From NCBI GenBank assembly GCA_963708025.1, contig CAVPSB010000029.1:32001-96000 (forward strand): 64,000 nt of DNA. Direction: 5' to 3'. The stretch's first letter is position 1, and each line of letters begins with the position of its first letter. Below are positions 1-64,000 of the stretch, piece by piece. Position numbers and translations under genes: made by a program. The notes under the pieces are model-generated. The model saw only the letters and a program-made list of their open reading frames with translations, had not been told where the DNA came from and did no database searches. Origin of the DNA: an uncultured Candidatus Rokubacteria bacterium. GTDB taxonomy: Bacteria; Methylomirabilota; Methylomirabilia; Rokubacteriales; DASRDR01.

Positions 1-7
1 CGAAGGC

Positions 8-1414
8 GTGTCGAACGTCATGACCAAGCTGCTCGAGTGGGGCCGACTCATGGGCTATCTCGAGCAGTTGACACGCTACATTCCGTACACAGATCGGCCG
101 GGCGGTCGGTGGCGATACCATATACCTCAGGAGCTGGCCACATTTCCAGATGTGCAGGAGCGGTACGTTTCGACGCTAGACTTGGCTTTCAGCACCTACG
201 CGCGATGGCTCGGTCCGATGCAGGAGCATTTCGAGCGGCGGCATCCCCGCCAGCCGGGAGACTCGGAAGACGCCTACCGGAGTCACAGAAATATCATCCG
301 GGCCAAGGCCCTCGACACGCTCCGCGGCCTCCTGCCCGCAGCGACGCTCGCCAACCTTGGGCTCTACGGGAGCGGACAGGCCTACGAAGCCCTTCTCCTC
401 AGGCTCCGCGCGAACCCACTGGCCGAGGCTCAGCTCTGCTTCGATCTCATGCTGACCGAGTTGCGCAAGGTGATCCCCGCGTTCCTCCAGCGGGTTGACG
501 TCCCGAGCCGGGGTGGAGCGTGGTCGCAGTATCTCCGCGAAACCCGGGAGGCGACGCGGTCAGTGGCGCAGCGCCTGCTCGCCCAGATGGAGCCCGAGTC
601 TCGGCCGGAGGTCGTGCTCACCGACTTCGACTCGGAGGGCGAGGTGAAGGTGGTGGCGGCCGCGCTCTACGCGGTGTCAGAGCTACCCGACGACCAGCTG
701 CTCGCGGTCGCCCGGCGGATGTCCGTGGCCGACCGTACGGCGGTCCTCCGAGCCTACGTCGGGGAGCGAACCAACCGCCGCCACAAACCGGGTCGGGCCT
801 TCGAGCGCACGACGTATCGCTTCGACGTCCTCACCGACTACGGCGCCTTCCGCGACCTTCAGCGCCATCGGCTCCTCACGCTTGAATGGCAAGCGCTGAA
901 TCCACGCCACGGCTACGACATGCCCGAAGCGGTGAGCGACGCGGGTGCCGGTGATGCGTGGCGTCGCGTGATGGACGCTTCGGCGGGCCTTCACGCTACG
1001 CTGACGAACACCGGGCTGGCCATGATCGCGCCGTATGCGGTGTGCATGGCCTATCGCGTCCGCTTCTACATGGAGATGAACGCCCGGGAGGCCATGCACC
1101 TTGTGGAGCTGCGGACTGCGCGGCAAGGTCACCCGAGCTATCGGCGCGTCTGTCAGCAGATGCATTGGCTCATTGCGACTCATCACCCGGCGATTGCAGG
1201 GGCCATGGGCCACGTGGACCAATCGACGGTGGAGCTTGAGCGCCGGGATGGTGAGTTGCGCACGGAGACACGACGCTTTTATCGGATCCGCGAGGAACTC
1301 GGCCTGGGATTCGTGACCTGCCAGGTGGAACCTGGATTGGAAGACGGATTGGCTCCCGCAGCCCCGTTGAAGTCCATGCAGCTCCACATCGGGAATGGCC
1401 CCAGAGCGCAGTGA
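8..1414 (+). CDS. thyX: FAD-dependent thymidylate synthase (ThyX/Thy1-like, tandem-domain type), probably 5'-truncated by the window
   Basis: Motifs RAKALDTLRGLLP, FRDLQRHR, MNAREAMHLVELR..GHPSYR; two Thy1-like halves. Confidence 0.8.
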   Translation: MSNVMTKLLEWGRLMGYLEQLTRYIPYTDRPGGRWRYHIPQELATFPDVQERYVSTLDLAFSTYARWLGPMQEHFERRHPRQPGDSEDAYRSHRNIIRAKALDTLRGLLPAATLANLGLYGSGQAYEALLLRLRANPLAEAQLCFDLMLTELRKVIPAFLQRVDVPSRGGAWSQYLRETREATRSVAQRLLAQMEPESRPEVVLTDFDSEGEVKVVAAALYAVSELPDDQLLAVARRMSVADRTAVLRAYVGERTNRRHKPGRAFERTTYRFDVLTDYGAFRDLQRHRLLTLEWQALNPRHGYDMPEAVSDAGAGDAWRRVMDASAGLHATLTNTGLAMIAPYAVCMAYRVRFYMEMNAREAMHLVELRTARQGHPSYRRVCQQMHWLIATHHPAIAGAMGHVDQSTVELERRDGELRTETRRFYRIREELGLGFVTCQVEPGLEDGLAPAAPLKSMQLHIGNGPRAQ

Positions 1415-1415
1415 G

Positions 1416-1835
1416 ATGAAGCTCACGATGCTTCTGGCCGACGCCGTCCAGGCCGTGAATGGGAAGCTCTACGTGCTGGGAGGCGGGTGGTCGATCACCG
1501 GGCCCGATCCGGCGCCATCCGCGCTCGGCATCAAGATCGACGTTCCGTGGGACGAGGGGAACAAGAAGCATCGGTTCCGGCTGGCACTCGCCGACGCCGA
1601 CGGCCGTCCCGTGATGGTTCCGGGCAGTCAGTCGCCGGTCGAGGTGTCGGGCGAGTTCGAGGCCGGGCGACCAGCGGGTCTCCGGCCGGGCACGCCGCTC
1701 GATGTCGTGCTGGCGCTGAACATTGGCCCCCTGCTGCTCGAGCCCGACGCGCGATACGTCTGGCGGGCGTGGATCGACGAGCAGACCCGGGAGGACTGGG
1801 AAGTCAGCTTCTCGACCCGCGGAAAGGCGCGGTAG
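1416..1835 (+). CDS. Conserved hypothetical protein (DUF6941-like beta-sandwich)
   Basis: MKLTMLLADAVQAVNGKLYVLGGGW N-terminus; ATG at 1416 directly after thyX stop. Confidence 0.65.
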   Translation: MKLTMLLADAVQAVNGKLYVLGGGWSITGPDPAPSALGIKIDVPWDEGNKKHRFRLALADADGRPVMVPGSQSPVEVSGEFEAGRPAGLRPGTPLDVVLALNIGPLLLEPDARYVWRAWIDEQTREDWEVSFSTRGKAR

Positions 1836-1839
1836 CCCG

Positions 1840-2037
1840 GTGGATCGATCTGGTTACACGACGCGTCTCCGCCGCCTCGGCGAGGATGACGACCGCTATC
1901 TGGATCAGTTGTCACCCGCCGAGCGCATGAATCTCGTCTGGCCACTCACCCTGCAAGCCTGGGGCTTCAAAGAGGGGCTGACGGATGAACCGCGACTTCT
2001 TCGACATGTTGTCCGCACTGTCCGCGGAGGGCGTTGA
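1840..2037 (+). CDS. Small protein partnering a nucleotidyltransferase (putative antitoxin/MNT-associated)
   Basis: GTG at 1840; 65 aa, ..LSPAERMNLVWPLTLQAW..EPRLLRHVVR; overlaps the downstream NTase. Confidence 0.55.
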   Translation: MDRSGYTTRLRRLGEDDDRYLDQLSPAERMNLVWPLTLQAWGFKEGLTDEPRLLRHVVRTVRGGR

Positions 2038-2431
2038 GTTCCTTGTCGTCGGCGCATACGCCCTCGCTGCCCACGGATTGCCGAGGGCCACGGGCGACCT
2101 GGACATCTGGGTGCGGCCGAGCGCCGACAACGCGGACCGCGTGTTGCGTGCGCTTCGATCCTTCGGGGCGCCCATGTTCGATCTGACTCGCGAAGACTTG
2201 CTGAGACCGGACACGGTCTTCCAGATCGGCGTCGTCCCCAACCGCATCGACTTGCTCACCGGCGTCACCGGCGTGACGTTCGAGGAGGCCTGGCCTTCGC
2301 GCACCACCGTGGCTTTCGAGGGGCTGGTGGCTCCGATCATTGGCCTCGACGAGCTGCTGCGCAACAAGGAGGCGACGGGTCGGCCTCAAGACGTGGCCGA
2401 CGCTGCTTGGCTCCGAAGCCGCAAGAAGTAG
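1985..2431 (+). CDS. Minimal nucleotidyltransferase (Pol-beta superfamily, DUF6036-like)
   Basis: VGAYALAAHG.PRATGDLD signature and C-terminal K..TGRPQD..D. Confidence 0.8.
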   Translation: MNRDFFDMLSALSAEGVEFLVVGAYALAAHGLPRATGDLDIWVRPSADNADRVLRALRSFGAPMFDLTREDLLRPDTVFQIGVVPNRIDLLTGVTGVTFEEAWPSRTTVAFEGLVAPIIGLDELLRNKEATGRPQDVADAAWLRSRKK

Positions 2432-2486
2432 CCGCCGTCCCGGGCCGGTATACTGTGAGCATCGACATCCGACAGTGGAGGAGCCG

Positions 2487-2849
2487 ATGCTGACGCGTTC
2501 GATCGCCATGGCGCTGCTGATGGTGGCGCCGCTCGCCGTCTGGCCGGCGCCCCTGGCCGCCCATCACGGCTGGAGCGGCTACGACTCGAGCAAGACCTTG
2601 AACCTGACCGGCGTGATCCGCGAGTCGGGTTACGAGCACCCGCACGGGTACATCAAGCTGGAGGTGCCCGGGAAGACCTGGCTCGTGGTGCTGGCGCCGC
2701 CGTCGCGCATGGAGAACCGTGGGCTCCCGCGCGCGATGCTCGTGCCCGGAGTGACCGCGACGGTCGTCGGCTACCCGAACCGCACCGATCCCGACGAGAT
2801 GCGAGCGGAGCGGATCACCGTCAATGGCAAGACCGTCGAGCTCCGCTGA
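2487..2849 (+). CDS. Exported OB-fold-like protein (DUF6152-like)
   Basis: Signal peptide then AHHGWSGYD and Y.HPH motifs; GGAGGAG RBS. Confidence 0.7.
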   Translation: MLTRSIAMALLMVAPLAVWPAPLAAHHGWSGYDSSKTLNLTGVIRESGYEHPHGYIKLEVPGKTWLVVLAPPSRMENRGLPRAMLVPGVTATVVGYPNRTDPDEMRAERITVNGKTVELR

Positions 2850-2886
2850 CCGCGTCGTTCCGCTGATGGTGGAGTAGCCCGGTCCC

Positions 2887-3381
2887 GTGCACCCCGTCAC
2901 GGGTCCGGCCTGGCAGGTCTGGCTGGAGACGAGCGCGCTCGCCGTCGCGATGCGCCAGTGGACGTGGCTCTACCCGGGGGTCGAGGTCGCCCATATCCTG
3001 GGCTTCGTCCTCGTGGTCGGCGCGGCGGTCATGTTCGACCTGCGCCTGCTCGGGCTCTCGCGCCAGCTGCCGGTCGCCGACCTGGCGCGACACCTCCTGC
3101 CGTGGTCGTGGGCGGGGCTGGCTCTCGTGCTGCCGACCGGCCTCATGATGTTCACCGCCCACGCCACCGAGATGGCGGCCAACCCGGCGCTGCGCCTGAA
3201 GCTCGTCCTGCTGGGGGCCGCCGGAGTCAACGCCGTCGTCTTCGAGCGCTGGACGTTCCGGTCGGTGTCGAACTGGAACCGGGAGGCCGCGGCGCCGGCG
3301 GCCGCCCGGCTGGCCGCGGTCCTCTCGCTGGCCCTGTGGGCCGGCGTGATCTCCTGCGGCCGCCTCCTGGCGTACCTCTAG
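2887..3381 (+). CDS. Four-TM membrane protein (DUF6644/CopD-like)
   Basis: E.AHILG...FDLRLLG..GRLLAY pattern; usually paired with DUF6152. Confidence 0.7.
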   Translation: MHPVTGPAWQVWLETSALAVAMRQWTWLYPGVEVAHILGFVLVVGAAVMFDLRLLGLSRQLPVADLARHLLPWSWAGLALVLPTGLMMFTAHATEMAANPALRLKLVLLGAAGVNAVVFERWTFRSVSNWNREAAAPAAARLAAVLSLALWAGVISCGRLLAYL

Positions 3382-3382
3382 G

Positions 3383-4564
3383 TTAGGGGACGCGGGCGAA
3401 CTCGGCCTTGGCCGCCTCGACGGCCGCGGGGTTCGCCAGCAGGTCGAGCGCGGTCATCGCCAGCGTCTTGGCCGCCACCAGCATGCCGGCCCGGGCCATG
3501 GGCGAGGCCGCCGCCTCGGTGAAGTCGCGGGAGTGGTTCGGCGTGTCGCCCGGCGCGATGCGGATGTACGGGTGGATCATCGGCAGCGCCTGGCTCACGT
3601 TGCCGGCGTCGGTGGAGCCGTAGCCGCCGGTGTCGTCGGCGTCGATCGGGAAGCCGAGGCGCCCGAGGTTCTCGCCGAACAGCTCGGCCATCACCATGTT
3701 CGGCCGGACGGGGTCGTGGATGATCGGGTCGAAGGTGACGACCACCCGGCACCCGGTCTGGGTCGCCGCCCCTTCCGCCGCCGCCTCGAACCGGCTCCGC
3801 AGCTCGCCGAGGTATGCCTTGGCCGGGGCGCGCAGGTAGAACTCGGCCGCGGTGTACTCGGGGATGATGTTGGCCTGCTGGCCGCCGACCGTGATGATGC
3901 CGTGGATCCGGGAGTCCGGCCGGATCTGCTGGCGCATGGCGTCGAGCGCGTTGAAGAGGCCGATCACCGCGTTCAGCGCGTTGACCCCCTGCCAGGGCGC
4001 CGCCGAGGCGTGCGCCGCCTTGCCGAAGTACTCGACCTTCACCTTGGTGAGGCCGAGCGATCCGCGCCAGAGCTTCGTGCGGCAGAGCGGGTGGATCATC
4101 ATGGCGGCGTCCACGCTGGCGAAGACGCCGGCCTGGAGGAGGCGGACCTTGCCGGCGCCCCCTTCCTCCGCGGGCGTGCCGACCACGACGACCCGACCCG
4201 GGAACGGCAGGCCGGCGGCCCCCGCCAAGGCGGCCCCGGCCCCAATCGCGGATGTCGCGATGATGTTGTGGCCGCAGGCGTGGCCGATCGCCGGGAGGGC
4301 GTCGTACTCGGCGAGGATCGCCAGGGTCGGGCCGGGGCTAGCGCCCGGCACCTCGGCCCGGAAGGCCGTCGGCACGCCTCCCACGCCTCGCTCGACGCGG
4401 CAGCCCCGCTTCTCGAGGAACTCGGTCAGCCAGGCCGCCGCCTTTTCCTCCTTGTAGGCCAGCTCCGGGTTGGCGTGGATGCGGAGGGCCAGCTCCCACA
4501 GCTCCTCGGCCAGCTCCTCCACGGTCTCGTCCACGCGGACTTTGAGGGTCTCCAGGTCGGTCAT
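3383..4564 (-). CDS. M20 family amidohydrolase (PM20D2/AbgB-like)
   Basis: HANPELAYKE, EYDALP.IGHACGHN, GTPAEEGG, GSTDAGNVS. Confidence 0.9.
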   Translation of the reverse strand: MTDLETLKVRVDETVEELAEELWELALRIHANPELAYKEEKAAAWLTEFLEKRGCRVERGVGGVPTAFRAEVPGASPGPTLAILAEYDALPAIGHACGHNIIATSAIGAGAALAGAAGLPFPGRVVVVGTPAEEGGAGKVRLLQAGVFASVDAAMMIHPLCRTKLWRGSLGLTKVKVEYFGKAAHASAAPWQGVNALNAVIGLFNALDAMRQQIRPDSRIHGIITVGGQQANIIPEYTAAEFYLRAPAKAYLGELRSRFEAAAEGAATQTGCRVVVTFDPIIHDPVRPNMVMAELFGENLGRLGFPIDADDTGGYGSTDAGNVSQALPMIHPYIRIAPGDTPNHSRDFTEAAASPMARAGMLVAAKTLAMTALDLLANPAAVEAAKAEFARVP

Positions 4565-4583
4565 CGTTCCTCCCGGGGTGTCG

Positions 4584-4677
4584 TCAGTTCGGGACCTCCC
4601 GCCCACCCCCCCAACCCCCCTCCCCCACCCACCGGGGAGGGGGGGGTCGGAGGACCCATTCCTTCACACGCTCTCAG
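4584..4677. repeat. Dispersed intergenic repeat family 1, copy A
   Basis: TCAGTTCGGGACCTCC...GGAGGACCCATTCCTTCACACGCTCTCAG; related copies at 16521, 29920 and 43082. Confidence 0.85.
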
Positions 4678-4720
4678 TAGGTGAATGGAGAATCAGGCTC
4701 ACACGGCCCGCGCGAGGGTG

Positions 4721-5608
4721 TCAAGGCCTCGGGGCGCGGAAATGGCGCTCGCGCTCGAGCAGCTCGGGCACCTCGAAGAGCGCGTTGAAGTCGGCGAAGG
4801 GCGTGAGGCGATCGTCGAGTCCGGCCGCCTCGCCGGTCTGCCGGAGCGCGTCGAGGTAGCCCGCCATGGCGCGGGTGGCGGCGAACAGGGTCTGGACGGG
4901 CAGCAGGACGATCGCGTAGCCGAGGGCGGCGAGCTGGCGGATCGGCGGCAGCGGGCTCCGGCCACCCGGGGCGTAGTTGAACAGGCAGGGCGCCGCCAGC
5001 CTCCGCGGGATCGCCTCGACCTCGGCCAGCGTCGTCGGCGCCTCGACGAACAGCACGTCGGCGCCCGCCTTCACGTAGGCCTCGGCCCGGGCCAGGGCGT
5101 CGTCGAAGCCCGTCACCGCGATGGCGTCCGTGCGCGCGATGAGCAGGAGGTCGGGGTCGCGCCGGGCCGCGGCCGCCGCCCGGATCTTCGCCTCCATCTC
5201 CTCGCGCGGCACGACCTCCTTGCCCGCCAGGTGGCCGCAGCGCTTCGGCCAGACCTGGTCCTCGAGGTGCAGCGCCGCCACCCCCGCCGCCTCGTAGAGC
5301 CGCACGGTCCGCTCCACGGCGAGGGCGCCGCCGTATCCGGTGTCGGCGTCGGCGACGAGAGGGATCCGGACGGCGGACGCGATCTGGCGGACGTTCTCCA
5401 CCATGTCGGTCAGCCCCGCGAAGCCGAGATCGGGGAGGCCGAGCCGCGCCGCCGAGGTGCCGTAGCCGGTCATGTAGACCGCGCCGAAGCCGGCGCGCTC
5501 GACGAGCCGCGCCGAGACGCCGTCGTAGGCGCCCGGAATCACCAGCCCGGCGCGCCGCTCGACCAGGCGGCGCAGCGCCGCCCGGGGCGACGGGTCCGGG
5601 CCGCTCAT
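4721..5608 (-). CDS. Isocitrate lyase/PEP mutase superfamily C-C lyase (PrpB/dimethylmalate lyase-like)
   Basis: DADTGYG, HLEDQVWPKRCGH, IARTDA; ATG at 5608. Confidence 0.88.
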   Translation of the reverse strand: MSGPDPSPRAALRRLVERRAGLVIPGAYDGVSARLVERAGFGAVYMTGYGTSAARLGLPDLGFAGLTDMVENVRQIASAVRIPLVADADTGYGGALAVERTVRLYEAAGVAALHLEDQVWPKRCGHLAGKEVVPREEMEAKIRAAAAARRDPDLLLIARTDAIAVTGFDDALARAEAYVKAGADVLFVEAPTTLAEVEAIPRRLAAPCLFNYAPGGRSPLPPIRQLAALGYAIVLLPVQTLFAATRAMAGYLDALRQTGEAAGLDDRLTPFADFNALFEVPELLERERHFRAPRP

Positions 5609-6729
5609 GCCGCGCCCGCCGGCTGCCGCTCCGCCGCCCGGGCGGTCGCGATGCGCTCCTCCAGCGACGGGTGCGTCGCGAAGAGCCACTCCTTCAGGCG
5701 GCTCGGGCGGCGCTCGGCGAGGTTCAGCCGGCCGAGACGCTCCATGGCGGCGACGAAGGCGCCCGGGGCCCGGGTCACCGCGAGGGCCTCGGCGTCGGCC
5801 TCGCGCTCGAGCCGCCGGGACCAGGCGGCGGCGAGCGGTGTGACGAGGAGCCCGAGCCCGGTCAGGATCAGCGCCAGCAGCGGGATCCCGGCCGGATCGG
5901 CGGGATCGGCCAGGCCGAGCGGCCCGCTGGCCGCGCGGAGCGCCGCGTGCGCGAGGGCGAAGACGACGAGGAGCAGGACCACCTGGACGGCCAGCCCCTT
6001 CGGGAGATGACTCCGGGCGTGGTGGGCCAGCTCGTGGGCGAGCACTACCTCGACCTCGTCGACCGGAAAGCTCGACAGCAGGGTATCGCTGACGAGGATC
6101 CGTCGCGTCCGGCCGAGCCCGACGACGGCGGCGTTGGCGGTCGGGCCCTTCCGCGAGACGTCGGCGACCAGGACCTCGGCGGCCACCACGCCGACGCGCG
6201 CCGCCAGGTCGAGCAGCCGCGCCCGCAGCACCGGGTCGTCGAGGGGCGTGAGCCGGTAGAAGAGCGGCACGATCCAGAGCGGCACCACCGCGGTCAGGAC
6301 GACGCTGGCCGCGGCGAGCGCCGCCACGCTCCAGAGCCACCAGCGGTCGGGACTCCAGGCGAGGAGCACGTAGAACAGCTCGAAGGCCAGGAGCCCGAGG
6401 ATGGCGCCGAGCGCGGCCGCCTTCGCCTTGTCGGCGAGCCAGGCGCCGAAGGACTGCGTGAGCAGCCCGGCCCGCCGGGGCAGCACGAAGCCGCGGAGCA
6501 CGTCGAGCGGGAAGGTCACGAGGGCGACGACCCCCCCGACGGCGGCGAGCGTCAAGGCCACGACCAGAGCCCGCGAGCCGAGCCGCCCGGCCAGGCCCGC
6601 CGCCAGCCCGGCAGCGGCGCCGGTCCCGAGCCAGGCGACGAGCCCCGCCACCGTGAGGAGGAAGGAGGCGATGGAGAGCCCGAGCTGCCGGCGATGGTAG
6701 CGGCGCGCCTCCGCGTCGGGGTCCGTCAT
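5605..6729 (-). CDS. M48 family Zn metalloprotease (Ste24/HtpX-like)
   Basis: HELAH, E..AD, THPSLEERI; several TM segments. Confidence 0.88.
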   Translation of the reverse strand: MTDPDAEARRYHRRQLGLSIASFLLTVAGLVAWLGTGAAAGLAAGLAGRLGSRALVVALTLAAVGGVVALVTFPLDVLRGFVLPRRAGLLTQSFGAWLADKAKAAALGAILGLLAFELFYVLLAWSPDRWWLWSVAALAAASVVLTAVVPLWIVPLFYRLTPLDDPVLRARLLDLAARVGVVAAEVLVADVSRKGPTANAAVVGLGRTRRILVSDTLLSSFPVDEVEVVLAHELAHHARSHLPKGLAVQVVLLLVVFALAHAALRAASGPLGLADPADPAGIPLLALILTGLGLLVTPLAAAWSRRLEREADAEALAVTRAPGAFVAAMERLGRLNLAERRPSRLKEWLFATHPSLEERIATARAAERQPAGAA

Positions 6730-6829
6730 CGCAGCCAGGGTATCCGGGTCTCGGCACGCCGACAAGTCTGCAATTGACCGCGACCCGGGTGCCTTGACAA
6801 CCCACTTCGATTGGAGGACGCTCTGGCGC

Positions 6830-7168
6830 GTGACGGGTCGGACGGACGTCCACTCGCTGACCATGCTGCTCGTCGTTGCGGTGAGCATACTTGCCTTCGG
6901 GACGGGCTTGTTCACCCTCGGTCTGCCGGACACGCCAGGTGGGCCGGCGTACTACGACGGCGATGATGACGACGCCGGAATGGTCCCGGAACGGGTCACC
7001 GGAGTGCCCCAGCCGGCGGTCGTTGACACGCTCGCGCCGTTCGCCGCCCTCGATTCCGCCGATCGGGCAGTGCCGCGCGCCTCGTCAGCACGGCCTCCCG
7101 TCTTCCGGCCAGCCGATCTGCTGCAACGCGCTCCCCCACTCGCGCCGCCCGCCGGCCTTCTGATCTAG
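6830..7168 (+). CDS. Small membrane/secreted protein with C-terminal RAPP motif (putative arrest-peptide leader); start 6830 (GTG) or 6863 (ATG)
   Basis: Hydrophobic N-terminal segment, acidic YYDGDDDD, LLQRAPP near the end; TTGACA at 6794, GGAGG at 6813. Confidence 0.55.
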   Translation: MTGRTDVHSLTMLLVVAVSILAFGTGLFTLGLPDTPGGPAYYDGDDDDAGMVPERVTGVPQPAVVDTLAPFAALDSADRAVPRASSARPPVFRPADLLQRAPPLAPPAGLLI

Positions 7169-7353
7169 CCCAGTCGGGTACCCTGGATGCAGCGAGGGCG
7201 ACTTCGCCCCCGGGAAGTCGCGCTCACGATCCGGGATGAGTCTCGGGCCGGCCATTGCGCGTCGGCGTCGCGCCGGACGTCGTGGCCGGCGACGAGTCGG
7301 CGCGGCGCCAGCAGCGAGATGGCGCATCCTGATAACCGCAGGCAGGGGGAGCC

Positions 7354-8934
7354 TTGATCGCCATTGTCGGACAGAGCGTGCTCGATCGCGTGAAGCTGCC
7401 CGGTCGCCCCTGGGTGGAGCGACTGGGCGGCGCGCCGTTGTTCGCCGGCCAGGTGCTGGCGGCGGCGGGGGTCCCGGCCGTCATCCTCACCCGTGGCGCG
7501 ACCCCGGAATTGCGCCGGCCGCTCCATGCCCTCGGGCTTCCCGTCATCGAGGGGCCGGCCGCCGGCTCGTGCGTCTCCGAGATGGTTCTCTTCCCGGACG
7601 GCTCGTGTTCCGACAGCTTCCACGCCTTCGGAGATCCTTTCACGCCGGCCGATGTCCGCACCTGGATGGCCCCGGGGCTGGCGGAGGCGCGCGCCGTGGT
7701 CTGCGGGGCTCAGTGGCGGGACGACTTCCGGGCGCCGACCGTGGCCGCGCTGGCCAGCGCCGGGCGGCCCGTCTATCTCGACGGACAGGGACCGCTGCGC
7801 GCCCCGCGGACCGGCCCGATCTGTCTCGAGGGCCCGCTGCCTCGGGCGCTGCTCCGCCACCTGACCGTCCTCAAGCTCGCCGAGGAGGAAGCCCGGGTGG
7901 TGCTCGGCGGCGTCGACGCGACGGCGGCCCAGGACCTGGGAGTGCCCATCGTCGTGGTGACGCTGGGTGAGCGAGGCGCCGTCGTTCTCGCCGGCGGACG
8001 GGCGACGGCGGTCGGCGTCGAGCCGGTCCGGGACCTCGCCGACGCCGTCGGTGCCGGCGACGCATTCCTCGCGCTCATGGCCGCGGCCGCGGCGGACGGG
8101 GTCTCGCCCGTGGAGGCCGCCCGCGTCGCCTGCGCCGGTACGGCCGACATGCTTCGTCGCCGCCGGCCGGATGCGAGCAGCGGTGGCCCGGAGCCAGTCG
8201 GTGGCCCGCGTGAGTCGAGGAGGCCGACCGCCCCGCCAAAGGCGGTGCTGTTCGACTTCGGGGGTACGCTCGATGCGGATGGCGTCGCGTGGAAGGAGCG
8301 CGTGTACCGGCTCTTCCACGACGATGGTCTCGCCGGCGCCCGAAGTGAGTTCGATCCCATCTTCTACGCGGCAGACGACGCGCTGGTCGGCGCCATCCCC
8401 GGCACCCTGTCGTTCGGGGACACCGTACTCCGGCTGTTCCGCGGCGTTGCCAGCGGCCTCGGGCTGGCGGCACCCGAGCGCGAGGCGGTTCGCCTGGCCG
8501 CCCGATTCCGGGCAGACTCGCAGGCGCGACTGCAGGCCAACACAGCGCTCCTGCGGCGCCTCGCCGCCCGCTACCGGCTGGGCATCGTCTCGAACTTCTA
8601 CGGCAACCTGGCCACGGTCTGCGAGGAGGTGGGACTTCGCCCCTACTTCGCCACCCTCGTCGATTCGGCCGTCGTCGGATGCCGCAAGCCCGAGCCGGAG
8701 ATCTTCCACCGGGCCCTCGCTCATCTCGGCGTCGAGCCCGCCGCTGCCGTGTTCGTGGGCGACTCGCTTCGCCGGGACATGGCCGGCGCCGGCAACGTCG
8801 GCATGCCTCACGTGTGGCTCACCCCCGTCCCGGCGCCCGGGTCCGTCGGCGGCTCCGCTCACGTCAGCGGCCCGTGCTGCCCGGAGGACGACGTCATCCA
8901 TTCGCTCACCGAGCTCGACGAGCTGTTGCTGTGA
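7354..8934 (+). CDS. PfkB/ribokinase-family kinase fused to a HAD-superfamily hydrolase
   Basis: PfkB: LDGQG, LKLAEEEA, VTLGERG, DAVGAGDAF. HAD: LFDFGGTL, VSN, RKPEPEIF, VGDS..RDM.GA. Confidence 0.8.
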   Translation: MIAIVGQSVLDRVKLPGRPWVERLGGAPLFAGQVLAAAGVPAVILTRGATPELRRPLHALGLPVIEGPAAGSCVSEMVLFPDGSCSDSFHAFGDPFTPADVRTWMAPGLAEARAVVCGAQWRDDFRAPTVAALASAGRPVYLDGQGPLRAPRTGPICLEGPLPRALLRHLTVLKLAEEEARVVLGGVDATAAQDLGVPIVVVTLGERGAVVLAGGRATAVGVEPVRDLADAVGAGDAFLALMAAAAADGVSPVEAARVACAGTADMLRRRRPDASSGGPEPVGGPRESRRPTAPPKAVLFDFGGTLDADGVAWKERVYRLFHDDGLAGARSEFDPIFYAADDALVGAIPGTLSFGDTVLRLFRGVASGLGLAAPEREAVRLAARFRADSQARLQANTALLRRLAARYRLGIVSNFYGNLATVCEEVGLRPYFATLVDSAVVGCRKPEPEIFHRALAHLGVEPAAAVFVGDSLRRDMAGAGNVGMPHVWLTPVPAPGSVGGSAHVSGPCCPEDDVIHSLTELDELLL

Positions 8935-9668
8935 CGGACGCCTCGGCGCTCGACGGGGCGATCCTGGCCGCCGGGAGCGGCAGCCGCCTGCGCGGGGACG
9001 GCTGGACGATGCCCAAGCCCATGGTGCCGGTCGCGGGGATGCCGCTCATCGAGCACGTGATCCGGAATTTCATGGCCGCCGGCGTGACATCGCTCGTGAT
9101 CATCGTGAACGAGGAGGCCCGGGATTGCGCGCACTGGGTGCGACAGCGCTTCCCCGGCCTGGATCTCCGCTTCCTCATCCGGACGACGGCTTCGTCCCTG
9201 GAGAGCTTCCGGGAGATCGCTCGGCACGCCGTGGGTAGCCGCACGCTCGTCTCGACGGTCGATGCGTGGTGCCCGGTCGAGGACTTCGTTCGCTTCGTGG
9301 AGGCGGCCTGCCGCTGCCCGGACCCGGCGACGGTCCTGGCCGTCACCCCGTTCGTCGCGGACGAGCGGCCGCTGTGGGTGGAGATGGACGACGCCGGACG
9401 GGTGACGCAGTGCGGCGGCGATTCCGGCGCCTTCGTGACGGCGGGGATCTACCTCGTTCCGGAGCAGGTGCGCCGGATGACCCTGCCGCCGGGGCTGGGC
9501 CGACTTCGCGAATTCCTGAGCTGGCTGGTGGCGCGCGGCGAGGCCGTCTACGGGATACCCGTCCCGACCGTGATCGACGTGGATCGGACGAGCGACGTGA
9601 CGCTGGCCGAGGCGCTCGCCCGGGGCGGGCCCGGGGTCGGCGCCGCTCCCGGCGGGTCCCCTCGATGA
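8931..9668 (+). CDS. NTP transferase (sugar/polyol-phosphate nucleotidyltransferase)
   Basis: GAILAAGSGSRL...PKPMV and C-terminal IDVD; GTGA overlap with upstream stop. Confidence 0.85.
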   Translation: MTDASALDGAILAAGSGSRLRGDGWTMPKPMVPVAGMPLIEHVIRNFMAAGVTSLVIIVNEEARDCAHWVRQRFPGLDLRFLIRTTASSLESFREIARHAVGSRTLVSTVDAWCPVEDFVRFVEAACRCPDPATVLAVTPFVADERPLWVEMDDAGRVTQCGGDSGAFVTAGIYLVPEQVRRMTLPPGLGRLREFLSWLVARGEAVYGIPVPTVIDVDRTSDVTLAEALARGGPGVGAAPGGSPR

Positions 9669-10510
9669 GCGCCCACCGCTGCTGGGGCATCTTTCGCGAG
9701 CGCACCCACTCGCCCGGGCGCGAGTCCGACGATGCCGAGATCCTCCGGCTGACCGCGAAGGAGCTGGAGGCGCGCGGGTTCACCGTCAGCGTGAAGAGCC
9801 CGGACGAGCTGGACGATCCGGTCGAGACGCCCCCGCCGGCGATCTTCTTGATGTGCGAGCGGGTCAAGGTTCTACGGCTCCTCCGCGACTGGGAGGCCAC
9901 GGGCGTCTGGCTGGTCAACGCTCCGGTCGCGGTTCTCAACACCTATCGAGAACGCATGCTGGCCTCGTGGGCGGCGGCCGGAGTTCCATTCCCGGCGAGC
10001 CGCGTGGTCCGGACCGACGGGCCGCCGCCGCCCGAGCGTGAGTCCGACCAGTGGCCGATCTGGATGAAGCGCGCGGACGTGCACAGCACTCAACCCGGTG
10101 ACGTGAGTCGCATCGAGGACCGGGCGGCCCTGCACGAAGCGCTGGCGGGGTTCGCCCGGCGCGGGCTCCCGCGGGCCGTCCTCCAGCAGCACGTCGCGGG
10201 TGACCTGCTCAAGTTCTACGGGATCGGCACGGCGCCCGGGCTTGATGGTGGCGCTCCGTGGTTCCGGCACTTCTATCACCGCGATCAGGTGCTGCACGGC
10301 TACCCATTCGACCCGGGCGCGCTGGCACGGCTCACGCGACAGGCCGCCGCGGTGCTCGGGCTCGAGGTGTTCGGCGGTGACGCCATCGTCGGCCCGGATG
10401 GCCACCTCGCGCTGATCGACCTCAACGCCTGGCCGAGCTTCGCGCTGTACCGGGACGAGGCGGCCGCCGAGATCGCCGGCTACCTGGCGCGTCGGTTCAC
10501 GCGAGCGTGA
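9665..10510 (+). CDS. ATP-grasp fold protein (ITPK1/RimK-like motifs)
   Basis: P.WMKR, VLQQHVAGDLLKFYG, LGLEVFGGDAIV, LIDLNAWPSF; ATGA overlap. Confidence 0.75.
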   Translation: MSAHRCWGIFRERTHSPGRESDDAEILRLTAKELEARGFTVSVKSPDELDDPVETPPPAIFLMCERVKVLRLLRDWEATGVWLVNAPVAVLNTYRERMLASWAAAGVPFPASRVVRTDGPPPPERESDQWPIWMKRADVHSTQPGDVSRIEDRAALHEALAGFARRGLPRAVLQQHVAGDLLKFYGIGTAPGLDGGAPWFRHFYHRDQVLHGYPFDPGALARLTRQAAAVLGLEVFGGDAIVGPDGHLALIDLNAWPSFALYRDEAAAEIAGYLARRFTRA

Positions 10511-10511
10511 T

Positions 10512-11777
10512 GTGAGCGGCGGCACACGGGATCCGGGTCACGCCGCCGGGCCGTCCCCGGTCAGCCGCGCGGTCGTCGTGGCCAGCCGGGCCGCGTGTCT
10601 CGCCCCCGTTGGCGGCCTGCCGCTGGCGGTCCGCGCCGTGCTGACGCTGCGGGCGGCGGGCTTCGCCGTGAGCGTCGTGGCCGGCCCCCACGCCGGCGAG
10701 ATGAGCGCGTGGCTGAGCCGGCGGGGCATTCGCGAGGCCCCCCCCGCGCCGCCCGGGGGGCCGGCGCCCGTTCTCGTCCTCATGGGCGATGTCGTGTTCG
10801 AGCCGCGCGTGCTGGCGCCCCTGCTCGCCGCCGCCGAGCCCGGGCGGCTGCGCGTCGCGCAGAGCCCGGACGCGGCGACGGGCGAGGTCCGGGCCGGCCT
10901 CTGCCCGGAATCCGCGCTGCCGGCGCTCGAGGCCTCGCTGTCGGACGGTCAGTGCGCGCTGGGAACGGCGCTCCAGGGATTGGGTCACCTCGACGAGCCG
11001 GTTCCGTTCGGGGACGGGCTCTTCCTGGCGCTCGATGCCCGCTCCACCCCTGGCGAGCTGACGGAGGCTCTCCTGGACCACTTCGGTCGGGGGGCGGCCG
11101 CGACCGACGGGTACCTGGCCACGCTGCTCGACCGCCCTCTGTCACGCCGGCTGACCCGCTGGCTGCTGCCGTGGCCGGTGACGCCGAACCAGATCACGGT
11201 GGCCAGCATCGCGGTCGGCCTGGTCGGCGCGGTCGGCCTGGCCTCGGTCTCGTATCTCGGCCGGCTCGGCGGCGTGCTGCTCCTCCTCGTGTCCAGCGTG
11301 CTGGACGGCGTCGACGGTGAGGTGGCCCGGGCTCGCTTCGAGCAGAGCGCGGCCGGGGCGCGACTGGACTTGATCGGCGACTACGTCATTCACCTGGCCA
11401 CGTTCGCCGGCCTCGGGGTCGGGCTCGCGCGCCAGGGGCCGTCACAGCTCCTTCTCGTTGCCGCCGGGGTCCTGTTCGCCGGCGTCGCGACCGCCATCGT
11501 CGTGATGCACCGACTCGTCAACGGCCCCGTGCTGGCCCGGAGCGATGACCTGCACGACGCCGGCGCCACGGCCGGGTTGCGCGGGGCGGCGATCATGGCG
11601 CACGTCGAGAAGCTGGCCGGTCGCGACTACGTCTACCTGCTCCTGCTCTTCGCCGTCGTCGGGCGACTCGACTGGTTCGTGTCCGCGGCCGCGGTCGGCT
11701 CCTGGGCGTTCGTGATCGGCCTGATCGCCTATGAGGCCCACCAGCGCGCTGGCTCCCCCGGGAGCGCCCGGGGGTAA
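10512..11777 (+). CDS. CDP-alcohol phosphatidyltransferase with degenerate N-terminal nucleotidyltransferase-like domain (DIPPS/PIP-synthase-like)
   Basis: DG...LDRPLSR, TPNQIT, LDGVDGEVAR...GARLDLIGD (DxxDGxxAR..GxxxDxxxD). Confidence 0.85.
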   Translation: MSGGTRDPGHAAGPSPVSRAVVVASRAACLAPVGGLPLAVRAVLTLRAAGFAVSVVAGPHAGEMSAWLSRRGIREAPPAPPGGPAPVLVLMGDVVFEPRVLAPLLAAAEPGRLRVAQSPDAATGEVRAGLCPESALPALEASLSDGQCALGTALQGLGHLDEPVPFGDGLFLALDARSTPGELTEALLDHFGRGAAATDGYLATLLDRPLSRRLTRWLLPWPVTPNQITVASIAVGLVGAVGLASVSYLGRLGGVLLLLVSSVLDGVDGEVARARFEQSAAGARLDLIGDYVIHLATFAGLGVGLARQGPSQLLLVAAGVLFAGVATAIVVMHRLVNGPVLARSDDLHDAGATAGLRGAAIMAHVEKLAGRDYVYLLLLFAVVGRLDWFVSAAAVGSWAFVIGLIAYEAHQRAGSPGSARG

Positions 11778-11953
11778 GCGAGAGCAGACGGAGGCTGCCA
11801 GCCTTCTCGCCGTGGCCGTCCGGGTTCCAGCCGGAGGGTTGCCGCGCGCGCGAGCTTCTTCGCGTACGACGCGTTCTGCGCGGGTGACGTCTACGCCGAC
11901 GGCCGGTCGGTGGCGAGTGGACAGGCCGGCGCCTGCAGGTTACGATCCGGGGT

Positions 11954-13180
11954 ATGCGCGAGTCCGCGGCCCGGCGGGCCCACGATCTCGCCGAGGCCGA
12001 CGGTCTCGATGTGGTCGGGCGCCCCCGGGTCCGCCCCAATGCGCCGGTTCTCGCTCTCCTGGCGCTCGGCCACCTGGTGATCGATACCAACCAGGGAGCG
12101 CTGCCAGCCCTCCTCCCGTTCCTCAGGCCGAAGTTCGGGCTCTCCTACGCCGCGGCCGGCACCATCCTGCTGGTCGCCAACCTGACCTCCTCGGTCATCC
12201 AGCCCGTCTTCGGCTACCTCTCGGACCGCACGAGCCGCCGCTGGCTCTTGCCCTGGTCGCTCGTCCTCGCCTCCACCGGCGTCGGCCTGGCCGGCTGGGC
12301 GCCCTCCTACGGGATCCTGCTGCTGCTCGTCGTCGTGTCTGGCCTCGGGATCGCCGCGTACCACCCGGAGGGGTACAAGACGGCCCACCAGGTCGCCGGC
12401 GACCGCAAGGCGACCGGGCTGTCCTTCTTCTCCATTGGCGGCAACGTCGGCATCGCCCTGGGGCCGCCGGTGATCACCGCGCTGGTGAGCGGCTTCACGC
12501 TCCGCGGCACGCTCGGGATGCTGGGGCCGGGTCTGGTGGTGGCGGGGCTCGTCGCCGCCGCCCTGCCGGGGCTGGTCGCGTCCCCGGCGACGGGGTCGAC
12601 GCGGGCCGCGGCGCCGGCGGGGCCGGACATGGTCGGCGGCATGGCGCTCCTCGTCGCCATCATCGGGGTGCGGGCCTGGGCCCAGCTCGGGCTGGTCGCG
12701 TACGTGCCGTTCTTCTACGTGGACGTGCTCGGGGCCGACCCCCGGGTCGTCGGGCCGCTGCTCTTCACCTTCCTGGGCGCCGGCGCCCTGGGGACGCTGG
12801 CCGGGGGGCCGATCGCCGACCGCTGGGGCCCCCGGCGGTACGTCACGTGGAGCCTGCTGGCCTCGGTGCCGCCGGTCGCCGGCTTCCTGCTCCGCCCCGG
12901 CGGCGTGTTCGCGACGCTCTGCCTGGCCGCCGCCGGGTTCGTCCTCGTCTCCTCGTTCTCGGTGACGGTGGCGCTGGCCCAGGCGTACCTGCCGCGGCGG
13001 CTCGGGCTGGCCGCGGGGCTGAGCGTCGGCCTCGCGATCGGGCTGGGCGGCATCGGCGTCGCCGTCCTCGGCTGGGTCGCGGACCACTGGGGGCTCCGGC
13101 CCGCCCTCGCCGTGATCGCGGCCATGCCCCTGGCCGGCTTCGCGCTCGCGCTGTTCCTGCCCGAACCCCGCCAGTCTTGA
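11954..13180 (+). CDS. MFS transporter (Fsr/RosA-like); start uncertain
   Basis: H.VIDTNQG, QPVFGYLSDR, YHPEG, FSIGGNVG; about 12 TM segments. Confidence 0.85.
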   Translation: MRESAARRAHDLAEADGLDVVGRPRVRPNAPVLALLALGHLVIDTNQGALPALLPFLRPKFGLSYAAAGTILLVANLTSSVIQPVFGYLSDRTSRRWLLPWSLVLASTGVGLAGWAPSYGILLLLVVVSGLGIAAYHPEGYKTAHQVAGDRKATGLSFFSIGGNVGIALGPPVITALVSGFTLRGTLGMLGPGLVVAGLVAAALPGLVASPATGSTRAAAPAGPDMVGGMALLVAIIGVRAWAQLGLVAYVPFFYVDVLGADPRVVGPLLFTFLGAGALGTLAGGPIADRWGPRRYVTWSLLASVPPVAGFLLRPGGVFATLCLAAAGFVLVSSFSVTVALAQAYLPRRLGLAAGLSVGLAIGLGGIGVAVLGWVADHWGLRPALAVIAAMPLAGFALALFLPEPRQS

Positions 13181-13283
13181 GGCCGAAAGCCCCGTCGACC
13201 GGGACGTTGGCGCGCGGGGCCTGCCCGCGTTATCATCCTTGAGCGTCCCTCAGGGGATACCCCAGACCCGAGAAGGAGGAGGA

Positions 13284-14192
13284 ATGTTCGCGTCGGTCGA
13301 GGAGATTCAGCAGCGGTTCCAGGCCAGCCAGTACATCGCGAACCGGCGGATCGCCACCGTCGTGTACCTGGCCGTCCGGATGAACCGCCCGATCCTGGTC
13401 GAAGGCCCGGCCGGCGTCGGGAAGACGGAGCTGGCCAAGGTGCTCGCCGAGTCGCTGGGGCGGCCGCTGATCCGCCTCCAGTGCTACGAGGGGCTCGACG
13501 AGGCCAAGGCCCTGTACGAGTGGAAGTACGCCAAGCAGCTCCTCTACACCCAGATCCTCCGCGAGCGCATCGGCGACCTGGTCGCCGACGCCCCCTCCCT
13601 GACCGACGCCGTGGAGCGCGTGGCCCGGCAGGAGGACGCCTTCTTCTCCTTCCGGTTCCTGTCGCCGCGCCCCCTGCTCGGCGCGATCCTGGCCGACGAG
13701 CCCTCGGTCCTCCTGATCGACGAGATCGACAAGGCCGAGGTCGAGTTCGAGGCGTTCCTGCTCGAGGTGCTCTCGGACTGGCAGGTGTCGGTACCGGAGC
13801 TGGGCACCATCAAGGCCCGGCACCTCCCGCTGGTCGTCCTGACGTCGAACAACGCCCGCGAGCTGACCGATGGGCTGAAGCGCCGCTGCCTCCACCTGTT
13901 CATCGACTTTCCGGCGGCGGCCGAGGAGCTGGCGATCATCCGCCTCAAGGTGCCCGAGGTGTCGGAGCGCCTGGCCCACGAGGTCGTGAGGGCGGTGCAG
14001 CGGATCCGGGCCCTCGAGCTGCGCAAGGCCCCCTCGATCTCGGAGAGCCTCGACTGGGCGCGCTCCCTCGTGATCCTGAACGCCGATCGGCTCGAGCCCG
14101 GCGTCGTCGAGGCGACCCTCACGCTGCTCGTCAAGTACGAGCGCGATCTCGAGCGGGTGAAGGCGAGCCTGGACAAGGTTCTCGCCGAATAG
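13284..14192 (+). CDS. MoxR-family AAA+ ATPase (CoxD-like)
   Basis: GPAGVGKT, RLQCYEGLD, LLIDEIDK, LTSN..RELTDGLKRRC; GGAGG RBS. Confidence 0.9.
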   Translation: MFASVEEIQQRFQASQYIANRRIATVVYLAVRMNRPILVEGPAGVGKTELAKVLAESLGRPLIRLQCYEGLDEAKALYEWKYAKQLLYTQILRERIGDLVADAPSLTDAVERVARQEDAFFSFRFLSPRPLLGAILADEPSVLLIDEIDKAEVEFEAFLLEVLSDWQVSVPELGTIKARHLPLVVLTSNNARELTDGLKRRCLHLFIDFPAAAEELAIIRLKVPEVSERLAHEVVRAVQRIRALELRKAPSISESLDWARSLVILNADRLEPGVVEATLTLLVKYERDLERVKASLDKVLAE

Positions 14193-14208
14193 AACGAGGA
14201 GACAGCGC

Positions 14209-14898
14209 GTGTCCGAGACCATCGTCTCCGCGATGCTGAAGAAGACGGCCCTCTTCGGGGATCTCGCCCTCTCCGAGCGGCTGGCGCTGGCCAGCGCCAT
14301 GCGGCGGGGCGACGTTCCGAAGGACGCCCACGTCTTCCACGCCGGGGACCCCGGCCGCTCGTTCTTCCTGGTGGTGGCCGGCCGGATCAAGATCTCGCTC
14401 TCCCGGCAGGGTCGCGAGATCGTCCTCGCCGAGCTGGGTCCGGGCGACTACTTCGGCGAGTTCTCCCTCATCGACGGCCGGCCGCGCTCGGCCGACGCCA
14501 TCGCGGTGATCCGGTCCGAGGTGCTGGAGCTGCCCCAGGAGGTCTTCTTCCGCCTGCTGGACTCGAACGGCACCGTGGCCCGGAAGCTCCTCGTGGAGCT
14601 GTGCCGGCGGCTCCGGGAGGCGGACGCCCAGATCAGCACGCTGGCGACCGTGGACGCGGCCGGCCGCATCGTCCGCGGCCTGCTCAAGCTGGGCGAGCAC
14701 CACGCCCGGCGCGAGGGCGCGGACCTCATCTTCGCCAAGGCGCCCCGCCAGCGCGACGTGGCGGCGCTGGCCGGGACGACCCGGGCGACCACCTCGCGGC
14801 TGATCCGGCAGCTCACCCAGCAGGGCCTGCTGACCTTCAGCGGCCAGTCCCTCATCGTCCACGAGCGACAGGTCTTACCCGAAGACAACGTCCAGTAG
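14209..14898 (+). CDS. Crp/Fnr family transcriptional regulator
   Basis: FGEFSLIDGRPRSA cNMP-binding motif; C-terminal HTH GTTRATTSR. Confidence 0.9.
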   Translation: MSETIVSAMLKKTALFGDLALSERLALASAMRRGDVPKDAHVFHAGDPGRSFFLVVAGRIKISLSRQGREIVLAELGPGDYFGEFSLIDGRPRSADAIAVIRSEVLELPQEVFFRLLDSNGTVARKLLVELCRRLREADAQISTLATVDAAGRIVRGLLKLGEHHARREGADLIFAKAPRQRDVAALAGTTRATTSRLIRQLTQQGLLTFSGQSLIVHERQVLPEDNVQ

Positions 14899-14900
14899 CG

Positions 14901-15028
14901 GCAGGCGGGGCCGATGAGCGTCGCATCGCGTCGTCCTCGGTCGTCGCCGATCCTCAGCGTACCCGGGGTACGCCTCCGGTCGGCTCCTCCCTGCGTCCTA
15001 GCGCTGCTCGCTCCTCGGCCCCGCCCGC
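14901..15028. repeat. MITE-like repeat family 2, copy A (20-bp terminal inverted repeats)
   Basis: GCAGGCGGGGCCGATGAGCG ... CGCTCCTCGGCCCCGCCCGC (18/20 complementary); inverted homolog at 54354. Confidence 0.8.
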
Positions 15029-15048
15029 AAGAACGTACTTCATTCGCT

Positions 15049-15088
15049 CCCTCTCCCTCCCTCGGGAGGGAGAGGGCGGGGGTGAGGG
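15049..15088. repeat. CCCTCTCCC..GGGAGAGGG..GGGGTGAGGG hairpin (REP-like intergenic motif)
   Basis: Perfect 12-bp stem CCCTCTCCCTCC/GGAGGGAGAGGG followed by GGGGTGAGGG. Confidence 0.6.
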
Positions 15089-15105
15089 TGGGAGGGGCGC
15101 GCTAG

Positions 15106-16524
15106 ATGGACGAACGGATCCTCGAGTTCATCGGAGACCTCCGCAAGGCCGAGATCCGCGTCTCGACCACGGAGGCGCTCGACGCGCTCCAGGCCGCCGC
15201 CGAGATCGGTCTGAGCGATCGCCACGACTTCCGGGCGGCCCTGGCCGCGACCCTGGTCAAGGAGTCGCGCGACCTGCCGGCCTTCGACCGGCTCTTCGAC
15301 CTCTACTTCTTCGACCTCCAGGCCCTCGGCGCCGAGACCGCCAAGGCGCTGGGCCGCAAGGACCCGTGGGCCCGCGCCCTGCTCGAGCGCCTGCTGGCCG
15401 AGGGCGACCTCGACGTCGATCCGCTCACCGAGCTCCTGCTCACGGCCGAGGCGCCCGAGCTGGAGCTGGCGGTCCGCCAGGGTGGCCGGGCGGTCGGACT
15501 GGAGCGGCTCTTCTACTTTCTCCAGGTCGGCTACTTCTCCCGGCGGATCTGGGACCAGTTCCCGTGGCAGGAGATCGAGGGCGACCTGGAAGCGCTGCTC
15601 CGCGCCGCCGAGGCGGAAGGGATGGACCCCGGGGCCCTGGCCCGGCTCCGCACCTACATGGAGCTGCGGATGGAGGCCTTCCGGCGGCTGATCCGCCAGC
15701 ACGTCGAGCGCGAGCTGGGCCGCCGCGGCTACCGGCAGGAGGAGCGGCTGCGGCGCGAGCTGCTCGCCGACAAGCCGCTCTTCACGCTGTCGGCCGACGA
15801 GGTCGCGCAGATGAAGGCGGTCGTCGCGCGCCTGGCTCGCAAGATCAAAGACGCCCTCGCCCTCCGGCAGCGGCGCGAGCAGGAAGGGAAGCTCGATCCG
15901 AAGCGGACGTTCCGGGCGAGCCTCCAGTACGACGGGGTGCCGCTCGACATCCGGTGGCGCCACCGGCGCCGGGAGAAGCCCCGGCTGGTCACCCTCTGCG
16001 ACGTCTCCGACTCGGTCCGCAACGCCTCGCGCTTCATGCTGCAGCTCGTCTGGAACCTGCAGGAGTGCTTCTCCCGGGTCCAGAGCTTCGTCTTCGTCTC
16101 GGAGATCGCCGAGGTGTCGGAGGCCTTTCGCACGCTGCCGGTGGAGCGGGCGGTCGAGTACGCCCTCGGCGGGGCGCGGGTGGACTACCACAGCCGCTCG
16201 GACTTCGGCTACGCCTTCGCCCGGTTCACCCGGGAGTCGCTGGAGCGGCTCGACCGGAAGACGACGCTCCTCGTCCTCGGGGATGCCCGCAACAACTACA
16301 ACGACCCCCAGGCGTGGGCGATCCGCCTCATGCGGGAGCGGGTGAAGGGGATCATCTGGCTCAACCCCGAAGGGCAGTGGGGCTGGGGGGTGGGCGACTC
16401 CGTCATGCCGCTCTACGCCCCCCACTGCGACGTCGTCCGGGAGTGCCGGACGCTCGCCCAGCTCGCCGAGGTGGTGGACGGCCTGCTCCAGGGCTGGTGG
16501 CGCCGCCGCGGCGCCGTCCGCTGA
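15106..16524 (+). CDS. VWA-domain protein (CoxE-like)
   Basis: LCDVSDSV MIDAS, SDFG, LGDARNN, IIWLNPE..W..GDS.M. Confidence 0.9.
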   Translation: MDERILEFIGDLRKAEIRVSTTEALDALQAAAEIGLSDRHDFRAALAATLVKESRDLPAFDRLFDLYFFDLQALGAETAKALGRKDPWARALLERLLAEGDLDVDPLTELLLTAEAPELELAVRQGGRAVGLERLFYFLQVGYFSRRIWDQFPWQEIEGDLEALLRAAEAEGMDPGALARLRTYMELRMEAFRRLIRQHVERELGRRGYRQEERLRRELLADKPLFTLSADEVAQMKAVVARLARKIKDALALRQRREQEGKLDPKRTFRASLQYDGVPLDIRWRHRRREKPRLVTLCDVSDSVRNASRFMLQLVWNLQECFSRVQSFVFVSEIAEVSEAFRTLPVERAVEYALGGARVDYHSRSDFGYAFARFTRESLERLDRKTTLLVLGDARNNYNDPQAWAIRLMRERVKGIIWLNPEGQWGWGVGDSVMPLYAPHCDVVRECRTLAQLAEVVDGLLQGWWRRRGAVR

Positions 16525-16615
16525 AAGCGTGTGAAGGAATGGGGTTCTCCGGCTCCCCCCTCCCCCGGTGGGTGGGGGAGGGGGGCTGGGGGGGTGGGCG
16601 GGGGTCCCGAACTGA
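16521..16615. repeat. Repeat family 1, copy B (inverted relative to A)
   Basis: CTGAAAGCGTGTGAAGGAATGGG...GGGTCCCGAACTGA; overlaps the coxE-like stop codon. Confidence 0.85.
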
Positions 16616-16663
16616 GGTCCCCGGACCTCCGATGAATCCGGGTCGGAGGGGGTCGGACCGGCC

Positions 16664-17215
16664 TCAGCCCTCGCGGTCGCCCTGCCCCTTGAACTGACTC
16701 TCGGCGGCCCCGAAGAGCACGTTGAAGGTCGTGAGACTTCCGTAGCAGCGGCTGATGTAGCCCTGCAGCTCGAGCTTCTCCTCGGAGGCCAGACCGGGGT
16801 GGCTGTTGACCTTCTGCTCGAGCACGCGCAGCCGGTCGCGGACGCCGATGATCTTCTTGAAGAAGATCTCGAGCGGCACGTCCTTGGGCTGGGTGCCCTC
16901 CTTGCCGGGGATGAGCCGCAGCGTCCCGCCGACCCAGCGCTTGCCGAGCTCGAGGTCAACGTCGAGCCAGCCGTGGTCGCCGAGGACCTCGCGCACCGCC
17001 TGCTTGACCCGGTCAACCTCGGGATCGCCGGCGGCCGCCTCCACCTGCAGGTCCTCGAAGGTAAAGGCTACCCGGCGCGTCTCGCCGCCGCGGAACAGGA
17101 TCACGTAGGCGTCGCCGTCGTAGCTCACGATGCGGCCGCTCCCGAAATGAGCGTGGCGCACGACGCTCCCCACGCCGAAGCGCGGGCGCGGGCCGGTCGG
17201 TCTGGTGTCACTCAT
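16664..17215 (-). CDS. Conserved hypothetical protein with N-terminal SH3/tudor-like motif
   Basis: GSVVRHAHFGSG; FFKKIIGVRDRLRVLEQKVNSH..YISRCYGSLTTFNVLF. Confidence 0.7.
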   Translation of the reverse strand: MSDTRPTGPRPRFGVGSVVRHAHFGSGRIVSYDGDAYVILFRGGETRRVAFTFEDLQVEAAAGDPEVDRVKQAVREVLGDHGWLDVDLELGKRWVGGTLRLIPGKEGTQPKDVPLEIFFKKIIGVRDRLRVLEQKVNSHPGLASEEKLELQGYISRCYGSLTTFNVLFGAAESQFKGQGDREG

Positions 17216-17401
17216 GGCTCGGGTGATTGTAGCGCTATCCGCGTCGTATCGCTTCGGTCGTCGTGACCCTCGGCGCCTTGCTCGAGCCAATCCCCCGTGC
17301 TAGCTTCCTGGCAGTCGCCAGTCACCGACTCCAGGAGGTCTCGCCATCACCTTCTTCGACGTTCCCGCGGATGCGAAGGGTCACGCGGCGGCGGGTGCGC
17401 G

Positions 17402-17920
17402 ATGAGCGCTGCCCCGCGCGCGGCGGCGCTCCCCCATCTCCAGGCGGTGGCGGCGGCGCTGGCCCAGCCCGGCCAGCCGGCGCCGCTCTTCGCCGCCCTG
17501 GACGCGGCGCTGGGCGCGGCCATCGGCCACCGGCTCTTCACCGTGCTGCGCCTTCACCCCGGCGCGCGCGAGTCGGAGCGCTGCTACACGAATCAGCCGG
17601 CCGCCTATCCGGTGGGCGGACGAAAGCCGCTGACCGAGTCCGCGTGGTCGCGTCAGGTCTTCGGCGAGCGCCGCGCCTACGTCGGGTACACGGCGGAGGA
17701 CATCCGGGCCGTGTTCGTCGACCATGCCCTCATCGCGAGCCTGGGCTGTGACTCGGTGCTGAACCTGCCCGTGGTCTTCGGCGGGCGCGTCCTCGGCACG
17801 CTGAACCTGCTCCATCAGGCCCGGTGGTACGGCGAGGCGGACGTACCGATCGGGATGACCTTCGCGGGGCTCGCGGTGCCGGGCTACCTCGCGCTCGGCG
17901 CTCAGACGGGCGGGACGTAG
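17402..17920 (+). CDS. GAF domain protein
   Basis: IGHRLFTVL, YPVGGRK, F.DHALIASLGC.SVLNLPV..GTLNLL. Confidence 0.8.
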   Translation: MSAAPRAAALPHLQAVAAALAQPGQPAPLFAALDAALGAAIGHRLFTVLRLHPGARESERCYTNQPAAYPVGGRKPLTESAWSRQVFGERRAYVGYTAEDIRAVFVDHALIASLGCDSVLNLPVVFGGRVLGTLNLLHQARWYGEADVPIGMTFAGLAVPGYLALGAQTGGT

Positions 17921-17932
17921 AAAGGAGCGGCG

Positions 17933-18946
17933 ATGGAGCGACGCGCGTTCGGGCGGACGGGCCTCACCGTGTCGGCGGTGGGCTTCGGGAGCTGGCCCAT
18001 GAGCGGGGGCGACCGGTACGGGGCCATCGAGGACGAGGAGGCGATCCGGGCGATCCGCCGGGCCTTGGATGCCGGGATCGATTGCGTCAACACCGCGCCG
18101 GCCTACGGCTTCGGCCACGCCGAGGAGGTGGTCGGGCGCGCCCTCCGCGGCCACCGGCACCGGGTCACCCTGGTGACGAAGTGCGGCATCGTGTGGGACG
18201 AGGGGAGCACGGTCCTCCGGCGCGACATCTCGGCCGCGAACATCAGGCGGGAGGTCAACCTGAGCCTGCGGCGCCTCCAGACGGACGTGATCGACGTCTA
18301 TCTCCTGCACTGGCCGACGGCGGCCATCCCGTTCGAGGAGGCGTTCGCCGCCATGGACGGGCTGGTCCGGGCCGGGAAGGTCCGCTTCGCCGGGGTGTCG
18401 AACTTCACGGTCGAGCAGATGGAGCGCTGCCGGGCGGTCCGCCCGATCGACGTGGTGCAGGTGGGCTACCACCTGTTCGACCGGCGGATGGAGCGCGAGA
18501 TCTTCCCGTACTGTCAGGCGCACGGGATCGGCGTGATGGGGTACGGCTCGCTCGGCCACGGGCTCCTCACCGGCGCCTTCACCGCCGACACCCGCTTCGC
18601 CGATCCCGACTGGCGGGCCCGCGGGATCGCCTTCGGCCAGCCGATCCTGAAGCCCGAGAACCTGAAGGCGAACGTCGCCGTCGTCGAGCGCCTGCAGCGC
18701 GAGGTGGCCGCGCCCCGGTCGGTCCCGGTGAGCCACGTCGCCCTCGCCTGGGTGCTGCGCCAGCCGGCGGTCTCGACGGCCCTCGTCGGGGCGCGGAGCC
18801 CGGCCGAGGTCGAGGACACCCGGCTCGCCGCCGGGCTCCGGCTGAGCGAGGCGGAGCTGGCGCGGGTCGACGCGATCATGGCCGGGGCGGCCGGCCGGAT
18901 CACGGCCTTCACCCCGCTGCGCCCGGGCAACGAGGAGTGGGAGTGA
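17933..18946 (+). CDS. Aldo/keto reductase
   Basis: TAPAYG, LVTK, SLRRLQTDVIDVYLLHWP, GKVR..GVSNF. Confidence 0.9.
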   Translation: MERRAFGRTGLTVSAVGFGSWPMSGGDRYGAIEDEEAIRAIRRALDAGIDCVNTAPAYGFGHAEEVVGRALRGHRHRVTLVTKCGIVWDEGSTVLRRDISAANIRREVNLSLRRLQTDVIDVYLLHWPTAAIPFEEAFAAMDGLVRAGKVRFAGVSNFTVEQMERCRAVRPIDVVQVGYHLFDRRMEREIFPYCQAHGIGVMGYGSLGHGLLTGAFTADTRFADPDWRARGIAFGQPILKPENLKANVAVVERLQREVAAPRSVPVSHVALAWVLRQPAVSTALVGARSPAEVEDTRLAAGLRLSEAELARVDAIMAGAAGRITAFTPLRPGNEEWE

Positions 18947-19067
18947 CCGCGCTCGCCCCGGCCGACTGACCGGCCGGCGCTCCCCATTGCCGGCGTGATC
19001 GTCGCAGCCGGTGTCGGAGCCGGACGTGACGGCGCGACGACCGTCTCGCCGAAGATCGGAAGACCGA

Positions 19068-21320
19068 TCAGTCCCGGCCCCGCAACGCCCGGACGCGGGC
19101 GGGAAGTTCGTCGGACAGGACGCGCACGCCACAGTAGAGCGACAGATACGCCGCCATGTGCGCGACGGGCACGTAGTGCCGCGGGAGGTACGCGTCGTCC
19201 TTGATCACGAGATGCAGGGCCAGGCCCCCGAGATAACACACCGCGAACCCGATCGGTGCGGTGGGATTGCGGGCTCGCATGCCGACGAAGAGGGTGCCGA
19301 GCAAGCCCCCCAGGACCAGAAGCACTCCCACCTGCGGTTCGAAGGTGACCCGCTGCCAGAACGTCGTGATCAGCACTGGGAGCGGATCGGTGGCGGCGAT
19401 CTTGGTGGTCGAACCGAGATAACTGGCCAGCTCCTCGCGCCGGGCGACGAGGCTCGGCAGCGCGTGGACCAGCACGATCAGTCCCGCGCCCGTCATCGAG
19501 GCCACGCCGGCGATGGCCGCCCGTCGCCGCGGAGCTCCGGCGCGGCTCGCGATCGCGAGCGCCCAGAAGGGAATGCCGGCGGCGATCGATTGAGGCCGCA
19601 TCAAGAGCGCGAGGCCGCACGAGAGGGCGGCCAGAGCGATGAGGCGGGAGTGGGGCCGGCCGGCTGCTTCGATGGAGTAGAGAAGCGTGATGCCGCCCAC
19701 CAGCGTGAAGAGCCACGCGGGAATCTCGCTCATGCTCACGGGGAAGACCAGAAGGTAGGTGGCGAAACTCCTCAGTACCCAGAAGAAGGAGTAGCCAAAG
19801 AGGGCGAGGCCCACCAGGCGAAGGACCCCGGGCCGCCTCCGGAAGGTGCTCTGGGCCAGCGGTACGAGGAGAATGGGCGTGCAGCCCAGGACGAAGCGCA
19901 GGAGGAGGGCCAGATAGGTGGTGCCCTCGCCCAGCAGGGGATAGAACATCGCCCTGAAGTACATGAACAGAGGCTTCGAGAACACGTACTGGGGGTTGGT
20001 GAACCAACGGGGGTTGGCCGCGAGAAAGTAGCCCTCCGAGGTGAAGGTCAGCCAGTCGTCTCCGGGACTCTGCAGGGCGAACCCGTCGGTCAACGGGACG
20101 TCGAGGATCGTCCAGATCCACAGACCGAGGATGGGGAAGGTGCACAGCAGATCCGCCGTCCCCTCCCGATGGTCGGGGGTGGGGGCCTCCCGCTCGCGGC
20201 GGGCCACGAGATTCTCCCGAAGGACGAGGAAGAGCGTCGAGAGAGCGGCCAGACACACCAGGCGGGTGATGGCCGACCGGCGATCGTGGAACGTCAGCGC
20301 CCCGATGGCCCCGAGGAGCGCGATCTCGAGGCCGATGACGGAGGCGCGACCGCGTGACGCGGGCCAGTCGATGCTGCCGGCCAGCGCGCGGGCGCTCCTC
20401 CAGGTGGCTCCGGCCACCGGCCACGCGATCAGACCGACGAGTCCCAGGATCAGGAGCTGGGCGGCCCAGCGAGCCCCGGTCCTCCACCCGCTCCGGGGCA
20501 GGCTGACGCTCAGCATCGCCTCGGAGAGAGGGAGCGTCCGGGTCTGGGGGCTTATTAGACACCCCGGCGAATCCGGGACGAGGTCGGGGCAGATGTAGTT
20601 CCGGTAGATCAGTCGGGCGCTCACGAGATCGGCCCTTGGGAGGTCGACACCCCGATCGATCGGGGTCGGTGCATACGGAAGGGCGACGCGCTCGCGACCT
20701 CCGCTCGTCCGCTGGAGCTCCACCTCCACGCTGCCGGCGTAGGTGAGCCGAAGGTCGCCCGGCCCCGGCAGCGTGGACGCGCTCAGGGTGAACGAGGCAC
20801 GGAAGGGCAGCGCGTTCTGCTCTCGCCAGCGGCTCGCCAGCTCGCATTCCGCCGTACCCGCTGCGCAGGCGTAGTAGTTGTAACTCAGGGTGTTGTGGAG
20901 GCCGGGCCGCCAGGGCTCGCCCCGGGGGCCGAAATGAATCGACTTCACGAAGGGCTCGGCCGCGAAGAGACAGGCATCTGGCGAGAGCCTCAAGTCGTTC
21001 GCGACGTGGGGCGCCCACCAGCAGCGTGGGATCCCGGCACTGGCCGGGAAGAAGCACTTGATCGCGATCAGCGACAACGCGAGAATCCCGATCGCTCCTG
21101 CGTGGCCCGGGCTCATCCGGGGGGAGAACACCGGGCTCCCCCCGACGAGTCGATGGGCCAGACCGATGACGGCCAGGCAGAGCCCGAAGAGCAGGAAGGT
21201 GAACTCGGCCCGGTGGGTGACCGGAAGGCCGTCCCAGGCAATCTCGAGATCGGTGGCGAGACAGAAGGCGATGAGCAGCAAGACCCATGAGGCTCGCCCG
21301 ACGAGGGCCGATCGACTCAT
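19068..21320 (-). CDS. Large polytopic membrane protein, possibly a GT-C-fold glycosyltransferase
   Basis: Many TM segments, PGDDW.TF acidic loop, LMRP motif, C-terminal PRHYVP. Confidence 0.55.
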   Translation of the reverse strand: MSRSALVGRASWVLLLIAFCLATDLEIAWDGLPVTHRAEFTFLLFGLCLAVIGLAHRLVGGSPVFSPRMSPGHAGAIGILALSLIAIKCFFPASAGIPRCWWAPHVANDLRLSPDACLFAAEPFVKSIHFGPRGEPWRPGLHNTLSYNYYACAAGTAECELASRWREQNALPFRASFTLSASTLPGPGDLRLTYAGSVEVELQRTSGGRERVALPYAPTPIDRGVDLPRADLVSARLIYRNYICPDLVPDSPGCLISPQTRTLPLSEAMLSVSLPRSGWRTGARWAAQLLILGLVGLIAWPVAGATWRSARALAGSIDWPASRGRASVIGLEIALLGAIGALTFHDRRSAITRLVCLAALSTLFLVLRENLVARREREAPTPDHREGTADLLCTFPILGLWIWTILDVPLTDGFALQSPGDDWLTFTSEGYFLAANPRWFTNPQYVFSKPLFMYFRAMFYPLLGEGTTYLALLLRFVLGCTPILLVPLAQSTFRRRPGVLRLVGLALFGYSFFWVLRSFATYLLVFPVSMSEIPAWLFTLVGGITLLYSIEAAGRPHSRLIALAALSCGLALLMRPQSIAAGIPFWALAIASRAGAPRRRAAIAGVASMTGAGLIVLVHALPSLVARREELASYLGSTTKIAATDPLPVLITTFWQRVTFEPQVGVLLVLGGLLGTLFVGMRARNPTAPIGFAVCYLGGLALHLVIKDDAYLPRHYVPVAHMAAYLSLYCGVRVLSDELPARVRALRGRD

Positions 21321-21351
21321 GCGCCGTCTCGACGATCCGGCGCCGGCTCGA

Positions 21352-22023
21352 TCACCGGACGGGCGGTCCGATCGGACCTGGACCCGAGGCGCGGGCCCAC
21401 ACGGCGTAGAGTGGGTCCGCGCCGCCGCCCGGGGACCGGTCGTCCTCCCGCGCGTCCGTGAAGCCGCCGGCGGCTTCGAAGTAGCCGCGGACGAGCGTGA
21501 GGTGCTGATCGTCGCTGGTGCCGCGCCAGACGGCGACGGCCTTGGTGGGGAAGCACCGGTTGGAGAACGACACCACGAACGGCGCTCCCGATCGGAGCAC
21601 GCGCCGGACCTCGCGGAAGACCAGCACCGGGTGCGTCAGATATTGCACTGACACGGCACAGGTGGCCGCGTCGAAGGCCTCGTCACCGAACGGCAACCGG
21701 GGCTCGTGGTTCAGGTCGTGGACGACGTGGCTCGTCAGCTGGGGGTTGTCGGCCATCTCCTCGGCGTTCAACCCGAGCCCCACGGCTGCCGCCAGGTGAA
21801 GACCGCTCGGGAGATGACTCCGCCAGCTGCTCATCAGATCGAGCAGCCGCCCGCCAGCCGGGAGGACCTCGGCATACAAGCGGCCGAGCGCGCCGATGGC
21901 CGCGTCGTCGATGTGGACGACCTTGCGCGGCAAGACGTAGAAGCCGTCGTCGGAAGCCTCGTCGTCCCGAGCGTAGGCCGCTGGCGGGAAGAGACCGTCG
22001 CCCGGGACCAGGTCGGCCGTCAT
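21352..22023 (-). CDS. Class I SAM-dependent methyltransferase
   Basis: HIDD, LDLMSSWRSH, CAVSVQYL, SFSNRCFPTKA. Confidence 0.85.
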   Translation of the reverse strand: MTADLVPGDGLFPPAAYARDDEASDDGFYVLPRKVVHIDDAAIGALGRLYAEVLPAGGRLLDLMSSWRSHLPSGLHLAAAVGLGLNAEEMADNPQLTSHVVHDLNHEPRLPFGDEAFDAATCAVSVQYLTHPVLVFREVRRVLRSGAPFVVSFSNRCFPTKAVAVWRGTSDDQHLTLVRGYFEAAGGFTDAREDDRSPGGGADPLYAVWARASGPGPIGPPVR

Positions 22024-22169
22024 CCGCCGCCGTGGCGCGGGGTGCTCACCTGGTCGTCTCGCTGGTGCGGTCGGGTGGGTGTCTCGCGGTGGGTGGGGAT
22101 GCCGACTGTGACGAGCGGCACGGTCTCCTGCCAACCCGGTTCCGGGTCTGCTATTCTCGGCGCGAGCGT

Positions 22170-23363
22170 ATGTGTACCACGCATTCCGTATCGACCGCAA
22201 CCCGTGTAACCCTCGCGCTCGCGGTCGTGCTGTTCATCGGTCACAACGTGTGGGTTCTCCGCTCGGCGCCGGCCATGGGCGGCGATTCGCCCAGGTACAT
22301 CGGGTCGGCCCAGCGCCTGCTGGAGGACGGAGTCCTATCGGGGCGAGACCAGAATTACTCCGGCTTCGTCCTCTACCTGGCGCTGACGAAGACGGTGGCT
22401 CCCGGCGGGGAGTCGTTCGCCAGCGCCGCGGTGGCCGCGCAGAGCGCGGTCGCCCTCGGCGCCCTGTTCTGCGTGTACGGCATCGGGGCCATGGTTCTGT
22501 CGGAACGGGCGGGCGCGCTGGCCTCGGTGTTCTACGCGCTGAACCCCTACGCGATGATCTGGAATCGGTACGTCTTGACCGACTCCCTGTTCATCTCCTT
22601 CGTGCTCATCTCCATCTGGGCGCTCATCAAAGCGTCGCGGCGGCATGGGTGGCTCGGGCTCGCCGTTCCCGCCTGTGTCTTCACCGCGATGTTGAGACCC
22701 AATGGGGTCGTCTACTTCCCGGTGTTCCTCGTCTACCTCCACTCCCTGTTCGGCAAGAGACTGCGGGTGGCCGCCTACGTCGTCATCGCCGTGGCGGCCC
22801 TGGCCGCTTCGCCTTTCTTGATGAAGGAGCTCGAGAAGGCGACCGACCGCATTCAGATCATCGACAACCTCGTGGATGGCGTGACCGTGTGGCACGAGGC
22901 CAAGATCGACATGCCCAGGTACGAGAGGCCGAGGACGCGCCCGATCGCGGACACCTTCGCCTACGTCACCACCTACCCCTACGACTCGCTGCGACTGTTC
23001 GCCGCCCGGCTCTACGCCGCGTACATGTTCACGCGAGATGACTTCTCGACCCGCCACAACGCCCTGCTCCTGGTGGCGCTCCCTTTCCTGTACGCGCTCG
23101 CCGTGGCGGGAACGATCCGGAGCTGCCAGAGGGGCATCACGCGGGACGTTCTCCTCCTGTTGGGTGTGCTGGCGGTTCAGACGGGGATCTTCGCCATGAC
23201 CTACAGTGATCACGATCCCCGCTTCACGTGCTACACGATCACGCTGATCGCCCTGTTCGCGGCCTACGGATTCGAAGGGCTGGTGATGTCGGGATGGCTG
23301 CGTCCTGCCGGGCGCGGGCGGCCGCCGGCGCCGCGACTCGCTGCGCGATCAGCTCGGCGGTGA
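22170..23363 (+). CDS. GT-C (PMT/ArnT-like) membrane glycosyltransferase
   Basis: GDSPRY loop, VLTDSLF, LRPNG, DPRF; multiple TM segments. Confidence 0.7.
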   Translation: MCTTHSVSTATRVTLALAVVLFIGHNVWVLRSAPAMGGDSPRYIGSAQRLLEDGVLSGRDQNYSGFVLYLALTKTVAPGGESFASAAVAAQSAVALGALFCVYGIGAMVLSERAGALASVFYALNPYAMIWNRYVLTDSLFISFVLISIWALIKASRRHGWLGLAVPACVFTAMLRPNGVVYFPVFLVYLHSLFGKRLRVAAYVVIAVAALAASPFLMKELEKATDRIQIIDNLVDGVTVWHEAKIDMPRYERPRTRPIADTFAYVTTYPYDSLRLFAARLYAAYMFTRDDFSTRHNALLLVALPFLYALAVAGTIRSCQRGITRDVLLLLGVLAVQTGIFAMTYSDHDPRFTCYTITLIALFAAYGFEGLVMSGWLRPAGRGRPPAPRLAARSARR

Positions 23364-24414
23364 GCCGGGCCCCGTGCGGCGACAAGTGCCCGTCGCCGGG
23401 CAGGAACGACGGCCCCGCGTACAGGGGCGTCGCATCCACGAGCTCGACGGCGTGCTTCTCGGCGATGGCACGAAGAATCTCGAGCTGCCGGCCGCGCGTG
23501 ATCGGCACCATCAGCAGGCGCGCACCGGCGCGGTCGGTGAGGGACTTCATGTAGGCGATGGCGTGTTCCGTGTACCGCCATCCCCGCGATGCGGGGTCGG
23601 TGTTGACGTCGGCGGAGTCGAACGTCCGTTCCGGGCGCGGCGCGGCCTCGGCCACCGCGATGCCGGCCGACCCTCGCCACTGCTGGTAGCTCCAGCCGAG
23701 CCAGCGGAGCATCTTCATCACGTAGAGCTCCTCTTTCGCGCGTCTGGCCAGCGAGCGCTGCCGGATCTGGCGCTCGCGGTCCCGCAGGGCCTGCTGGGGA
23801 TCGACCCGGGCCGGGTAGGTGATGCGGTCGAGGGGCTGGGCGATGAAGGCCTCCATGGCCGCGTCACTCAGATAGGCGTAGAGGTCCACGATGTCGTTGG
23901 ACGTGAAGACGTACACCACGACGCGCGGCGTGAACACCGGCAGGTAGGCGGTGAGGACGTAGGCCTCCTGGTACGCGCAGTCGCCCTGCCGGCCGAGATT
24001 GGCCACCCGCAGGCTGGTGCGCTGCTCGAGGGCGTGACCCAGCGTGTGCTCGAAGTCCACGCCGTGCCCGTAGACCATGGAATCGCCCAGCAGGATCAGG
24101 TCGGCCGGGATGTGGAGCGGCTTGTTCCGGAACCCGAGGGCGTCGGTCTCGTGCCGCCACACGTAGCCGTTGGCGAACATCGGGGCGGTGTGGTTGGGGA
24201 TCATGAAGAACATCCGCAGGTTGCGGTCGGCGTAGTAGATTCCCCCGGTCCCGGCCGTGTACCGGCTGAGGGCGCCGTTGGCGAAATCGTTGCCCAGCAG
24301 CGTGGGCCAGGTGCGGAGCGTGACCTCCAGGCCCAGCAGGACCACCAGGAGGGAGGCGGCGACGAGACCGAGCCGGGCGAGGAGACCCTTCGCGCCCTGC
24401 ACGCCGGGACCCAT
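23239..24414 (-). CDS. SGNH/GDSL-fold protein (AlgX/AlgJ-like O-acetyltransferase or esterase) with N-terminal TM anchor
   Basis: LGFR, LLGDSMVYG, SND, DGHLSPHG. Confidence 0.75.
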   Translation of the reverse strand: MGPGVQGAKGLLARLGLVAASLLVVLLGLEVTLRTWPTLLGNDFANGALSRYTAGTGGIYYADRNLRMFFMIPNHTAPMFANGYVWRHETDALGFRNKPLHIPADLILLGDSMVYGHGVDFEHTLGHALEQRTSLRVANLGRQGDCAYQEAYVLTAYLPVFTPRVVVYVFTSNDIVDLYAYLSDAAMEAFIAQPLDRITYPARVDPQQALRDRERQIRQRSLARRAKEELYVMKMLRWLGWSYQQWRGSAGIAVAEAAPRPERTFDSADVNTDPASRGWRYTEHAIAYMKSLTDRAGARLLMVPITRGRQLEILRAIAEKHAVELVDATPLYAGPSFLPGDGHLSPHGARLTAELIAQRVAAPAAARARQDAAIPTSPALRIRRPRTGRSA

Positions 24415-24453
24415 CGCACCCCTCAGAACGGGGCCCGGGGCGCGTCGGCCACG

Positions 24454-25278
24454 TCAGCCCTGCATGAACGCGTTCAGGTCCGGCGTGGCGAGGGCGTGGT
24501 CCAGGTAGCCGAAGGTGCCCTGGTCCTTCACCTCCCGGGCGGCGTCGAGCAGGCCGGTCATCGCCGTGCGATAGAGCGAGGTGGCCAGGCTGATCCGCCT
24601 GACGCCGGCCGCCGCCAGCTCGGCCACCGTGAACGACTTGCCCTTGATGCCGGCCATGAAGTTGACCGGCTTCGACACGGCGGCGCAGACGGCCCGGACC
24701 GCGGCGAGATCGGGCAGGCCGGGCGCCATCAGCACGTCGGCGCCCGCCTTCTCGAAGGCCTGCAGGCGCCTGATCGTGTCGTCCAGGCTCGGGTTGCCGC
24801 GCAGGAAATTCTCGGTGCGGGCGGTCAGGGTGAACGGGAAGGAGAGCGCGCGCGCCGCCTGGACCGCCGCCACCACCCGCTCGGTCGCCTGGCCGATGTC
24901 GTAGAGCGGCCGGTCGCGGTCGCCGGTGGCGTCCTCGATGGAGCCGCCGACCAGCCCCACGCCGGCCGCGAGCCGGATGGTTTCCGCCGCCGTCGCCGGC
25001 GCGTCGCCGAAGCCCTTCTCCAGGTCGGCGGAGACGGGCAGATCGGTTGCCGCCACGATGGCGCGGGCCTGCGCCATCGCCTCCTCGCGCGTCACCTTGC
25101 CGTCGCGCCGGCCGAGGACGCCCGCCGAGGCGCCGCTCGAGGTGGCCAGGGCCTGGAAGCCGAGCGCGGCCAGGATGCGCGCCGAGCCGGCGTCCCACGG
25201 GTTGGGGATCACGAAGGCGCCGGGGCCCTCGTGGAGCGCCCGGAACCGGGTGGCCTTGTCGCTCTGGGTCGCCGTCAT
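24454..25278 (-). CDS. Isocitrate lyase/PEP mutase family protein (lyase-like, no KxCGH loop)
   Basis: PNPWDAGSA, ATSSG, SADLEKGFG, SIED, ARTE. Confidence 0.85.
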   Translation of the reverse strand: MTATQSDKATRFRALHEGPGAFVIPNPWDAGSARILAALGFQALATSSGASAGVLGRRDGKVTREEAMAQARAIVAATDLPVSADLEKGFGDAPATAAETIRLAAGVGLVGGSIEDATGDRDRPLYDIGQATERVVAAVQAARALSFPFTLTARTENFLRGNPSLDDTIRRLQAFEKAGADVLMAPGLPDLAAVRAVCAAVSKPVNFMAGIKGKSFTVAELAAAGVRRISLATSLYRTAMTGLLDAAREVKDQGTFGYLDHALATPDLNAFMQG

Positions 25279-25461
25279 CGGATCCTCCTGGGTCGCGCGC
25301 CGTGGGAGAGCATATCAGGAAGGGAGCCGCTCCGCATCGGGACCGGACTGGCTCGCGGGGCGAGTCCCCGCTCCCTCCGGGCTACCAGGGGACCGTGGCG
25401 CTCAGGCGTCCCGGGGCCTCGCTGCGCGTCTGGACGTGGCCCGGTGAACGCTGACCGGGGT

Positions 25462-26502
25462 CTACTCCAGGAGCACCGCCCGGAGTCGGCGCACCAGCTC
25501 CGGCTCGAGGGAGGAGAATCGGTCGACCACCTGACCGAGCTCCTCGCCGCTCACCGGGTCGATCTCGAGCTTGGCGCGATCGGCCTCGCTCCGGAACGCC
25601 GGGTCGTCCAGCGTCGCCCGGAAGGCCTGGCGGAGGAGCTGCACTCGCGCGGGCGGCGTGCCCGGGGGTAGCACGTACGGGCGGGCCAGCGCGCCCTGGT
25701 CGTGCACGCCGATCTCGACGAGCCGGCGCCCCTCCGGGGTTCGGGCCAGGTCGATCGCGAGCGGGATACCGGGCAGCTCGGGGATCGGCCGCGGGGAGAC
25801 GGCGAGCACGACGATCGCCTCGCCGGTCCGCAGGGCCTCGGCCCAACCGGCCCGCATCGAGCTCCAGTTGACGCACGCGCCCGCGAGCTCGCCCGACTCG
25901 ACGGCGAGCCGGACGTCGCCGGTGCCGCGGTATCCGCTCACGACCCGGATGGGCAGCTCGAGGGCCGCCCGGACGATCCGCGTCGCGCTCTCCTGAGTCG
26001 TGCCAGGTCCGGTGCCGCCCATCTTGACCGGCGTGCGGGCCCCCCGCCACGCGTCGACGCTCGCGATCCCGGAGGCCCGGCTCAGCGCGCACGCGATCTG
26101 CTCACGGGCCGGCGCGCCAACGTACTCGAAGCCGCGAGGGTCGAACTCGGCGCCGGGCTGCTGCAGGACGGGCCCCAGGAGGAGCCCGCCGGTGAAGTGG
26201 CCGACGCTGAGCCCGTCAGGCCGGGCGATGCGGTAGAGGTGGTTCGCGGCGATCAGGCCGCCCGCTCCGGGCATGTTCTCCACGACGATGGTCGGTTCCC
26301 CGGGGATGTGGCGTCCGAGGTGTCGCCCCAGGAGGCGGGAGTACACGTCGAACCCACCGCCCGGGGGGTATCCCACGACCAGCCGGAGTGCCCGGCTCCG
26401 GTAGAACGACTCGTCCGCGCGGAGGTCTCCCGCCAGCATGGCACCGAGCGCCAGCACGAGACCCAGCGCCAGCGTCCCGCCACGAAGTCCTGCCCCTCGC
26501 AT
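25462..26502 (-). CDS. Tripartite tricarboxylate transporter-type (Bug/TctC-like) substrate-binding protein
   Basis: Signal peptide, VGYPPGGGFD.YSR, NMPGAGG, GYRGTG, RPYVLPPGTP. Confidence 0.85.
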   Translation of the reverse strand: MRGAGLRGGTLALGLVLALGAMLAGDLRADESFYRSRALRLVVGYPPGGGFDVYSRLLGRHLGRHIPGEPTIVVENMPGAGGLIAANHLYRIARPDGLSVGHFTGGLLLGPVLQQPGAEFDPRGFEYVGAPAREQIACALSRASGIASVDAWRGARTPVKMGGTGPGTTQESATRIVRAALELPIRVVSGYRGTGDVRLAVESGELAGACVNWSSMRAGWAEALRTGEAIVVLAVSPRPIPELPGIPLAIDLARTPEGRRLVEIGVHDQGALARPYVLPPGTPPARVQLLRQAFRATLDDPAFRSEADRAKLEIDPVSGEELGQVVDRFSSLEPELVRRLRAVLLE

Positions 26503-26595
26503 CCCTGCCCCTCCTGTCCGGTGTCGCTCGCCCCGCCGGCCCGAGGATGACATACCACACCGGGCGGTGAAAGCTCCTCGTGTATCATCGGCGCG

Positions 26596-29500
26596 GTGAA
26601 AGACTGGAGAGCAAGCGCGCCGGGCCACGTCCGGACGGTCCGGGATCTCATCGAGCGACAGGCCGCGCTCCGGACCGACGCGCCCTTCCTGCTGGTGCCG
26701 GATACCGGGCACGTCGTGACGTTCGCCGGCCTGCGGGACGGCGCCCGGCGGGTCGCCGCCTGGCTGGCGGGGGTCGGGCTGGCGCCGGGAGATCGGGTCG
26801 CGATGCTTCTGGACAACCGTCCGTCGCTCGTCGAGCTGCTCCTCGGCGCCCAGTACGGCGGCTTCGTCCCCGTCTCGCTCAGCGCGCTCGCGTCGCCACC
26901 ACACACCGCCGCCGTCGTCGAGCATTCCGAGGCACGGGTCGTGGTCGTCGGGTCCGCGGATCAGGAGAGGGCGCTCGGCGCGGGGCTCGGCTCCGGGGCC
27001 GCTCGCGTCTTCCGGGTGGACGATGGGGACGCGGGCTGGACCGCCGGCGGAACCCCCGGCCTCGGGCCGGCCGCCGTCGAACCGGAGGCCGACGCCATCC
27101 TCGCCTACACCTCGGGGACGACCGGCCGGCCCAAGGGGGTGCGGTGCTCGCACGCGAGCGTGCTGGCCGGTGCCGACAACGTCGTGCGCGCGCATCACCT
27201 CGGTCCCGGGGATCGCGCGCTCTGCGTCCTCCCGCTCTCTCAGCGTGGCCCCCAGAACGCCACCCTCATGGCGACGCTCGCGAGCGGGGGCTCGCTGGTC
27301 CTGCCGCCGCGCTTCGACCTCACGCGATTCTGGACGCTGGTGGTCCAGTACGAGTGTACGTGGCTGCCTCTGGTTCCGACCCTGGTGGCCGAGCTCCTGA
27401 GCCGCCCGAACCCGGCCGTCCCCCACGGCGAGCTCCGCCGGGTGCGCTTCGCGCGCTCCTCGGCGGCGGCGCTCGGGACGGCCGCCCAGCAGGAGTTCGA
27501 GGCCCGATTCGGACTGCCGCTGCTCCAGTGCATGGGCTCGACCGAGGCGGGGAGCAACATCTTCTCGTCCCCGCTGCCGCCGGCGCCGCGGAAGCCGGGG
27601 TCGCCGGGCCTCAGTGTCGGCTTCGAGGTCCGCGTGCTGGACGAGACGGGGCGTCCTCTGCCCGCGGGCCAGGTCGGTGAGATCGCGGTACGCGGGCCGA
27701 GCGTGATGACGGGATACTTCAAGGATCTCGCCGCGACGGCGGAGGTGCTGACATCGGACGGCTGGCTCCGCCTCGGCGATCTGGGGTACCTCGACGCGGA
27801 CGGCTACGCGTTCGTCGTCGGCCGTGTCCAGGAGTTCGTCAACAAGGGCGGCGTGAAGATCGCGCTCCCCGAGATCGACGAGGCGCTCGGCCGGCACCCC
27901 GCCGTCCTCCAGGCCGCCGCCGTCGGCGTGCCCGATGCGTACCTCGGCGAGGAGATCGCCGCGTTCGTCGTCCTCCGGCCGGGCGCGACGGTCGTCCCCG
28001 GGACGCTGCTGGAATACTGCGAGCGAGCGCTCGGGGACTTCCGGACTCCGACCTGGGTCGAGGTGGTCGGCGAGCTGCCCCGCGGGCCGTCCGGGAAGGT
28101 CGAGCGCCGGCGGCTGACCGAGGCGGCGCGCCGGGGGAGGAGCCGGGCTTCCGGGCCCGCCGGCGGCCGGGCCGGCGCCGACCTCGAAGGCGCCGTCGCG
28201 GAGGCCTGGCGCGACGTGGGGCTCGCGCCCACCGGGCCGCAGGACGATTTCTTCGCGCTCGGGGGCCACTCGCTCCTCGCGCTCCGCGTCGTGGCGCGCC
28301 TGCGTCGGCGGCTCGAGGCGGACATCCCGGCACAGTGGCTGTTCGAGGCGCCCACGGTCGCCGGCCTCGCCGCCCGGATCGCCGCGCGGCCCGCGGCCGT
28401 GGAAGCCCCGCCGGTCCCGGTGGCGCGCGGCGAGCCGCTGCCATTGGCCCCGGCTCAGGAGCGCATCTGGCGGGCGAGCCAGCACGCCCCGGCGGCGGCC
28501 TACGTGCTGACGGTGGACGTCGAGCTCACGGGTCCGCTGGACGCCCCGAAGCTCGAGCGGACCCTGGCGGAGATCGTGCGACGTCACGAGATCCTCCGCA
28601 CGACCTACGTGGCGTGCGGTGGCCAGCCCGCCCAGGTCGCGAGCTCCGAGATGCCGGGGGCCCTTCCGATCGTCGACGTCAGCGCGGACCCGCATCCGGC
28701 CGGGTCGGCTGACCGGATCACCCGGGCCGAGGCCGCCCGCGGGCTCGATCCTCAGCGCGGGCCGGTGTTCCGGGCGGTCCTGGTGCGCCTGGGCCCCGCG
28801 CGCCACCGGCTGCTGCTGTACCTGCACTCCCTCGCCGCCGACCGGCGATCGGTGGAGGTCCTCTTCGCCGAGATGCAAGCTCTCTACGAGTCCGCGGAGG
28901 CCGGCGGGCCGGGCCTCCCCGAGCCGGCGCTCCAGTACGCGGACTACGCCGTCTGGCAGCGGCGACGGTTGTCACCCGAGGGCGAGCTCTACCGGCGGCA
29001 GCTCGAGTACTGGACGGCGCTGCTCTCGCCCGCGCCGCCCCGCCTGCAGCTCCCTTTCCCGCGCCGCCGCCCGGGCGACGCCCGCCCGGACGAGGGTTTC
29101 CACGTCGTGCGCTGTCCGGAGGACCTGCGCGCCCGCGTCGCGACGCTGAGCCGCCACGAGCGAGCGACGCCGTACATGACGTGGCTGGCCGGGCTCGCCG
29201 CTCTCTTGCACGCAGATGACCGGCGGCCGGGACCTCCTGGTCGGAACGCATGCCTCCATCCGCTCGCGGGCCGAGCTGGACGGGCTGATGGGGCACTTCC
29301 TGAACACCGTGCACCTTCGGGTCGCCGTGGAGCCGACGCTGCCGTTCCGGGCGCTCCTGGAGCGCACCCGGGCCGAGGCGACCCAGGCGTTCGGCCACGC
29401 GGACGTGACGTTCGACCAGGTCGCCGGTGCGCTCCGGTCGGCCGGACGCACCGTGCCCGAGGCCCAGGTAATGTTCCAGTACGCCGACGGCCGCGACCGG

Positions 29501-29842
29501 CTGCAGCTGCGACTCCCGGGGCTCGACGCCACCCGGCTTCCACCCGTGGTCGCCGGGATGCCGTGGGGGCTGACGGTCACGCCCAAGGAGCGGGGCGTGG
29601 TCGAGGCGTTCTGGGATCCGCGCCTGTACGAGCCGGCGGGGGTTCGGGGAATGCTCGAGCAGCTGGTGACCCTGCTCGACCGCGCCACGGCCCGCCCCGA
29701 CCTCACCGTCGCCGAGCTGGCTCCCGGACGCGGGCGCCTCCCGCGGGTGAGGCGCGGTTGGGTACGGCGAGCGATCCCGGCACTCTCGTGGATGGGACGC
29801 CTCCGGGAGCGCGGCCAGCCGCATTCACCCCGGGGCGCATGA
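26596..29842 (+). CDS. NRPS-like A-T-C protein, frameshifted at about 29215
   Basis: A domain YTSGTTGRPKG, GDLG, PSGK; PCP FFALGGHSLLA; C domain (QERIW, RRHEILRT, QYADYAVWQ) continues in another frame as GHFLNT..FDQV. Confidence 0.8.
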
Positions 29843-29919
29843 CCGCCGAGGAGCGTCGGCGGGGTCAGGGGCGGCGGCCATCAGGATGCCGATGGAGCGA
29901 CGCGCATTCGGGACTCATG

Positions 29920-30056
29920 GAGAGCGTGTGAAGGAATGGAGTTCTCCGGCTCCCTCCTCCCCCCGGCCAAAGGCCGAAGGCCGTCCAACAACAGGGGAGG
30001 GGGGCCAAAGGCCGAAGGCCGTCAAAGGATCGGGTGGGCGGGAGGTCCCGGACTGA
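29920..30056. repeat. Repeat family 1, copy C (expanded, two GGCCAAAGGCCGAAGGCCGTC modules)
   Basis: GAGAGCGTGTGAAGGAATGG...GGGAGGTCCCGGACTGA; 21-bp internal direct repeat at 29965 and 30003. Confidence 0.85.
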
Positions 30057-30509
30057 GTGCAGATCTGGGTAGACGCCGATGCATGCCCCCAGGTCATCAA
30101 GGAGATCCTGTTCCGGGCCGCCGAGCGCGCACAGGTCCTGACGACGCTGGTCGCCAACACGACGCTCCGCACCCCGCCTTCACCCTTCATCAGGAGCGTC
30201 CGGGTGGCGAAGGGTTTCGACGTGGCGGACCACCAGATCGTGCAGCAGGTGCAGCCCGGGGATCTGGTGGTCACGGCCGACATCCCGCTGGCCGCCGAGG
30301 TGATTGGGCGCGGAGCGCACGCGCTCGACCCGCGAGGCGAGCTGTATTCGGAGGACAATGTGCGGGAGCGCCTCGCCGTGCGCAACCTCATGCAAGAGCT
30401 GCGCTCGGCCGGCGCGCTCATCGGCGGCCCGGCGCCGTTCGGCAAGAGCGACCGGCAGCTCTTCGCGAATCACCTGGACCGCTTCCTGGCCCAGCATCGA
30501 GGTCGTTGA
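30057..30509 (+). CDS. yaiI: YaiI/YqxD (UPF0178) protein
   Basis: [31 protein letters not shown]. Confidence 0.92.
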
Positions 30510-30551
30510 AGCGACCACGACGCCGGCGGCGCGCGACGCGCTCCGCGCCGG

Positions 30552-32888
30552 CTAGGAGCCGACTCGCGGCCGAGCGGCCCGGATCGCGCACCACACGCGC
30601 TCGCTGGTCGCCGGCATGTCCAGCTCGCGCACACCCACGCCGGCGAGCGCGTCCAGCACGGCGTTCATCACGGCCGCCAGCGCCCCGACGGTCCCGGCTT
30701 CCCCGGCCCCCTTGGCGCCCAGGGGATTGAGCGTCGTCGGTACCGGGCGGCTGGCGACGGCGAAGTCGCACACGTCGTCCGCCCGCGGCATCGCATAGTC
30801 CATGAAGGATCCGCTGAGGAGCTGGCCCGACTCCGGGTCGTACACGACCTGCTCCATCAACACCTGGCCGAGTCCCTGGACCACGCCGCCGTGGATCTGG
30901 CCCTTCAGCGTCAGGGGGTTGATCACCGTCCCGACGTCGTTGACGACGGAGTAGCGCAGGACCTCGACCCGTCCCGTCTCCGGCTCGATCTCCACCTCGC
31001 AGACGTGGCAGCCGTTGGGGAACGTGTGGTTCGTCGGCGAGAACGTCCCGCTCTCGTAGAGCCCGGGTTCGAGCCCGGGCGGCAGCCGCTCCGGCTGGAA
31101 CGCCGCCCGGGCCACCTCGCGGAGCGTGGCGCCGCGATCGGTCCCCACGACGGTGAACCGGCCATCGGCGAAGGTGACGTCGGCCTCGGCCGCTTCGAGC
31201 AGGTGGGCGGCGATCCGCGTGCCCTTGGCGATCACCTTGCCGGCGGCCAGCCAGAGCGCGGAGCCCCCGATGACGGTCGAGCGGGACCCCACGGTGCCCA
31301 CGCCGAAGGCCACCCGGTCCGTGTCGCCGTCCACGAACCGGACGTCACCCGGATCCAGTCCGAGCCGCTCGTGGACGATCTGCTTGAACGTCGTCTCGTG
31401 GCCCTGGCCCTGGTTCTTGGTCCCCATGAGCACCGTGGCCGTGCCGCTGGGATCGAACCGGACCTCGGCATACTCGAGGCCCGGGGAGGCCGCGCACTCG
31501 ATGGCGTTCGCGAGGCCGAGGCCCCGCAGCCGGCCGCGCCGCCGGGATTCTTCCCGGCGCGCCGCAAAGCCGGCGTGGTCCGCCCGCGCCAGGGCCTCGA
31601 CCATGAGCTTGCCGAACTCGCCGCAGTCGTAGGTGAACGTCAGCGATGTCTTGTAGGGCATGGCGTCGGGCGCGATCAGGTTTCGCCGGCGCAGCTCGAT
31701 CGGGTCCCGCTCGAGCTCGCGCGCCGCGTCGTCGATGAGCCGCTCGATGAGGTACGTCGCCTCGGGGCGCCCGGCGCCGCGGTAGGGCGCCGTGGGGTTG
31801 GTGTTCGTCAGGACCCCGAGCACCCGGACGTGGGCCGCCGGGATGGCGTAGACGCCGACCACGGTGCCCACGTTCTGGAACGTCGGCAGGAGGTTCCGGT
31901 CCGAGGAGACGTAGGCGCCGAGGTTCGCTGTCGTCCGGACGCGCAGTCCCAGGAACCGGCCGTCGCCATCGAGCGCCAGCTCCGCCTCGCTCACGTTGTC
32001 GCGGGCGTGCTCGTCGGCCAGGAGCGCCTCGGTCCGCTCACACAGCCACTTCACCGGTCGGCCGACCCGTCGCGCCGCCCACAGCACGAGCCGGTGCTCG
32101 GCGTACTGCCAGCCCTTGGCGCCGAAGCCGCCGCCGACGTCGCCGGCCACCACGCGGACCCGGGGCTCGGAGACCCCCAGGATCCGCGCCAGCGCGCCGC
32201 GGACGCGGTGGGGGTACTGGACGTCGGCGTACAGGGTGTAGCGGCCCTCGCCCGGATCGTAGTCGCCGACGGCGCCCCGCGGCTCGAGGTACTGGGCGTG
32301 CACGCGGGTGATGACGTAGCGGCGCCGGACGACGTGGCGGGCGCGCCGGAAGGCGGCATCGGTCGCCGCCGCGTCGCCGACCTCGAAGACGTTCGACACG
32401 TTGTCGGGGCACTCGTCCCACACCGGCGGGCTCCCCGGCTGCGCGGCGTCCGCGGTCGCCGTCACCGAGGGCAGGGGATCGTAGCCGACGGCGACTCGCT
32501 CGGCGGCGTCCTGGGCCTGGGCGAGGGTCACGGCGACGACGAGGGCGATCGGGTCGCCCACGTGGCGGACCCGGTCGCGCACCAGCCCGGGGTGGGTTGG
32601 CGCGAACATCGGCGAGCCGTCCGGCCGCTTCCGGGCCAGCGTGGTGGCGGTGGTGCCGAGCCGGTCCCGGGCGAGGTCCTCGCCGGTGAGGACTTCGAGC
32701 ACCCCGGGGGCGCCCACCGCCGCCGACGTGTCGATCGAGCGAACGCGCGCGTGGGCGTGCGGCGAGCGCACGACGACCGCGTACGCCTGCCGCGGGAGCA
32801 CGACGTCGGCGATGTACCGCCCCTGTCCCCGGAGGAGGCGCGGGTCCTCGAAGCGGGAGACGGGCTGGCCGATGCCGAACGGGCCCAT
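30552..32888 (-). CDS. Xanthine dehydrogenase-family molybdopterin-binding large subunit (form II CoxL/CutL-like)
   Basis: R.EDPRLL.G.G.Y, GGGFG.K, PYRGAGRPEA, QGQGHET, GAKGAGEAG. Confidence 0.9.
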   Translation of the reverse strand: MGPFGIGQPVSRFEDPRLLRGQGRYIADVVLPRQAYAVVVRSPHAHARVRSIDTSAAVGAPGVLEVLTGEDLARDRLGTTATTLARKRPDGSPMFAPTHPGLVRDRVRHVGDPIALVVAVTLAQAQDAAERVAVGYDPLPSVTATADAAQPGSPPVWDECPDNVSNVFEVGDAAATDAAFRRARHVVRRRYVITRVHAQYLEPRGAVGDYDPGEGRYTLYADVQYPHRVRGALARILGVSEPRVRVVAGDVGGGFGAKGWQYAEHRLVLWAARRVGRPVKWLCERTEALLADEHARDNVSEAELALDGDGRFLGLRVRTTANLGAYVSSDRNLLPTFQNVGTVVGVYAIPAAHVRVLGVLTNTNPTAPYRGAGRPEATYLIERLIDDAARELERDPIELRRRNLIAPDAMPYKTSLTFTYDCGEFGKLMVEALARADHAGFAARREESRRRGRLRGLGLANAIECAASPGLEYAEVRFDPSGTATVLMGTKNQGQGHETTFKQIVHERLGLDPGDVRFVDGDTDRVAFGVGTVGSRSTVIGGSALWLAAGKVIAKGTRIAAHLLEAAEADVTFADGRFTVVGTDRGATLREVARAAFQPERLPPGLEPGLYESGTFSPTNHTFPNGCHVCEVEIEPETGRVEVLRYSVVNDVGTVINPLTLKGQIHGGVVQGLGQVLMEQVVYDPESGQLLSGSFMDYAMPRADDVCDFAVASRPVPTTLNPLGAKGAGEAGTVGALAAVMNAVLDALAGVGVRELDMPATSERVWCAIRAARPRVGS

Positions 32889-33155
32889 CAGCGGCCGCGC
32901 ATCACTCGCACCGGATCGGTCCGCCGGCGGCGGATGTCCGGTGTCGCGTCGATCGACTGGTTGTCGGCGATCAGGATTGCTCCCCTGGGGGCTGGCGGAC
33001 CAGGCCCGTTCCGCCCGATGGTGCGGGGCCGGTGCGGGTTGTGTCAAGAGCGCGGCCCCTGCCCTGGCGGCGGGCTGCACGTGGGGGCGCCGGGGTGTCG
33101 ATCTCGAGCCGGCCCGTTCGACCCGATCTGGTACAGTCCCGCGGTCCCCTCCGGG

Positions 33156-34085
33156 TCAATCCCAGAGGCGGGTGGAGAAGTAGCGCTCGCCGAGGTCGTT
33201 GAAGAGGGTCACGAAGCGGCCGTGCCGCTCGCGGCGGGCGACGCGCTCCACGCCGGCCAGGTAGGCGCCGGACGACTGCCCGACGAAGAAGCCGGCGCCG
33301 GCCAGCCGGACGCACATGGCGTAGGCCTCGTCGCTCGTGACGGGAACGCGCTCGTCGATCAGGCTCTCGTCGAGGTTGGCGGGCACGATGTCCTCGGGGC
33401 TGCCGAGGGGCTTGAGCCCCTCGATGCCGGGGAAGGTGTCCGGCACGACGCAGACGAGCCGGATGGCGGGGTCGTGCTCCCTGAGGCGGCGGCCGAGGCC
33501 GGTCAGCGTCCCGCCGGTGCCGACGCCGACGACCAGGTGGGTGAGGCGGCCGCCGGTCTGGGTCAGGATCTCCTCGGCGGTCGTCTCGTAGTGGGCGCGC
33601 CAGTTGTCGGGGTTCGCGTACTGGTCGCAGAAGAAGTAGCGATCGGGGTCCGCCTGGTACCGGCGGTGGACCTCCCGCAGGGCCTCGTCGTAGCCCAGGA
33701 GCCCGTCGGTGAAGACGAGGCGGGCGCCGTGGGCCCGGAGCCGCTTCTTGCGCTCGACGCTGGCGTTGTCCGGGATCACGATCTCGACCGGCACCCCGAC
33801 GATCCGGCCGATCATCGCGTAGGCGATGCCGGCGTTGCCGGAGGAGCTGTCGAGCAGGGTCTGGCCGGGCCGGAGTCGTCCCTTGGCGAGCGCCCCCAGC
33901 ACCATCCGCAGCACGGGGCGGTCCTTGAGCGAGCCGCCGGGGTTGAGCGACTCCATCTTGGCCCAGACCTCGACGTCGGGCAGCTCCTCGCGGAAGATGT
34001 CCACCGGCACCAGCGGCGTGTTCCCCACTGCCCGGAGGACCGGGTAGCGGTCGAGCAGCGGTTGAACGACCGGGTCCCAGGGCAT
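33156..34085 (-). CDS. cysM: PLP-dependent cysteine synthase (CysM-like)
   Basis: GNTPL, NPGGSLKDR, SSGNAG, DQYANPDN, GVGTGGT. Confidence 0.85.
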   Translation of the reverse strand: MPWDPVVQPLLDRYPVLRAVGNTPLVPVDIFREELPDVEVWAKMESLNPGGSLKDRPVLRMVLGALAKGRLRPGQTLLDSSSGNAGIAYAMIGRIVGVPVEIVIPDNASVERKKRLRAHGARLVFTDGLLGYDEALREVHRRYQADPDRYFFCDQYANPDNWRAHYETTAEEILTQTGGRLTHLVVGVGTGGTLTGLGRRLREHDPAIRLVCVVPDTFPGIEGLKPLGSPEDIVPANLDESLIDERVPVTSDEAYAMCVRLAGAGFFVGQSSGAYLAGVERVARRERHGRFVTLFNDLGERYFSTRLWD

Positions 34086-34106
34086 GCTTCTAGTCTGCCA
34101 GACGGC

Positions 34107-34337
34107 TCAAGCCCGGGCCGGCAGGCCGTGAAGGGCAAGGGCGTTCTCGGAGAGGATCCGCCGGCCGGCCGCGCGCGCCTCCTCGAGGGTGAGCTCGCCG
34201 CGCTCCACCAGCCAGCCCAGCGCCTCGCCCAGCGCGGCCCGCGTCCAGTCCGCGGCGAGCCCGAACAGCTCGGGGAGCCCGCCCACGTCCGATCCGTAGA
34301 GGAGCTTGCTGGCCGGCGCCAGGGCGAGGTTCTCGCC
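34107..34337 (-). pseudogene. C-terminal remnant of an amidohydrolase (FluG-N/nodulin-6-like)
   Basis: Manual translation GENLALAPASKLLYGSDVGGLPELF..ALGEAL..LVERGELT..ILSENA..; no start or N-terminus. Confidence 0.65.
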
Positions 34338-34370
34338 CGTCCACGATGCTCAGGTCCGAGAGGTCGACGA

Positions 34371-34718
34371 TCACGCCGGGCCTGCCTCCTGCTTCCTCAG
34401 CACCTCCCAGGCCGACCGCTGCACGGCCGTCCACGGCTCTCGCGTCCACGCCGACCCGACGGCCGCGGTAACGGAGTGGGCCGTCCCGGCGGGGTAGAAC
34501 GTCCCCCGCCAGCCCTGGGTGCCGTACCGGGTCAGCTGGAGGTCGTAGCCCTGCCGTACCATGCCGGCGACGATGCGGCCGATCCCCGGCCAGCCGCCCA
34601 GCCACCGGCGCAGGCCGACGACGAGCGCCGGCTCCCGGCCGGCCGGATAGCGGAACTCGAGGGCCGTGAGCATGGTGAACAGGACGCGGCGGCGCTGCTC
34701 CAGCTCGCGAGTCGTCAC
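34371..34718 (-). CDS. Trp-rich hypothetical protein
   Basis: RWLGGWPGIGRIVAGMVRQGYDLQLTRY..GWRGTFY..AW..PWTAVQRSAW; GTG at 34718. Confidence 0.65.
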   Translation of the reverse strand: MTTRELEQRRRVLFTMLTALEFRYPAGREPALVVGLRRWLGGWPGIGRIVAGMVRQGYDLQLTRYGTQGWRGTFYPAGTAHSVTAAVGSAWTREPWTAVQRSAWEVLRKQEAGPA

Positions 34719-34722
34719 CGGA

Positions 34723-35112
34723 TCACCTCGTCCCCTGGCTGTCCGGGTTCCGGGACACCCGCACCGTCGTCCAGCGCTCGAGCACGACCTCGCCGGCCGG
34801 CGCGCCTCGCCGCTTGCGGACATCGGACACCCGGCTCAGGTGGACGGTGGCGTGGCGCTGGTTCCGGGCCTTCGAGTACCAGGCGGCCAGCGCCGCCGCC
34901 TGCTCGACCACCGTCGCGGGAAGCTCCGGCAGGTGCTCCGGGTTCCGGATGACCACGTGGCTGCCCGGCACCCCGCCGGCGACGTGCAGCCAGAAGTCCT
35001 CGGGCGCCGCGATTTCGAGCGTGAGGACGTCGTTCTCCTCGTCGCCGCGACCCACCAGCACCTCGAAGCCGTCGATCGTGAAGGTCCGGTAGGGGCGGCC
35101 CTTGCCCGCCAC
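34723..35112 (-). CDS. Stand-alone NFACT-R (DUF814) RNA-binding domain protein
   Basis: VLVGR...ENDVLT, DFWLHV..PGSHVVI, AA.LAAWYSKAR. Confidence 0.85.
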   Translation of the reverse strand: MAGKGRPYRTFTIDGFEVLVGRGDEENDVLTLEIAAPEDFWLHVAGGVPGSHVVIRNPEHLPELPATVVEQAAALAAWYSKARNQRHATVHLSRVSDVRKRRGAPAGEVVLERWTTVRVSRNPDSQGTR

Positions 35113-35281
35113 GCGCTCAGCCCCGGCCGGCTCGCGTCAGAGCAGGAAGGACCACGCGTTGATCCCGAGGAGGGCCACCGGAGACGTCCCGCGACAGACC
35201 CGCTCCGTCGCTCCCAGCCGGAAGACGTCCATATGTGGCTACGTTCCGGCCGAGGCTACGCGGCGCCCCGGGGTCGTGTCA

Positions 35282-35344
35282 AGCACGCTCCTCTGACAGC
35301 ACGCTCCTCTGACAGCACGGCCCTCTGAGGTGGCCCTTTGAGGT
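35282..35344. repeat. Short tandem repeats (16 bp x3, overlapping 13 bp x2)
   Basis: AGCACGCTCCTCTGAC x2 + AGCACGGCCCTCTGAG; GGCCCT(C/T)TGAGGT x2. Confidence 0.8.
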
Positions 35345-35580
35345 GCCACGGTCCCGCGCGGTCCCGTTTGGTACTCGCAGCCCGACCGGCCAGGCTGTTG
35401 AGGCTCTGGCCGCCTGCGCGACCCGGTGGGTCGATCCTGTTCGGCGCCTCTGAGGCAGCGATCCGGCCTAGGGTGGCCACATGCCAGAAGTTCGCGGGGT
35501 TGCGGTCGGCCTCCCGGTTGGCATGCTCTTGCATTATTGGTCGGGCCACTCGGGTCGGAGGGCCAGAGAGGGGACCGGCC

Positions 35581-35883
35581 ATGACCAGTGCGAATGCTCC
35601 ACTTCTTCCGACGGGTGCCGCTCGCGGCCCTCATCGCGACCCTGTCGTGGGGGCCATCAGGATCGGGATCGGGGGCCGACGGCGACAGCGGCACGATCGC
35701 CCCCGCCGCTCGGAGCGCGAGCGGGCCTGCGCCCGGTGTGAGCGCGCGTTCCAGCCAACCCCCGTGCGCCGGCTGACGTGCCAGAGCTGCTACCTCGCGA
35801 ACACCGACGTCGATCCCGTGGTGTCGCGCGGCGAGCCGACGCGGTCGATGGGCCGCTCGAGCACCGGGGCTCAGGACGGCTAG
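35581..35883 (+). CDS. Small basic protein with CxxC..CxxC zinc ribbon
   Basis: CARC..FQP....RLTCQSC; GAGAGGG RBS before ATG 35581. Confidence 0.5.
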   Translation: MTSANAPLLPTGAARGPHRDPVVGAIRIGIGGRRRQRHDRPRRSERERACARCERAFQPTPVRRLTCQSCYLANTDVDPVVSRGEPTRSMGRSSTGAQDG

Positions 35884-35890
35884 ACACGAG

Positions 35891-36310
35891 ATGGCCGGTA
35901 GTCACGCGCCACGCCTCCTGGTCGTCAGCGATGACCTCGCGCTCCGTCGGGGGCTCTGCAATCTGCTCACGGTCCTCGACTGCGATGCGGAGGCTGCCAG
36001 CGATGGCCACGACGCACTCGCCCGCCTCGCGTCCTCCGACTACCACGTCGTGTGTCTCCATGTGCGTCGCGGCGGCGTGTCGGCGTGGGACGCCGCGGCC
36101 ACGATTCGGCGCCTCGCCCCGGCGACCCGGATTCTCCTCTTTACCGACATGCGTGGCGCCCTGGATCACCAGCGCGCCGGCCGAGCCGGCGTGGCGCTCG
36201 TCCGGGTTCCCATCGCCCTGCACGAGCTGACCGCGGCGCTCCGTCAGGCGCTGGCATCCACCGAAGATCGGGCTGGACACTCCATGGCCCGCCAGGCTGA
36301 CCCCTCGTGA
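35891..36310 (+). CDS. Degenerate (pseudo-)receiver domain protein
   Basis: LLVVSDD..LR, A.DG.DAL; phospho-acceptor position reads VVCLH and KP reads VP. Confidence 0.6.
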   Translation: MAGSHAPRLLVVSDDLALRRGLCNLLTVLDCDAEAASDGHDALARLASSDYHVVCLHVRRGGVSAWDAAATIRRLAPATRILLFTDMRGALDHQRAGRAGVALVRVPIALHELTAALRQALASTEDRAGHSMARQADPS

Positions 36311-36342
36311 GGCTGAATCTCGGCCTCGGGGAAGGTCATCGC

Positions 36343-36726
36343 ATGGCACCGCAGGGGTCCCGTGTCCTCCTCATCGACGACTCTCGCACCGCCCGCGCCA
36401 CCCTGGCGCGCGCCCTCGAGGACGCCGGCTTCGAGACGGCGACCGTCGGGGACGCGGCCGAGGCCCTCGACGCCCTGGCGCAGCGGCACTTCTACGTGGT
36501 CGTGGCCGACTACCAGCTTCCGGGCGTCACCGGTCTCGAGCTCCTGGCCATCCTCCGCGGGGAGGATCCGGCGCGGCCCCTGATCCTCTACTCGGCTTCG
36601 ATGACGCCCGACATCGCCGCCCAGGCGCGCGACTTCCGGGTCACAGCGATGCTGCGGTCGCCGGTCGCCCCGGCGATGCTCGTGGCGGCGGTCCAGGCGG
36701 CGCTCCAGCCGAAGACCCTGGCCTGA
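36343..36726 (+). CDS. Single-domain response regulator (CheY-like)
   Basis: VLLIDDS, VVADYQLPG.TGLELL, ILYSA. Confidence 0.8.
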   Translation: MAPQGSRVLLIDDSRTARATLARALEDAGFETATVGDAAEALDALAQRHFYVVVADYQLPGVTGLELLAILRGEDPARPLILYSASMTPDIAAQARDFRVTAMLRSPVAPAMLVAAVQAALQPKTLA

Positions 36727-36892
36727 CCGCGGCCCCGGTCGGCCCGGCCGGATCGCAAGCATCGCGCGCCGCCGCCTCGCCGCTGCCGAGCAGAAACAGG
36801 TGACGAGGCGGTGAGTCTACCCTGGCAAGCGCACTCCTTTCCGCATATGCACGAGCCATGGACAGGAACGTGAAGGCGGGCGCGCCCGATGA

Positions 36893-37154
36893 TCTCGCCC
36901 ACCGGGCCGAACGCGCCCTCCGGCACGAGCTGGTCGAGCATGTTGAAGGACTGCATCGCCACCGTGAGGCCGATGCCCGAGGTGAGGTACGAGCCCAGGA
37001 ACCGCGTGTGGCACGCCTTCCCGCGGATCACGCCGTCGTTCCCGCAGTAGAGGAAGCGGACGAGCTGGATCGCGTCGGCCTTGCACCGCCGGTGGATCTC
37101 GCGGATCCGCCGGCCGGCCGCGTTCCTGGCCTTGCCGCCCTTGGCGGTGGCCAT
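36893..37154 (-). pseudogene. N-terminal remnant of a glutamine synthetase-like (FluG-C/GlnA-type) gene
   Basis: VRFLYCGNDGVIRGK..GIGLTVAMQ..GPVGEI, then similarity stops; no catalytic domain. Confidence 0.7.
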
Positions 37155-37231
37155 CGTGGCGCCCTCCTCTCCCGGTTGACCGGGGGATCGTAGCACGCCG
37201 GCGAACGGCTCATCTGGCGTACAATCGCGGC

Positions 37232-38278
37232 GTGGCCGGCGAGCCGGACTTCCTGGAGGCCATCGAGCGCCTGCACGCCCGCGGGGTCACCGACGGGCTG
37301 CCGGTCATCCCGCCGACCCCCGAGCTGGTGCGGCGCTTCGTCGAGGTGAGCGGCCGGCCGGGGGACGAGCTGGTCGCCGTCGTGCCGCCGAACATGGGAC
37401 GCGGCACCGTCGAGAAGCTCGCCGTCAACGCGGTGCTGGCGGGGGCGCGCCCGGAGTACATGCCGGCCATCCTCGCCGCCGTCCGCGCGATGTGCGCGGA
37501 GCCCTTCGCGCTCCACGGGGTGGCGGCGACGACCAACTTCGCCTCGCCGCTCCTGATCCTCAACGGGCCGGTCCGGAAGGAGCTCGACGTCAACTGCGCC
37601 GCCGGCGTCTTCGGGTCGGGCTGGCGGGCCAACGCCACCATCGGGCGGACGATCCGCCTGGTCATGGTGAACCTGGGCGGCGCCCGACCGGGCGTCATCT
37701 CGATGTCCACGTTCGGGCACCCCGGCCGCTACACCTACTGCATCGGCGAATACGAGGAGGCCAGCCCGTGGCCGCCGCTCCACGTCGAGCGCGGGTTCGC
37801 CCCTGACGACAGCACCGTGGCCGTCTTCGCCGCCGAGGCGCCCCACGGTGTCTACGACCACTGGAGCCGCCGGGGGCACCAAGTCCTCAACTCGATCGCG
37901 GCCAGCCTCTCCGCGACCTGGAACTACAAGCTCACCGGCTACGGCGATACGCTGGTCGTCCTCTCGCCCGAGCACACTCGCACGCTGGCCGACGACGGCT
38001 GGGACAAGCCCCGCATGCGCCAGTACCTCTGGGAGCGCTGTCAGCTCCCGGTGCGGGAGCTGATCCCGGACGACGAGTGGGGCGAAGGCCTGCCGGAGAG
38101 CGTCCGGGCGAAGTTCGCCGATCCGGCGCACGACGAGACCCGCATTCCGAAGTTCCGCAGCCCGGACAACCTGGTCATCCTGGTGGCCGGCGGCACCGCC
38201 GGGCGGTTCTCGGCGGTCATCCCCGGCTTCACGTTCCCTGGCGGCAGTCAGCTCGTGATCGAGAAGATCACGTCATAG
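37232..38278 (+). CDS. Conserved protein of unknown function, partner of UGSC-family proteins
   Basis: G.TDGLPVIPPT, TVEKLAVNAVLAG.RPEY, RANATIGR, E.EEASPW.PLHVERG. Confidence 0.8.
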   Translation: MAGEPDFLEAIERLHARGVTDGLPVIPPTPELVRRFVEVSGRPGDELVAVVPPNMGRGTVEKLAVNAVLAGARPEYMPAILAAVRAMCAEPFALHGVAATTNFASPLLILNGPVRKELDVNCAAGVFGSGWRANATIGRTIRLVMVNLGGARPGVISMSTFGHPGRYTYCIGEYEEASPWPPLHVERGFAPDDSTVAVFAAEAPHGVYDHWSRRGHQVLNSIAASLSATWNYKLTGYGDTLVVLSPEHTRTLADDGWDKPRMRQYLWERCQLPVRELIPDDEWGEGLPESVRAKFADPAHDETRIPKFRSPDNLVILVAGGTAGRFSAVIPGFTFPGGSQLVIEKITS

Positions 38279-38288
38279 GAGGACCGTC

Positions 38289-38813
38289 ATGGCCGAGTTC
38301 CTGGACCCCACCGACTCCGTCGCGGTACCGCGCCGCCGCGCCCCCCGGCTCCCGAGCCTGGAGGGCAAGACGGTCGTCCTCCTCGACATCTCGAAGCCGA
38401 AGGGGAACTTCTTCCTGGACCGCATCGAGGAGCTGCTACGGGCCGAGGCGCGACCCCGGGCGGTGCTCCGGGTGGCCAAGCCGACCTTCGCCAAGCCGGC
38501 GCCCGACGCCCTGCGCCGAGAGCTCTTGACCTCGGCCGACGCCGTCATCGAGGCCCTCGCCGACTGAGGGTCCTGCACAACGTGCAGTGTGCACGACGGC
38601 GTCTTCTTCGAGGATCAGGGCAAGCCGACCGCCACGGTGATCACCACGGAGTTCGTCCGCGCCGCCCACGCCCAGGCGGAGGCGCTGGGGCTGGCCGGCT
38701 ACCGGCCCGTCGTCATCGCGCACCCGATCCAGCCGCTCCTGCGGGACGAGGTGCGGGCGCTGGCCGACAAGGCCTGGGAGGAGATCCGCGAGCGCCTGAC
38801 CGGTGCGGCCTAG
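38289..38813 (+). CDS. UGSC-family selenoprotein (in-frame TGA at 38565 read as Sec)
   Basis: ORFs 38289-38567 and 38589-38813 share a frame; read-through gives ALAD-U-GSCTTCSVHD (UxxC). Confidence 0.8.
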
Positions 38814-38860
38814 CCGGGAACCCGGGGGGGAGTCACCTCAAAGCGTCGCTTCCCGGGCGG

Positions 38861-39859
38861 CTAGCCGACCAAGTCTCCTCGCGGTACAGTCGAACCGGCC
38901 GGCTTCAGATCGACATACCCGGCCAATAAGAGAAGGAAGACCTCCCACACCTCGGCCAGGCTCTTGGTCTGGAAGATACGGGCACGGGCGCTGGCCGCGT
39001 GGGCCAGCCCTTCGGTGTACCAGGCCAGGTGCTTCTGCATCTGTGAGAGCGCGTACCGGCCAAAGCACTGCTCCTGGATCAGGGCCATGTGCCGGCGGAT
39101 GACGCGATCCTTGTAGGCGCGCTTGTCCTCGGCCCCCAGCGCGTCGAAGCCCTCGTCAAAGATCCACGGACTGCCCAGCGCGCCGCGGCCGATCATCACC
39201 GACTCGCAGCCCGTCTCGGCGACCATGCGCCGCGCCTCGGCCATGGAGCGCACGTCGCCATTGCCGGTCACTGGGATGCCCACGGCCTCCACGACTTCGG
39301 CGATGATGGACCACGGCGCCTTCCCCGTGAAGCGCTGCGAGCGCGTGCGCGGGTGCACGGTGATGGCATCCACGCCTTCCGCCTCGGCCATCCGCGCCAC
39401 CTCGACGGCGTTCAGGTGCTCGTCGTCCCAGCCGCCGCGGATCTTGATGGTGAAGGGGACCGAGATCGACCGGCGCATGGCGCGCAGGAGCTGCGCCGTG
39501 CCCGACACGTCCTTCATGAGCGCGGCGCCCTTGCCCTTGCCCGTGATCTTGCGCATGGGGCAGCCCATGTTGAAGTCGATGATGTCGGCGCCGAGCTCCT
39601 CGCAGCGGACTGCCGCGCGGGCGAGGGCCTGCGGGTCGCACCCGAGGAGCTGCATCGCCAGCGGCCGCTCCTGCGGGTAGTACGCCGCCATTTCGCCGGC
39701 GCGCGGCGTGTCCATCAGGATCGCGAAGGCGTCGATCTCCTCGGTGGTCGTGAGCCCGCTGCCGCACTCCTTGGCGATGAGCCGGAAGGGTGCGTTGGAG
39801 ATGGCCGCCATGGGCGCCAGGCGGCAGAGCTGGGCGATCTCGATCTGACCGATCTTCAT
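38861..39859 (-). CDS. dusB: tRNA-dihydrouridine synthase (DusB-like)
   Basis: LAPMA, DFNMGCP, TIKIR.GWD, VHPRT, GNGDV, MIGRGA. Confidence 0.88.
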   Translation of the reverse strand: MKIGQIEIAQLCRLAPMAAISNAPFRLIAKECGSGLTTTEEIDAFAILMDTPRAGEMAAYYPQERPLAMQLLGCDPQALARAAVRCEELGADIIDFNMGCPMRKITGKGKGAALMKDVSGTAQLLRAMRRSISVPFTIKIRGGWDDEHLNAVEVARMAEAEGVDAITVHPRTRSQRFTGKAPWSIIAEVVEAVGIPVTGNGDVRSMAEARRMVAETGCESVMIGRGALGSPWIFDEGFDALGAEDKRAYKDRVIRRHMALIQEQCFGRYALSQMQKHLAWYTEGLAHAASARARIFQTKSLAEVWEVFLLLLAGYVDLKPAGSTVPRGDLVG

Positions 39860-40063
39860 GAAGGAGGCGGGCTCAGACCCGGCTCACCAAGCACGCCGCG
39901 GTGACGGCGCCGCGGCCGACGCCGGCCGCCTGGCCCCGCCACGTCGAGGCGAATCCGACGGACCTCTGGGTTCATTCGTGTGCCCGACTACCTCGCCAGC
40001 CGGGGCCACCGCGCTCCCCCAGGGATGGCGAGAACGCGGGGCACCGCGGCGAAGCGGGAGCCG

Positions 40064-40618
40064 CTACTTCACCGGGATCATCAGGTGCTGATACGGTGTG
40101 CCCGGCCACATCACATACGGCTTCCGCGGGTCCTCGGCACTCTTCGGGTACGTGTCCGCCATCGGACCGGGATTGAAGATCATGACGTGCGCGCCGGTGT
40201 CAACCCACTTCTTACCGGCCGCCGGCTTCGTGGCGTACGGGTCGTCGTTGCTCGCGTCCGAGCCGCCCATCAGCATGTACCCGAAGCCGACCCCGGCCGG
40301 CGGCTGGGTCTTGCCCATCCACGCCTTGGCCCATTCCATCCCGGCCTTGTCGAGGCACATCGGGTCGTTGCCTGGAGTCGTGTGGTTGTCCGGCATGCAG
40401 GTGAAGGACCCCTTCCCCTCGCGAAGCACCTTCATCTGGCCCTTCTCGTCCATGTCCACGATGGTCGCCTCCTGGGCGACCGCCTTGGGAGCCGCCGACA
40501 TCGCGTTGGCGATCTTCTCCTTGTCGGTCTTGGGAGGGGCATGCTTGGGCTGAGCGATCCCCACGCCGGCCAGAGCGACGACGGTCAAGAGGCTGATCGG
40601 GATAGCGCGTAGCGTCAT
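40064..40618 (-). CDS. Exported hypothetical protein
   Basis: Signal peptide; AMSAAP, PMC.D, GYMLMGG, GAHVMI, PYQHLMIP. Confidence 0.75.
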   Translation of the reverse strand: MTLRAIPISLLTVVALAGVGIAQPKHAPPKTDKEKIANAMSAAPKAVAQEATIVDMDEKGQMKVLREGKGSFTCMPDNHTTPGNDPMCLDKAGMEWAKAWMGKTQPPAGVGFGYMLMGGSDASNDDPYATKPAAGKKWVDTGAHVMIFNPGPMADTYPKSAEDPRKPYVMWPGTPYQHLMIPVK

Positions 40619-40796
40619 GGGTCACCTCCGCTGGAATTGAGCCTCACGTACGTGCGTTCCGTCCGACAACAATTATGGCCGAGCACGGTCAGTGGTCAAC
40701 ATCGAAAATGTGGCGGCGATCCCGGTCAAGAATGGAGGTCGTCGCATGGCCGAGGGGGTAGCCAACATAGTGCCCCGTGCTCGGCCGCGACGGGGG

Positions 40797-41046
40797 TTAA
40801 TTGTAGATGTTCAGCGCTTTGAGGACGGCGATCAGGATCACGGCGCCGATGATGCTGATGATCCAGGCGCCCACCGAGCCGACCGTCACGATCCCGAGCG
40901 CTCCTGCCAGCCAGTGGCCGAGCCGCGGCGCCGACGATCCCCACGACGATGTTGGCGATGATGCCCATCTGCGCGTTGGTCTTCATGAGGAGGCTGGCCA
41001 GCCAGCCGACCACTCCGCCGATGATGAGGGTCACGATCAGGCTCAT
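40797..41046 (-). CDS. GlsB/YeaQ/YmgE (transglycosylase-associated) membrane protein, frameshifted at about 40924
   Basis: [19 protein letters not shown], then (other frame) [18 protein letters not shown]. Confidence 0.8.
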
Positions 41047-41152
41047 AGTCCCTCCTTTTCGGAGACCGGCTCGTTCGAGCGAGGAATCAGCGGCCCAATC
41101 ATAGCGCAATTCGCCCGAGGCGGGTGCCGGCGAGTTCCGGGGAACACGTGTT

Positions 41153-41500
41153 CTACCCGCGGGCGATGCCCTCGACGAGGCGCACGTCCGCGGCGGAGAG
41201 CTCGAGCTCGAGGGGGGTACGAGGAGGGACAGGCCTGAGGCCGGTGGTGCCGGGAGGCCGGTTCGACCCCTGTTGCACCGCGTTCCGCGGGGTGGTCAGG
41301 GCCCGCCGCAGGACGCGATCCAGGTCCTCCTCCAGGGCCCAGTCCGTGTTCTGCCGGGTGCGCTCGCGCACGTCGAGGAGCGCGGGGACGGCGATGGTCG
41401 CCCCCGAGGCGCTCGAGGGCCGCGAGTACCTCAGCGATCTCCGCGTCCGCGCGGGCCACGTCGGCCTTGAAGCGCTCGGGATCGGTCGGGGGACAGGCGA
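41153..41500 (-). pseudogene. Headless, frameshifted gene remnant of unknown identity
   Basis: Coding-like DPERFKADVARADAEIAEVLAALERL / TIAVPALLDVRERTRQNTDWALEEDLDR with no start codon or RBS. Confidence 0.4.
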
Positions 41501-41510
41501 GCCTGCGCGC

Positions 41511-41675
41511 CTAGCTCTTTTTCGACGTCTGCGCCATGAAGCCGCCCAGCTGCGGCATGACCTTCGTGCCCTTGCACTTCGGGCACTTCACGTTCCCCTT
41601 CTCCCGCTCGGCGATGGTCATGATGAGCTCGAAGGGTTTCCTACACGTCTCGCACATGAACTCATAGCGTGGCAT
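41511..41675 (-). CDS. FmdB-family zinc-ribbon protein (54 aa; missing from the ORF track)
   Basis: MPRYEFMCETC..FE...VKCPKC; GAGGAG RBS. Confidence 0.85.
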   Translation of the reverse strand: MPRYEFMCETCRKPFELIMTIAEREKGNVKCPKCKGTKVMPQLGGFMAQTSKKS

Positions 41676-41738
41676 GGTTGACTCCTCGTTCTTGTCTGGC
41701 GCCCATGCCGTCCCAACACACGATTCCGGGCCCAGCCC

Positions 41739-42563
41739 TCAGGCTACAAACGGCGGGATGGGCGGAACCTCGAGAAGCTGTTCCTTCACGTCGATGACGC
41801 CAGGGACGGCTCGCGCCACCTCAGTCGCCTTCTCCAGGGCGGCCGTGCCCTCGAGCCGGATGACGCCCTGCTCGGCCTCCACAGTGATCCGGTACTTGCG
41901 TGTCTCCGGGTGCGCCGCCAGGGCGGCCCGCACCCGAGACGCCAGCGCCCGATCGCGCACGGCCTGGCGCGACGCCTCCGTCGCAGTCAACTCCGGCTGG
42001 TGCAAGAGCCCGATAATGAGGCCAACTCCCGCTTCGAACGAGAGCTTCTCGGTGGTGATCACGAGATCGTACAGCGCCGGATCGCTCCAATTCACGTCGA
42101 AGAGGTACCGCATCCGACCGGACTTCTCCCGGTCGGTCCGCCGCACGAACTCGGCCGCCGCCCGGGCGTCCACGCTCTCCCCCTCGTCCGCCATCTTCTT
42201 CATCACCCGTCGAACCCGCAGGTCGAAGGGTCCCCGCACGAACACGCGCAATACGTGCGCGATCCCCTGGAGGAGCACCTGTCCGCTCCGGCCCATGATC
42301 ACGGCGTTGTCCTGCTCCGCCACATCCAGCACGGCCGACTGGAGAACCGTGATGTAGTGACGCGTCTCCACGTCGAACCGCTCGAGGAATGAGGGCTTCG
42401 TCTCGTCGAGTTGCGCCAGCCTTCCCTCGAGGCACCCGTACCGTAGCGCCGCGTGCGAGATCATGTCCTGGTCCACGTACCGATATTCCAACCGCTCGGC
42501 CAGTGCCATGCCGATCACGGACCCGCCCGCGCCCATTTCGTGGGAGATCGTCACAATGGCCAC
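41739..42563 (-). CDS. Cytidylate kinase-like family protein with C-terminal BON domain
   Basis: VTISHEMGAGG, VIMGR, D..LYDLVI; BON: D.ALASRVRAAL..GVIRLEG..VPGV.DV. Confidence 0.85.
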   Translation of the reverse strand: MAIVTISHEMGAGGSVIGMALAERLEYRYVDQDMISHAALRYGCLEGRLAQLDETKPSFLERFDVETRHYITVLQSAVLDVAEQDNAVIMGRSGQVLLQGIAHVLRVFVRGPFDLRVRRVMKKMADEGESVDARAAAEFVRRTDREKSGRMRYLFDVNWSDPALYDLVITTEKLSFEAGVGLIIGLLHQPELTATEASRQAVRDRALASRVRAALAAHPETRKYRITVEAEQGVIRLEGTAALEKATEVARAVPGVIDVKEQLLEVPPIPPFVA

Positions 42564-43081
42564 ACCACACCTCCGATCCAGGCGGAGCGCCGCGAGTCTC
42601 GCCCCGGCGTGAAGGATCCCCGGCGGGGTGCCGCCCCGAAGCTTGCCCGCCGACGGTCACCCGTGCCCCCAAGACTCTGAGCGCCCTTCGACTCCCGCTC
42701 GGCCGGGCTCGGTGGTGGACCACGACGCGCCCGGCTCGCCCCCTTCTTCGCGGCCGAGTCCACCGGCGGCCTCGCGATCTTCGGTCCAGGGCCCGCGCCA
42801 TCCCCCCAGCGTGAAGCTGTGCAGCCACCCAAGGGGCGGCCCTCGAGATCCTCAGGCGGCCCCAGCGTGCGTGCCTCCGAGACAGCGGAGTGCGTCACCG
42901 CCATCGGTGCAGTTCTCCGCCGACGGCGTTGCACTCATGCCGACCAACGTGCCCCCTCTCGAGGTGGCATGCCCCACCACTGTATCTTGCGGCCGTACAG
43001 GGAGGACACGCCTCTAGAAGTCCCACGGCCTCATAGTCGTCACCGAGCGGCGAACATCCCCTGCGGCTTCTGAGGCTGACC

Positions 43082-43180
43082 TCAGTTCGGGACCTCCGCC
43101 CCCCCCCCCTTCGACGGCCTTCGGCCTGTGGCCGGGGGGAGGGGGGAGCCGGAGGACCCCATTCCTTCACACGCTCTCGG
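43082..43180. repeat. Repeat family 1, copy D (one GGCCGAAGGCC module)
   Basis: TCAGTTCGGGACCTCC...GACGGCCTTCGGCCTGTGGCC...GGAGGACCCCATTCCTTCACACGCTCTC. Confidence 0.85.
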
Positions 43181-43322
43181 TCTGTTCCGGCTCGGTGGAG
43201 AGACATACGCCCTCGCCAGCCATCTCAGTGGCTGAACGAGGGCGTCAGTAGGTTGTCCGGTGACCCGATCCAGGGGCATCGCTGCCTCCCCCGAGGGTCG
43301 GACGGTCACGGTTGTGAGGAAG

Positions 43323-43351
43323 ACGCTACTGCGTTACGCAAAGCACGTCAA
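43323..43351 (-). promoter_or_regulatory. Sigma70-type promoter with palindromic operator in the spacer
   Basis: TTGACG-17 nt-TAGCGT on minus strand; TGCGT(A)ACGCA palindrome at 43330-43340. Confidence 0.5.
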
Positions 43352-43527
43352 GCCCTTTGCTGTCGCCGGGCTGAACCATTCCTCCTTTACACGGAATCGC
43401 CGTACGTTCCCCACACCCCGCAGGAATATTGTCTGACACTGCCTACGTCGGCGGGCCTGGCGCCATGAAGGATCTTGTCCAAGAGACCGACGCGGGCCGC
43501 CGCCCGCCGAAGGCTCAGGCGGCCGGT

Positions 43528-44583
43528 CTAGGCGTGGTGATGAGGATGGCCGCGCTCGTAGTGGGCGCGGAGGAGATCGAGGCCGAAGTCGCGCTTCGGG
43601 TCGTGCCAGACCGAGTGGATGTGGTTCGCGTTGTTCTGGGTATTGTCGTACTCGATCAGCAGGGTCGGCCCGTGCAGCCGATAGTAGTGGGCCCGGCCCG
43701 GCTCGATCGGCCCCGCCCACGCGAAGTGGATCCGCTCGAGTCCGGCCTCGCGCATCCGCCGCAGCTCCTGCTCGGCCAGCTCGCCACGCATGTTGCGCGC
43801 GTACTCCTCGATGAGCTTCGCGGCCAGGCCGCGCTGGTCACCGGTCATGTCCGCCAGGGCCAGCCCCGCGGGCGCGGCCAGGCTGTCGGAGCGGCCCGGG
43901 CCGGTCACGATGTCGCCGAGGGACTGCGCGGCGATGACGGTGCGGGCGCGCTGGGCGTCGGTCAGGCTCCGGGCGAGGGCGCGCCCCAGATCCTGCTCGG
44001 CGGCGAGCGCGCGCAGCCCCTGCCGCGGGCCCGACGGCACCTCGGCGGGATTCGCGCCCATGAAGGCCGGGGTCACCGCCACCGGCTGGCCGGGGACGAG
44101 GGTGAAGTTGAGCGAGAGATGGTGGCCCTCGGCGCGCCAGCCCCAGGGGGCGGCGGCGCCCGGGTTGCCGAAGACAGTGAAGGCGTAGTTCTCGGGATCG
44201 CGCGAGAGCCCGAAGGTCTCGATCCGGCGCAGCACCTCTTCGAGCTGGATGACGTTCACCGCCTTGCCGTAGCCCGCGGCGCTGAGGCTCGCCTTCATCA
44301 GCTCGTGCGCCGCGGCCCGCGCGGGCGCCGGCATCGCCTTGAAGGGCACGCCTTCACGGCCGCGCGGGACGTAGTGCCAGTTGAGCCGTTCCTTGTCGCC
44401 GAAGGCGAACACGGCGCGCTTCCGCGCCTCGGCGGGGAGCGCGCCCAGGAAGGTTAGCGCGGCGGCCGCCATGGCCGCCGGCGCCGCGTCGCTGGCCTGG
44501 GCGAGCGCCGGACGCGGGAGCGCGCCGGCGGCTGCGCTCGCCGCCAGCCCGTGCAGCAGCCGGCGGCGGCTGAGGTGAGCCAT
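43528..44583 (-). CDS. DUF3500 domain protein, Tat-exported
   Basis: SRRRLL Tat signal; WHYVP, WGWR.EGHHLSLN, YYRLHGP.LLIEYDN, NHIHSVW.D..DFG. Confidence 0.88.
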   Translation of the reverse strand: MAHLSRRRLLHGLAASAAAGALPRPALAQASDAAPAAMAAAALTFLGALPAEARKRAVFAFGDKERLNWHYVPRGREGVPFKAMPAPARAAAHELMKASLSAAGYGKAVNVIQLEEVLRRIETFGLSRDPENYAFTVFGNPGAAAPWGWRAEGHHLSLNFTLVPGQPVAVTPAFMGANPAEVPSGPRQGLRALAAEQDLGRALARSLTDAQRARTVIAAQSLGDIVTGPGRSDSLAAPAGLALADMTGDQRGLAAKLIEEYARNMRGELAEQELRRMREAGLERIHFAWAGPIEPGRAHYYRLHGPTLLIEYDNTQNNANHIHSVWHDPKRDFGLDLLRAHYERGHPHHHA

Positions 44584-44586
44584 GGG

Positions 44587-45240
44587 CTAGGAGTACTTGA
44601 CCGTGCAGCCGTACGCGCGGGTGACCGGCGTCTTCACCGCCTGGCCGGACGCCACCGCCTCGAGCGCGGCGCGCACGTAGTTGTTCGCGCCCTGCACGTC
44701 GGCGCGCCGCGAAGTCGGCCGGTCGTCGATGGCGCCGGCGTAGACGAGCGTGCCAGCCTTGTCCACCACGTACATGTGCGGGGTATTGGTCGCGCCGTAG
44801 AGCTTACCGGCCGCGCCCTTGGTGTCCAGCAGCACCGCGGTGGGCGCCGCCTTGCGCGAGGTGGTCAGCTCGTCGGCCTGAGCCGGCGTGACGTAGCCCT
44901 GCGTTCCCGGCACCGAGGAGATCACGGTGAGCCACACCACGCCCTGCCCGGTGGCCTCGCGCTGCAGGCCCTGCATGTTGCCGGACTCGTAGTGCTTCCG
45001 GACGTAGGGGCAGTCGTGATTGGTCCACTCCAGCACGACCACTTTCCCCTTCTGCGCGGCGAGACTCATGGGCGAGCCGTTGGTGGCGCTGACCGTGAAG
45101 TCCGGAGCAGGCTGGCCGACCTTCGCGGTCGAGGCCCACGCCGGCAGCGTGGCGGCGAGGGAGGAAGCGGCGCCGGCCACGACGAGGCCGGTACCGGTGC
45201 GGGCCAGGAAGCGGCGACGGCTCAGCAGTTCAGGCGTCAT
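44587..45240 (-). CDS. Tat-exported thioredoxin-fold/peroxiredoxin-like redoxin
   Basis: SRRRFL; VGQPAPDF, EWTNHDCPYV, TPHMY, YAGAIDD, YGCTVK. Confidence 0.85.
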   Translation of the reverse strand: MTPELLSRRRFLARTGTGLVVAGAASSLAATLPAWASTAKVGQPAPDFTVSATNGSPMSLAAQKGKVVVLEWTNHDCPYVRKHYESGNMQGLQREATGQGVVWLTVISSVPGTQGYVTPAQADELTTSRKAAPTAVLLDTKGAAGKLYGATNTPHMYVVDKAGTLVYAGAIDDRPTSRRADVQGANNYVRAALEAVASGQAVKTPVTRAYGCTVKYS

Positions 45241-47375
45241 AGCGTCTCCTTGTCGATAGCTTCGATGATGGTGCCTTCGCTCAGGATCTGCGGGAGCACC
45301 CGGGGCTCCGGCGCGGCCGTCTGGCCGGACCGGGCGGGATAGACGACGTAGAGCGGAACACCGCTGCGGCCGAAGGAGCCGAGCACCGAGGCGATCTCGG
45401 CGCTGCGGCTGGTCCAGTCGGCCTTGAGGTAGACCACGCCCTGGCGGGCGAAGGCCTCGGCCACCGCGGGCGAGCGGAGCGCCACGCGCTCGTTCACCAG
45501 GCAGGTGATGCACCAGGCCGCGGTGAAGTTCACGAAGACCGGCTTTCCCTGCGCGCGCAGCTCGGCCAGCCGCTTCGGGGAGAAGGGCTCCCACCGGACG
45601 CCCTCGGCGAGGCCGCCGGTGGACGCCGCCGGCGGGCTCGCCGCGGCGAACGGCGCCAGCGCGATGGCCACCGCGACACTGCCGAGCGCGATGCCGGTGG
45701 CGGCGCGGCGCCAGCGCGGCGCGGCGGCGCGCCCGGCGTGATGCACCCACGCGGCGAAGCCGATCAGCAGCAGGCCCACCAGCACGAGCGCCACGCCGTC
45801 CGGGCCGGTCTGGCGGCTCACCACCCAGACCAGCCACGCCACCGAGGCGTAGAGCGGGAAGGCGAGGGCCTGCGCGATCCGCGCCATCCAGGGTCCCGGC
45901 CGGGGCAGGAGCCGGCGCCACGCCGGCACCAGGCTCAGCGCGAGGAAGGGCAGGGCCAGGCCGAGGCCGAGCGCCTCGAAGACGGCGAGCGCGGCGGCCG
46001 GCGGCTGGGTGAGCGCGTAGCCCACCGCCACCCCCATGAATGGCGCGGTGCAGGGGGTGGCGGCCACGGTGGCGAGCGCGCCGGTGAAGAAGGAGCCCGC
46101 GTAGCCGGGACGGGTCGCGAGGCCCTGGCCCATGCCCGTGAAGCGGCCGCCGATGACTACGAGGCCGGAGAGGCTGAGCGCCAGGGTGAAGAGCACGTAC
46201 GCCAGCACGGTGACGACCAGCGGGGACTGGAGCTGGAAGCCCCAGCCGATCTGGGCGCCGCCAGCGCGGAGCGCGAGCAGCGCGCCCGCCACCACGGCAA
46301 AGGACGCCAGCACGCCCGCGGTGTAGGCGAGCCCGTGCCGGCGCACGACGGATGCCCTCGCCTCGGCGTGTCCGACGAGCGCCAAGGCCTTCAGGGACAG
46401 CACCGGGAGCACGCATGGCATGAGGTTCAGGATGAGGCCGCCGGCCAGGGCCAGCCCCATCGCGGCCAGGAGCGACAGCGACGGCCCCGCCCCGGAGCTC
46501 CCGCCGGCCACCGCCGTGATGGCGAAGGCCTGGCTCACCGGGCCCTGGTCGAGCTTCTCCCGGATCACCAGCACACCGTCCAGGTCCGCGGCGGCGCCAT
46601 CGGGCAGGAGCCCGCGCGCTGCGCGCAGCGTGATCCCGTTCCTGCCGATGGTGACCTCCTGGGGCGCCGCGTGGTCGATCACGCCCCAGCGGCCCGGGAA
46701 GAACCAGACCTCGGCGATGCGGTCGGCGACGAGCCCGGGGGCGGCCACCTCGATGCTCACGGTCTCGGCGGTCGCGTGAAGAGCGGCGGGCCAGGGGCTC
46801 GGCGCCGGGACCGCGCGCCGCGCCCGTTGGATCAGGGGCGCTCCCGTCGCGTCCGGGGCGGGCTTGCCGGCGATCACCGGAAGCGTCAGCGCCACGTCCG
46901 CCTCTTCCGGGATGCAGATCTTCTCGCAGACCAGCCACGCGACGTGCGCGCGCAGGGCGGTCGGCGTGCCCGGCGCGAGCGCGGCGGGCGCGGTCAGCCG
47001 CGTGAGCAGCACGACCTCGTCAGCGTAGCCGTAGCTCATCAGCGGCGCGACCGGCACGCGCTCGGGCTGCGGGAAGACGAGCGGGCTGGCTTGCCAGCCC
47101 GCGGGCAGCGCCCAGTCCACGGTGGGCGGCTCGCCGGAGTCGCCCGGATTGGTCCAGTAGGTGTGCCAGCCGGGCGCGATGCGCTGCCGGAGCCCCACCC
47201 AGAAAGACGAGCCGGGCTCGATGGACGCGGCCTCGCTGAGCAGGGTGACGGAGACCTTGGGCGGACCGGGAGGCGCGGGGTTCTTGACGGTTGGCGTGCG
47301 CGCCGGCTGGGCGGCCAGCCCGGATCCGGCCAGCATGCCCACGATGAGCGCGGCGACGAGGAGCCGGATCGCCAT
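45237..47375 (-). CDS. dsbD: DsbD/ScsB-like thiol:disulfide interchange protein
   Basis: GWHTYW.NPGDSG, VCEKIC, NLMPCVLP, ATPCTAPF, WCITC. Confidence 0.88.
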   Translation of the reverse strand: MAIRLLVAALIVGMLAGSGLAAQPARTPTVKNPAPPGPPKVSVTLLSEAASIEPGSSFWVGLRQRIAPGWHTYWTNPGDSGEPPTVDWALPAGWQASPLVFPQPERVPVAPLMSYGYADEVVLLTRLTAPAALAPGTPTALRAHVAWLVCEKICIPEEADVALTLPVIAGKPAPDATGAPLIQRARRAVPAPSPWPAALHATAETVSIEVAAPGLVADRIAEVWFFPGRWGVIDHAAPQEVTIGRNGITLRAARGLLPDGAAADLDGVLVIREKLDQGPVSQAFAITAVAGGSSGAGPSLSLLAAMGLALAGGLILNLMPCVLPVLSLKALALVGHAEARASVVRRHGLAYTAGVLASFAVVAGALLALRAGGAQIGWGFQLQSPLVVTVLAYVLFTLALSLSGLVVIGGRFTGMGQGLATRPGYAGSFFTGALATVAATPCTAPFMGVAVGYALTQPPAAALAVFEALGLGLALPFLALSLVPAWRRLLPRPGPWMARIAQALAFPLYASVAWLVWVVSRQTGPDGVALVLVGLLLIGFAAWVHHAGRAAAPRWRRAATGIALGSVAVAIALAPFAAASPPAASTGGLAEGVRWEPFSPKRLAELRAQGKPVFVNFTAAWCITCLVNERVALRSPAVAEAFARQGVVYLKADWTSRSAEIASVLGSFGRSGVPLYVVYPARSGQTAAPEPRVLPQILSEGTIIEAIDKETL

Positions 47376-47386
47376 CGTGACCGAAC

Positions 47387-47485
47387 CTAGGGGCGCGGCT
47401 TCACCTTCTCGAAGAGCGGCAGGTACTGGCCGTACCCTTCCTCCTCGAGCTTGGCGACGGGGATGAACCGCAGCGCCGCCGAGTT
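47387..47485 (-). pseudogene. msrB: C-terminal remnant of methionine sulfoxide reductase B
   Basis: Manual translation NSAALRFIPVAKLEEEGYGQYLPLFEKVKPRP*, the typical MsrB tail; rest absent. Confidence 0.75.
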
Positions 47486-47492
47486 GAAAGGC

Positions 47493-49829
47493 TCACACCT
47501 TCAGCTGATCGCGGATGGGCAGACGCCGGATCCGCTTGCCCGTCGCCGCGAAGATCGCGTTGCACAGGGCCGGCGGGATCGGCGGCACGCCGGGCTCGCC
47601 CACGCCGCCGAGGGGCCGGTCGAAGTCCCCGGGGATGAGGTGCACCCGGATCTCGCGGGGGGCGTCGGCCAGGCGGGTGACCCCGTAGTCGTGGAAGTTG
47701 CTCTGCTCCACCCGGCCCGCCTTGAAGCTGATCTCGCCCAGCGTCGCGACGCCGACACCCATCACGCACGCGCCCTCCATCTGCGCGCGCACTCGCTCCG
47801 GGTTGATGGCGGCGCCACAGTCCACCGCGATGTCCACTCGCGGGATCGTCAGCTCACCCTTGTCGTTGACCGCGACCTCCACGACCGCCGCCACGTAGGT
47901 CACGAAGCTGTAATGCGCGGCGATGCCCAGTCCACGGCCCTTGGGCAGCGTCCGGCCCCAGCGCGCCTCGCGCGCCGCCGTTTGCACGACGCGCCGCAGG
48001 CGGCCGGTGTCCACGGGATAGCGCTCGGGCGACTCGTCGTGGTTCCAGGCATCGGACAGGCTCTGTGGCGTCATCCAGCGGGCCGGGCCGATCACGTCCA
48101 GCAGGAAGTCCTTCGGGTCACGACCCGCCGCCGCGGCCAGCTCGGCGACGAAGGACTGGACCGCGAACGCATGGGGGATGTTCGAGACCGATCGGAACCA
48201 GCCGATGCGCGTGTGGGCGGTGGCCTCCGGGTTCTCGATGCGGACGTTGGGAATCGCGAACGGGACGTTGATGACCCCCATGCCGAGCTCGAACGCATCC
48301 TCCTGCTTCGCGTCGGCCTCGAACGTTGACTTGATCGTCGGCGCGACGCTGCGGTGCAGCCAGGCCACCGGCTTGCCGCTGGCATCGACGCCGGCCTCCA
48401 GGTGCTCGACCGACACCGTGTGGAAGTAGGAATGGTGCAGGTCGTCCTCGCGCGTCCAGGTCACCTTGACCGGCTTGCCGTTGACCGCCTTGGACAGGAC
48501 GGCCGCCTCGATGGCGAAATCGGGCTTGGACTTGCGTCCGAAGCCGCCGCCCAGCAGCGTGACGTGCACGGTCACGTCGGCCGCCGACATGCCCAGCCGC
48601 TTCGCCACCAGGTCCCGGGCAGCCTGGGGAGACTGGAAGCAGCCCCACACCTCGCACTTGCCCTGCACGATCCGGACGGTCGCGGCGGGCGGCTCCATGG
48701 TCGCGTGGGCCAGGTGCGGGGCGTAGTACTCGGCCTGGAGGCGGCGCGCGGCGCCGGCCATGCCCGAGTCGACGTCGCCATCGTTGCGCACGACCTTCCC
48801 GGGCTTGCGCGCGGCTTCCTCGAGCGTCGCCTTGAAGGCCACCGAGTCGTACCCCGCGTTCGGGCCGTCGTCCCACGCGATCTTCAGCGCCTTGAGACCC
48901 TGCATGGCCGCCCAGGTGTTGCTCGCGATGACTCCGACGCCGCCCAGCGGATTGAACTCGGCGGGCGGCGCGCTGCCCTCGATCTCCACCACCTTCACCA
49001 CGCCCGGAACCTTGAGCGCCTCGGCCGCGTCGTAGCTCGCCACCTTGCCGCGATACACCGGCGGACGGGCCACGACCGCGTAGAGCATGCCGTCCAGTCG
49101 CGTGTCGATGCCGTACTGCGCCTTGCCGGTGACGATGTCGCGGCCGTCGACCAGCTTCAGCTCACCCTTGCCGATGTAGCGGAACTGCGCCGGATCCTTG
49201 AGGCGCAGTGTCTCCCGCGCCGGGACGGGCAGGCTGGCCGCGGCCTTGGCGAGCGATCCGTACCCGGCGCGCCGGCCCGTCGGGCGATGCACGACCTCGT
49301 GGTTCTTCGCCTCCACTTCCTTCACGGGGACGTTCCAGCGCGCGGCGGCGGCCGCTTCGAGCATGGTGCGGGCCGCGGCGCCGCAGCGGCGCATGGGGTC
49401 GAAGAAATGCCGCGTGCTGCGCGAGCCATCGGTGTCCTGGTTGCCGAAGCGCTGCTCGTCACCGGGCGCCTGCGCGACGCGCACGCGCTTCCAGTCGGCT
49501 TCGAGCTCGTCGGCCACGATCATCGGCATGCCGGTCCGCACGCCCTGTCCCATCTCGGAACGGTGGCACACGATGGTCACGGTGCCGTCCTCGGCGATGG
49601 CGACGAACGCGAGCGGATCGTCGACCCAGCCGTGCGGCATGCCGTCGGCCCCGTACTTGGGCGGCTCGGCACCGCGCAGGCGGGCCGGATATCCGAGTGC
49701 CAGCACCAGTCCACCGAGTGCGGACACTCCCTGGAGGAACCGGCGCCGGCTCACGTTGGCGATCACCAGCGGCTCGTCGCGCAGCGCATCGGCCGTCGTG
49801 CGGGACATCGGACCGCGTGACCCGTTCAT
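47493..49829 (-). CDS. iorB: Isoquinoline 1-oxidoreductase beta-like molybdoprotein subunit (Tat signal)
   Basis: SRRRFL, EMGQG, TDGSRS, HATMEP, GGGFGRK, WTREDD, GGVGEPG. Confidence 0.88.
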
Positions 49830-50294
49830 GGGTTCGCTCCTTGCCTGGCCGCCGCCTGCTTGACGGCGGCCCGAATGCGCCCGTACGTGCCACAGCGGCA
49901 GATGTTGCCGTTCATGGCCTGGTCGATGTCGGCATCGGTCGGCTTCGGCTTGCTCTTGAGCAGCGCCGTCGCCGACATGATCTGCCCGGCCTGGCAGTAG
50001 CCGCATTGCGGCACGCCGATCTCGATCCACGCCGTCTGCACCGCCTGGCCGACCTTGTCCGCGCCGATCGCCTCGATGGTCGTGATCTTCTTGTTCGCCA
50101 CCGCGGAAATCGGCGTCACACACGAGCGCATCGGCTGGCCGTTGACGTGCACGGTACAGGCGCCACACAGCGCCATCCCGCAGCCGAACTTGGTCCCGGT
50201 CAGCCCCAGGTGGTCACGTAGCGTCCACAACAAGCGGGGTATCCGGGGGCAGGTTGACGTCGTAGCGCCTGCCGTTGACGGTGACTGGGGTCAT
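49826..50294 (-). CDS. iorA: 2Fe-2S subunit (IorA-like), frameshifted at about 50234
   Basis: [12 protein letters not shown] / [34 protein letters not shown]. Confidence 0.85.
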
Positions 50295-50436
50295 GGCGAT
50301 TCTCCTCTCATCACCTGGACGATCGAGGGCCACTTCGCGGGCGGGGCGGAGACTCTACAGGGGCGGGCACTCCTTGCCGTCCGGCTATCATGACCCGCGA
50401 GGCCTTGTCAAGCGGCGTGCTGGAAACGCCGGGTTT

Positions 50437-50952
50437 CTAGCCGGGGAAGCGCCAGAGGCGGCCGGCGGGGGGCTCGTCCGAGAGCCGGAACTGGGGCAGA
50501 AGGAAGTCGGGGGCGAGCGGCTGGAAGCAGACCGCGACGCGCGCGCCGATGGCGACGCGCTCCTCGGGCTCCGGCCGGAAGTCGGGCGTGACGAGGTTCG
50601 CCACCAGGCGGAGGCCCTCGTCGGGCGTCGGCGCGCCGCGCTGCTCGTCCAGCTCGACGACCACCACGGGGTAGGGCGCCCACTCGCGAAAGCCGGGCTG
50701 GATGGCCTGGACCACGATCTCGTAGCTGTAGATCGTGCCGCCCCCGGACACCGGCTGCCACGTCCACCGCAGCGAGCCGCACCAGGGGCAGCCGACGCCC
50801 GGCGGGTAGCGGAGGAGCCGGCAGTCCTCGCAGCGGCGGACGACCAGCCGGCCCGTCGCCGCGGCCTCGAAGTAGCCGCGCCACTCCGAGTCGGTCTCGG
50901 GGACGATCAGCGCCATCCCGCGATACTCGACCCGCGCGGGCAGCCCGGCCAT
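50437..50952 (-). CDS. Zn-ribbon/OB-fold (DUF35) thiolase partner
   Basis: RCEDC..PP..CPWC, SG.GTIYSY, PY.V.VVELDE. Confidence 0.88.
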   Translation of the reverse strand: MAGLPARVEYRGMALIVPETDSEWRGYFEAAATGRLVVRRCEDCRLLRYPPGVGCPWCGSLRWTWQPVSGGGTIYSYEIVVQAIQPGFREWAPYPVVVVELDEQRGAPTPDEGLRLVANLVTPDFRPEPEERVAIGARVAVCFQPLAPDFLLPQFRLSDEPPAGRLWRFPG

Positions 50953-50956
50953 CGCG

Positions 50957-52178
50957 CTACCGCCTCAGGATCAGGGCGCTGCCCGTCGCCGGGGTCGCCC
51001 AGCCCATGTTCATGGAGATCTCGGCGTCCCGGACCTGGCGGCAGCCGCCCGGGCGGTGGTCGTAGGTGTGGACGCCCTTCGCGGCGTCCGGGCAGTAGTC
51101 GTCGGCCGCCCCCCGGAGCTGGCGGACGTTCTCGATCACCATGCTCATCCCGTGGGTGTACCCCTCGCAGAGGTGGCCGCCGCTGGTGTTGTTCGGGCGC
51201 GCGCCGCCCAGCTCGATGGCGCCGCTCGCCACGTAGGCCCCGCCCTCGCCCTTCGTGCAGAACCCGAACTCCTCGAGCTGCAGCATCGCGGTGAAGGTGA
51301 AGGCGTCGTAAGCGCCGGTCACGTCCACGTCGGCCGGCTCGATGCCGGCCCCGGGGAAGACCACCTCCCGGGTGTGGACGCCGGCTACCTGGGTGATCCG
51401 GCCGTTGTAGAGGTAGTCGGCGCGCGGCTTGGACACCCGGCCGGCGGCGGCCATGACGTGGATCGGCCGCGCCCGGCAGTCCCGGGCCCGCTCGGCCGAG
51501 GTCAGCACCAGCGCGGTGGCGTTGTCGGTCTCCACGCAGCAGTCCAGCAGGTGGAGCGGCTTGACGATCCAGCGCGAGGCGAGCACCTCGTCCACGGTCA
51601 CCGGCGTCTTGAGGAGCGCCTTCGGGTTGCACGCGGCGTGCTTGGAGTGGGCGACCTTGACGTGGGCGACCTGGGCCGAGGTCGTCCCGTACTCGTACAT
51701 GTGGCGCATGAATGTCGGGGCGAAGCGCTGGCCGGCGCTCATCATGCCGTAGGGCCGGTCGGCCAGCTCGAGGCCCCGGACCGGCGCCGCCGCCCGCGCC
51801 CCCGTCCCGCCGATCCGCACCTCGGTGTAGCCGTTCATGGCGCGGAAGAGCACGACGGCCCGGCAGAGACCGACCTCCATGAGCCCGAGGGCGTAGGCGA
51901 CCAGCCCCTCGGTGCTGCTGCCGCCCCCGATCACGTCGGCGAAGGTGTTGAGCCGGAGCCCGAGGTCGGCCGCCACCGCGGTCGAGGGCGTCGAGTCGTT
52001 GGAGTGGTACGAGAGCATCCCGTTCGACTTCGTCGGACCGCAGCCCGGCGTCGGCGAGCGCCTTCGACACGGCCTCCACCGCGAGCGCGCGGGTCGAGCG
52101 TCCGGAGGCGCGACTGTACTCGGTCTCGCCGACGCCCACGATGCAGTAGCGGTCGCGGATCCCGGCCATCCGGGTCAT
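50957..52178 (-). CDS. Thiolase-like (SCP-x/Ltp2-type) protein, frameshifted at about 52024
   Basis: IVGVGETEYSR / PLHLLDCCVETD, YDAFTF, NTSGGHLCEGY.HG, RQLRG. Confidence 0.85.
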
Positions 52179-52271
52179 GGCGCCCTATCTTACACGGCGG
52201 GCGCGGTCGCCGGGACCGCATTCCCCGGCGAGGCGGGGCGAGCAGGTTGGCGCGAGCCGAGGGAGCGGCAT

Positions 52272-52349
52272 CGCCGAAGGCCCAGGCGGTCGTTCCCCCG
52301 ACGTCGAAGACGAGCCCGCTGAGCAAGGGCCCCAGCGACGAGGTGGGGC
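52272..52349 (-). repeat. Diverged duplicate of the MFS 3' region (53126-53203)
   Basis: Ungapped 63/78 nt match by manual count; PTSSLGPLLSGLVFDV..AWAFG vs PTSSLGPVLGGLVFDV..AWAFG. Confidence 0.8.
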
Positions 52350-52351
52350 TG

Positions 52352-52768
52352 TCAGTCGAGGGGATGGCGCCAGCGGAGACCGGGGAACCGAGCGTAGTCA
52401 CGGTCAGCCGTTACCCACTCGGCCCCGGACTCGATGGCGAGGGCCGCGAGGTAGCATCGGGCACGAGGCTCGCTCGCGCGCCGGCCCCTCGGCAGAGCCG
52501 AGTGAAGATCGCCCAGCGTCGCTCGCCGGGAGAGACAGAGAGGCAGTTCGGGTGGGCGAGGTCCGTGATCAGGCGTATCGAGCGGAGTCGGATCACGGAA
52601 CACGCGGGGATGCGTGACAACCCCGAGGAAGCCACTGAGGACGAGATCCGTCATGCCGTACGCGGTGTCCGACTGCATGACGTCTCCCAGCCAGGCCCGA
52701 TACCGCGCATGCTCCGGCGCATCGAGCCGGTGGGCGTAGACGAGGACGTTAACGTCGATCAGGAACAG
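52352..52768 (-). pseudogene. vapC: VapC PIN-domain toxin, frameshifted, no canonical start
   Basis: LIDVNVLVYAH, FL.VVTHPRVF, LVPDA.LAALAIESG..VTADRDYARFPGL spread over frames. Confidence 0.8.
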
Positions 52769-53006
52769 CCGCGGGCTCCGTCAGGTCGAGCAGTGCAGCG
52801 CTGTCGTCGAGGTCGACTCCAGGCTGGAGGCCGCCAACCCCGAAGGTCGTGAGTTCGACCCGCCCGGGACGACCCGCGCGCCGGCGGCGGGCGAGCGCTT
52901 CCCTGAGGGCGTCCTCGACGAGGGCCGTCATCGTCGTGCCCGACGCGGCGGCGAGCTTCTTGAGCCGCGCGATCAGATCGTCAGGAAGGTTGATCGTCGT
53001 ACGCAT
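52749..53006 (-). CDS. vapB: VapB/CopG-like RHH antitoxin
   Basis: MRTTINLPDDL..LK..A..T.T.LVEDALR..PGVDLDD. Confidence 0.85.
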   Translation of the reverse strand: MRTTINLPDDLIARLKKLAAASGTTMTALVEDALREALARRRRAGRPGRVELTTFGVGGLQPGVDLDDSAALLDLTEPAAVPDRR

Positions 53007-53030
53007 GCATCAAAGCATACGGTCGATGCA

Positions 53031-54266
53031 TCACGATGGCAACTCGGTCACCGGCTCGGGGGCTCTCCCCGGCGGCCGGGCTAGGGCGAGCAGGCCGAGC
53101 GCGAGCAGGTTGAGGACCGCGGCGCCGCCGAAGGCCCAAGCGTAGCTCCGGGTGACGTCGAAGACGAGGCCGCCCAGCACGGGCCCCAGCGACGACGTGG
53201 GGCCGGCGATCCCGAAGATCAGGCCGACGAGGCTGCCCGAGTGCGCCGGGCCGAAGAAGTCGCCGATGATCGCCGGCATCAGCGCGGTGACCGCCCCGTA
53301 GGCGAAGCCGTAGACCCCCGACGCGGCGAAGAGGCTCGGGGCGCCCGTCGGCAGCGCCAGGCCGACGAAGGCGAGCGCCTGGAGGGCGAGCGAGACGGCG
53401 AGCGCCGCCCGGCGGCCGATCCGATCGGAGACGGCGCCCATGGTCAGACGCCCCGCCAGGGAGCCGGCGCCGAGGGCCGACAGCGCGGTGGCGCCGGCGG
53501 CGGGCGAGAGCCCGAGGTCCTGCGCCAGCGGGACCAGGTGCACCGGCGCCATGAAGACCGGGATCCAGGTGGCGGTGTAGACGCCGGCCAGTGCCAGGAA
53601 CGACGGGTGGCGGAGGGCGCGCCGCACGGGCCAGCTCGGGGCTCCGGGCTCGGCCGCCCGGTCCCCGGCCGGCGCGCCGCCGTAGGGCCGGAGGCCGCGG
53701 GCGGCCGGGTCCCGGACGAGGAGCCGGGAGAGCCCGGCGAGCGTCAGCGCGAGCCCGGCGCCGAGGGTCAGGTAGGTGGCGCGCCAGCCGGCGCGGTCGA
53801 TGAGCAGGGCGATCAGGCGCGGGCAGACCAGGACACCCACGCCGGCGCCGGCCATGACGAGGCCCACCGCGGTGCCGCGGCGGGCGGTGAACCACCGGAC
53901 GGCGGTCGAGCTGCACGGCACGTAGGCGGTGCTCATGCCGAGGCCGGCCACGAAGTACGTCGCGTAGAGCGGCGCTAGCGAACGGACCGTGCCCGAGGCG
54001 CCGAGCCCGAGCCCGAGGAGCAGCCCGCCCAGGGCGACGACGCGCTGCGGCCCCCAGCGGTCAGTGAGCCGGCCTGCGATCAGCCCCGTGAATGAGTACG
54101 TGCCCGCGTAGAGCGAGAAGACGCCGGCCAGCGCGGCCCGGCTCCAGCCGAACTCGGCGGTGAGCGCGGCGAAGAAGAGGCCGAAGGCGTACTGGACGCC
54201 GTAGGTGAGGAACATCACCATGAAGCCGGCCGCGACGACCACCCACCCGTAGTGCAGTCGGCTCAT
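53031..54266 (-). CDS. MFS transporter (OFA/MCT-like)
   Basis: YGWVVV, EFGWSR, GRLTDRWGP, RWF..RRG.A.G. Confidence 0.88.
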   Translation of the reverse strand: MSRLHYGWVVVAAGFMVMFLTYGVQYAFGLFFAALTAEFGWSRAALAGVFSLYAGTYSFTGLIAGRLTDRWGPQRVVALGGLLLGLGLGASGTVRSLAPLYATYFVAGLGMSTAYVPCSSTAVRWFTARRGTAVGLVMAGAGVGVLVCPRLIALLIDRAGWRATYLTLGAGLALTLAGLSRLLVRDPAARGLRPYGGAPAGDRAAEPGAPSWPVRRALRHPSFLALAGVYTATWIPVFMAPVHLVPLAQDLGLSPAAGATALSALGAGSLAGRLTMGAVSDRIGRRAALAVSLALQALAFVGLALPTGAPSLFAASGVYGFAYGAVTALMPAIIGDFFGPAHSGSLVGLIFGIAGPTSSLGPVLGGLVFDVTRSYAWAFGGAAVLNLLALGLLALARPPGRAPEPVTELPS

Positions 54267-54353
54267 CCCTGCCGCTCTTCGACTGGATGGAGATGCCCCG
54301 GAGGAGACTCCCTCCGGCCCTAACGTCCTGAGGGGACCGAGGTCATAGAAGGC

Positions 54354-54578
54354 GGGGGCAGGGCCGAGGAGCGAGCAGCGCCCACAGGCCGAAGGCCGTC
54401 CGAGAGACGCAGGGAGTCGCCGACCGCAGGCGTATGCCGCATACGCCGAGGATCGGCGACGAACCGAGGACGACCATAGGTCGGGACGGACGCCCAAGGG
54501 CCGAAGGCCGTCCGACCGTCGTAGGCCGAGCGCGTCTCGACCGAGATGGACATTGCGAAGCTCATCGGCCCTGCCCCC
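54354..54578. repeat. MITE-like repeat family 2, copy B with two nested insertions
   Basis: TIRs GGGGGCAGGGCCGAGGAGC / GCTCATCGGCCCTGCCCCC (18/19); core matches reverse complement of 14901-15028. Confidence 0.8.
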
Positions 54579-55051
54579 TACATCGTGTCGTGGGCGTGGG
54601 GGTGGAGGAGTCTCGCCTCGATCCGGCCGAGCACCTCCAGGATGAGCAGGGCCAGGACGGTGCCGACGAGCGGGACCCAGATCAAGCCCGCGCCCACCGC
54701 CAGGCCGATCGCCGCCGCGATCCAGACCGAGCTGGCCGTGGTCAGGCCCTTGACCAGCCCCTGGCCCTCCAGCTTGATGATCGCGCCGGCGCCGATGAAC
54801 CCGATGCCGGTGGCGATCCCCTGGATCACGCGCGTGATGTCGGCGGCCGCCGCGCCCGCCTCGAGCGGCGCCAGCACGAACAGGGCGGAGCCCAGGGAGA
54901 CCAGCATGTGAGTGCGGAGCCCGGCCGTCTTGCCGAGCCGCCCGCGTTCCCAGCCGAGCGCGCCCCCGAACAGGGCGGCCAGGGTCAGCCGGACGGCGAC
55001 GCGGAGCGCCGCCCCGAAATCGGGGTTCTGGATGATCGCGTCCAGCGACAC
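54578..55051 (-). CDS. MgtC/SapB family membrane protein
   Basis: LGWER..AGLRTH.LV.LG, IATGIGFIGAG.I, GLTTA. Confidence 0.9.
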   Translation of the reverse strand: MSLDAIIQNPDFGAALRVAVRLTLAALFGGALGWERGRLGKTAGLRTHMLVSLGSALFVLAPLEAGAAAADITRVIQGIATGIGFIGAGAIIKLEGQGLVKGLTTASSVWIAAAIGLAVGAGLIWVPLVGTVLALLILEVLGRIEARLLHPHAHDTM

Positions 55052-55081
55052 GTGTCCCCCCTCCCCGGTCGCTCGCCGCCG

Positions 55082-57889
55082 CTATCGGCCGCGGCGATCG
55101 GCGCCCGCGCCGTGCCTGACCAGGACCTCCCGCAGGTACTTTCCGGTGTACGACGCGGCGACCTGGGCCACGACCTCCGGCGACCCCTCGGCCACGATCT
55201 CGCCGCCGGCCTCCCCCGCCTCGGGACCGAGGTCCAGGATCCAGTCGGCGCTCTTGATGACGTCGAGGTGGTGCTCGACGACCAGGACCGTGTTCCCGGC
55301 GTCGACGAGCCGCTGGAGGACGCCGAGGAGCCGCCGGATGTCGTCGAGGTGCAACCCGGTCGTGGGCTCGTCGAGAATGTAGAGGACGTCCCGCCCGAGC
55401 CGCGCCCCCAGCTCGGCGGCGATCTTCAAGCGCTGCGCCTCCCCGCCCGAGAGCGTCGTGGCCGGCTGCCCGAGCCGCAGGTACCCGAGCCCGACCTCCT
55501 GGAGGACCTGGAGCCGCCGGACGAGGGCCGGCACGGCCCCGAACAGCTCGACGGCCTCGTCCACGGTGAGCTGGAGCACCTGGCTCACGTCCTTGCCCCG
55601 GTACGTGACCTCGCGGACCTCGGCGCGGTAGCGCCGGCCCTCGCAGGCCTGGCAGGTGACGTAGACGTCCTCGAAGAAGTACATCTCGAGCTTCTCGAAG
55701 CCGTCGCCCTCGCACGTCTCGCAGCGCCCGCCCGGCACGTTGAACGAGAAGTGACCGGGGCCGAACCCGAGGGTCTTGGCCCGGGGCAGCCCGGCGAAGA
55801 GCTTGCGGATCTCGTCGAACGCCTTGATGTAGGTCACCGGGTTCGACCGGGGTGTCCGGCCGATCGGCTCCTGGTCGATGAGCTTCACGCCGCCGAGGTG
55901 CTCGAGGCCCGTGAGCGCGTCGTACGCCCCCGGACTGTCGAACTCGGCCTTGAAGGCCCGCGCTACCGCCCGGTACAGGGTGTCGTGGACGAGCGTGGAC
56001 TTGCCGGAGCCCGAGACGCCGGTGACGCAGGTGAGCGTGTGGAGCGGGATGCGGGCCGTGATGGCCTTGAGGTTGTGCTGGCGGGCGCCGACCAGGGCGA
56101 GCCAGCGGCCGCTCCCGTCCCGGCGGCCGAGCGGGAGCGGGATCGTCTCACGACCCGACAGATAGCGGGCGGTCAGCGACCGCGGATCGCGGGCGAACTC
56201 GTCGCGCGGCCCGGCGAAGATGACCTCGCCCCCCCGCTCGCCGGAGCCCGGGCCCAGCTCCACGCAGTAGTCGGCCGCCTCGATGAAGCTCCGGTCGTGC
56301 TCGACCACGACGACGGTGTTCCCGGCGTAGGCCAGCTCGCGACACAGCTCGGCCAGCCGGCTCACGTCCCGGGCGTGGAGGCCGATGGAGGGCTCGTCCA
56401 GGACGTACAGCGTGCCGACGAGCTGGGCGCCAAGCTGGGTGGCCAGGGCGATCCGCTGGGCCTCGCCGCCGGAGAGCGTGCGCGTCTGGCGGTCGAGCGC
56501 GAGGTAGCCGAGCCCCACCCGCCGGAGGAACGCTAGCTTCGCCTGGAGCCGGGCGCGAACGTCGCGCGCCACCTCGGTCTCCCACGCCGTCAGCCCGAGC
56601 CCGTCGAGCCAGGCGGCGACGTCGTCCACCGTCCGGCGGCAGAGCTCGGCGATGGTGAGGCCGTCCACGGTGACGGCGAGCGCCTCCGGCCGGAGCCGCG
56701 CCCCGCGGCACGTCGGGCAGGGTGCCTGGCTGCGATAGCGCGAGAGGAACACGCGGACGTGGAGCTTGTAGCGATACCCCTCGATCTCCTCGAAGAAGCC
56801 CCGGACCCCGCAGAAGTCGTCGTCGCCGTCCTGGACCCATCGCCGCGCCGCCTCGGGCAGCTCCCGGTAGGGGACCTTGACGTCCACCTTGCGGCGGCGG
56901 GCGGTCCGCATCAGCTCCTTCTGGTACCACTCCCCGGACGGGTGTCGCCACGGCTGGACCGCGCCGTCGGCGAGCGAGAGGGTCGGATCCGGCACCACCC
57001 GGCTCTCGTCGTAGCGGAGGAGGTGGCCGAAGCCGCGACACTCGGGGCACGCGCCGACCGGGTGGTTGAAGGAGAAGAGGAGCGGCTGGGGGCGCTCGAT
57101 CGCCTGCCCGCAGGCGTGACAGCCGAAGCGGTCGCCGTAGCGGTGAAGGGCGGGTGGCTGACCGTCGCGGAGGACCTCCACCACCGCGCGCCCGCCCCCC
57201 TCGCGGAAGGCCTGCTCCAACGAGCCGGCCATCCGGCTCTGGCGTGCGGGTTCCAGGGGCAGCCGGTCGAGGACGACGAGGAGCTCGGGGTGGCCGGTCA
57301 GATCGACGGCCGGCAGCGGCGTCAGCGGCTGGATCTCGTCACCGATCTTCACCCGCACGAAGCCGCGGGCGGCGAGGCGCCCCAGGAACTCCGCGGCCGG
57401 CTCCTTGGTCGGGACGGGGAGCGGGAACATGACGAGGGCGCGCGCGCCGGGCCAGGCGCGGCACAGCTCGTCGGCGACCCGGTCGGGGGCGTCGGCCCGC
57501 GCCTCCCGGCCGCAGCGGGGGCAGTGGACGCGGCCGATCCTCGCGTAGAGGAGGCGCAGGTAGTCGGCCAGCTCGGTGGCGGTCCCGACGGTGGAGCGGG
57601 CCGTGCGTACGGGATTCTTCTGCTCCAGCGCGATGGCCGGCCGGATGTGCTCTACCTGGTTGACGTCGGGCCGGTCGATCCGCTCGAGGAACATCCGCGC
57701 GTAGGACGAGAGCGACTCGACGAAGCGCCACTGGCCCTCGGCGAAGATCGTGTCAAAGGCGAGCGAGGACTTCCCGGACCCCGAGACGCCGGTCACGACC
57801 GTGAGCTGGTCGTGCGGCAGCGCGAGCGAGACGTTCTTCAGGTTGTTCTGTCGGGCTCCGTGGATCCGGAGCCATGAGGACTGCGCCAT
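55082..57889 (-). CDS. uvrA: Excinuclease ABC subunit A (UvrA paralog)
   Basis: GARQNNLKN, two GVSGSGKS, two [12 protein letters not shown], Zn-finger CxxC pairs. Confidence 0.92.
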
Positions 57890-58112
57890 GCCGTCGAACC
57901 CCCTGAGGGGCGATTGTACCGCGACCCGGAGGCGGCGGCGAGGAGCGGAGGCCGAGTCTCTCGCGCGCGACGGGCGGATCGAGCCCGACCTTCGAGCTCT
58001 TGGCGAGCTCTTGGCGACGCCTTGAACCAATGCCGACGACTCTGACTCCATCACCCGTCGGCTTCTCGCAACCCTCGGACTCGGGCCACGCGGCCGTGAC
58101 GTTCGGCTTCGA

Positions 58113-58175
58113 GCCGCGGCTTCGCCGCGGCCTCCGAGGGGGGGCTTCGGGGGGGCTTCCGAGACCCCCCGGAAG
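58113..58175. repeat. Hairpin cluster downstream of metX-like gene (possible terminator or REP-like)
   Basis: GCCGCGGC-TTC-GCCGCGGC perfect stem; CTTC GGGGGG..CCCCCC GGAAG second stem. Confidence 0.5.
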
Positions 58176-58177
58176 TC

Positions 58178-59379
58178 TTAGTCGCGCAGGAACTTCCGGA
58201 TGGTCTCCCCGGCCTTGGCGACGGCGAGGACGCCGTCCAGGTGGCCGCCGTCCCCCTCGATCTCGACGTACTCGACCGACTTTCCCTCCTTCTTCAGGAG
58301 CGCCATCGCCTGCTTCGAGTAGTCGGGGAACAGCAGCAGGTCCGACGACGCCGGGATCAGGAGGACCCTGGCCTTCACGTCGCGGAGGCCTTCCGGGAGC
58401 GACCCCTTGTGTCCCGTGACGAAGAGCTGATTGGCCTTCACCAGATAGAGGAAGTGGTTGGCGTCGGACACCTTGGCCCGCGCCGCGGCGGTCCTGTCCA
58501 GGACGTCCTCGACCGCGAACTTGTTCTCCCAGCCCCTGGCCGGGTCACGGTCGGCGGCCGCCCACTTGCGACCGAACGCCTTCTCGGCCCAGCCGTAGTG
58601 GCGGGCGTGGAGGGTGACCGTCTTGAGCGCCAGCGCCAGGCCTTCGAGCGGCGCTTCCTTGTCGTAGTAGTCACCCCGGTTCCACCGGGGATCCATGAGG
58701 ATGGGCGCCGCCCAGATGTTGAGCCAGCCGATCATGTAGGCGTTGGCTTCGACGGCGCCGATGACCGGGATGACGCGCTCGACCATGTCGGGATAGGCGG
58801 CGGCCCATTCGAAGCTCTGGAGGGCTCCCATGGAGGCGCCGGTGACGGCGTGGAGCTTCTTGACGCCGAGCGAGTCGAGGAGCGCCTTCTGGACGTTGAC
58901 GAAGTCGCGGATGGTGACGACGGGGAACGTCATCCCGTACGGCCGGCCGGTGTCGGGATCGATCGAGGCCGGACCGGTGGTGACGGTGTTCGGTCCTTGG
59001 TGTTGAGGTTCACCAGCGTGTCCGCGCTGATGACGAAGAACCGGTCGGTGTCGATCGGCTTTCCGGACCCGATGATGGCGTCCCAGTAGCCCGGCGCCGC
59101 GTCGCTCGCCTGGTACTTGCCGGCGGCGTGGGAATTGCCGGAGAAGAAGTGGGCGACCAGGACGACGTTGTCCCGGGCGGCGTTCAGCGTCCCGTAGCTC
59201 TCGTAGCCGACGCGGACGTTCTTGATGGTCTGGCCGCCCACCGTGGTGTAGGACGGCATGGTGAAGACCTTCTTCTCCACGGGGCCGTCGTACGCCCAGC
59301 CGGGGGCGGCGACGGCGAGGCCGATCAGCACGAGCGCGAGCGCGGGGAGCGAGCGGGCGGCGTGGACGAGGCGAGTCAT
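58178..59379 (-). CDS. Homoserine O-acetyltransferase-like alpha/beta hydrolase with signal peptide, frameshifted at about 58995
   Basis: GYESYGTLN, HFFSGNSHAAG, GYWD.IIG / FPVVTIRD.V, GASMG, SDLLLFP, GHLDG. Confidence 0.82.
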
Positions 59380-59514
59380 GGGGATTCCTCCACTTCTGTC
59401 CGGCGTCGGACATCCGGGCGGGGCTGCGGCTGGCCCGGACCCTAGCAGACGGCGCGCGCCGATGTCAATGGATCGTCCTGCCGCCCCTCGTGGTCATGAT
59501 CATGGCTCCTTACG

Positions 59515-59530
59515 TGGCATTACTTGTGCA
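59515..59530 (+). promoter_or_regulatory. Possible sigma54 (-24/-12) promoter
   Basis: TGGCAT-N5-GTGCA with correct GG-N10-GC spacing. Confidence 0.35.
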
Positions 59531-59736
59531 CACCGAGACCACTGTGGATCGATCTGGACGAGAGATCCGGAAGCCCGGTCGGTCGCCATCGGTTCGGCGT
59601 CCCCCGTGCGCATGGTGGCACCCCGGTGCACCAGTTCCCGCCTGGGCGGGTAGAGTCTGCGGCCGGAATGGAGGAGTTGGCCATGCCACGGCCCCGACCG
59701 TTGCGGTGGTCCAGCACGTGAAACAGGAGGACAGCC

Positions 59737-60120
59737 ATGCTTCACATCGTTGAGTCGCGCAAGCCGCTGGATCGGGTCGCGAAGGACTTCGTCGAAGCCG
59801 CAGCTCGCCACAAGTTCGGCGTACTGGGCGTTCACGATCTCAAGGCCAAGATGGCCGAGAAGGGCGTGACGTTCGACCACGAGTGCCGGATCTTCGAGGT
59901 CTGCAACCCGCACCAGGCCAAGAAGGTGCTCGACACCAACCTGGCGATCTCGACCGCCCTGCCGTGCCGGGTCTCGGTCTACGAGGAGGGCGGGATCACG
60001 AAGCTCGCCACGATCAAGCCGACGGCCATGATCGCGCTGTACGGGAACCCTGAGCTCAAGGGAGTCGCCGAGGACGTGGAGACGACCCTCGACCGGATCA
60101 TGGCGGAGGCCGCCCAATAG
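59737..60120 (+). CDS. DUF302 domain protein
   Basis: FGVL..HDL, IFEVCNP, LPCRVSVYE; AGGAGG RBS. Confidence 0.9.
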   Translation: MLHIVESRKPLDRVAKDFVEAAARHKFGVLGVHDLKAKMAEKGVTFDHECRIFEVCNPHQAKKVLDTNLAISTALPCRVSVYEEGGITKLATIKPTAMIALYGNPELKGVAEDVETTLDRIMAEAAQ

Positions 60121-60158
60121 GAGGCCACGGCGGTACCACGCAGCTGACACGGAGGTCC

Positions 60159-60536
60159 GTGATGGAGAGAAACACGGTCCGTGGGACGAACCTCACCGGA
60201 AGACCCCCGTCATGGAAGACGCTGGCCGGCGGACTGTGTGGCGGGCTGAGTGGCATCGCCGCCCTCCCCATCAGCGCGTGGGCGCAGGAGCGCCCGTGGG
60301 GCTGGGGCTGGCATCCGATGTGGGGGGTATGGGGAGCGTGGGGCGTCGGCATGATGCTGTTCATGCTTGCGTTCTGGGTCCTGGTGATCGTGGGCGTGGT
60401 GCTGGGGATCCGTTGGCTGGCGACCCAGGGACGCGAGTCGCGAGCTGACACCGCGCTGGAGATCCTGCGGCAGCGCTACGCGCGGGGCGAGATCAACAAG
60501 GAGGAGTTCGAGGCCAAGAAGCGGGATCTGAGCTGA
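60159..60536 (+). CDS. SHOCT-domain membrane protein
   Basis: GW/GM-rich segment, TM helix, ALEILRQRYARGEINKEEF. Confidence 0.88.
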   Translation: MMERNTVRGTNLTGRPPSWKTLAGGLCGGLSGIAALPISAWAQERPWGWGWHPMWGVWGAWGVGMMLFMLAFWVLVIVGVVLGIRWLATQGRESRADTALEILRQRYARGEINKEEFEAKKRDLS

Positions 60537-60733
60537 TCGGTCTCCGAGGGTCGGTGCACCAGGCGGGGTATGTGGCCAGGTAGGCAGCGCCCCGTCGGTG
60601 GGGCACCGCCGCCCCACCTGCTGTTCGGATGCCCCACTCCCCGCCCTGACCGGGTGCCGGGGCGTCGGTGATCCCCTCCGCCTCGTCAATGCTGGAGGAC
60701 AGTTGGCGGGCCCTTACCGACGCGGGTCCGATC

Positions 60734-60749
60734 TGGCAAGCACTTTGCT
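60734..60749 (+). promoter_or_regulatory. Sigma54 (-24/-12) promoter
   Basis: TGGCAAGCACTTTGCT, close to TGGCAC-N5-TTGCW with exact spacing. Confidence 0.6.
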
Positions 60750-60791
60750 CGAACCATGATCGACATGCGTTTCGGACGAGGTGCTCCAGCC

Positions 60792-61016
60792 ATGCGCGCC
60801 GCGGGGTTCATTGCCCTGCTCCTCATCGCGGCCTCGATCCCCTGCCTTGTCCATGCCGATTCCGGTGACTCCGATGATCTCTGCCTCAGCTTCGGCCCGC
60901 TCGTCGGGCCGATCGCGGTGCCCCTCCTTCTCCCGGCCGGTGACTCTCACGCGGCTCCCGTGACCGTTCACCAGGCCGTGCCGGTCAACCTGCCCGTTCC
61001 CCCGCCCGAGGCCTGA
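60792..61016 (+). CDS. Small secreted/membrane protein with Cys/His residues and Pro-rich C-terminus (putative leader)
   Basis: Signal-like FIALLLIAASIP, CLVHAD..DDLC, C-terminal LPVPPPEA. Confidence 0.5.
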   Translation: MRAAGFIALLLIAASIPCLVHADSGDSDDLCLSFGPLVGPIAVPLLLPAGDSHAAPVTVHQAVPVNLPVPPPEA

Positions 61017-61133
61017 CGCCCCCGGACCCGCGCGCTCGAACGCGCGGGTGAACCGACTCGAACGACACAGGCCGGCGCCGCGCCGCGCGCCGCCGGCCAT
61101 CCGAGGGCCATCTCGGGCGCAAAGGGGGCGCTG

Positions 61134-62075
61134 GTGTTCGATCACCATGAAGTCCGCCCGGCTCGCCGACCGGCCGCACGGCCGGTCCGGACGACGGGTC
61201 GGGGTCTGCTCGTCGCGGTGGCGACGCTCGCCGTCCTGGGCACCGCCGGGGCGGGGGCGCAGACGCCGCCTCACGGGATGCCGGGGTCGCTGCCGGGCCC
61301 CGGCGCGGAGATGGCCCACGACCGGCCCTTCTACCGGGAGGGGACGTTCCACGCGCTCGTCGGCGCCGTCCTGATCGGCGGCGCCCTCGTCGCCTACCGG
61401 TTCCTACGTTCCCGGCCGCGCTGGCGTGCCAGGCCGGCCGGGTTCGTGAGCGAGGCCGTCCTGGCGGTCAACCTCATGGACTCCACCCACCTGGCGACGC
61501 ACTACGGCGAGGCGGTGGCCCTGCGTGCGCGGAATGCCCTGGAGGAACAGGTTCGCCGCCTGACCGAGGCGACGCGCGCGTTCCTCGAGACGACCGGCGA
61601 CGGCTGCCTCGTGACGTTCCCGGCCGTGACGCCCGCGCTCGAGTCGGCCGTCGCGCTCGTCCGGGAGCGGCACGAGGGGCCGACCGACCTGGGGCCGGCA
61701 GGCCGGCTCGAGGTCCGGGTCGGCGTGACGTACGGCGAGATCCTCCTCGACGCGCGCGGTGTCCGCCATGGCACCGCCATCAACAAGGCCTATCGGCTCC
61801 TCAGCGTGAAGGCCAAGGATCTCGTCGAGCTGAAGGGCGACGCCGAGGGGACGGCGCTGTCCGAGCGGACCCGGATCCTGGTCGATGAGGACGCGGCGCA
61901 GGAGGTGGGCCGCACCGTGGGACTCGGGTTCGTCGGTTACGCCCGGCTGAGGGGCTTCACCGGCCTCCACGGTCTGTACGAGGCGAGATGGCGGGCTGGC
62001 ACCCAGCCGACCCCGCCCGCCGGCGCCGCGGACCCGCAGGGCCGGGCCTCCGGCCCGCACGGAGGCATCCTGTGA
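61134..62075 (+). CDS. Membrane-anchored class III adenylate/guanylate cyclase-like protein (degenerate)
   Basis: V.LMDST, TGDG.L..F, RVGVTYGE, G.AINKAYRL, LRGF. Confidence 0.7.
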   Translation: MFDHHEVRPARRPAARPVRTTGRGLLVAVATLAVLGTAGAGAQTPPHGMPGSLPGPGAEMAHDRPFYREGTFHALVGAVLIGGALVAYRFLRSRPRWRARPAGFVSEAVLAVNLMDSTHLATHYGEAVALRARNALEEQVRRLTEATRAFLETTGDGCLVTFPAVTPALESAVALVRERHEGPTDLGPAGRLEVRVGVTYGEILLDARGVRHGTAINKAYRLLSVKAKDLVELKGDAEGTALSERTRILVDEDAAQEVGRTVGLGFVGYARLRGFTGLHGLYEARWRAGTQPTPPAGAADPQGRASGPHGGIL

Positions 62076-64000
62076 GCGACACGCATCGGGGACGGATGGA
62101 CAGCCCGCCCGCCGGCCGCGGCAACATCAGCCGCTGGTCCATCGAGCATCCCTACGCGATCATCGCCTTCTACCTCGGCGTGGCGCTGCTCTCCCTGCTG
62201 GTGGTCGTCGTCCAGATGCCGCGGCGCATGATGCCCTACGTCGAGAGTCCGCTGGTCGGCGTCGTCTCGATGATGCCGGGGCTCTCCGCCGAGGAGATGG
62301 AGATCTACTTCTCCAAGCCCATCGAGGAGCGGATGGTGGACCTCAAGAACGTCCACTTCGTCCGCTCGACCTCCCAGGAGGGGTTCTCGATCGTCACCGT
62401 GGAGTTCTGGTACGGCACCGACATGAGGAAGGCGCTGTTCGACGTCCAGTCGCTGATGAACGTCGTCCAGGCCGACCTCCCCATGACGGGGGCGAACCTC
62501 AAGCCGTCGTGGGTCCTGGCGATCGACCCCCTGAACATCCCGGTCCTGTCGCTGGCCGTCACCGGGGAGGGCTACGAGCCCGTGCAGCTCCGCACGCTGG
62601 TCGAGAACGAGGTGGTCAACCGCCTGAAGGTCGTCAAGGACGTCTACTCGGTGGTGCCGTTCGGCGGGCAGAAGCTCCAGATGCAGGTGCTCGTCGACCG
62701 CGAGCGGCTCGCGGCCTACCGGATGTCGCTCCCCGACCTCAAGCGCATGCTCGACATGCAGAACCAGTCCCGGCCGGCGGGGACGCTCACGTTCCAGGAC
62801 CGCGAGATCCTGGTCCGGACCGACGCCCGCGCCCGCGCTCCCGAGCAGGTCGCCGCCTACCCGATCGGCAGCATGGAGGGCCGGACCGTCTACCTGCGAG
62901 ACGTCGCGGAGGTCGTGAACGGCCCCCGCGAGCAACGCAGCCTCTACCGCTTCAACGGGAAGGAGGCCATCGAGATCTCGGTCGTCCAGCAGCCGGACGC
63001 CAGCTCGGTGCGGGTGATCGAGGGCGTCAAGGCCAAGCTCGCGGAGATCCAGCGTGACTTCCCCGGGCTCCGGTTCGAGGTGGCCTACGACAACGCCACG
63101 TTCGTCGGCTATCTCATGCGGAACATGGTCGAGGAGCTGGTGGTGGCGGTGCTCCTCACCGGGCTGGTGGTCCTCGTCTTCCTGGGGAACGTCCGGGGCA
63201 CGCTCATCTCGGTCGTGACCATTCCGATCTCGCTCGGCATGGCCCTGCTGGCGATGGTGCCCTTCGGCATGACGCTGAACAGCTCGACCCTCATCGGGCT
63301 CCTGCTCTCGATCGGGCGGCTGGTGGACGACTCGATCATCGACCTCCACTCGATCGAGCGCCACCTGCGGATGGGGAAGTCGCCGAAGGACGCCGCGGTG
63401 GACGGGATCACCGAGGTCCGGCTGGCCGTCCTGGCCATCACGCTCATGGTCTGCGTGGCGCTCCTGCCCCTGGCCTTCTCGGGCGGCATCGTGCAGTACA
63501 TGTTCGAGGGGATCGTCTGGCCGATCGTCTTCGCCCTGCTCGCGTCGGCCGTGGTCTCGTTCACCCTGACCCCGCTCCTGGCCGCGCACCTCTTCGGCCC
63601 GCACGGCGACGGGACGCGGGCATCGCGGCTCCAGCGCTGGGTGCTCGACCCCTCGCAGCGGCTCCTGGACCGGCTCGAGACCCGCTACCGCGGGGGCCTC
63701 GGGTGGGCGCTCCGCAATCGCTTCCTGGTGCTGGCCGGCGCGGTCGCGACGATCCTGGTCGGGGTCGCGCTCTACCCGCGGATCGGCAGCGAGATGATGC
63801 CGCTGGCCGACGTCTCCCAGGCGTACGCGCTGCTGGAGGCGGCGCCGGGGACCTCGTTCGCCCGGACGTCCGACATCGCGGCCGAGGTGGAGCGCCTGCT
63901 CCTCCGGCAGCCGGAGGTGGTCAAGGTCTCCTCGGAGGTCGGCTTCGAGCCGGGCGGCACCTACTTCACCGGCTACAGCATGGGGGCCGTCAATGCCGCC
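62072..64000 (+). CDS. RND efflux permease (AcrB/CusA family), 3'-truncated by the window
   Basis: Manual frame from GTG 62072: ISRWSIEHP, PG.SAEEME, S.EGFS.V.VEF, IPISL, IG.LVDDSI. Confidence 0.9.
   Translation, partial: MSDTHRGRMDSPPAGRGNISRWSIEHPYAIIAFYLGVALLSLLVVVVQMPRRMMPYVESPLVGVVSMMPGLSAEEMEIYFSKPIEERMVDLKNVHFVRSTSQEGFSIVTVEFWYGTDMRKALFDVQSLMNVVQADLPMTGANLKPSWVLAIDPLNIPVLSLAVTGEGYEPVQLRTLVENEVVNRLKVVKDVYSVVPFGGQKLQMQVLVDRERLAAYRMSLPDLKRMLDMQNQSRPAGTLTFQDREILVRTDARARAPEQVAAYPIGSMEGRTVYLRDVAEVVNGPREQRSLYRFNGKEAIEISVVQQPDASSVRVIEGVKAKLAEIQRDFPGLRFEVAYDNATFVGYLMRNMVEELVVAVLLTGLVVLVFLGNVRGTLISVVTIPISLGMALLAMVPFGMTLNSSTLIGLLLSIGRLVDDSIIDLHSIERHLRMGKSPKDAAVDGITEVRLAVLAITLMVCVALLPLAFSGGIVQYMFEGIVWPIVFALLASAVVSFTLTPLLAAHLFGPHGDGTRASRLQRWVLDPSQRLLDRLETRYRGGLGWALRNRFLVLAGAVATILVGVALYPRIGSEMMPLADVSQAYALLEAAPGTSFARTSDIAAEVERLLLRQPEVVKVSSEVGFEPGGTYFTGYSMGAVNAA

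Follow-up and report, generated by a model that had tools for sequence, protein, structure and literature searches.

Several described systems resemble parts of the operon analysed here. A "putative alternative inositol lipid cluster" has been flagged in Bacteroides vulgatus and Prevotella, with functions given as unconfirmed in the available part of the report (Heaver et al. 2022, PMC9246714); in this cluster, genes for an NTP transferase, a CDP-alcohol phosphatidyltransferase, and a HAD hydrolase adjoin that for myo-inositol-phosphate synthase (MIPS), and the neighbourhood also encodes a homologue of lysyl-PG synthase together with a protein that has a carboxypeptidase regulatory domain. The same report describes a CDPOH-HAD fusion in Prevotella veroralis, and the available part of its text contains no occurrence of either ATP-grasp or aminotransferase and mentions neither the oxidoreductase gene nor the kinase variant discussed below (PMC9246714). 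The IPCT/DIPPS enzymes of hyperthermophiles (di-myo-inositol phosphate; PDB 4mnd) and AF2299 (4o6m) show the architecture that we also find in the last gene of the operon, i.e., an N-terminal nucleotidyltransferase (NTase)-type domain followed by a six-helix transferase with the full signature; the shared logic is that an NTase makes an activated polyol phosphate. In the ADP/GDP-heptose pathway, a kinase (HldE or HddA), the HAD phosphatase GmhB, and an NTase (HldE or HddC) act in series. The myo-inositol kinases MI3K of Thermococcus kodakarensis (MI3K_TK; 3w4s/4xf7) and TM0415 of Thermotoga maritima (1vk4/5ysp) have in common with the kinase domain of the operon a D-x-Q-x3-R motif, an N-terminal Asp, a GG pair, and a catalytic Asp. 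Inositol contacts have been described for D12, G26, Q136, R140, and D219 of MI3K_TK and for D11, Q141, and R145 of TM0415; the signature RxGRGD (R229 and R232 of TM0415) marks those ribokinase-family kinases that depend on PPi, and an Asp replacing the Asn of the magnesium-associated NXXE motif has been reported for other family members (PMC5931981).

Operon Layout, Genomic Surroundings, and Conservation

The window, i.e., the whole 64,000-nt stretch of DNA analysed here, carries at 7354–11777 four genes, all on the + strand. As originally predicted, these genes are co-oriented and joined by GTGA (8931–8934) and ATGA (9665–9668) overlaps or a 1-nt gap (TGA-T-GTG, 10508–10514), as confirmed by the open reading frame coordinates and the letters at each junction. 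Gene 1 (7354..8934; 526 aa, TTG start) encodes a fusion of PfkB and HAD domains with Pfam matches to PfkB and Hydrolase; gene 2 (8931..9668; 245 aa), which has a GTG start inside the stop of gene 1, encodes an NTase; gene 3 (9665..10510; 281 aa), which has an ATG start inside the stop of gene 2, encodes a protein with a predicted ATP-grasp fold; and gene 4 (10512..11777; 421 aa) encodes a degenerate NTase domain followed by a membrane CDP-alcohol phosphotransferase. In this DNA of approximately 73% GC, GC3 was 0.87–0.92 for two of the four open reading frames (those that were filter-listed), a bias seen in real genes.

A 420-bp intergenic region (6934..7353), presumed to contain the promoter, separates gene 1 from the divergent gene for an M48 peptidase and represents the left edge of an insertion. 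The M48 and MFS genes are direct neighbours, with the operon absent, in six of six relatives of the same family (f1); the operon is thus an insertion into a conserved M48/MFS junction. Orthologues of the ATP-grasp protein, the PfkB domain, and the oxidoreductase GFO were each found in none of the 20 other f1 genomes; MoxR had a match in 20 of 20 f1 members and was 84–91% identical in 19 of them.

Conservation was assessed in 20 well-flanked related loci (at least 4 kb to the left and at least 6 kb to the right of the ATP-grasp gene), with partners counted within 8 kb. HAD, NTase, and CDP-alcohol transferase (CDPOH) genes were present in all 20, which argues that the arrangement is non-random; the gene set is thus conserved jointly in other genomes, as expected under the original prediction. 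An aminotransferase (AT3) and GFO were each present in 16 of these loci, while four lacked both and retained the ATP-grasp gene; an HpnL/MprF-type (LPG_synthase_TM) flippase-like gene was found in 12 and MlaE in five. Neither a flippase nor an Mla gene lies beside the window operon, and neither a glycosyltransferase nor a carboxylate-supplying gene was conserved across the homologous loci. Fusions included NTase-ATP-grasp (six representative proteins), HAD-NTase-ATP-grasp (one), ATP-grasp-HAD, and ATP-grasp-CDPOH (P0137), and of the 61 metagenome sequences homologous to the PfkB domain, 20 showed the same fusion to a HAD. The aminotransferase-oxidoreductase pair of the window genome is located on a separate contig (C30); GFO and the ATP-grasp gene occurred together in 11 of the 12 ATP-grasp-bearing genomes, and the cluster GFO matched IolG with 58 bits only.

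The PfkB Domain, the Nucleotidyltransferase, and the Supply of Inositol Phosphate

The PfkB domain (residues 1–272 of gene 1; 7354..8169) is predicted, from its fold and pocket residues, to be an ATP-dependent myo-inositol kinase. It belongs to the PfkB/ribokinase family (PF00294, 46.4 bits; gathering cut-off 25.8), and its predicted structure (pLDDT 92.7), when compared against 48,161 PDB chains, ranked TM0415 first (Z 30.4) and MI3K_TK second (Z 27.6), followed by ribokinase (25.8); ranks 1 to 4 in Foldseek were all TM0415. Sequence identity to the known myo-inositol kinases is only about 20%. The translation contains D11, G25-G26, D143-x-Q145-x3-R149 (nt 7780–7800), K174, E179, and G233-A-G-D236 (nt 8050–8061); in an alignment of 42 family sequences, G25-G26 and G233-A-G-D236 were invariant, and D11, G26, Q145, R149, and D236 were invariant or at least 90% conserved. 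These last five residues correspond to D12, G26, Q136, R140, and D219 of MI3K_TK, a match based on numbering and spacing and on 257 residues aligned at 2.2 Å, and the spacing of D143, Q145, and R149 is identical to that of D139, Q141, and R145 in TM0415. The NXXE position reads A176-E-E-E179, with the Glu invariant and the first position occupied by Ala, Gly, or Ser, not by Asn or Asp. The motifs LDGQG, LKLAEEEA, and GAGD quoted in the original prediction were all found in the translation, and its reading of GAGD as the ATP type holds; the family has T/A-V-G-A-G-D (TVGAGD in the window) where the PPi-dependent TM0415 has RxGRGD, and thus lacks the motif of the PPi-dependent type. The two top structural ranks and the inositol-contact residues thus agree with the proposed inositol kinase, and the model supports a domain that is inositol-kinase-like in structure and pocket.

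Gene 2 matched NTP_transf_3 (52.6 bits), carries the nucleotidyltransferase loop G15-x-G17-x-R19 (nt 8973–8987), and is 59–62% identical to cluster NTases of another family (f2). Its best matches were the sugar-1-phosphate NTases MurU, GlmU, and RmlA, and it showed no specific resemblance to inositol-phosphate cytidylyltransferases of known structure; it is predicted to be a cytidylyltransferase for inositol phosphate or a derivative. These matches would also fit the salvage of an ordinary sugar or heptose for a glycan, with no connection to inositol, through a PfkB sugar kinase, a HAD phosphatase or mutase, and a sugar-1-phosphate NTase, with the transferase unrelated. Such a pathway would follow ADP-heptose logic and would be in line with the sequence profile of the PfkB family, which scores highest with fructokinases (2qhp, 2e-19) and KDG kinase and favours the former over TM0415 (5.6e-10) and MI3K (2.8e-8). 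We nevertheless regard it as very improbable, since the PfkB domain has inositol kinases as its structural neighbours and shares their pocket residues, MIPS is found within half of the homologous clusters, all 20 clusters contain the transferase, which in P0137 forms one protein with the ATP-grasp, and the cluster has no conserved glycosyltransferase.

Ten of the 20 well-flanked loci contained MIPS (two of the ten are near-identical); in the full set of 85 loci, which includes many short ones, MIPS was found in 21. In the window genome (99.7% complete), whose operon has the PfkB domain, a search for MIPS (PF07994) that was positive in three known genomes found no match; the neighbourhood survey thus agrees with the predicted interchange of MIPS and PfkB. 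Among the 11 f2 genomes that carry the cluster, seven had neither a MIPS hit nor a PfkB of the window type, so that neither would account for the supply of inositol phosphate in those genomes. Overall, the inositol reading of the operon is largely supported, and the original interpretation as a whole is supported in part.

The Transferase, HAD, and ATP-Grasp Proteins

Gene 4 encodes a member of the CDP-OH_P_transf family (PF01066, 36.1 bits; cut-off 22), and its translation and alignment to AF2299 show a complete signature, D265-x2-D-G-x2-A-R-x8-G-x3-D-x3-D290 (nt 11304–11381). The N-terminal NTase-like domain (approximately residues 1–190) scored 18.8 bits against NTP_transf_3, under the cut-off of 27, and no GxGxR loop was found in residues 1–60. 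The best NCBIfam matches were IPCT/DIPPS (2.5e-16), AIP synthase, and PIP synthase, all under cut-off, and the best PDB matches were AF2299 (1.6e-14) and IPCT/DIPPS (4mnd, 3.2e-10), with the juxtamembrane segment included; these matches are consistent with the predicted transferase with IPCT/DIPPS logic. As a bifunctional IPCT/DIPPS (NF041135), gene 4 was rejected (59.7 bits, over residues 197–312 only, compared to an equivalog cut-off of 580). In the tree, gene 4 is sister to a stand-alone clade of family f1; its clade differs from the canonical cluster transferase and is found in 15 of 20 f1 genomes that lack the NTase, ATP-grasp protein, and MIPS, suggesting that donor and acceptor may differ between gene 4 and the canonical enzyme.

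The HAD domain (residues ~294–526 of gene 1; 8233..8934) matched Pfam Hydrolase (PF00702, 77.8 bits, residues 296–483) and is 52–61% identical to stand-alone HADs of related clusters. Motif I reads F-D301-F-G-G-T-L-D, with the nucleophile Asp present and Asp+2 replaced by Gly; all 10 family members in the alignment read F-D-[FY]-G-G-T, with Gly at this position throughout, and were also invariant in motifs II (VSN), III (K-P), and IV (GDSxxxD), which places the domain in the HAD superfamily. HAD phosphatases and phosphomutases have a motif I of the form DxDx(T/V), in which Asp+2 serves as the general acid/base. The family thus departs from the standard phosphatase or phosphomutase motif, and it is doubtful that the HAD is simply a terminal phosphatase, as originally proposed; the missing Asp+2 argues against an ordinary phosphomonoesterase and, with it, against phosphate repositioning as well as terminal dephosphorylation.

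These data also bear on an explanation by the originally proposed DIPPS logic with a soluble product, in which CDP-inositol would react with another inositol or polyol phosphate and the HAD would take off the phosphate left over, giving a DIP-like compatible solute and not a lipid. This explanation, which we consider unlikely, would account for the proximity of gene 4 to IPCT/DIPPS and AF2299, including the juxtamembrane segment, and for the lack of an adjoining flippase-like or Mla gene, and the CDPOH-HAD fusion reported for P. veroralis (PMC9246714) would fit a phosphatase acting directly after the transferase. However, the flippase-like gene (12/20) and MlaE (5/20) in related loci point to a membrane lipid, Asp+2, the general acid, is missing from the HAD, and the ever-present ATP-grasp protein would be left without a role.

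Gene 3 matched no Pfam family; its model (pLDDT 94.9) confidently shows a three-domain ATP-grasp fold and, with K135 and D252-x-N254 agreeing with the central-strand Lys and the D/E-x-N magnesium site of the ATP-grasp superfamily, places it there. Structural Z scores were 22.2 for ArgX (251 residues), 21.8 for RimK, and 18.8 for ITPK1, so that the global fold is nearer to the ligases ArgX and RimK than to ITPK1. There were 2424 homologues at E ≤ 1e-5, and R11, K135, D146, D252-x-N254 (nt 10418–10426), and P257 are invariant in the family. The gene 3 profile matched PsnB, AtITPK4, and RimK weakly; the window protein had no match above gathering cut-off to ITPK (PF05770) or RimK (PF08443), and 17, 18, and 24 of 93 family members matched PF05770, PF08443, and ATPgrasp_ST, respectively, with best E-values of only 0.002–0.007. 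The motifs KFY and D-x-N-x-[WFL]-P-S-F align to plant and human ITPKs in a weak profile match; KFY aligns to the KFY of AtITPK4, the equivalent of K199 in human ITPK1, and thus traces one of the three inositol-phosphate contacts (H167, K199, and R212) of that enzyme (PMC6900528). Together with the repeated fusion to an NTase, which needs a phosphomonoester, this alignment tentatively suggests an ITPK-like kinase; the original placement of the ATP-grasp protein as a late modifier has no more in its favour than this kinase role.

Alternatively, the ATP-grasp protein could be a carboxylate-amine or carboxylate-hydroxyl ligase that (amino)acylates an inositol or inosamine head group, with the resulting charge-modified, lysyl-PG-like lipid moved outward by the MprF-type flippase-like protein. 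The nearest folds (ArgX/LysX, RimK, PsnB, and Ddl), the aminotransferase-oxidoreductase pair as a possible source of the amine nucleophile in 16 of 20 clusters, and the LPG_synthase_TM/HpnL flippase-like gene in 12 of 20 fit such a ligase; on the other hand, the ATP-grasp gene is retained in the four clusters without aminotransferase and oxidoreductase, its repeated fusion to a soluble NTase would be in keeping with action ahead of activation, alignment matches its Mg-site and KFY motifs to ITPKs, and no conserved gene of the cluster would supply the carboxylate. We regard a ligase as possible, though less probable than not.

Proposed Pathway and Comparison with Described Systems

On balance, we favour as somewhat probable that the four genes were inserted horizontally and represent a salvage variant, independent of MIPS, of a conserved and widespread cluster, in which a CDP-activated inositol-type head group would be built and then transferred by a DIPPS/AF2299-like enzyme. 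The PfkB domain would phosphorylate imported myo-inositol with ATP, replacing MIPS; the NTase would form the CDP-alcohol; and gene 4 would move the phospho-head group to an acceptor, most likely a membrane lipid in view of the HpnL/MprF-type flippase-like and Mla genes in related clusters. The ATP-grasp and HAD proteins might act before the NTase on soluble intermediates and shift the position of the phosphate, the option that we tentatively favour; an ITPK-like kinase step could convert Ins-3-P to InsP2, from which the HAD might then strip the original phosphate. The aminotransferase-oxidoreductase pair on C30 probably turns a ring hydroxyl into an amine. If this reading is true, the operon is the salvage form of a widespread, uncharacterised pathway from CTP-activated inositol phosphate to a membrane lipid or solute.

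The operon resembles the ADP/GDP-heptose pathway in that a PfkB kinase, a HAD, and an NTase would serially relocate a phosphate to a position usable by the NTase; it differs in the class of substrate, in a HAD without Asp+2, and in the addition of the ATP-grasp protein and CDP-alcohol transferase. In contrast to MI3K and TM0415, for which the comparison is a catabolic operon, the window PfkB domain is fused to a HAD and is part of a biosynthetic operon. In comparison with IPCT/DIPPS, GxGxR is missing from the fused NTase-like domain, an NTase is encoded by a gene of its own, inositol phosphate is predicted to come from a kinase and not from MIPS, and the conserved ATP-grasp and HAD partners are additional.

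The original statement that no characterised pathway has this exact set stands in so far as literature searches found none; however, the subset of NTase, CDP-alcohol transferase, and HAD beside MIPS had already been flagged in Bacteroidetes, according to the available part of that report (PMC9246714). These three gene types are common to the window and the flagged cluster, with orthology to the BVU genes based on gene order only, and the make-up of the low-GC metagenome loci in this survey is exactly the one given there for that cluster. The window operon was not classed as such a cluster proper, since the window lacks the adjoining MIPS and none was found in its genome. Set against the cluster as given in the available text, it has an inositol-kinase-like PfkB domain in place of MIPS, a transferase of another clade, and a host from a high-GC soil lineage.

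Architecture and genomic setting of the operon

Four co-oriented ORFs on the plus strand (7354–8934, 8931–9668, 9665–10510, and 10512–11777) form an operon with GTGA and ATGA junctions and, at the third junction, one base between TGA and GTG. The GC content of the window is ~73%, and third-position GC was as in real genes for two of the four ORFs (those listed by the filter). Gene 1 presented Pfam matches to PfkB (46.4 bits) and HAD (77.8 bits), gene 2 to NTP_transf_3 (52.6 bits), and gene 4 to CDP-OH_P_transf (36.1 bits), the latter preceded by a sub-threshold NTase-like domain (18.8 bits); gene 3 had no Pfam match, and its structural model (pLDDT 94.9) presented an ATP-grasp fold. The original prediction of a four-gene operon encoding a PfkB kinase-HAD fusion, an NTase, an ATP-grasp enzyme, and a CDP-alcohol transferase was thus correct in its ORFs, junctions, domains, and gene 3 fold.

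The flanking moxR gene product is 84–91% identical in 19 of 20 genomes of the bacterium's own family (f1), with some match in all 20, and the contig carrying the operon therefore belongs to this family. All six f1 loci fetched presented the gene order M20, M48, MFS, MoxR, (Crp), VWA, with M48 adjoining MFS and the operon absent; the four genes therefore represent an insertion between 6933 and 11954. A search for direct or inverted repeats flanking the insertion yielded no meaningful repeat, only short GC-rich chance matches. The downstream MFS gene was rejected as an inositol importer or cluster member, as it is the native neighbor of M48 in all six relatives; its weak best match was to the organophosphate antiporter family. 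Further downstream, a MoxR AAA ATPase gene and a CoxE-type VWA gene (13239–16524) are paired throughout the family; in this genome and in G005, the two are separated by a gene encoding a Crp-family regulator (14209–14898), which is absent from the five loci examined in group g5.

The gene 4 product contains a complete CDP-alcohol signature (D265...D290). Its best NCBIfam matches were IPCT/DIPPS (2.5e-16), archaetidylinositol-phosphate synthase, and PIP synthase, all far below cut-offs, and its best PDB matches were AF2299 (1.6e-14) and IPCT/DIPPS (3.2e-10). In translation, its N-terminal NTase-like domain lacks the GxGxR loop, an absence consistent with the presence of a separate NTase gene. 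In a quick maximum-likelihood tree (63 rows, SH-aLRT only, midpoint root), gene 4 was sister (support 100) to 15 stand-alone f1 enzymes and the metagenome locus L036, apart from the transferases of the canonical cluster, and its identity was 44–54% to the f1 type (42–52% over tblastn segments) versus 28–37% to the cluster type; the window-type operon therefore uses a paralogous transferase. A scan of genome contigs with gene 4 recovered five distant loci only (29–37% identity), with no cluster around them. A 53%-identical paralogue elsewhere in the genome (contig C34, 43155–48200; locus L014, 8147–13197) is unaccompanied by NTase, ATP-grasp, or HAD-IA genes and is followed by LPG_synthase_TM, B12-binding radical SAM, and Cof-type HAD genes; strong orthologues of this paralogue (E<1e-60) were found in 15 of 20 f1 genomes, all 15 without detectable myo-inositol-1-phosphate synthase (MIPS).

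The PfkB domain, MIPS, and a probable connection with inositol

Inositol is indicated by three types of evidence, namely the presence of MIPS in homologous clusters, the structure and pocket of the PfkB domain, and the lack of detectable MIPS in the bacterium's genome. MIPS genes (PF07994 plus PF01658) lie inside homologous clusters, after the HAD gene in low-GC loci and after the transferase gene in several high-GC loci (21 of 85 loci overall, many of which are short), and some MIPS-bearing clusters also contain MlaE, MlaF, and MlaD. No PF07994 match was found in the bacterium's genome (99.7% completeness), while the control search was positive in B. thetaiotaomicron, T. maritima, and H. volcanii; tblastn of three cluster MIPS proteins against the genome also found nothing. 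The interchange of MIPS and PfkB, put forward as a check with the original prediction, was seen between clusters with MIPS and an operon with PfkB. Among 41 related genomes, this PfkB domain was found in the bacterium's genome only, and seven cluster-bearing genomes of the sister family with the canonical cluster (f2) presented neither a MIPS match nor such a PfkB. The domain family is small (scoring of 8000 candidates gave 61 matches, including 20 PfkB-HAD fusions), and several of its members sit on contigs equal in size to those with ATP-grasp matches.

A model of the PfkB domain (built with 41 homologues; pLDDT 92.7) matched best, among 48,161 PDB representatives, TM0415 (Z 30.4; 2.2 Å over 257 residues) and T. 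kodakarensis MI3K (Z 27.6), followed by human ribokinase (25.8); Foldseek ranks 1–4 were all TM0415 entries. Inositol contacts given in the available text of a previous study are D12, G26, Q136, R140, and D219 in MI3K and D11, N78, Q141, and R145 in TM0415, D139 of the latter lying at the magnesium site (PMC5931981). In the window PfkB family, D11, G26, D143, Q145, R149, and D236 are each conserved at 90% or more, up to invariance, and are spaced identically to the inositol-kinase contacts; the GXGD motif reads TVGAGD, as in ATP-dependent members, rather than RxGRGD, as in PPi-dependent enzymes. A caution is that fructokinases (2e-19) outscored TM0415 (5.6e-10) and MI3K (2.8e-8) when sequence profiles were considered alone, as a non-inositol sugar salvage route would have it; set beside the fold and the conserved pocket, which point to an inositol kinase, such a route appears very improbable.

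Searches for other inositol genes were uninformative: the 27 GFO/IDH/MocA oxidoreductase (GFO) paralogues in the genome included none above the IolG cut-off, and four IMPase-family genes were found, as in all 14 control genomes. The best IolG-like match (contig C12, 7271–8249) is split over two frames (model positions 2–206 and 201–330), which could reflect a frameshift or an assembly error.

Conservation of the cluster

The ATP-grasp family represented by gene 3 is large: of 7577 candidates, 2424 proteins matched at E ≤ 1e-5, and 1012 representatives were found at E ≤ 0.001. Where a source was named or a taxon label had been assigned automatically, the matches included Rokubacteria, Binatia, Gemmatimonadota, Pseudomonadota, and Bacteroidota. 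The family has no Pfam model (weak matches at best among 93 members scanned: ATPgrasp_ST, 24; RimK, 18; Ins134_P3_kin, 17), and its protein-atlas clusters carry "hypothetical protein" labels only, with almost all members nameless. Among the 41 genomes, the ATP-grasp gene was found in the bacterium's genome, in 11 of 17 f2 genomes, and in none of the 20 other f1 genomes; these tallies include G038 (flagged unpublished), an f2 row with a weak CDP-alcohol transferase match and no ATP-grasp, MIPS, PfkB, or GFO. All five f2 loci fetched presented the same gene order (HAD, NTase, ATP-grasp, class-III aminotransferase, GFO, CDP-alcohol transferase, CopD-like membrane protein, and LPG_synthase_TM protein), with a HAD devoid of PfkB in each and with HpnL as the best NCBIfam match of the LPG_synthase_TM protein.

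A metagenome scan identified 80 further loci. Genes within 8 kb were counted in the 20 f2 and metagenome loci extending at least 4 kb left and at least 6 kb right of the ATP-grasp gene (including the near-identical L103 and L107). HAD, NTase, and CDP-alcohol transferase genes were each present in 20/20 loci, the aminotransferase and GFO genes each in 16/20, the flippase-like (LPG_synthase_TM) gene in 12/20, MIPS in 10/20, CopD-like and MlaE genes each in 5/20, and PfkB in 0/20. Fusions among the representatives included NTase-ATP-grasp (six proteins), HAD-NTase-ATP-grasp, ATP-grasp-HAD, and ATP-grasp-CDP-alcohol transferase. The possibility, raised with the original prediction, that these genes are not conserved together therefore fails on both the shared core and the several fusion types.

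Some loci presented additional modules. In four low-GC metagenome loci (L101, L090, L097, and L085), an MlaE-MlaF-MlaD lipid-transport module lies between the NTase and ATP-grasp genes, and a MarR regulator gene precedes the operon. Directly upstream of one f2 cluster (L033 in genome G027, 910–4000), a second module encodes a TPP-dependent decarboxylase, whose domain pair resembles phosphonopyruvate decarboxylase, together with a further NTase and a further CDP-alcohol transferase, the latter on a long branch; this module looks like a CDP-aminoethylphosphonate-type head-group module.

Orthologues of the aminotransferase (78% identical) and GFO (62%) genes lie side by side in the bacterium's genome on a contig separate from that of the operon (C30, 85520–87862). 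The GFO orthologue was found in this genome, in all but one of the 11 ATP-grasp-bearing f2 genomes, and in none of the 20 f1 genomes, so that the C30 pair is to be counted as a functional partner of the operon. At 58 bits, the cluster GFO does not resemble IolG. In the surrounding region (C30, 77000–96000; L034), the pair is flanked by universal-stress and CBS-domain genes and by genes for a methyltransferase, an ABC binding protein of the phosphonate type, and a GH3-family adenylating enzyme.

Proposed route and comparison with known systems

Overall, a scheme in which inositol is phosphorylated, converted to a CDP-alcohol, and used for head-group transfer is the probable function of the operon. 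Imported myo-inositol would be phosphorylated by the PfkB domain, the CDP-alcohol would be made by the NTase, and the phospho-head group would be transferred by gene 4. A lipid acceptor is favored because flippase-like and Mla genes occur in related clusters; the window operon itself contains neither, and a solute similar to DIP is an unlikely, if conceivable, product.

The HAD domain is unusual in sequence for a HAD-IA "phosphatase". Motif I of the cluster family (F-D-[FY]-G-G-T-[LI]-D; alignment A3; window 8254–8274) is invariant in high-GC and low-GC clusters alike, with Gly at Asp+2; the nucleophile Asp and motifs II–IV are kept, while Gly-Gly replaces Asp+2 in 10/10 members from distant clusters. 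As Asp+2 is the general acid of HAD phosphatases and mutases, its loss argues against an ordinary phosphomonoesterase.

The ATP-grasp enzyme could be either a ligase or a kinase. The fold matches of its model were ArgX (Z 22.2), RimK (21.8), synapsin (20.5), Ddl (~20), PPIP5K2 (19.3), and ITPK1 (18.8), with the same families recovered by Foldseek; the closest of these are ligases and would suit a head-group ligase, a reading that we consider possible but doubtful. In favor of a kinase, the family profile matches the KFY strand and the magnesium site (D-x-N-x-W-P-S-F) to ITPKs from plants and human (E 5e-6 and 4e-4) about as well as to RimK (3e-5), and repeated fusion to an NTase, which needs a phosphomonoester, suits a preceding kinase step. 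According to the available text of a published study, Ins(1)P and Ins(3)P, but not free inositol, are substrates of the kinase ITPK1 (PMC6900528). The structure 7DRM is the graspetide ligase PsnB and was uninformative on substrate.

In ADP-heptose synthesis, a phosphate is repositioned before the NTase step. By analogy, we weakly favor the ATP-grasp enzyme and the HAD as a phosphate-repositioning pair that would act before the NTase. More speculatively, the conserved HAD/NTase/ATP-grasp/transferase core may be an undescribed bacterial route in which the ITPK-like ATP-grasp enzyme and the atypical HAD would reposition the phosphate of Ins-3-P, supplied by MIPS or, in the window, by the inositol kinase, yielding Kennedy-type, CDP-inositol-dependent inositol phospholipids and, with the oxidoreductase and aminotransferase, amino-inositol (inosamine) phospholipids. 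If so, inosamine phospholipids would constitute a new class of zwitterionic lipids, one that would be widespread among bacteria of soil, sediment, and the gut.

Inositol lipids are regarded as a rarity among bacteria, and, to our knowledge, no test of the second, "Kennedy-like" inositol lipid route put forward for Bacteroidetes has been reported. Heaver et al. (2022) described, in the available text, an untested "alternative" cluster adjoining MIPS in B. vulgatus and Prevotella, with an NTP transferase, a CDP-alcohol phosphatidyltransferase, a HAD hydrolase, and a nearby LPG-synthase homologue (PMC9246714); "ATP-grasp" and "aminotransferase" have zero occurrences in that text. Judging from tag numbering, two gaps in its locus tags (13095, 13105, 13115) would fit the ATP-grasp and flippase-like genes. 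Beyond this paper, we found no literature on the gene set; Caulobacter CpgD was rejected as the same system, being a CDP-glycerate-forming NTase according to the available text (PMC12275187). The Bacteroidetes-type route is part of a far larger conserved cluster (2424 homologues of the ATP-grasp protein, E ≤ 1e-5), whose conserved partners absent from the available 2022 text are the Pfam-less ATP-grasp family, the class-III aminotransferase, and the GFO-type oxidoreductase. The window presents a natural variant, with a predicted inositol kinase replacing MIPS, whose four genes form a compact operon that would rely on supplied substrate. Together, these findings make the question of the "Kennedy-like" route directly testable. 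The window operon is the same kind of system as known CDP-alcohol-dependent inositol head-group synthesis, but a kinase stands where MIPS would, the transferase is a paralogue, and two extra conserved enzymes (ATP-grasp and HAD) are present.
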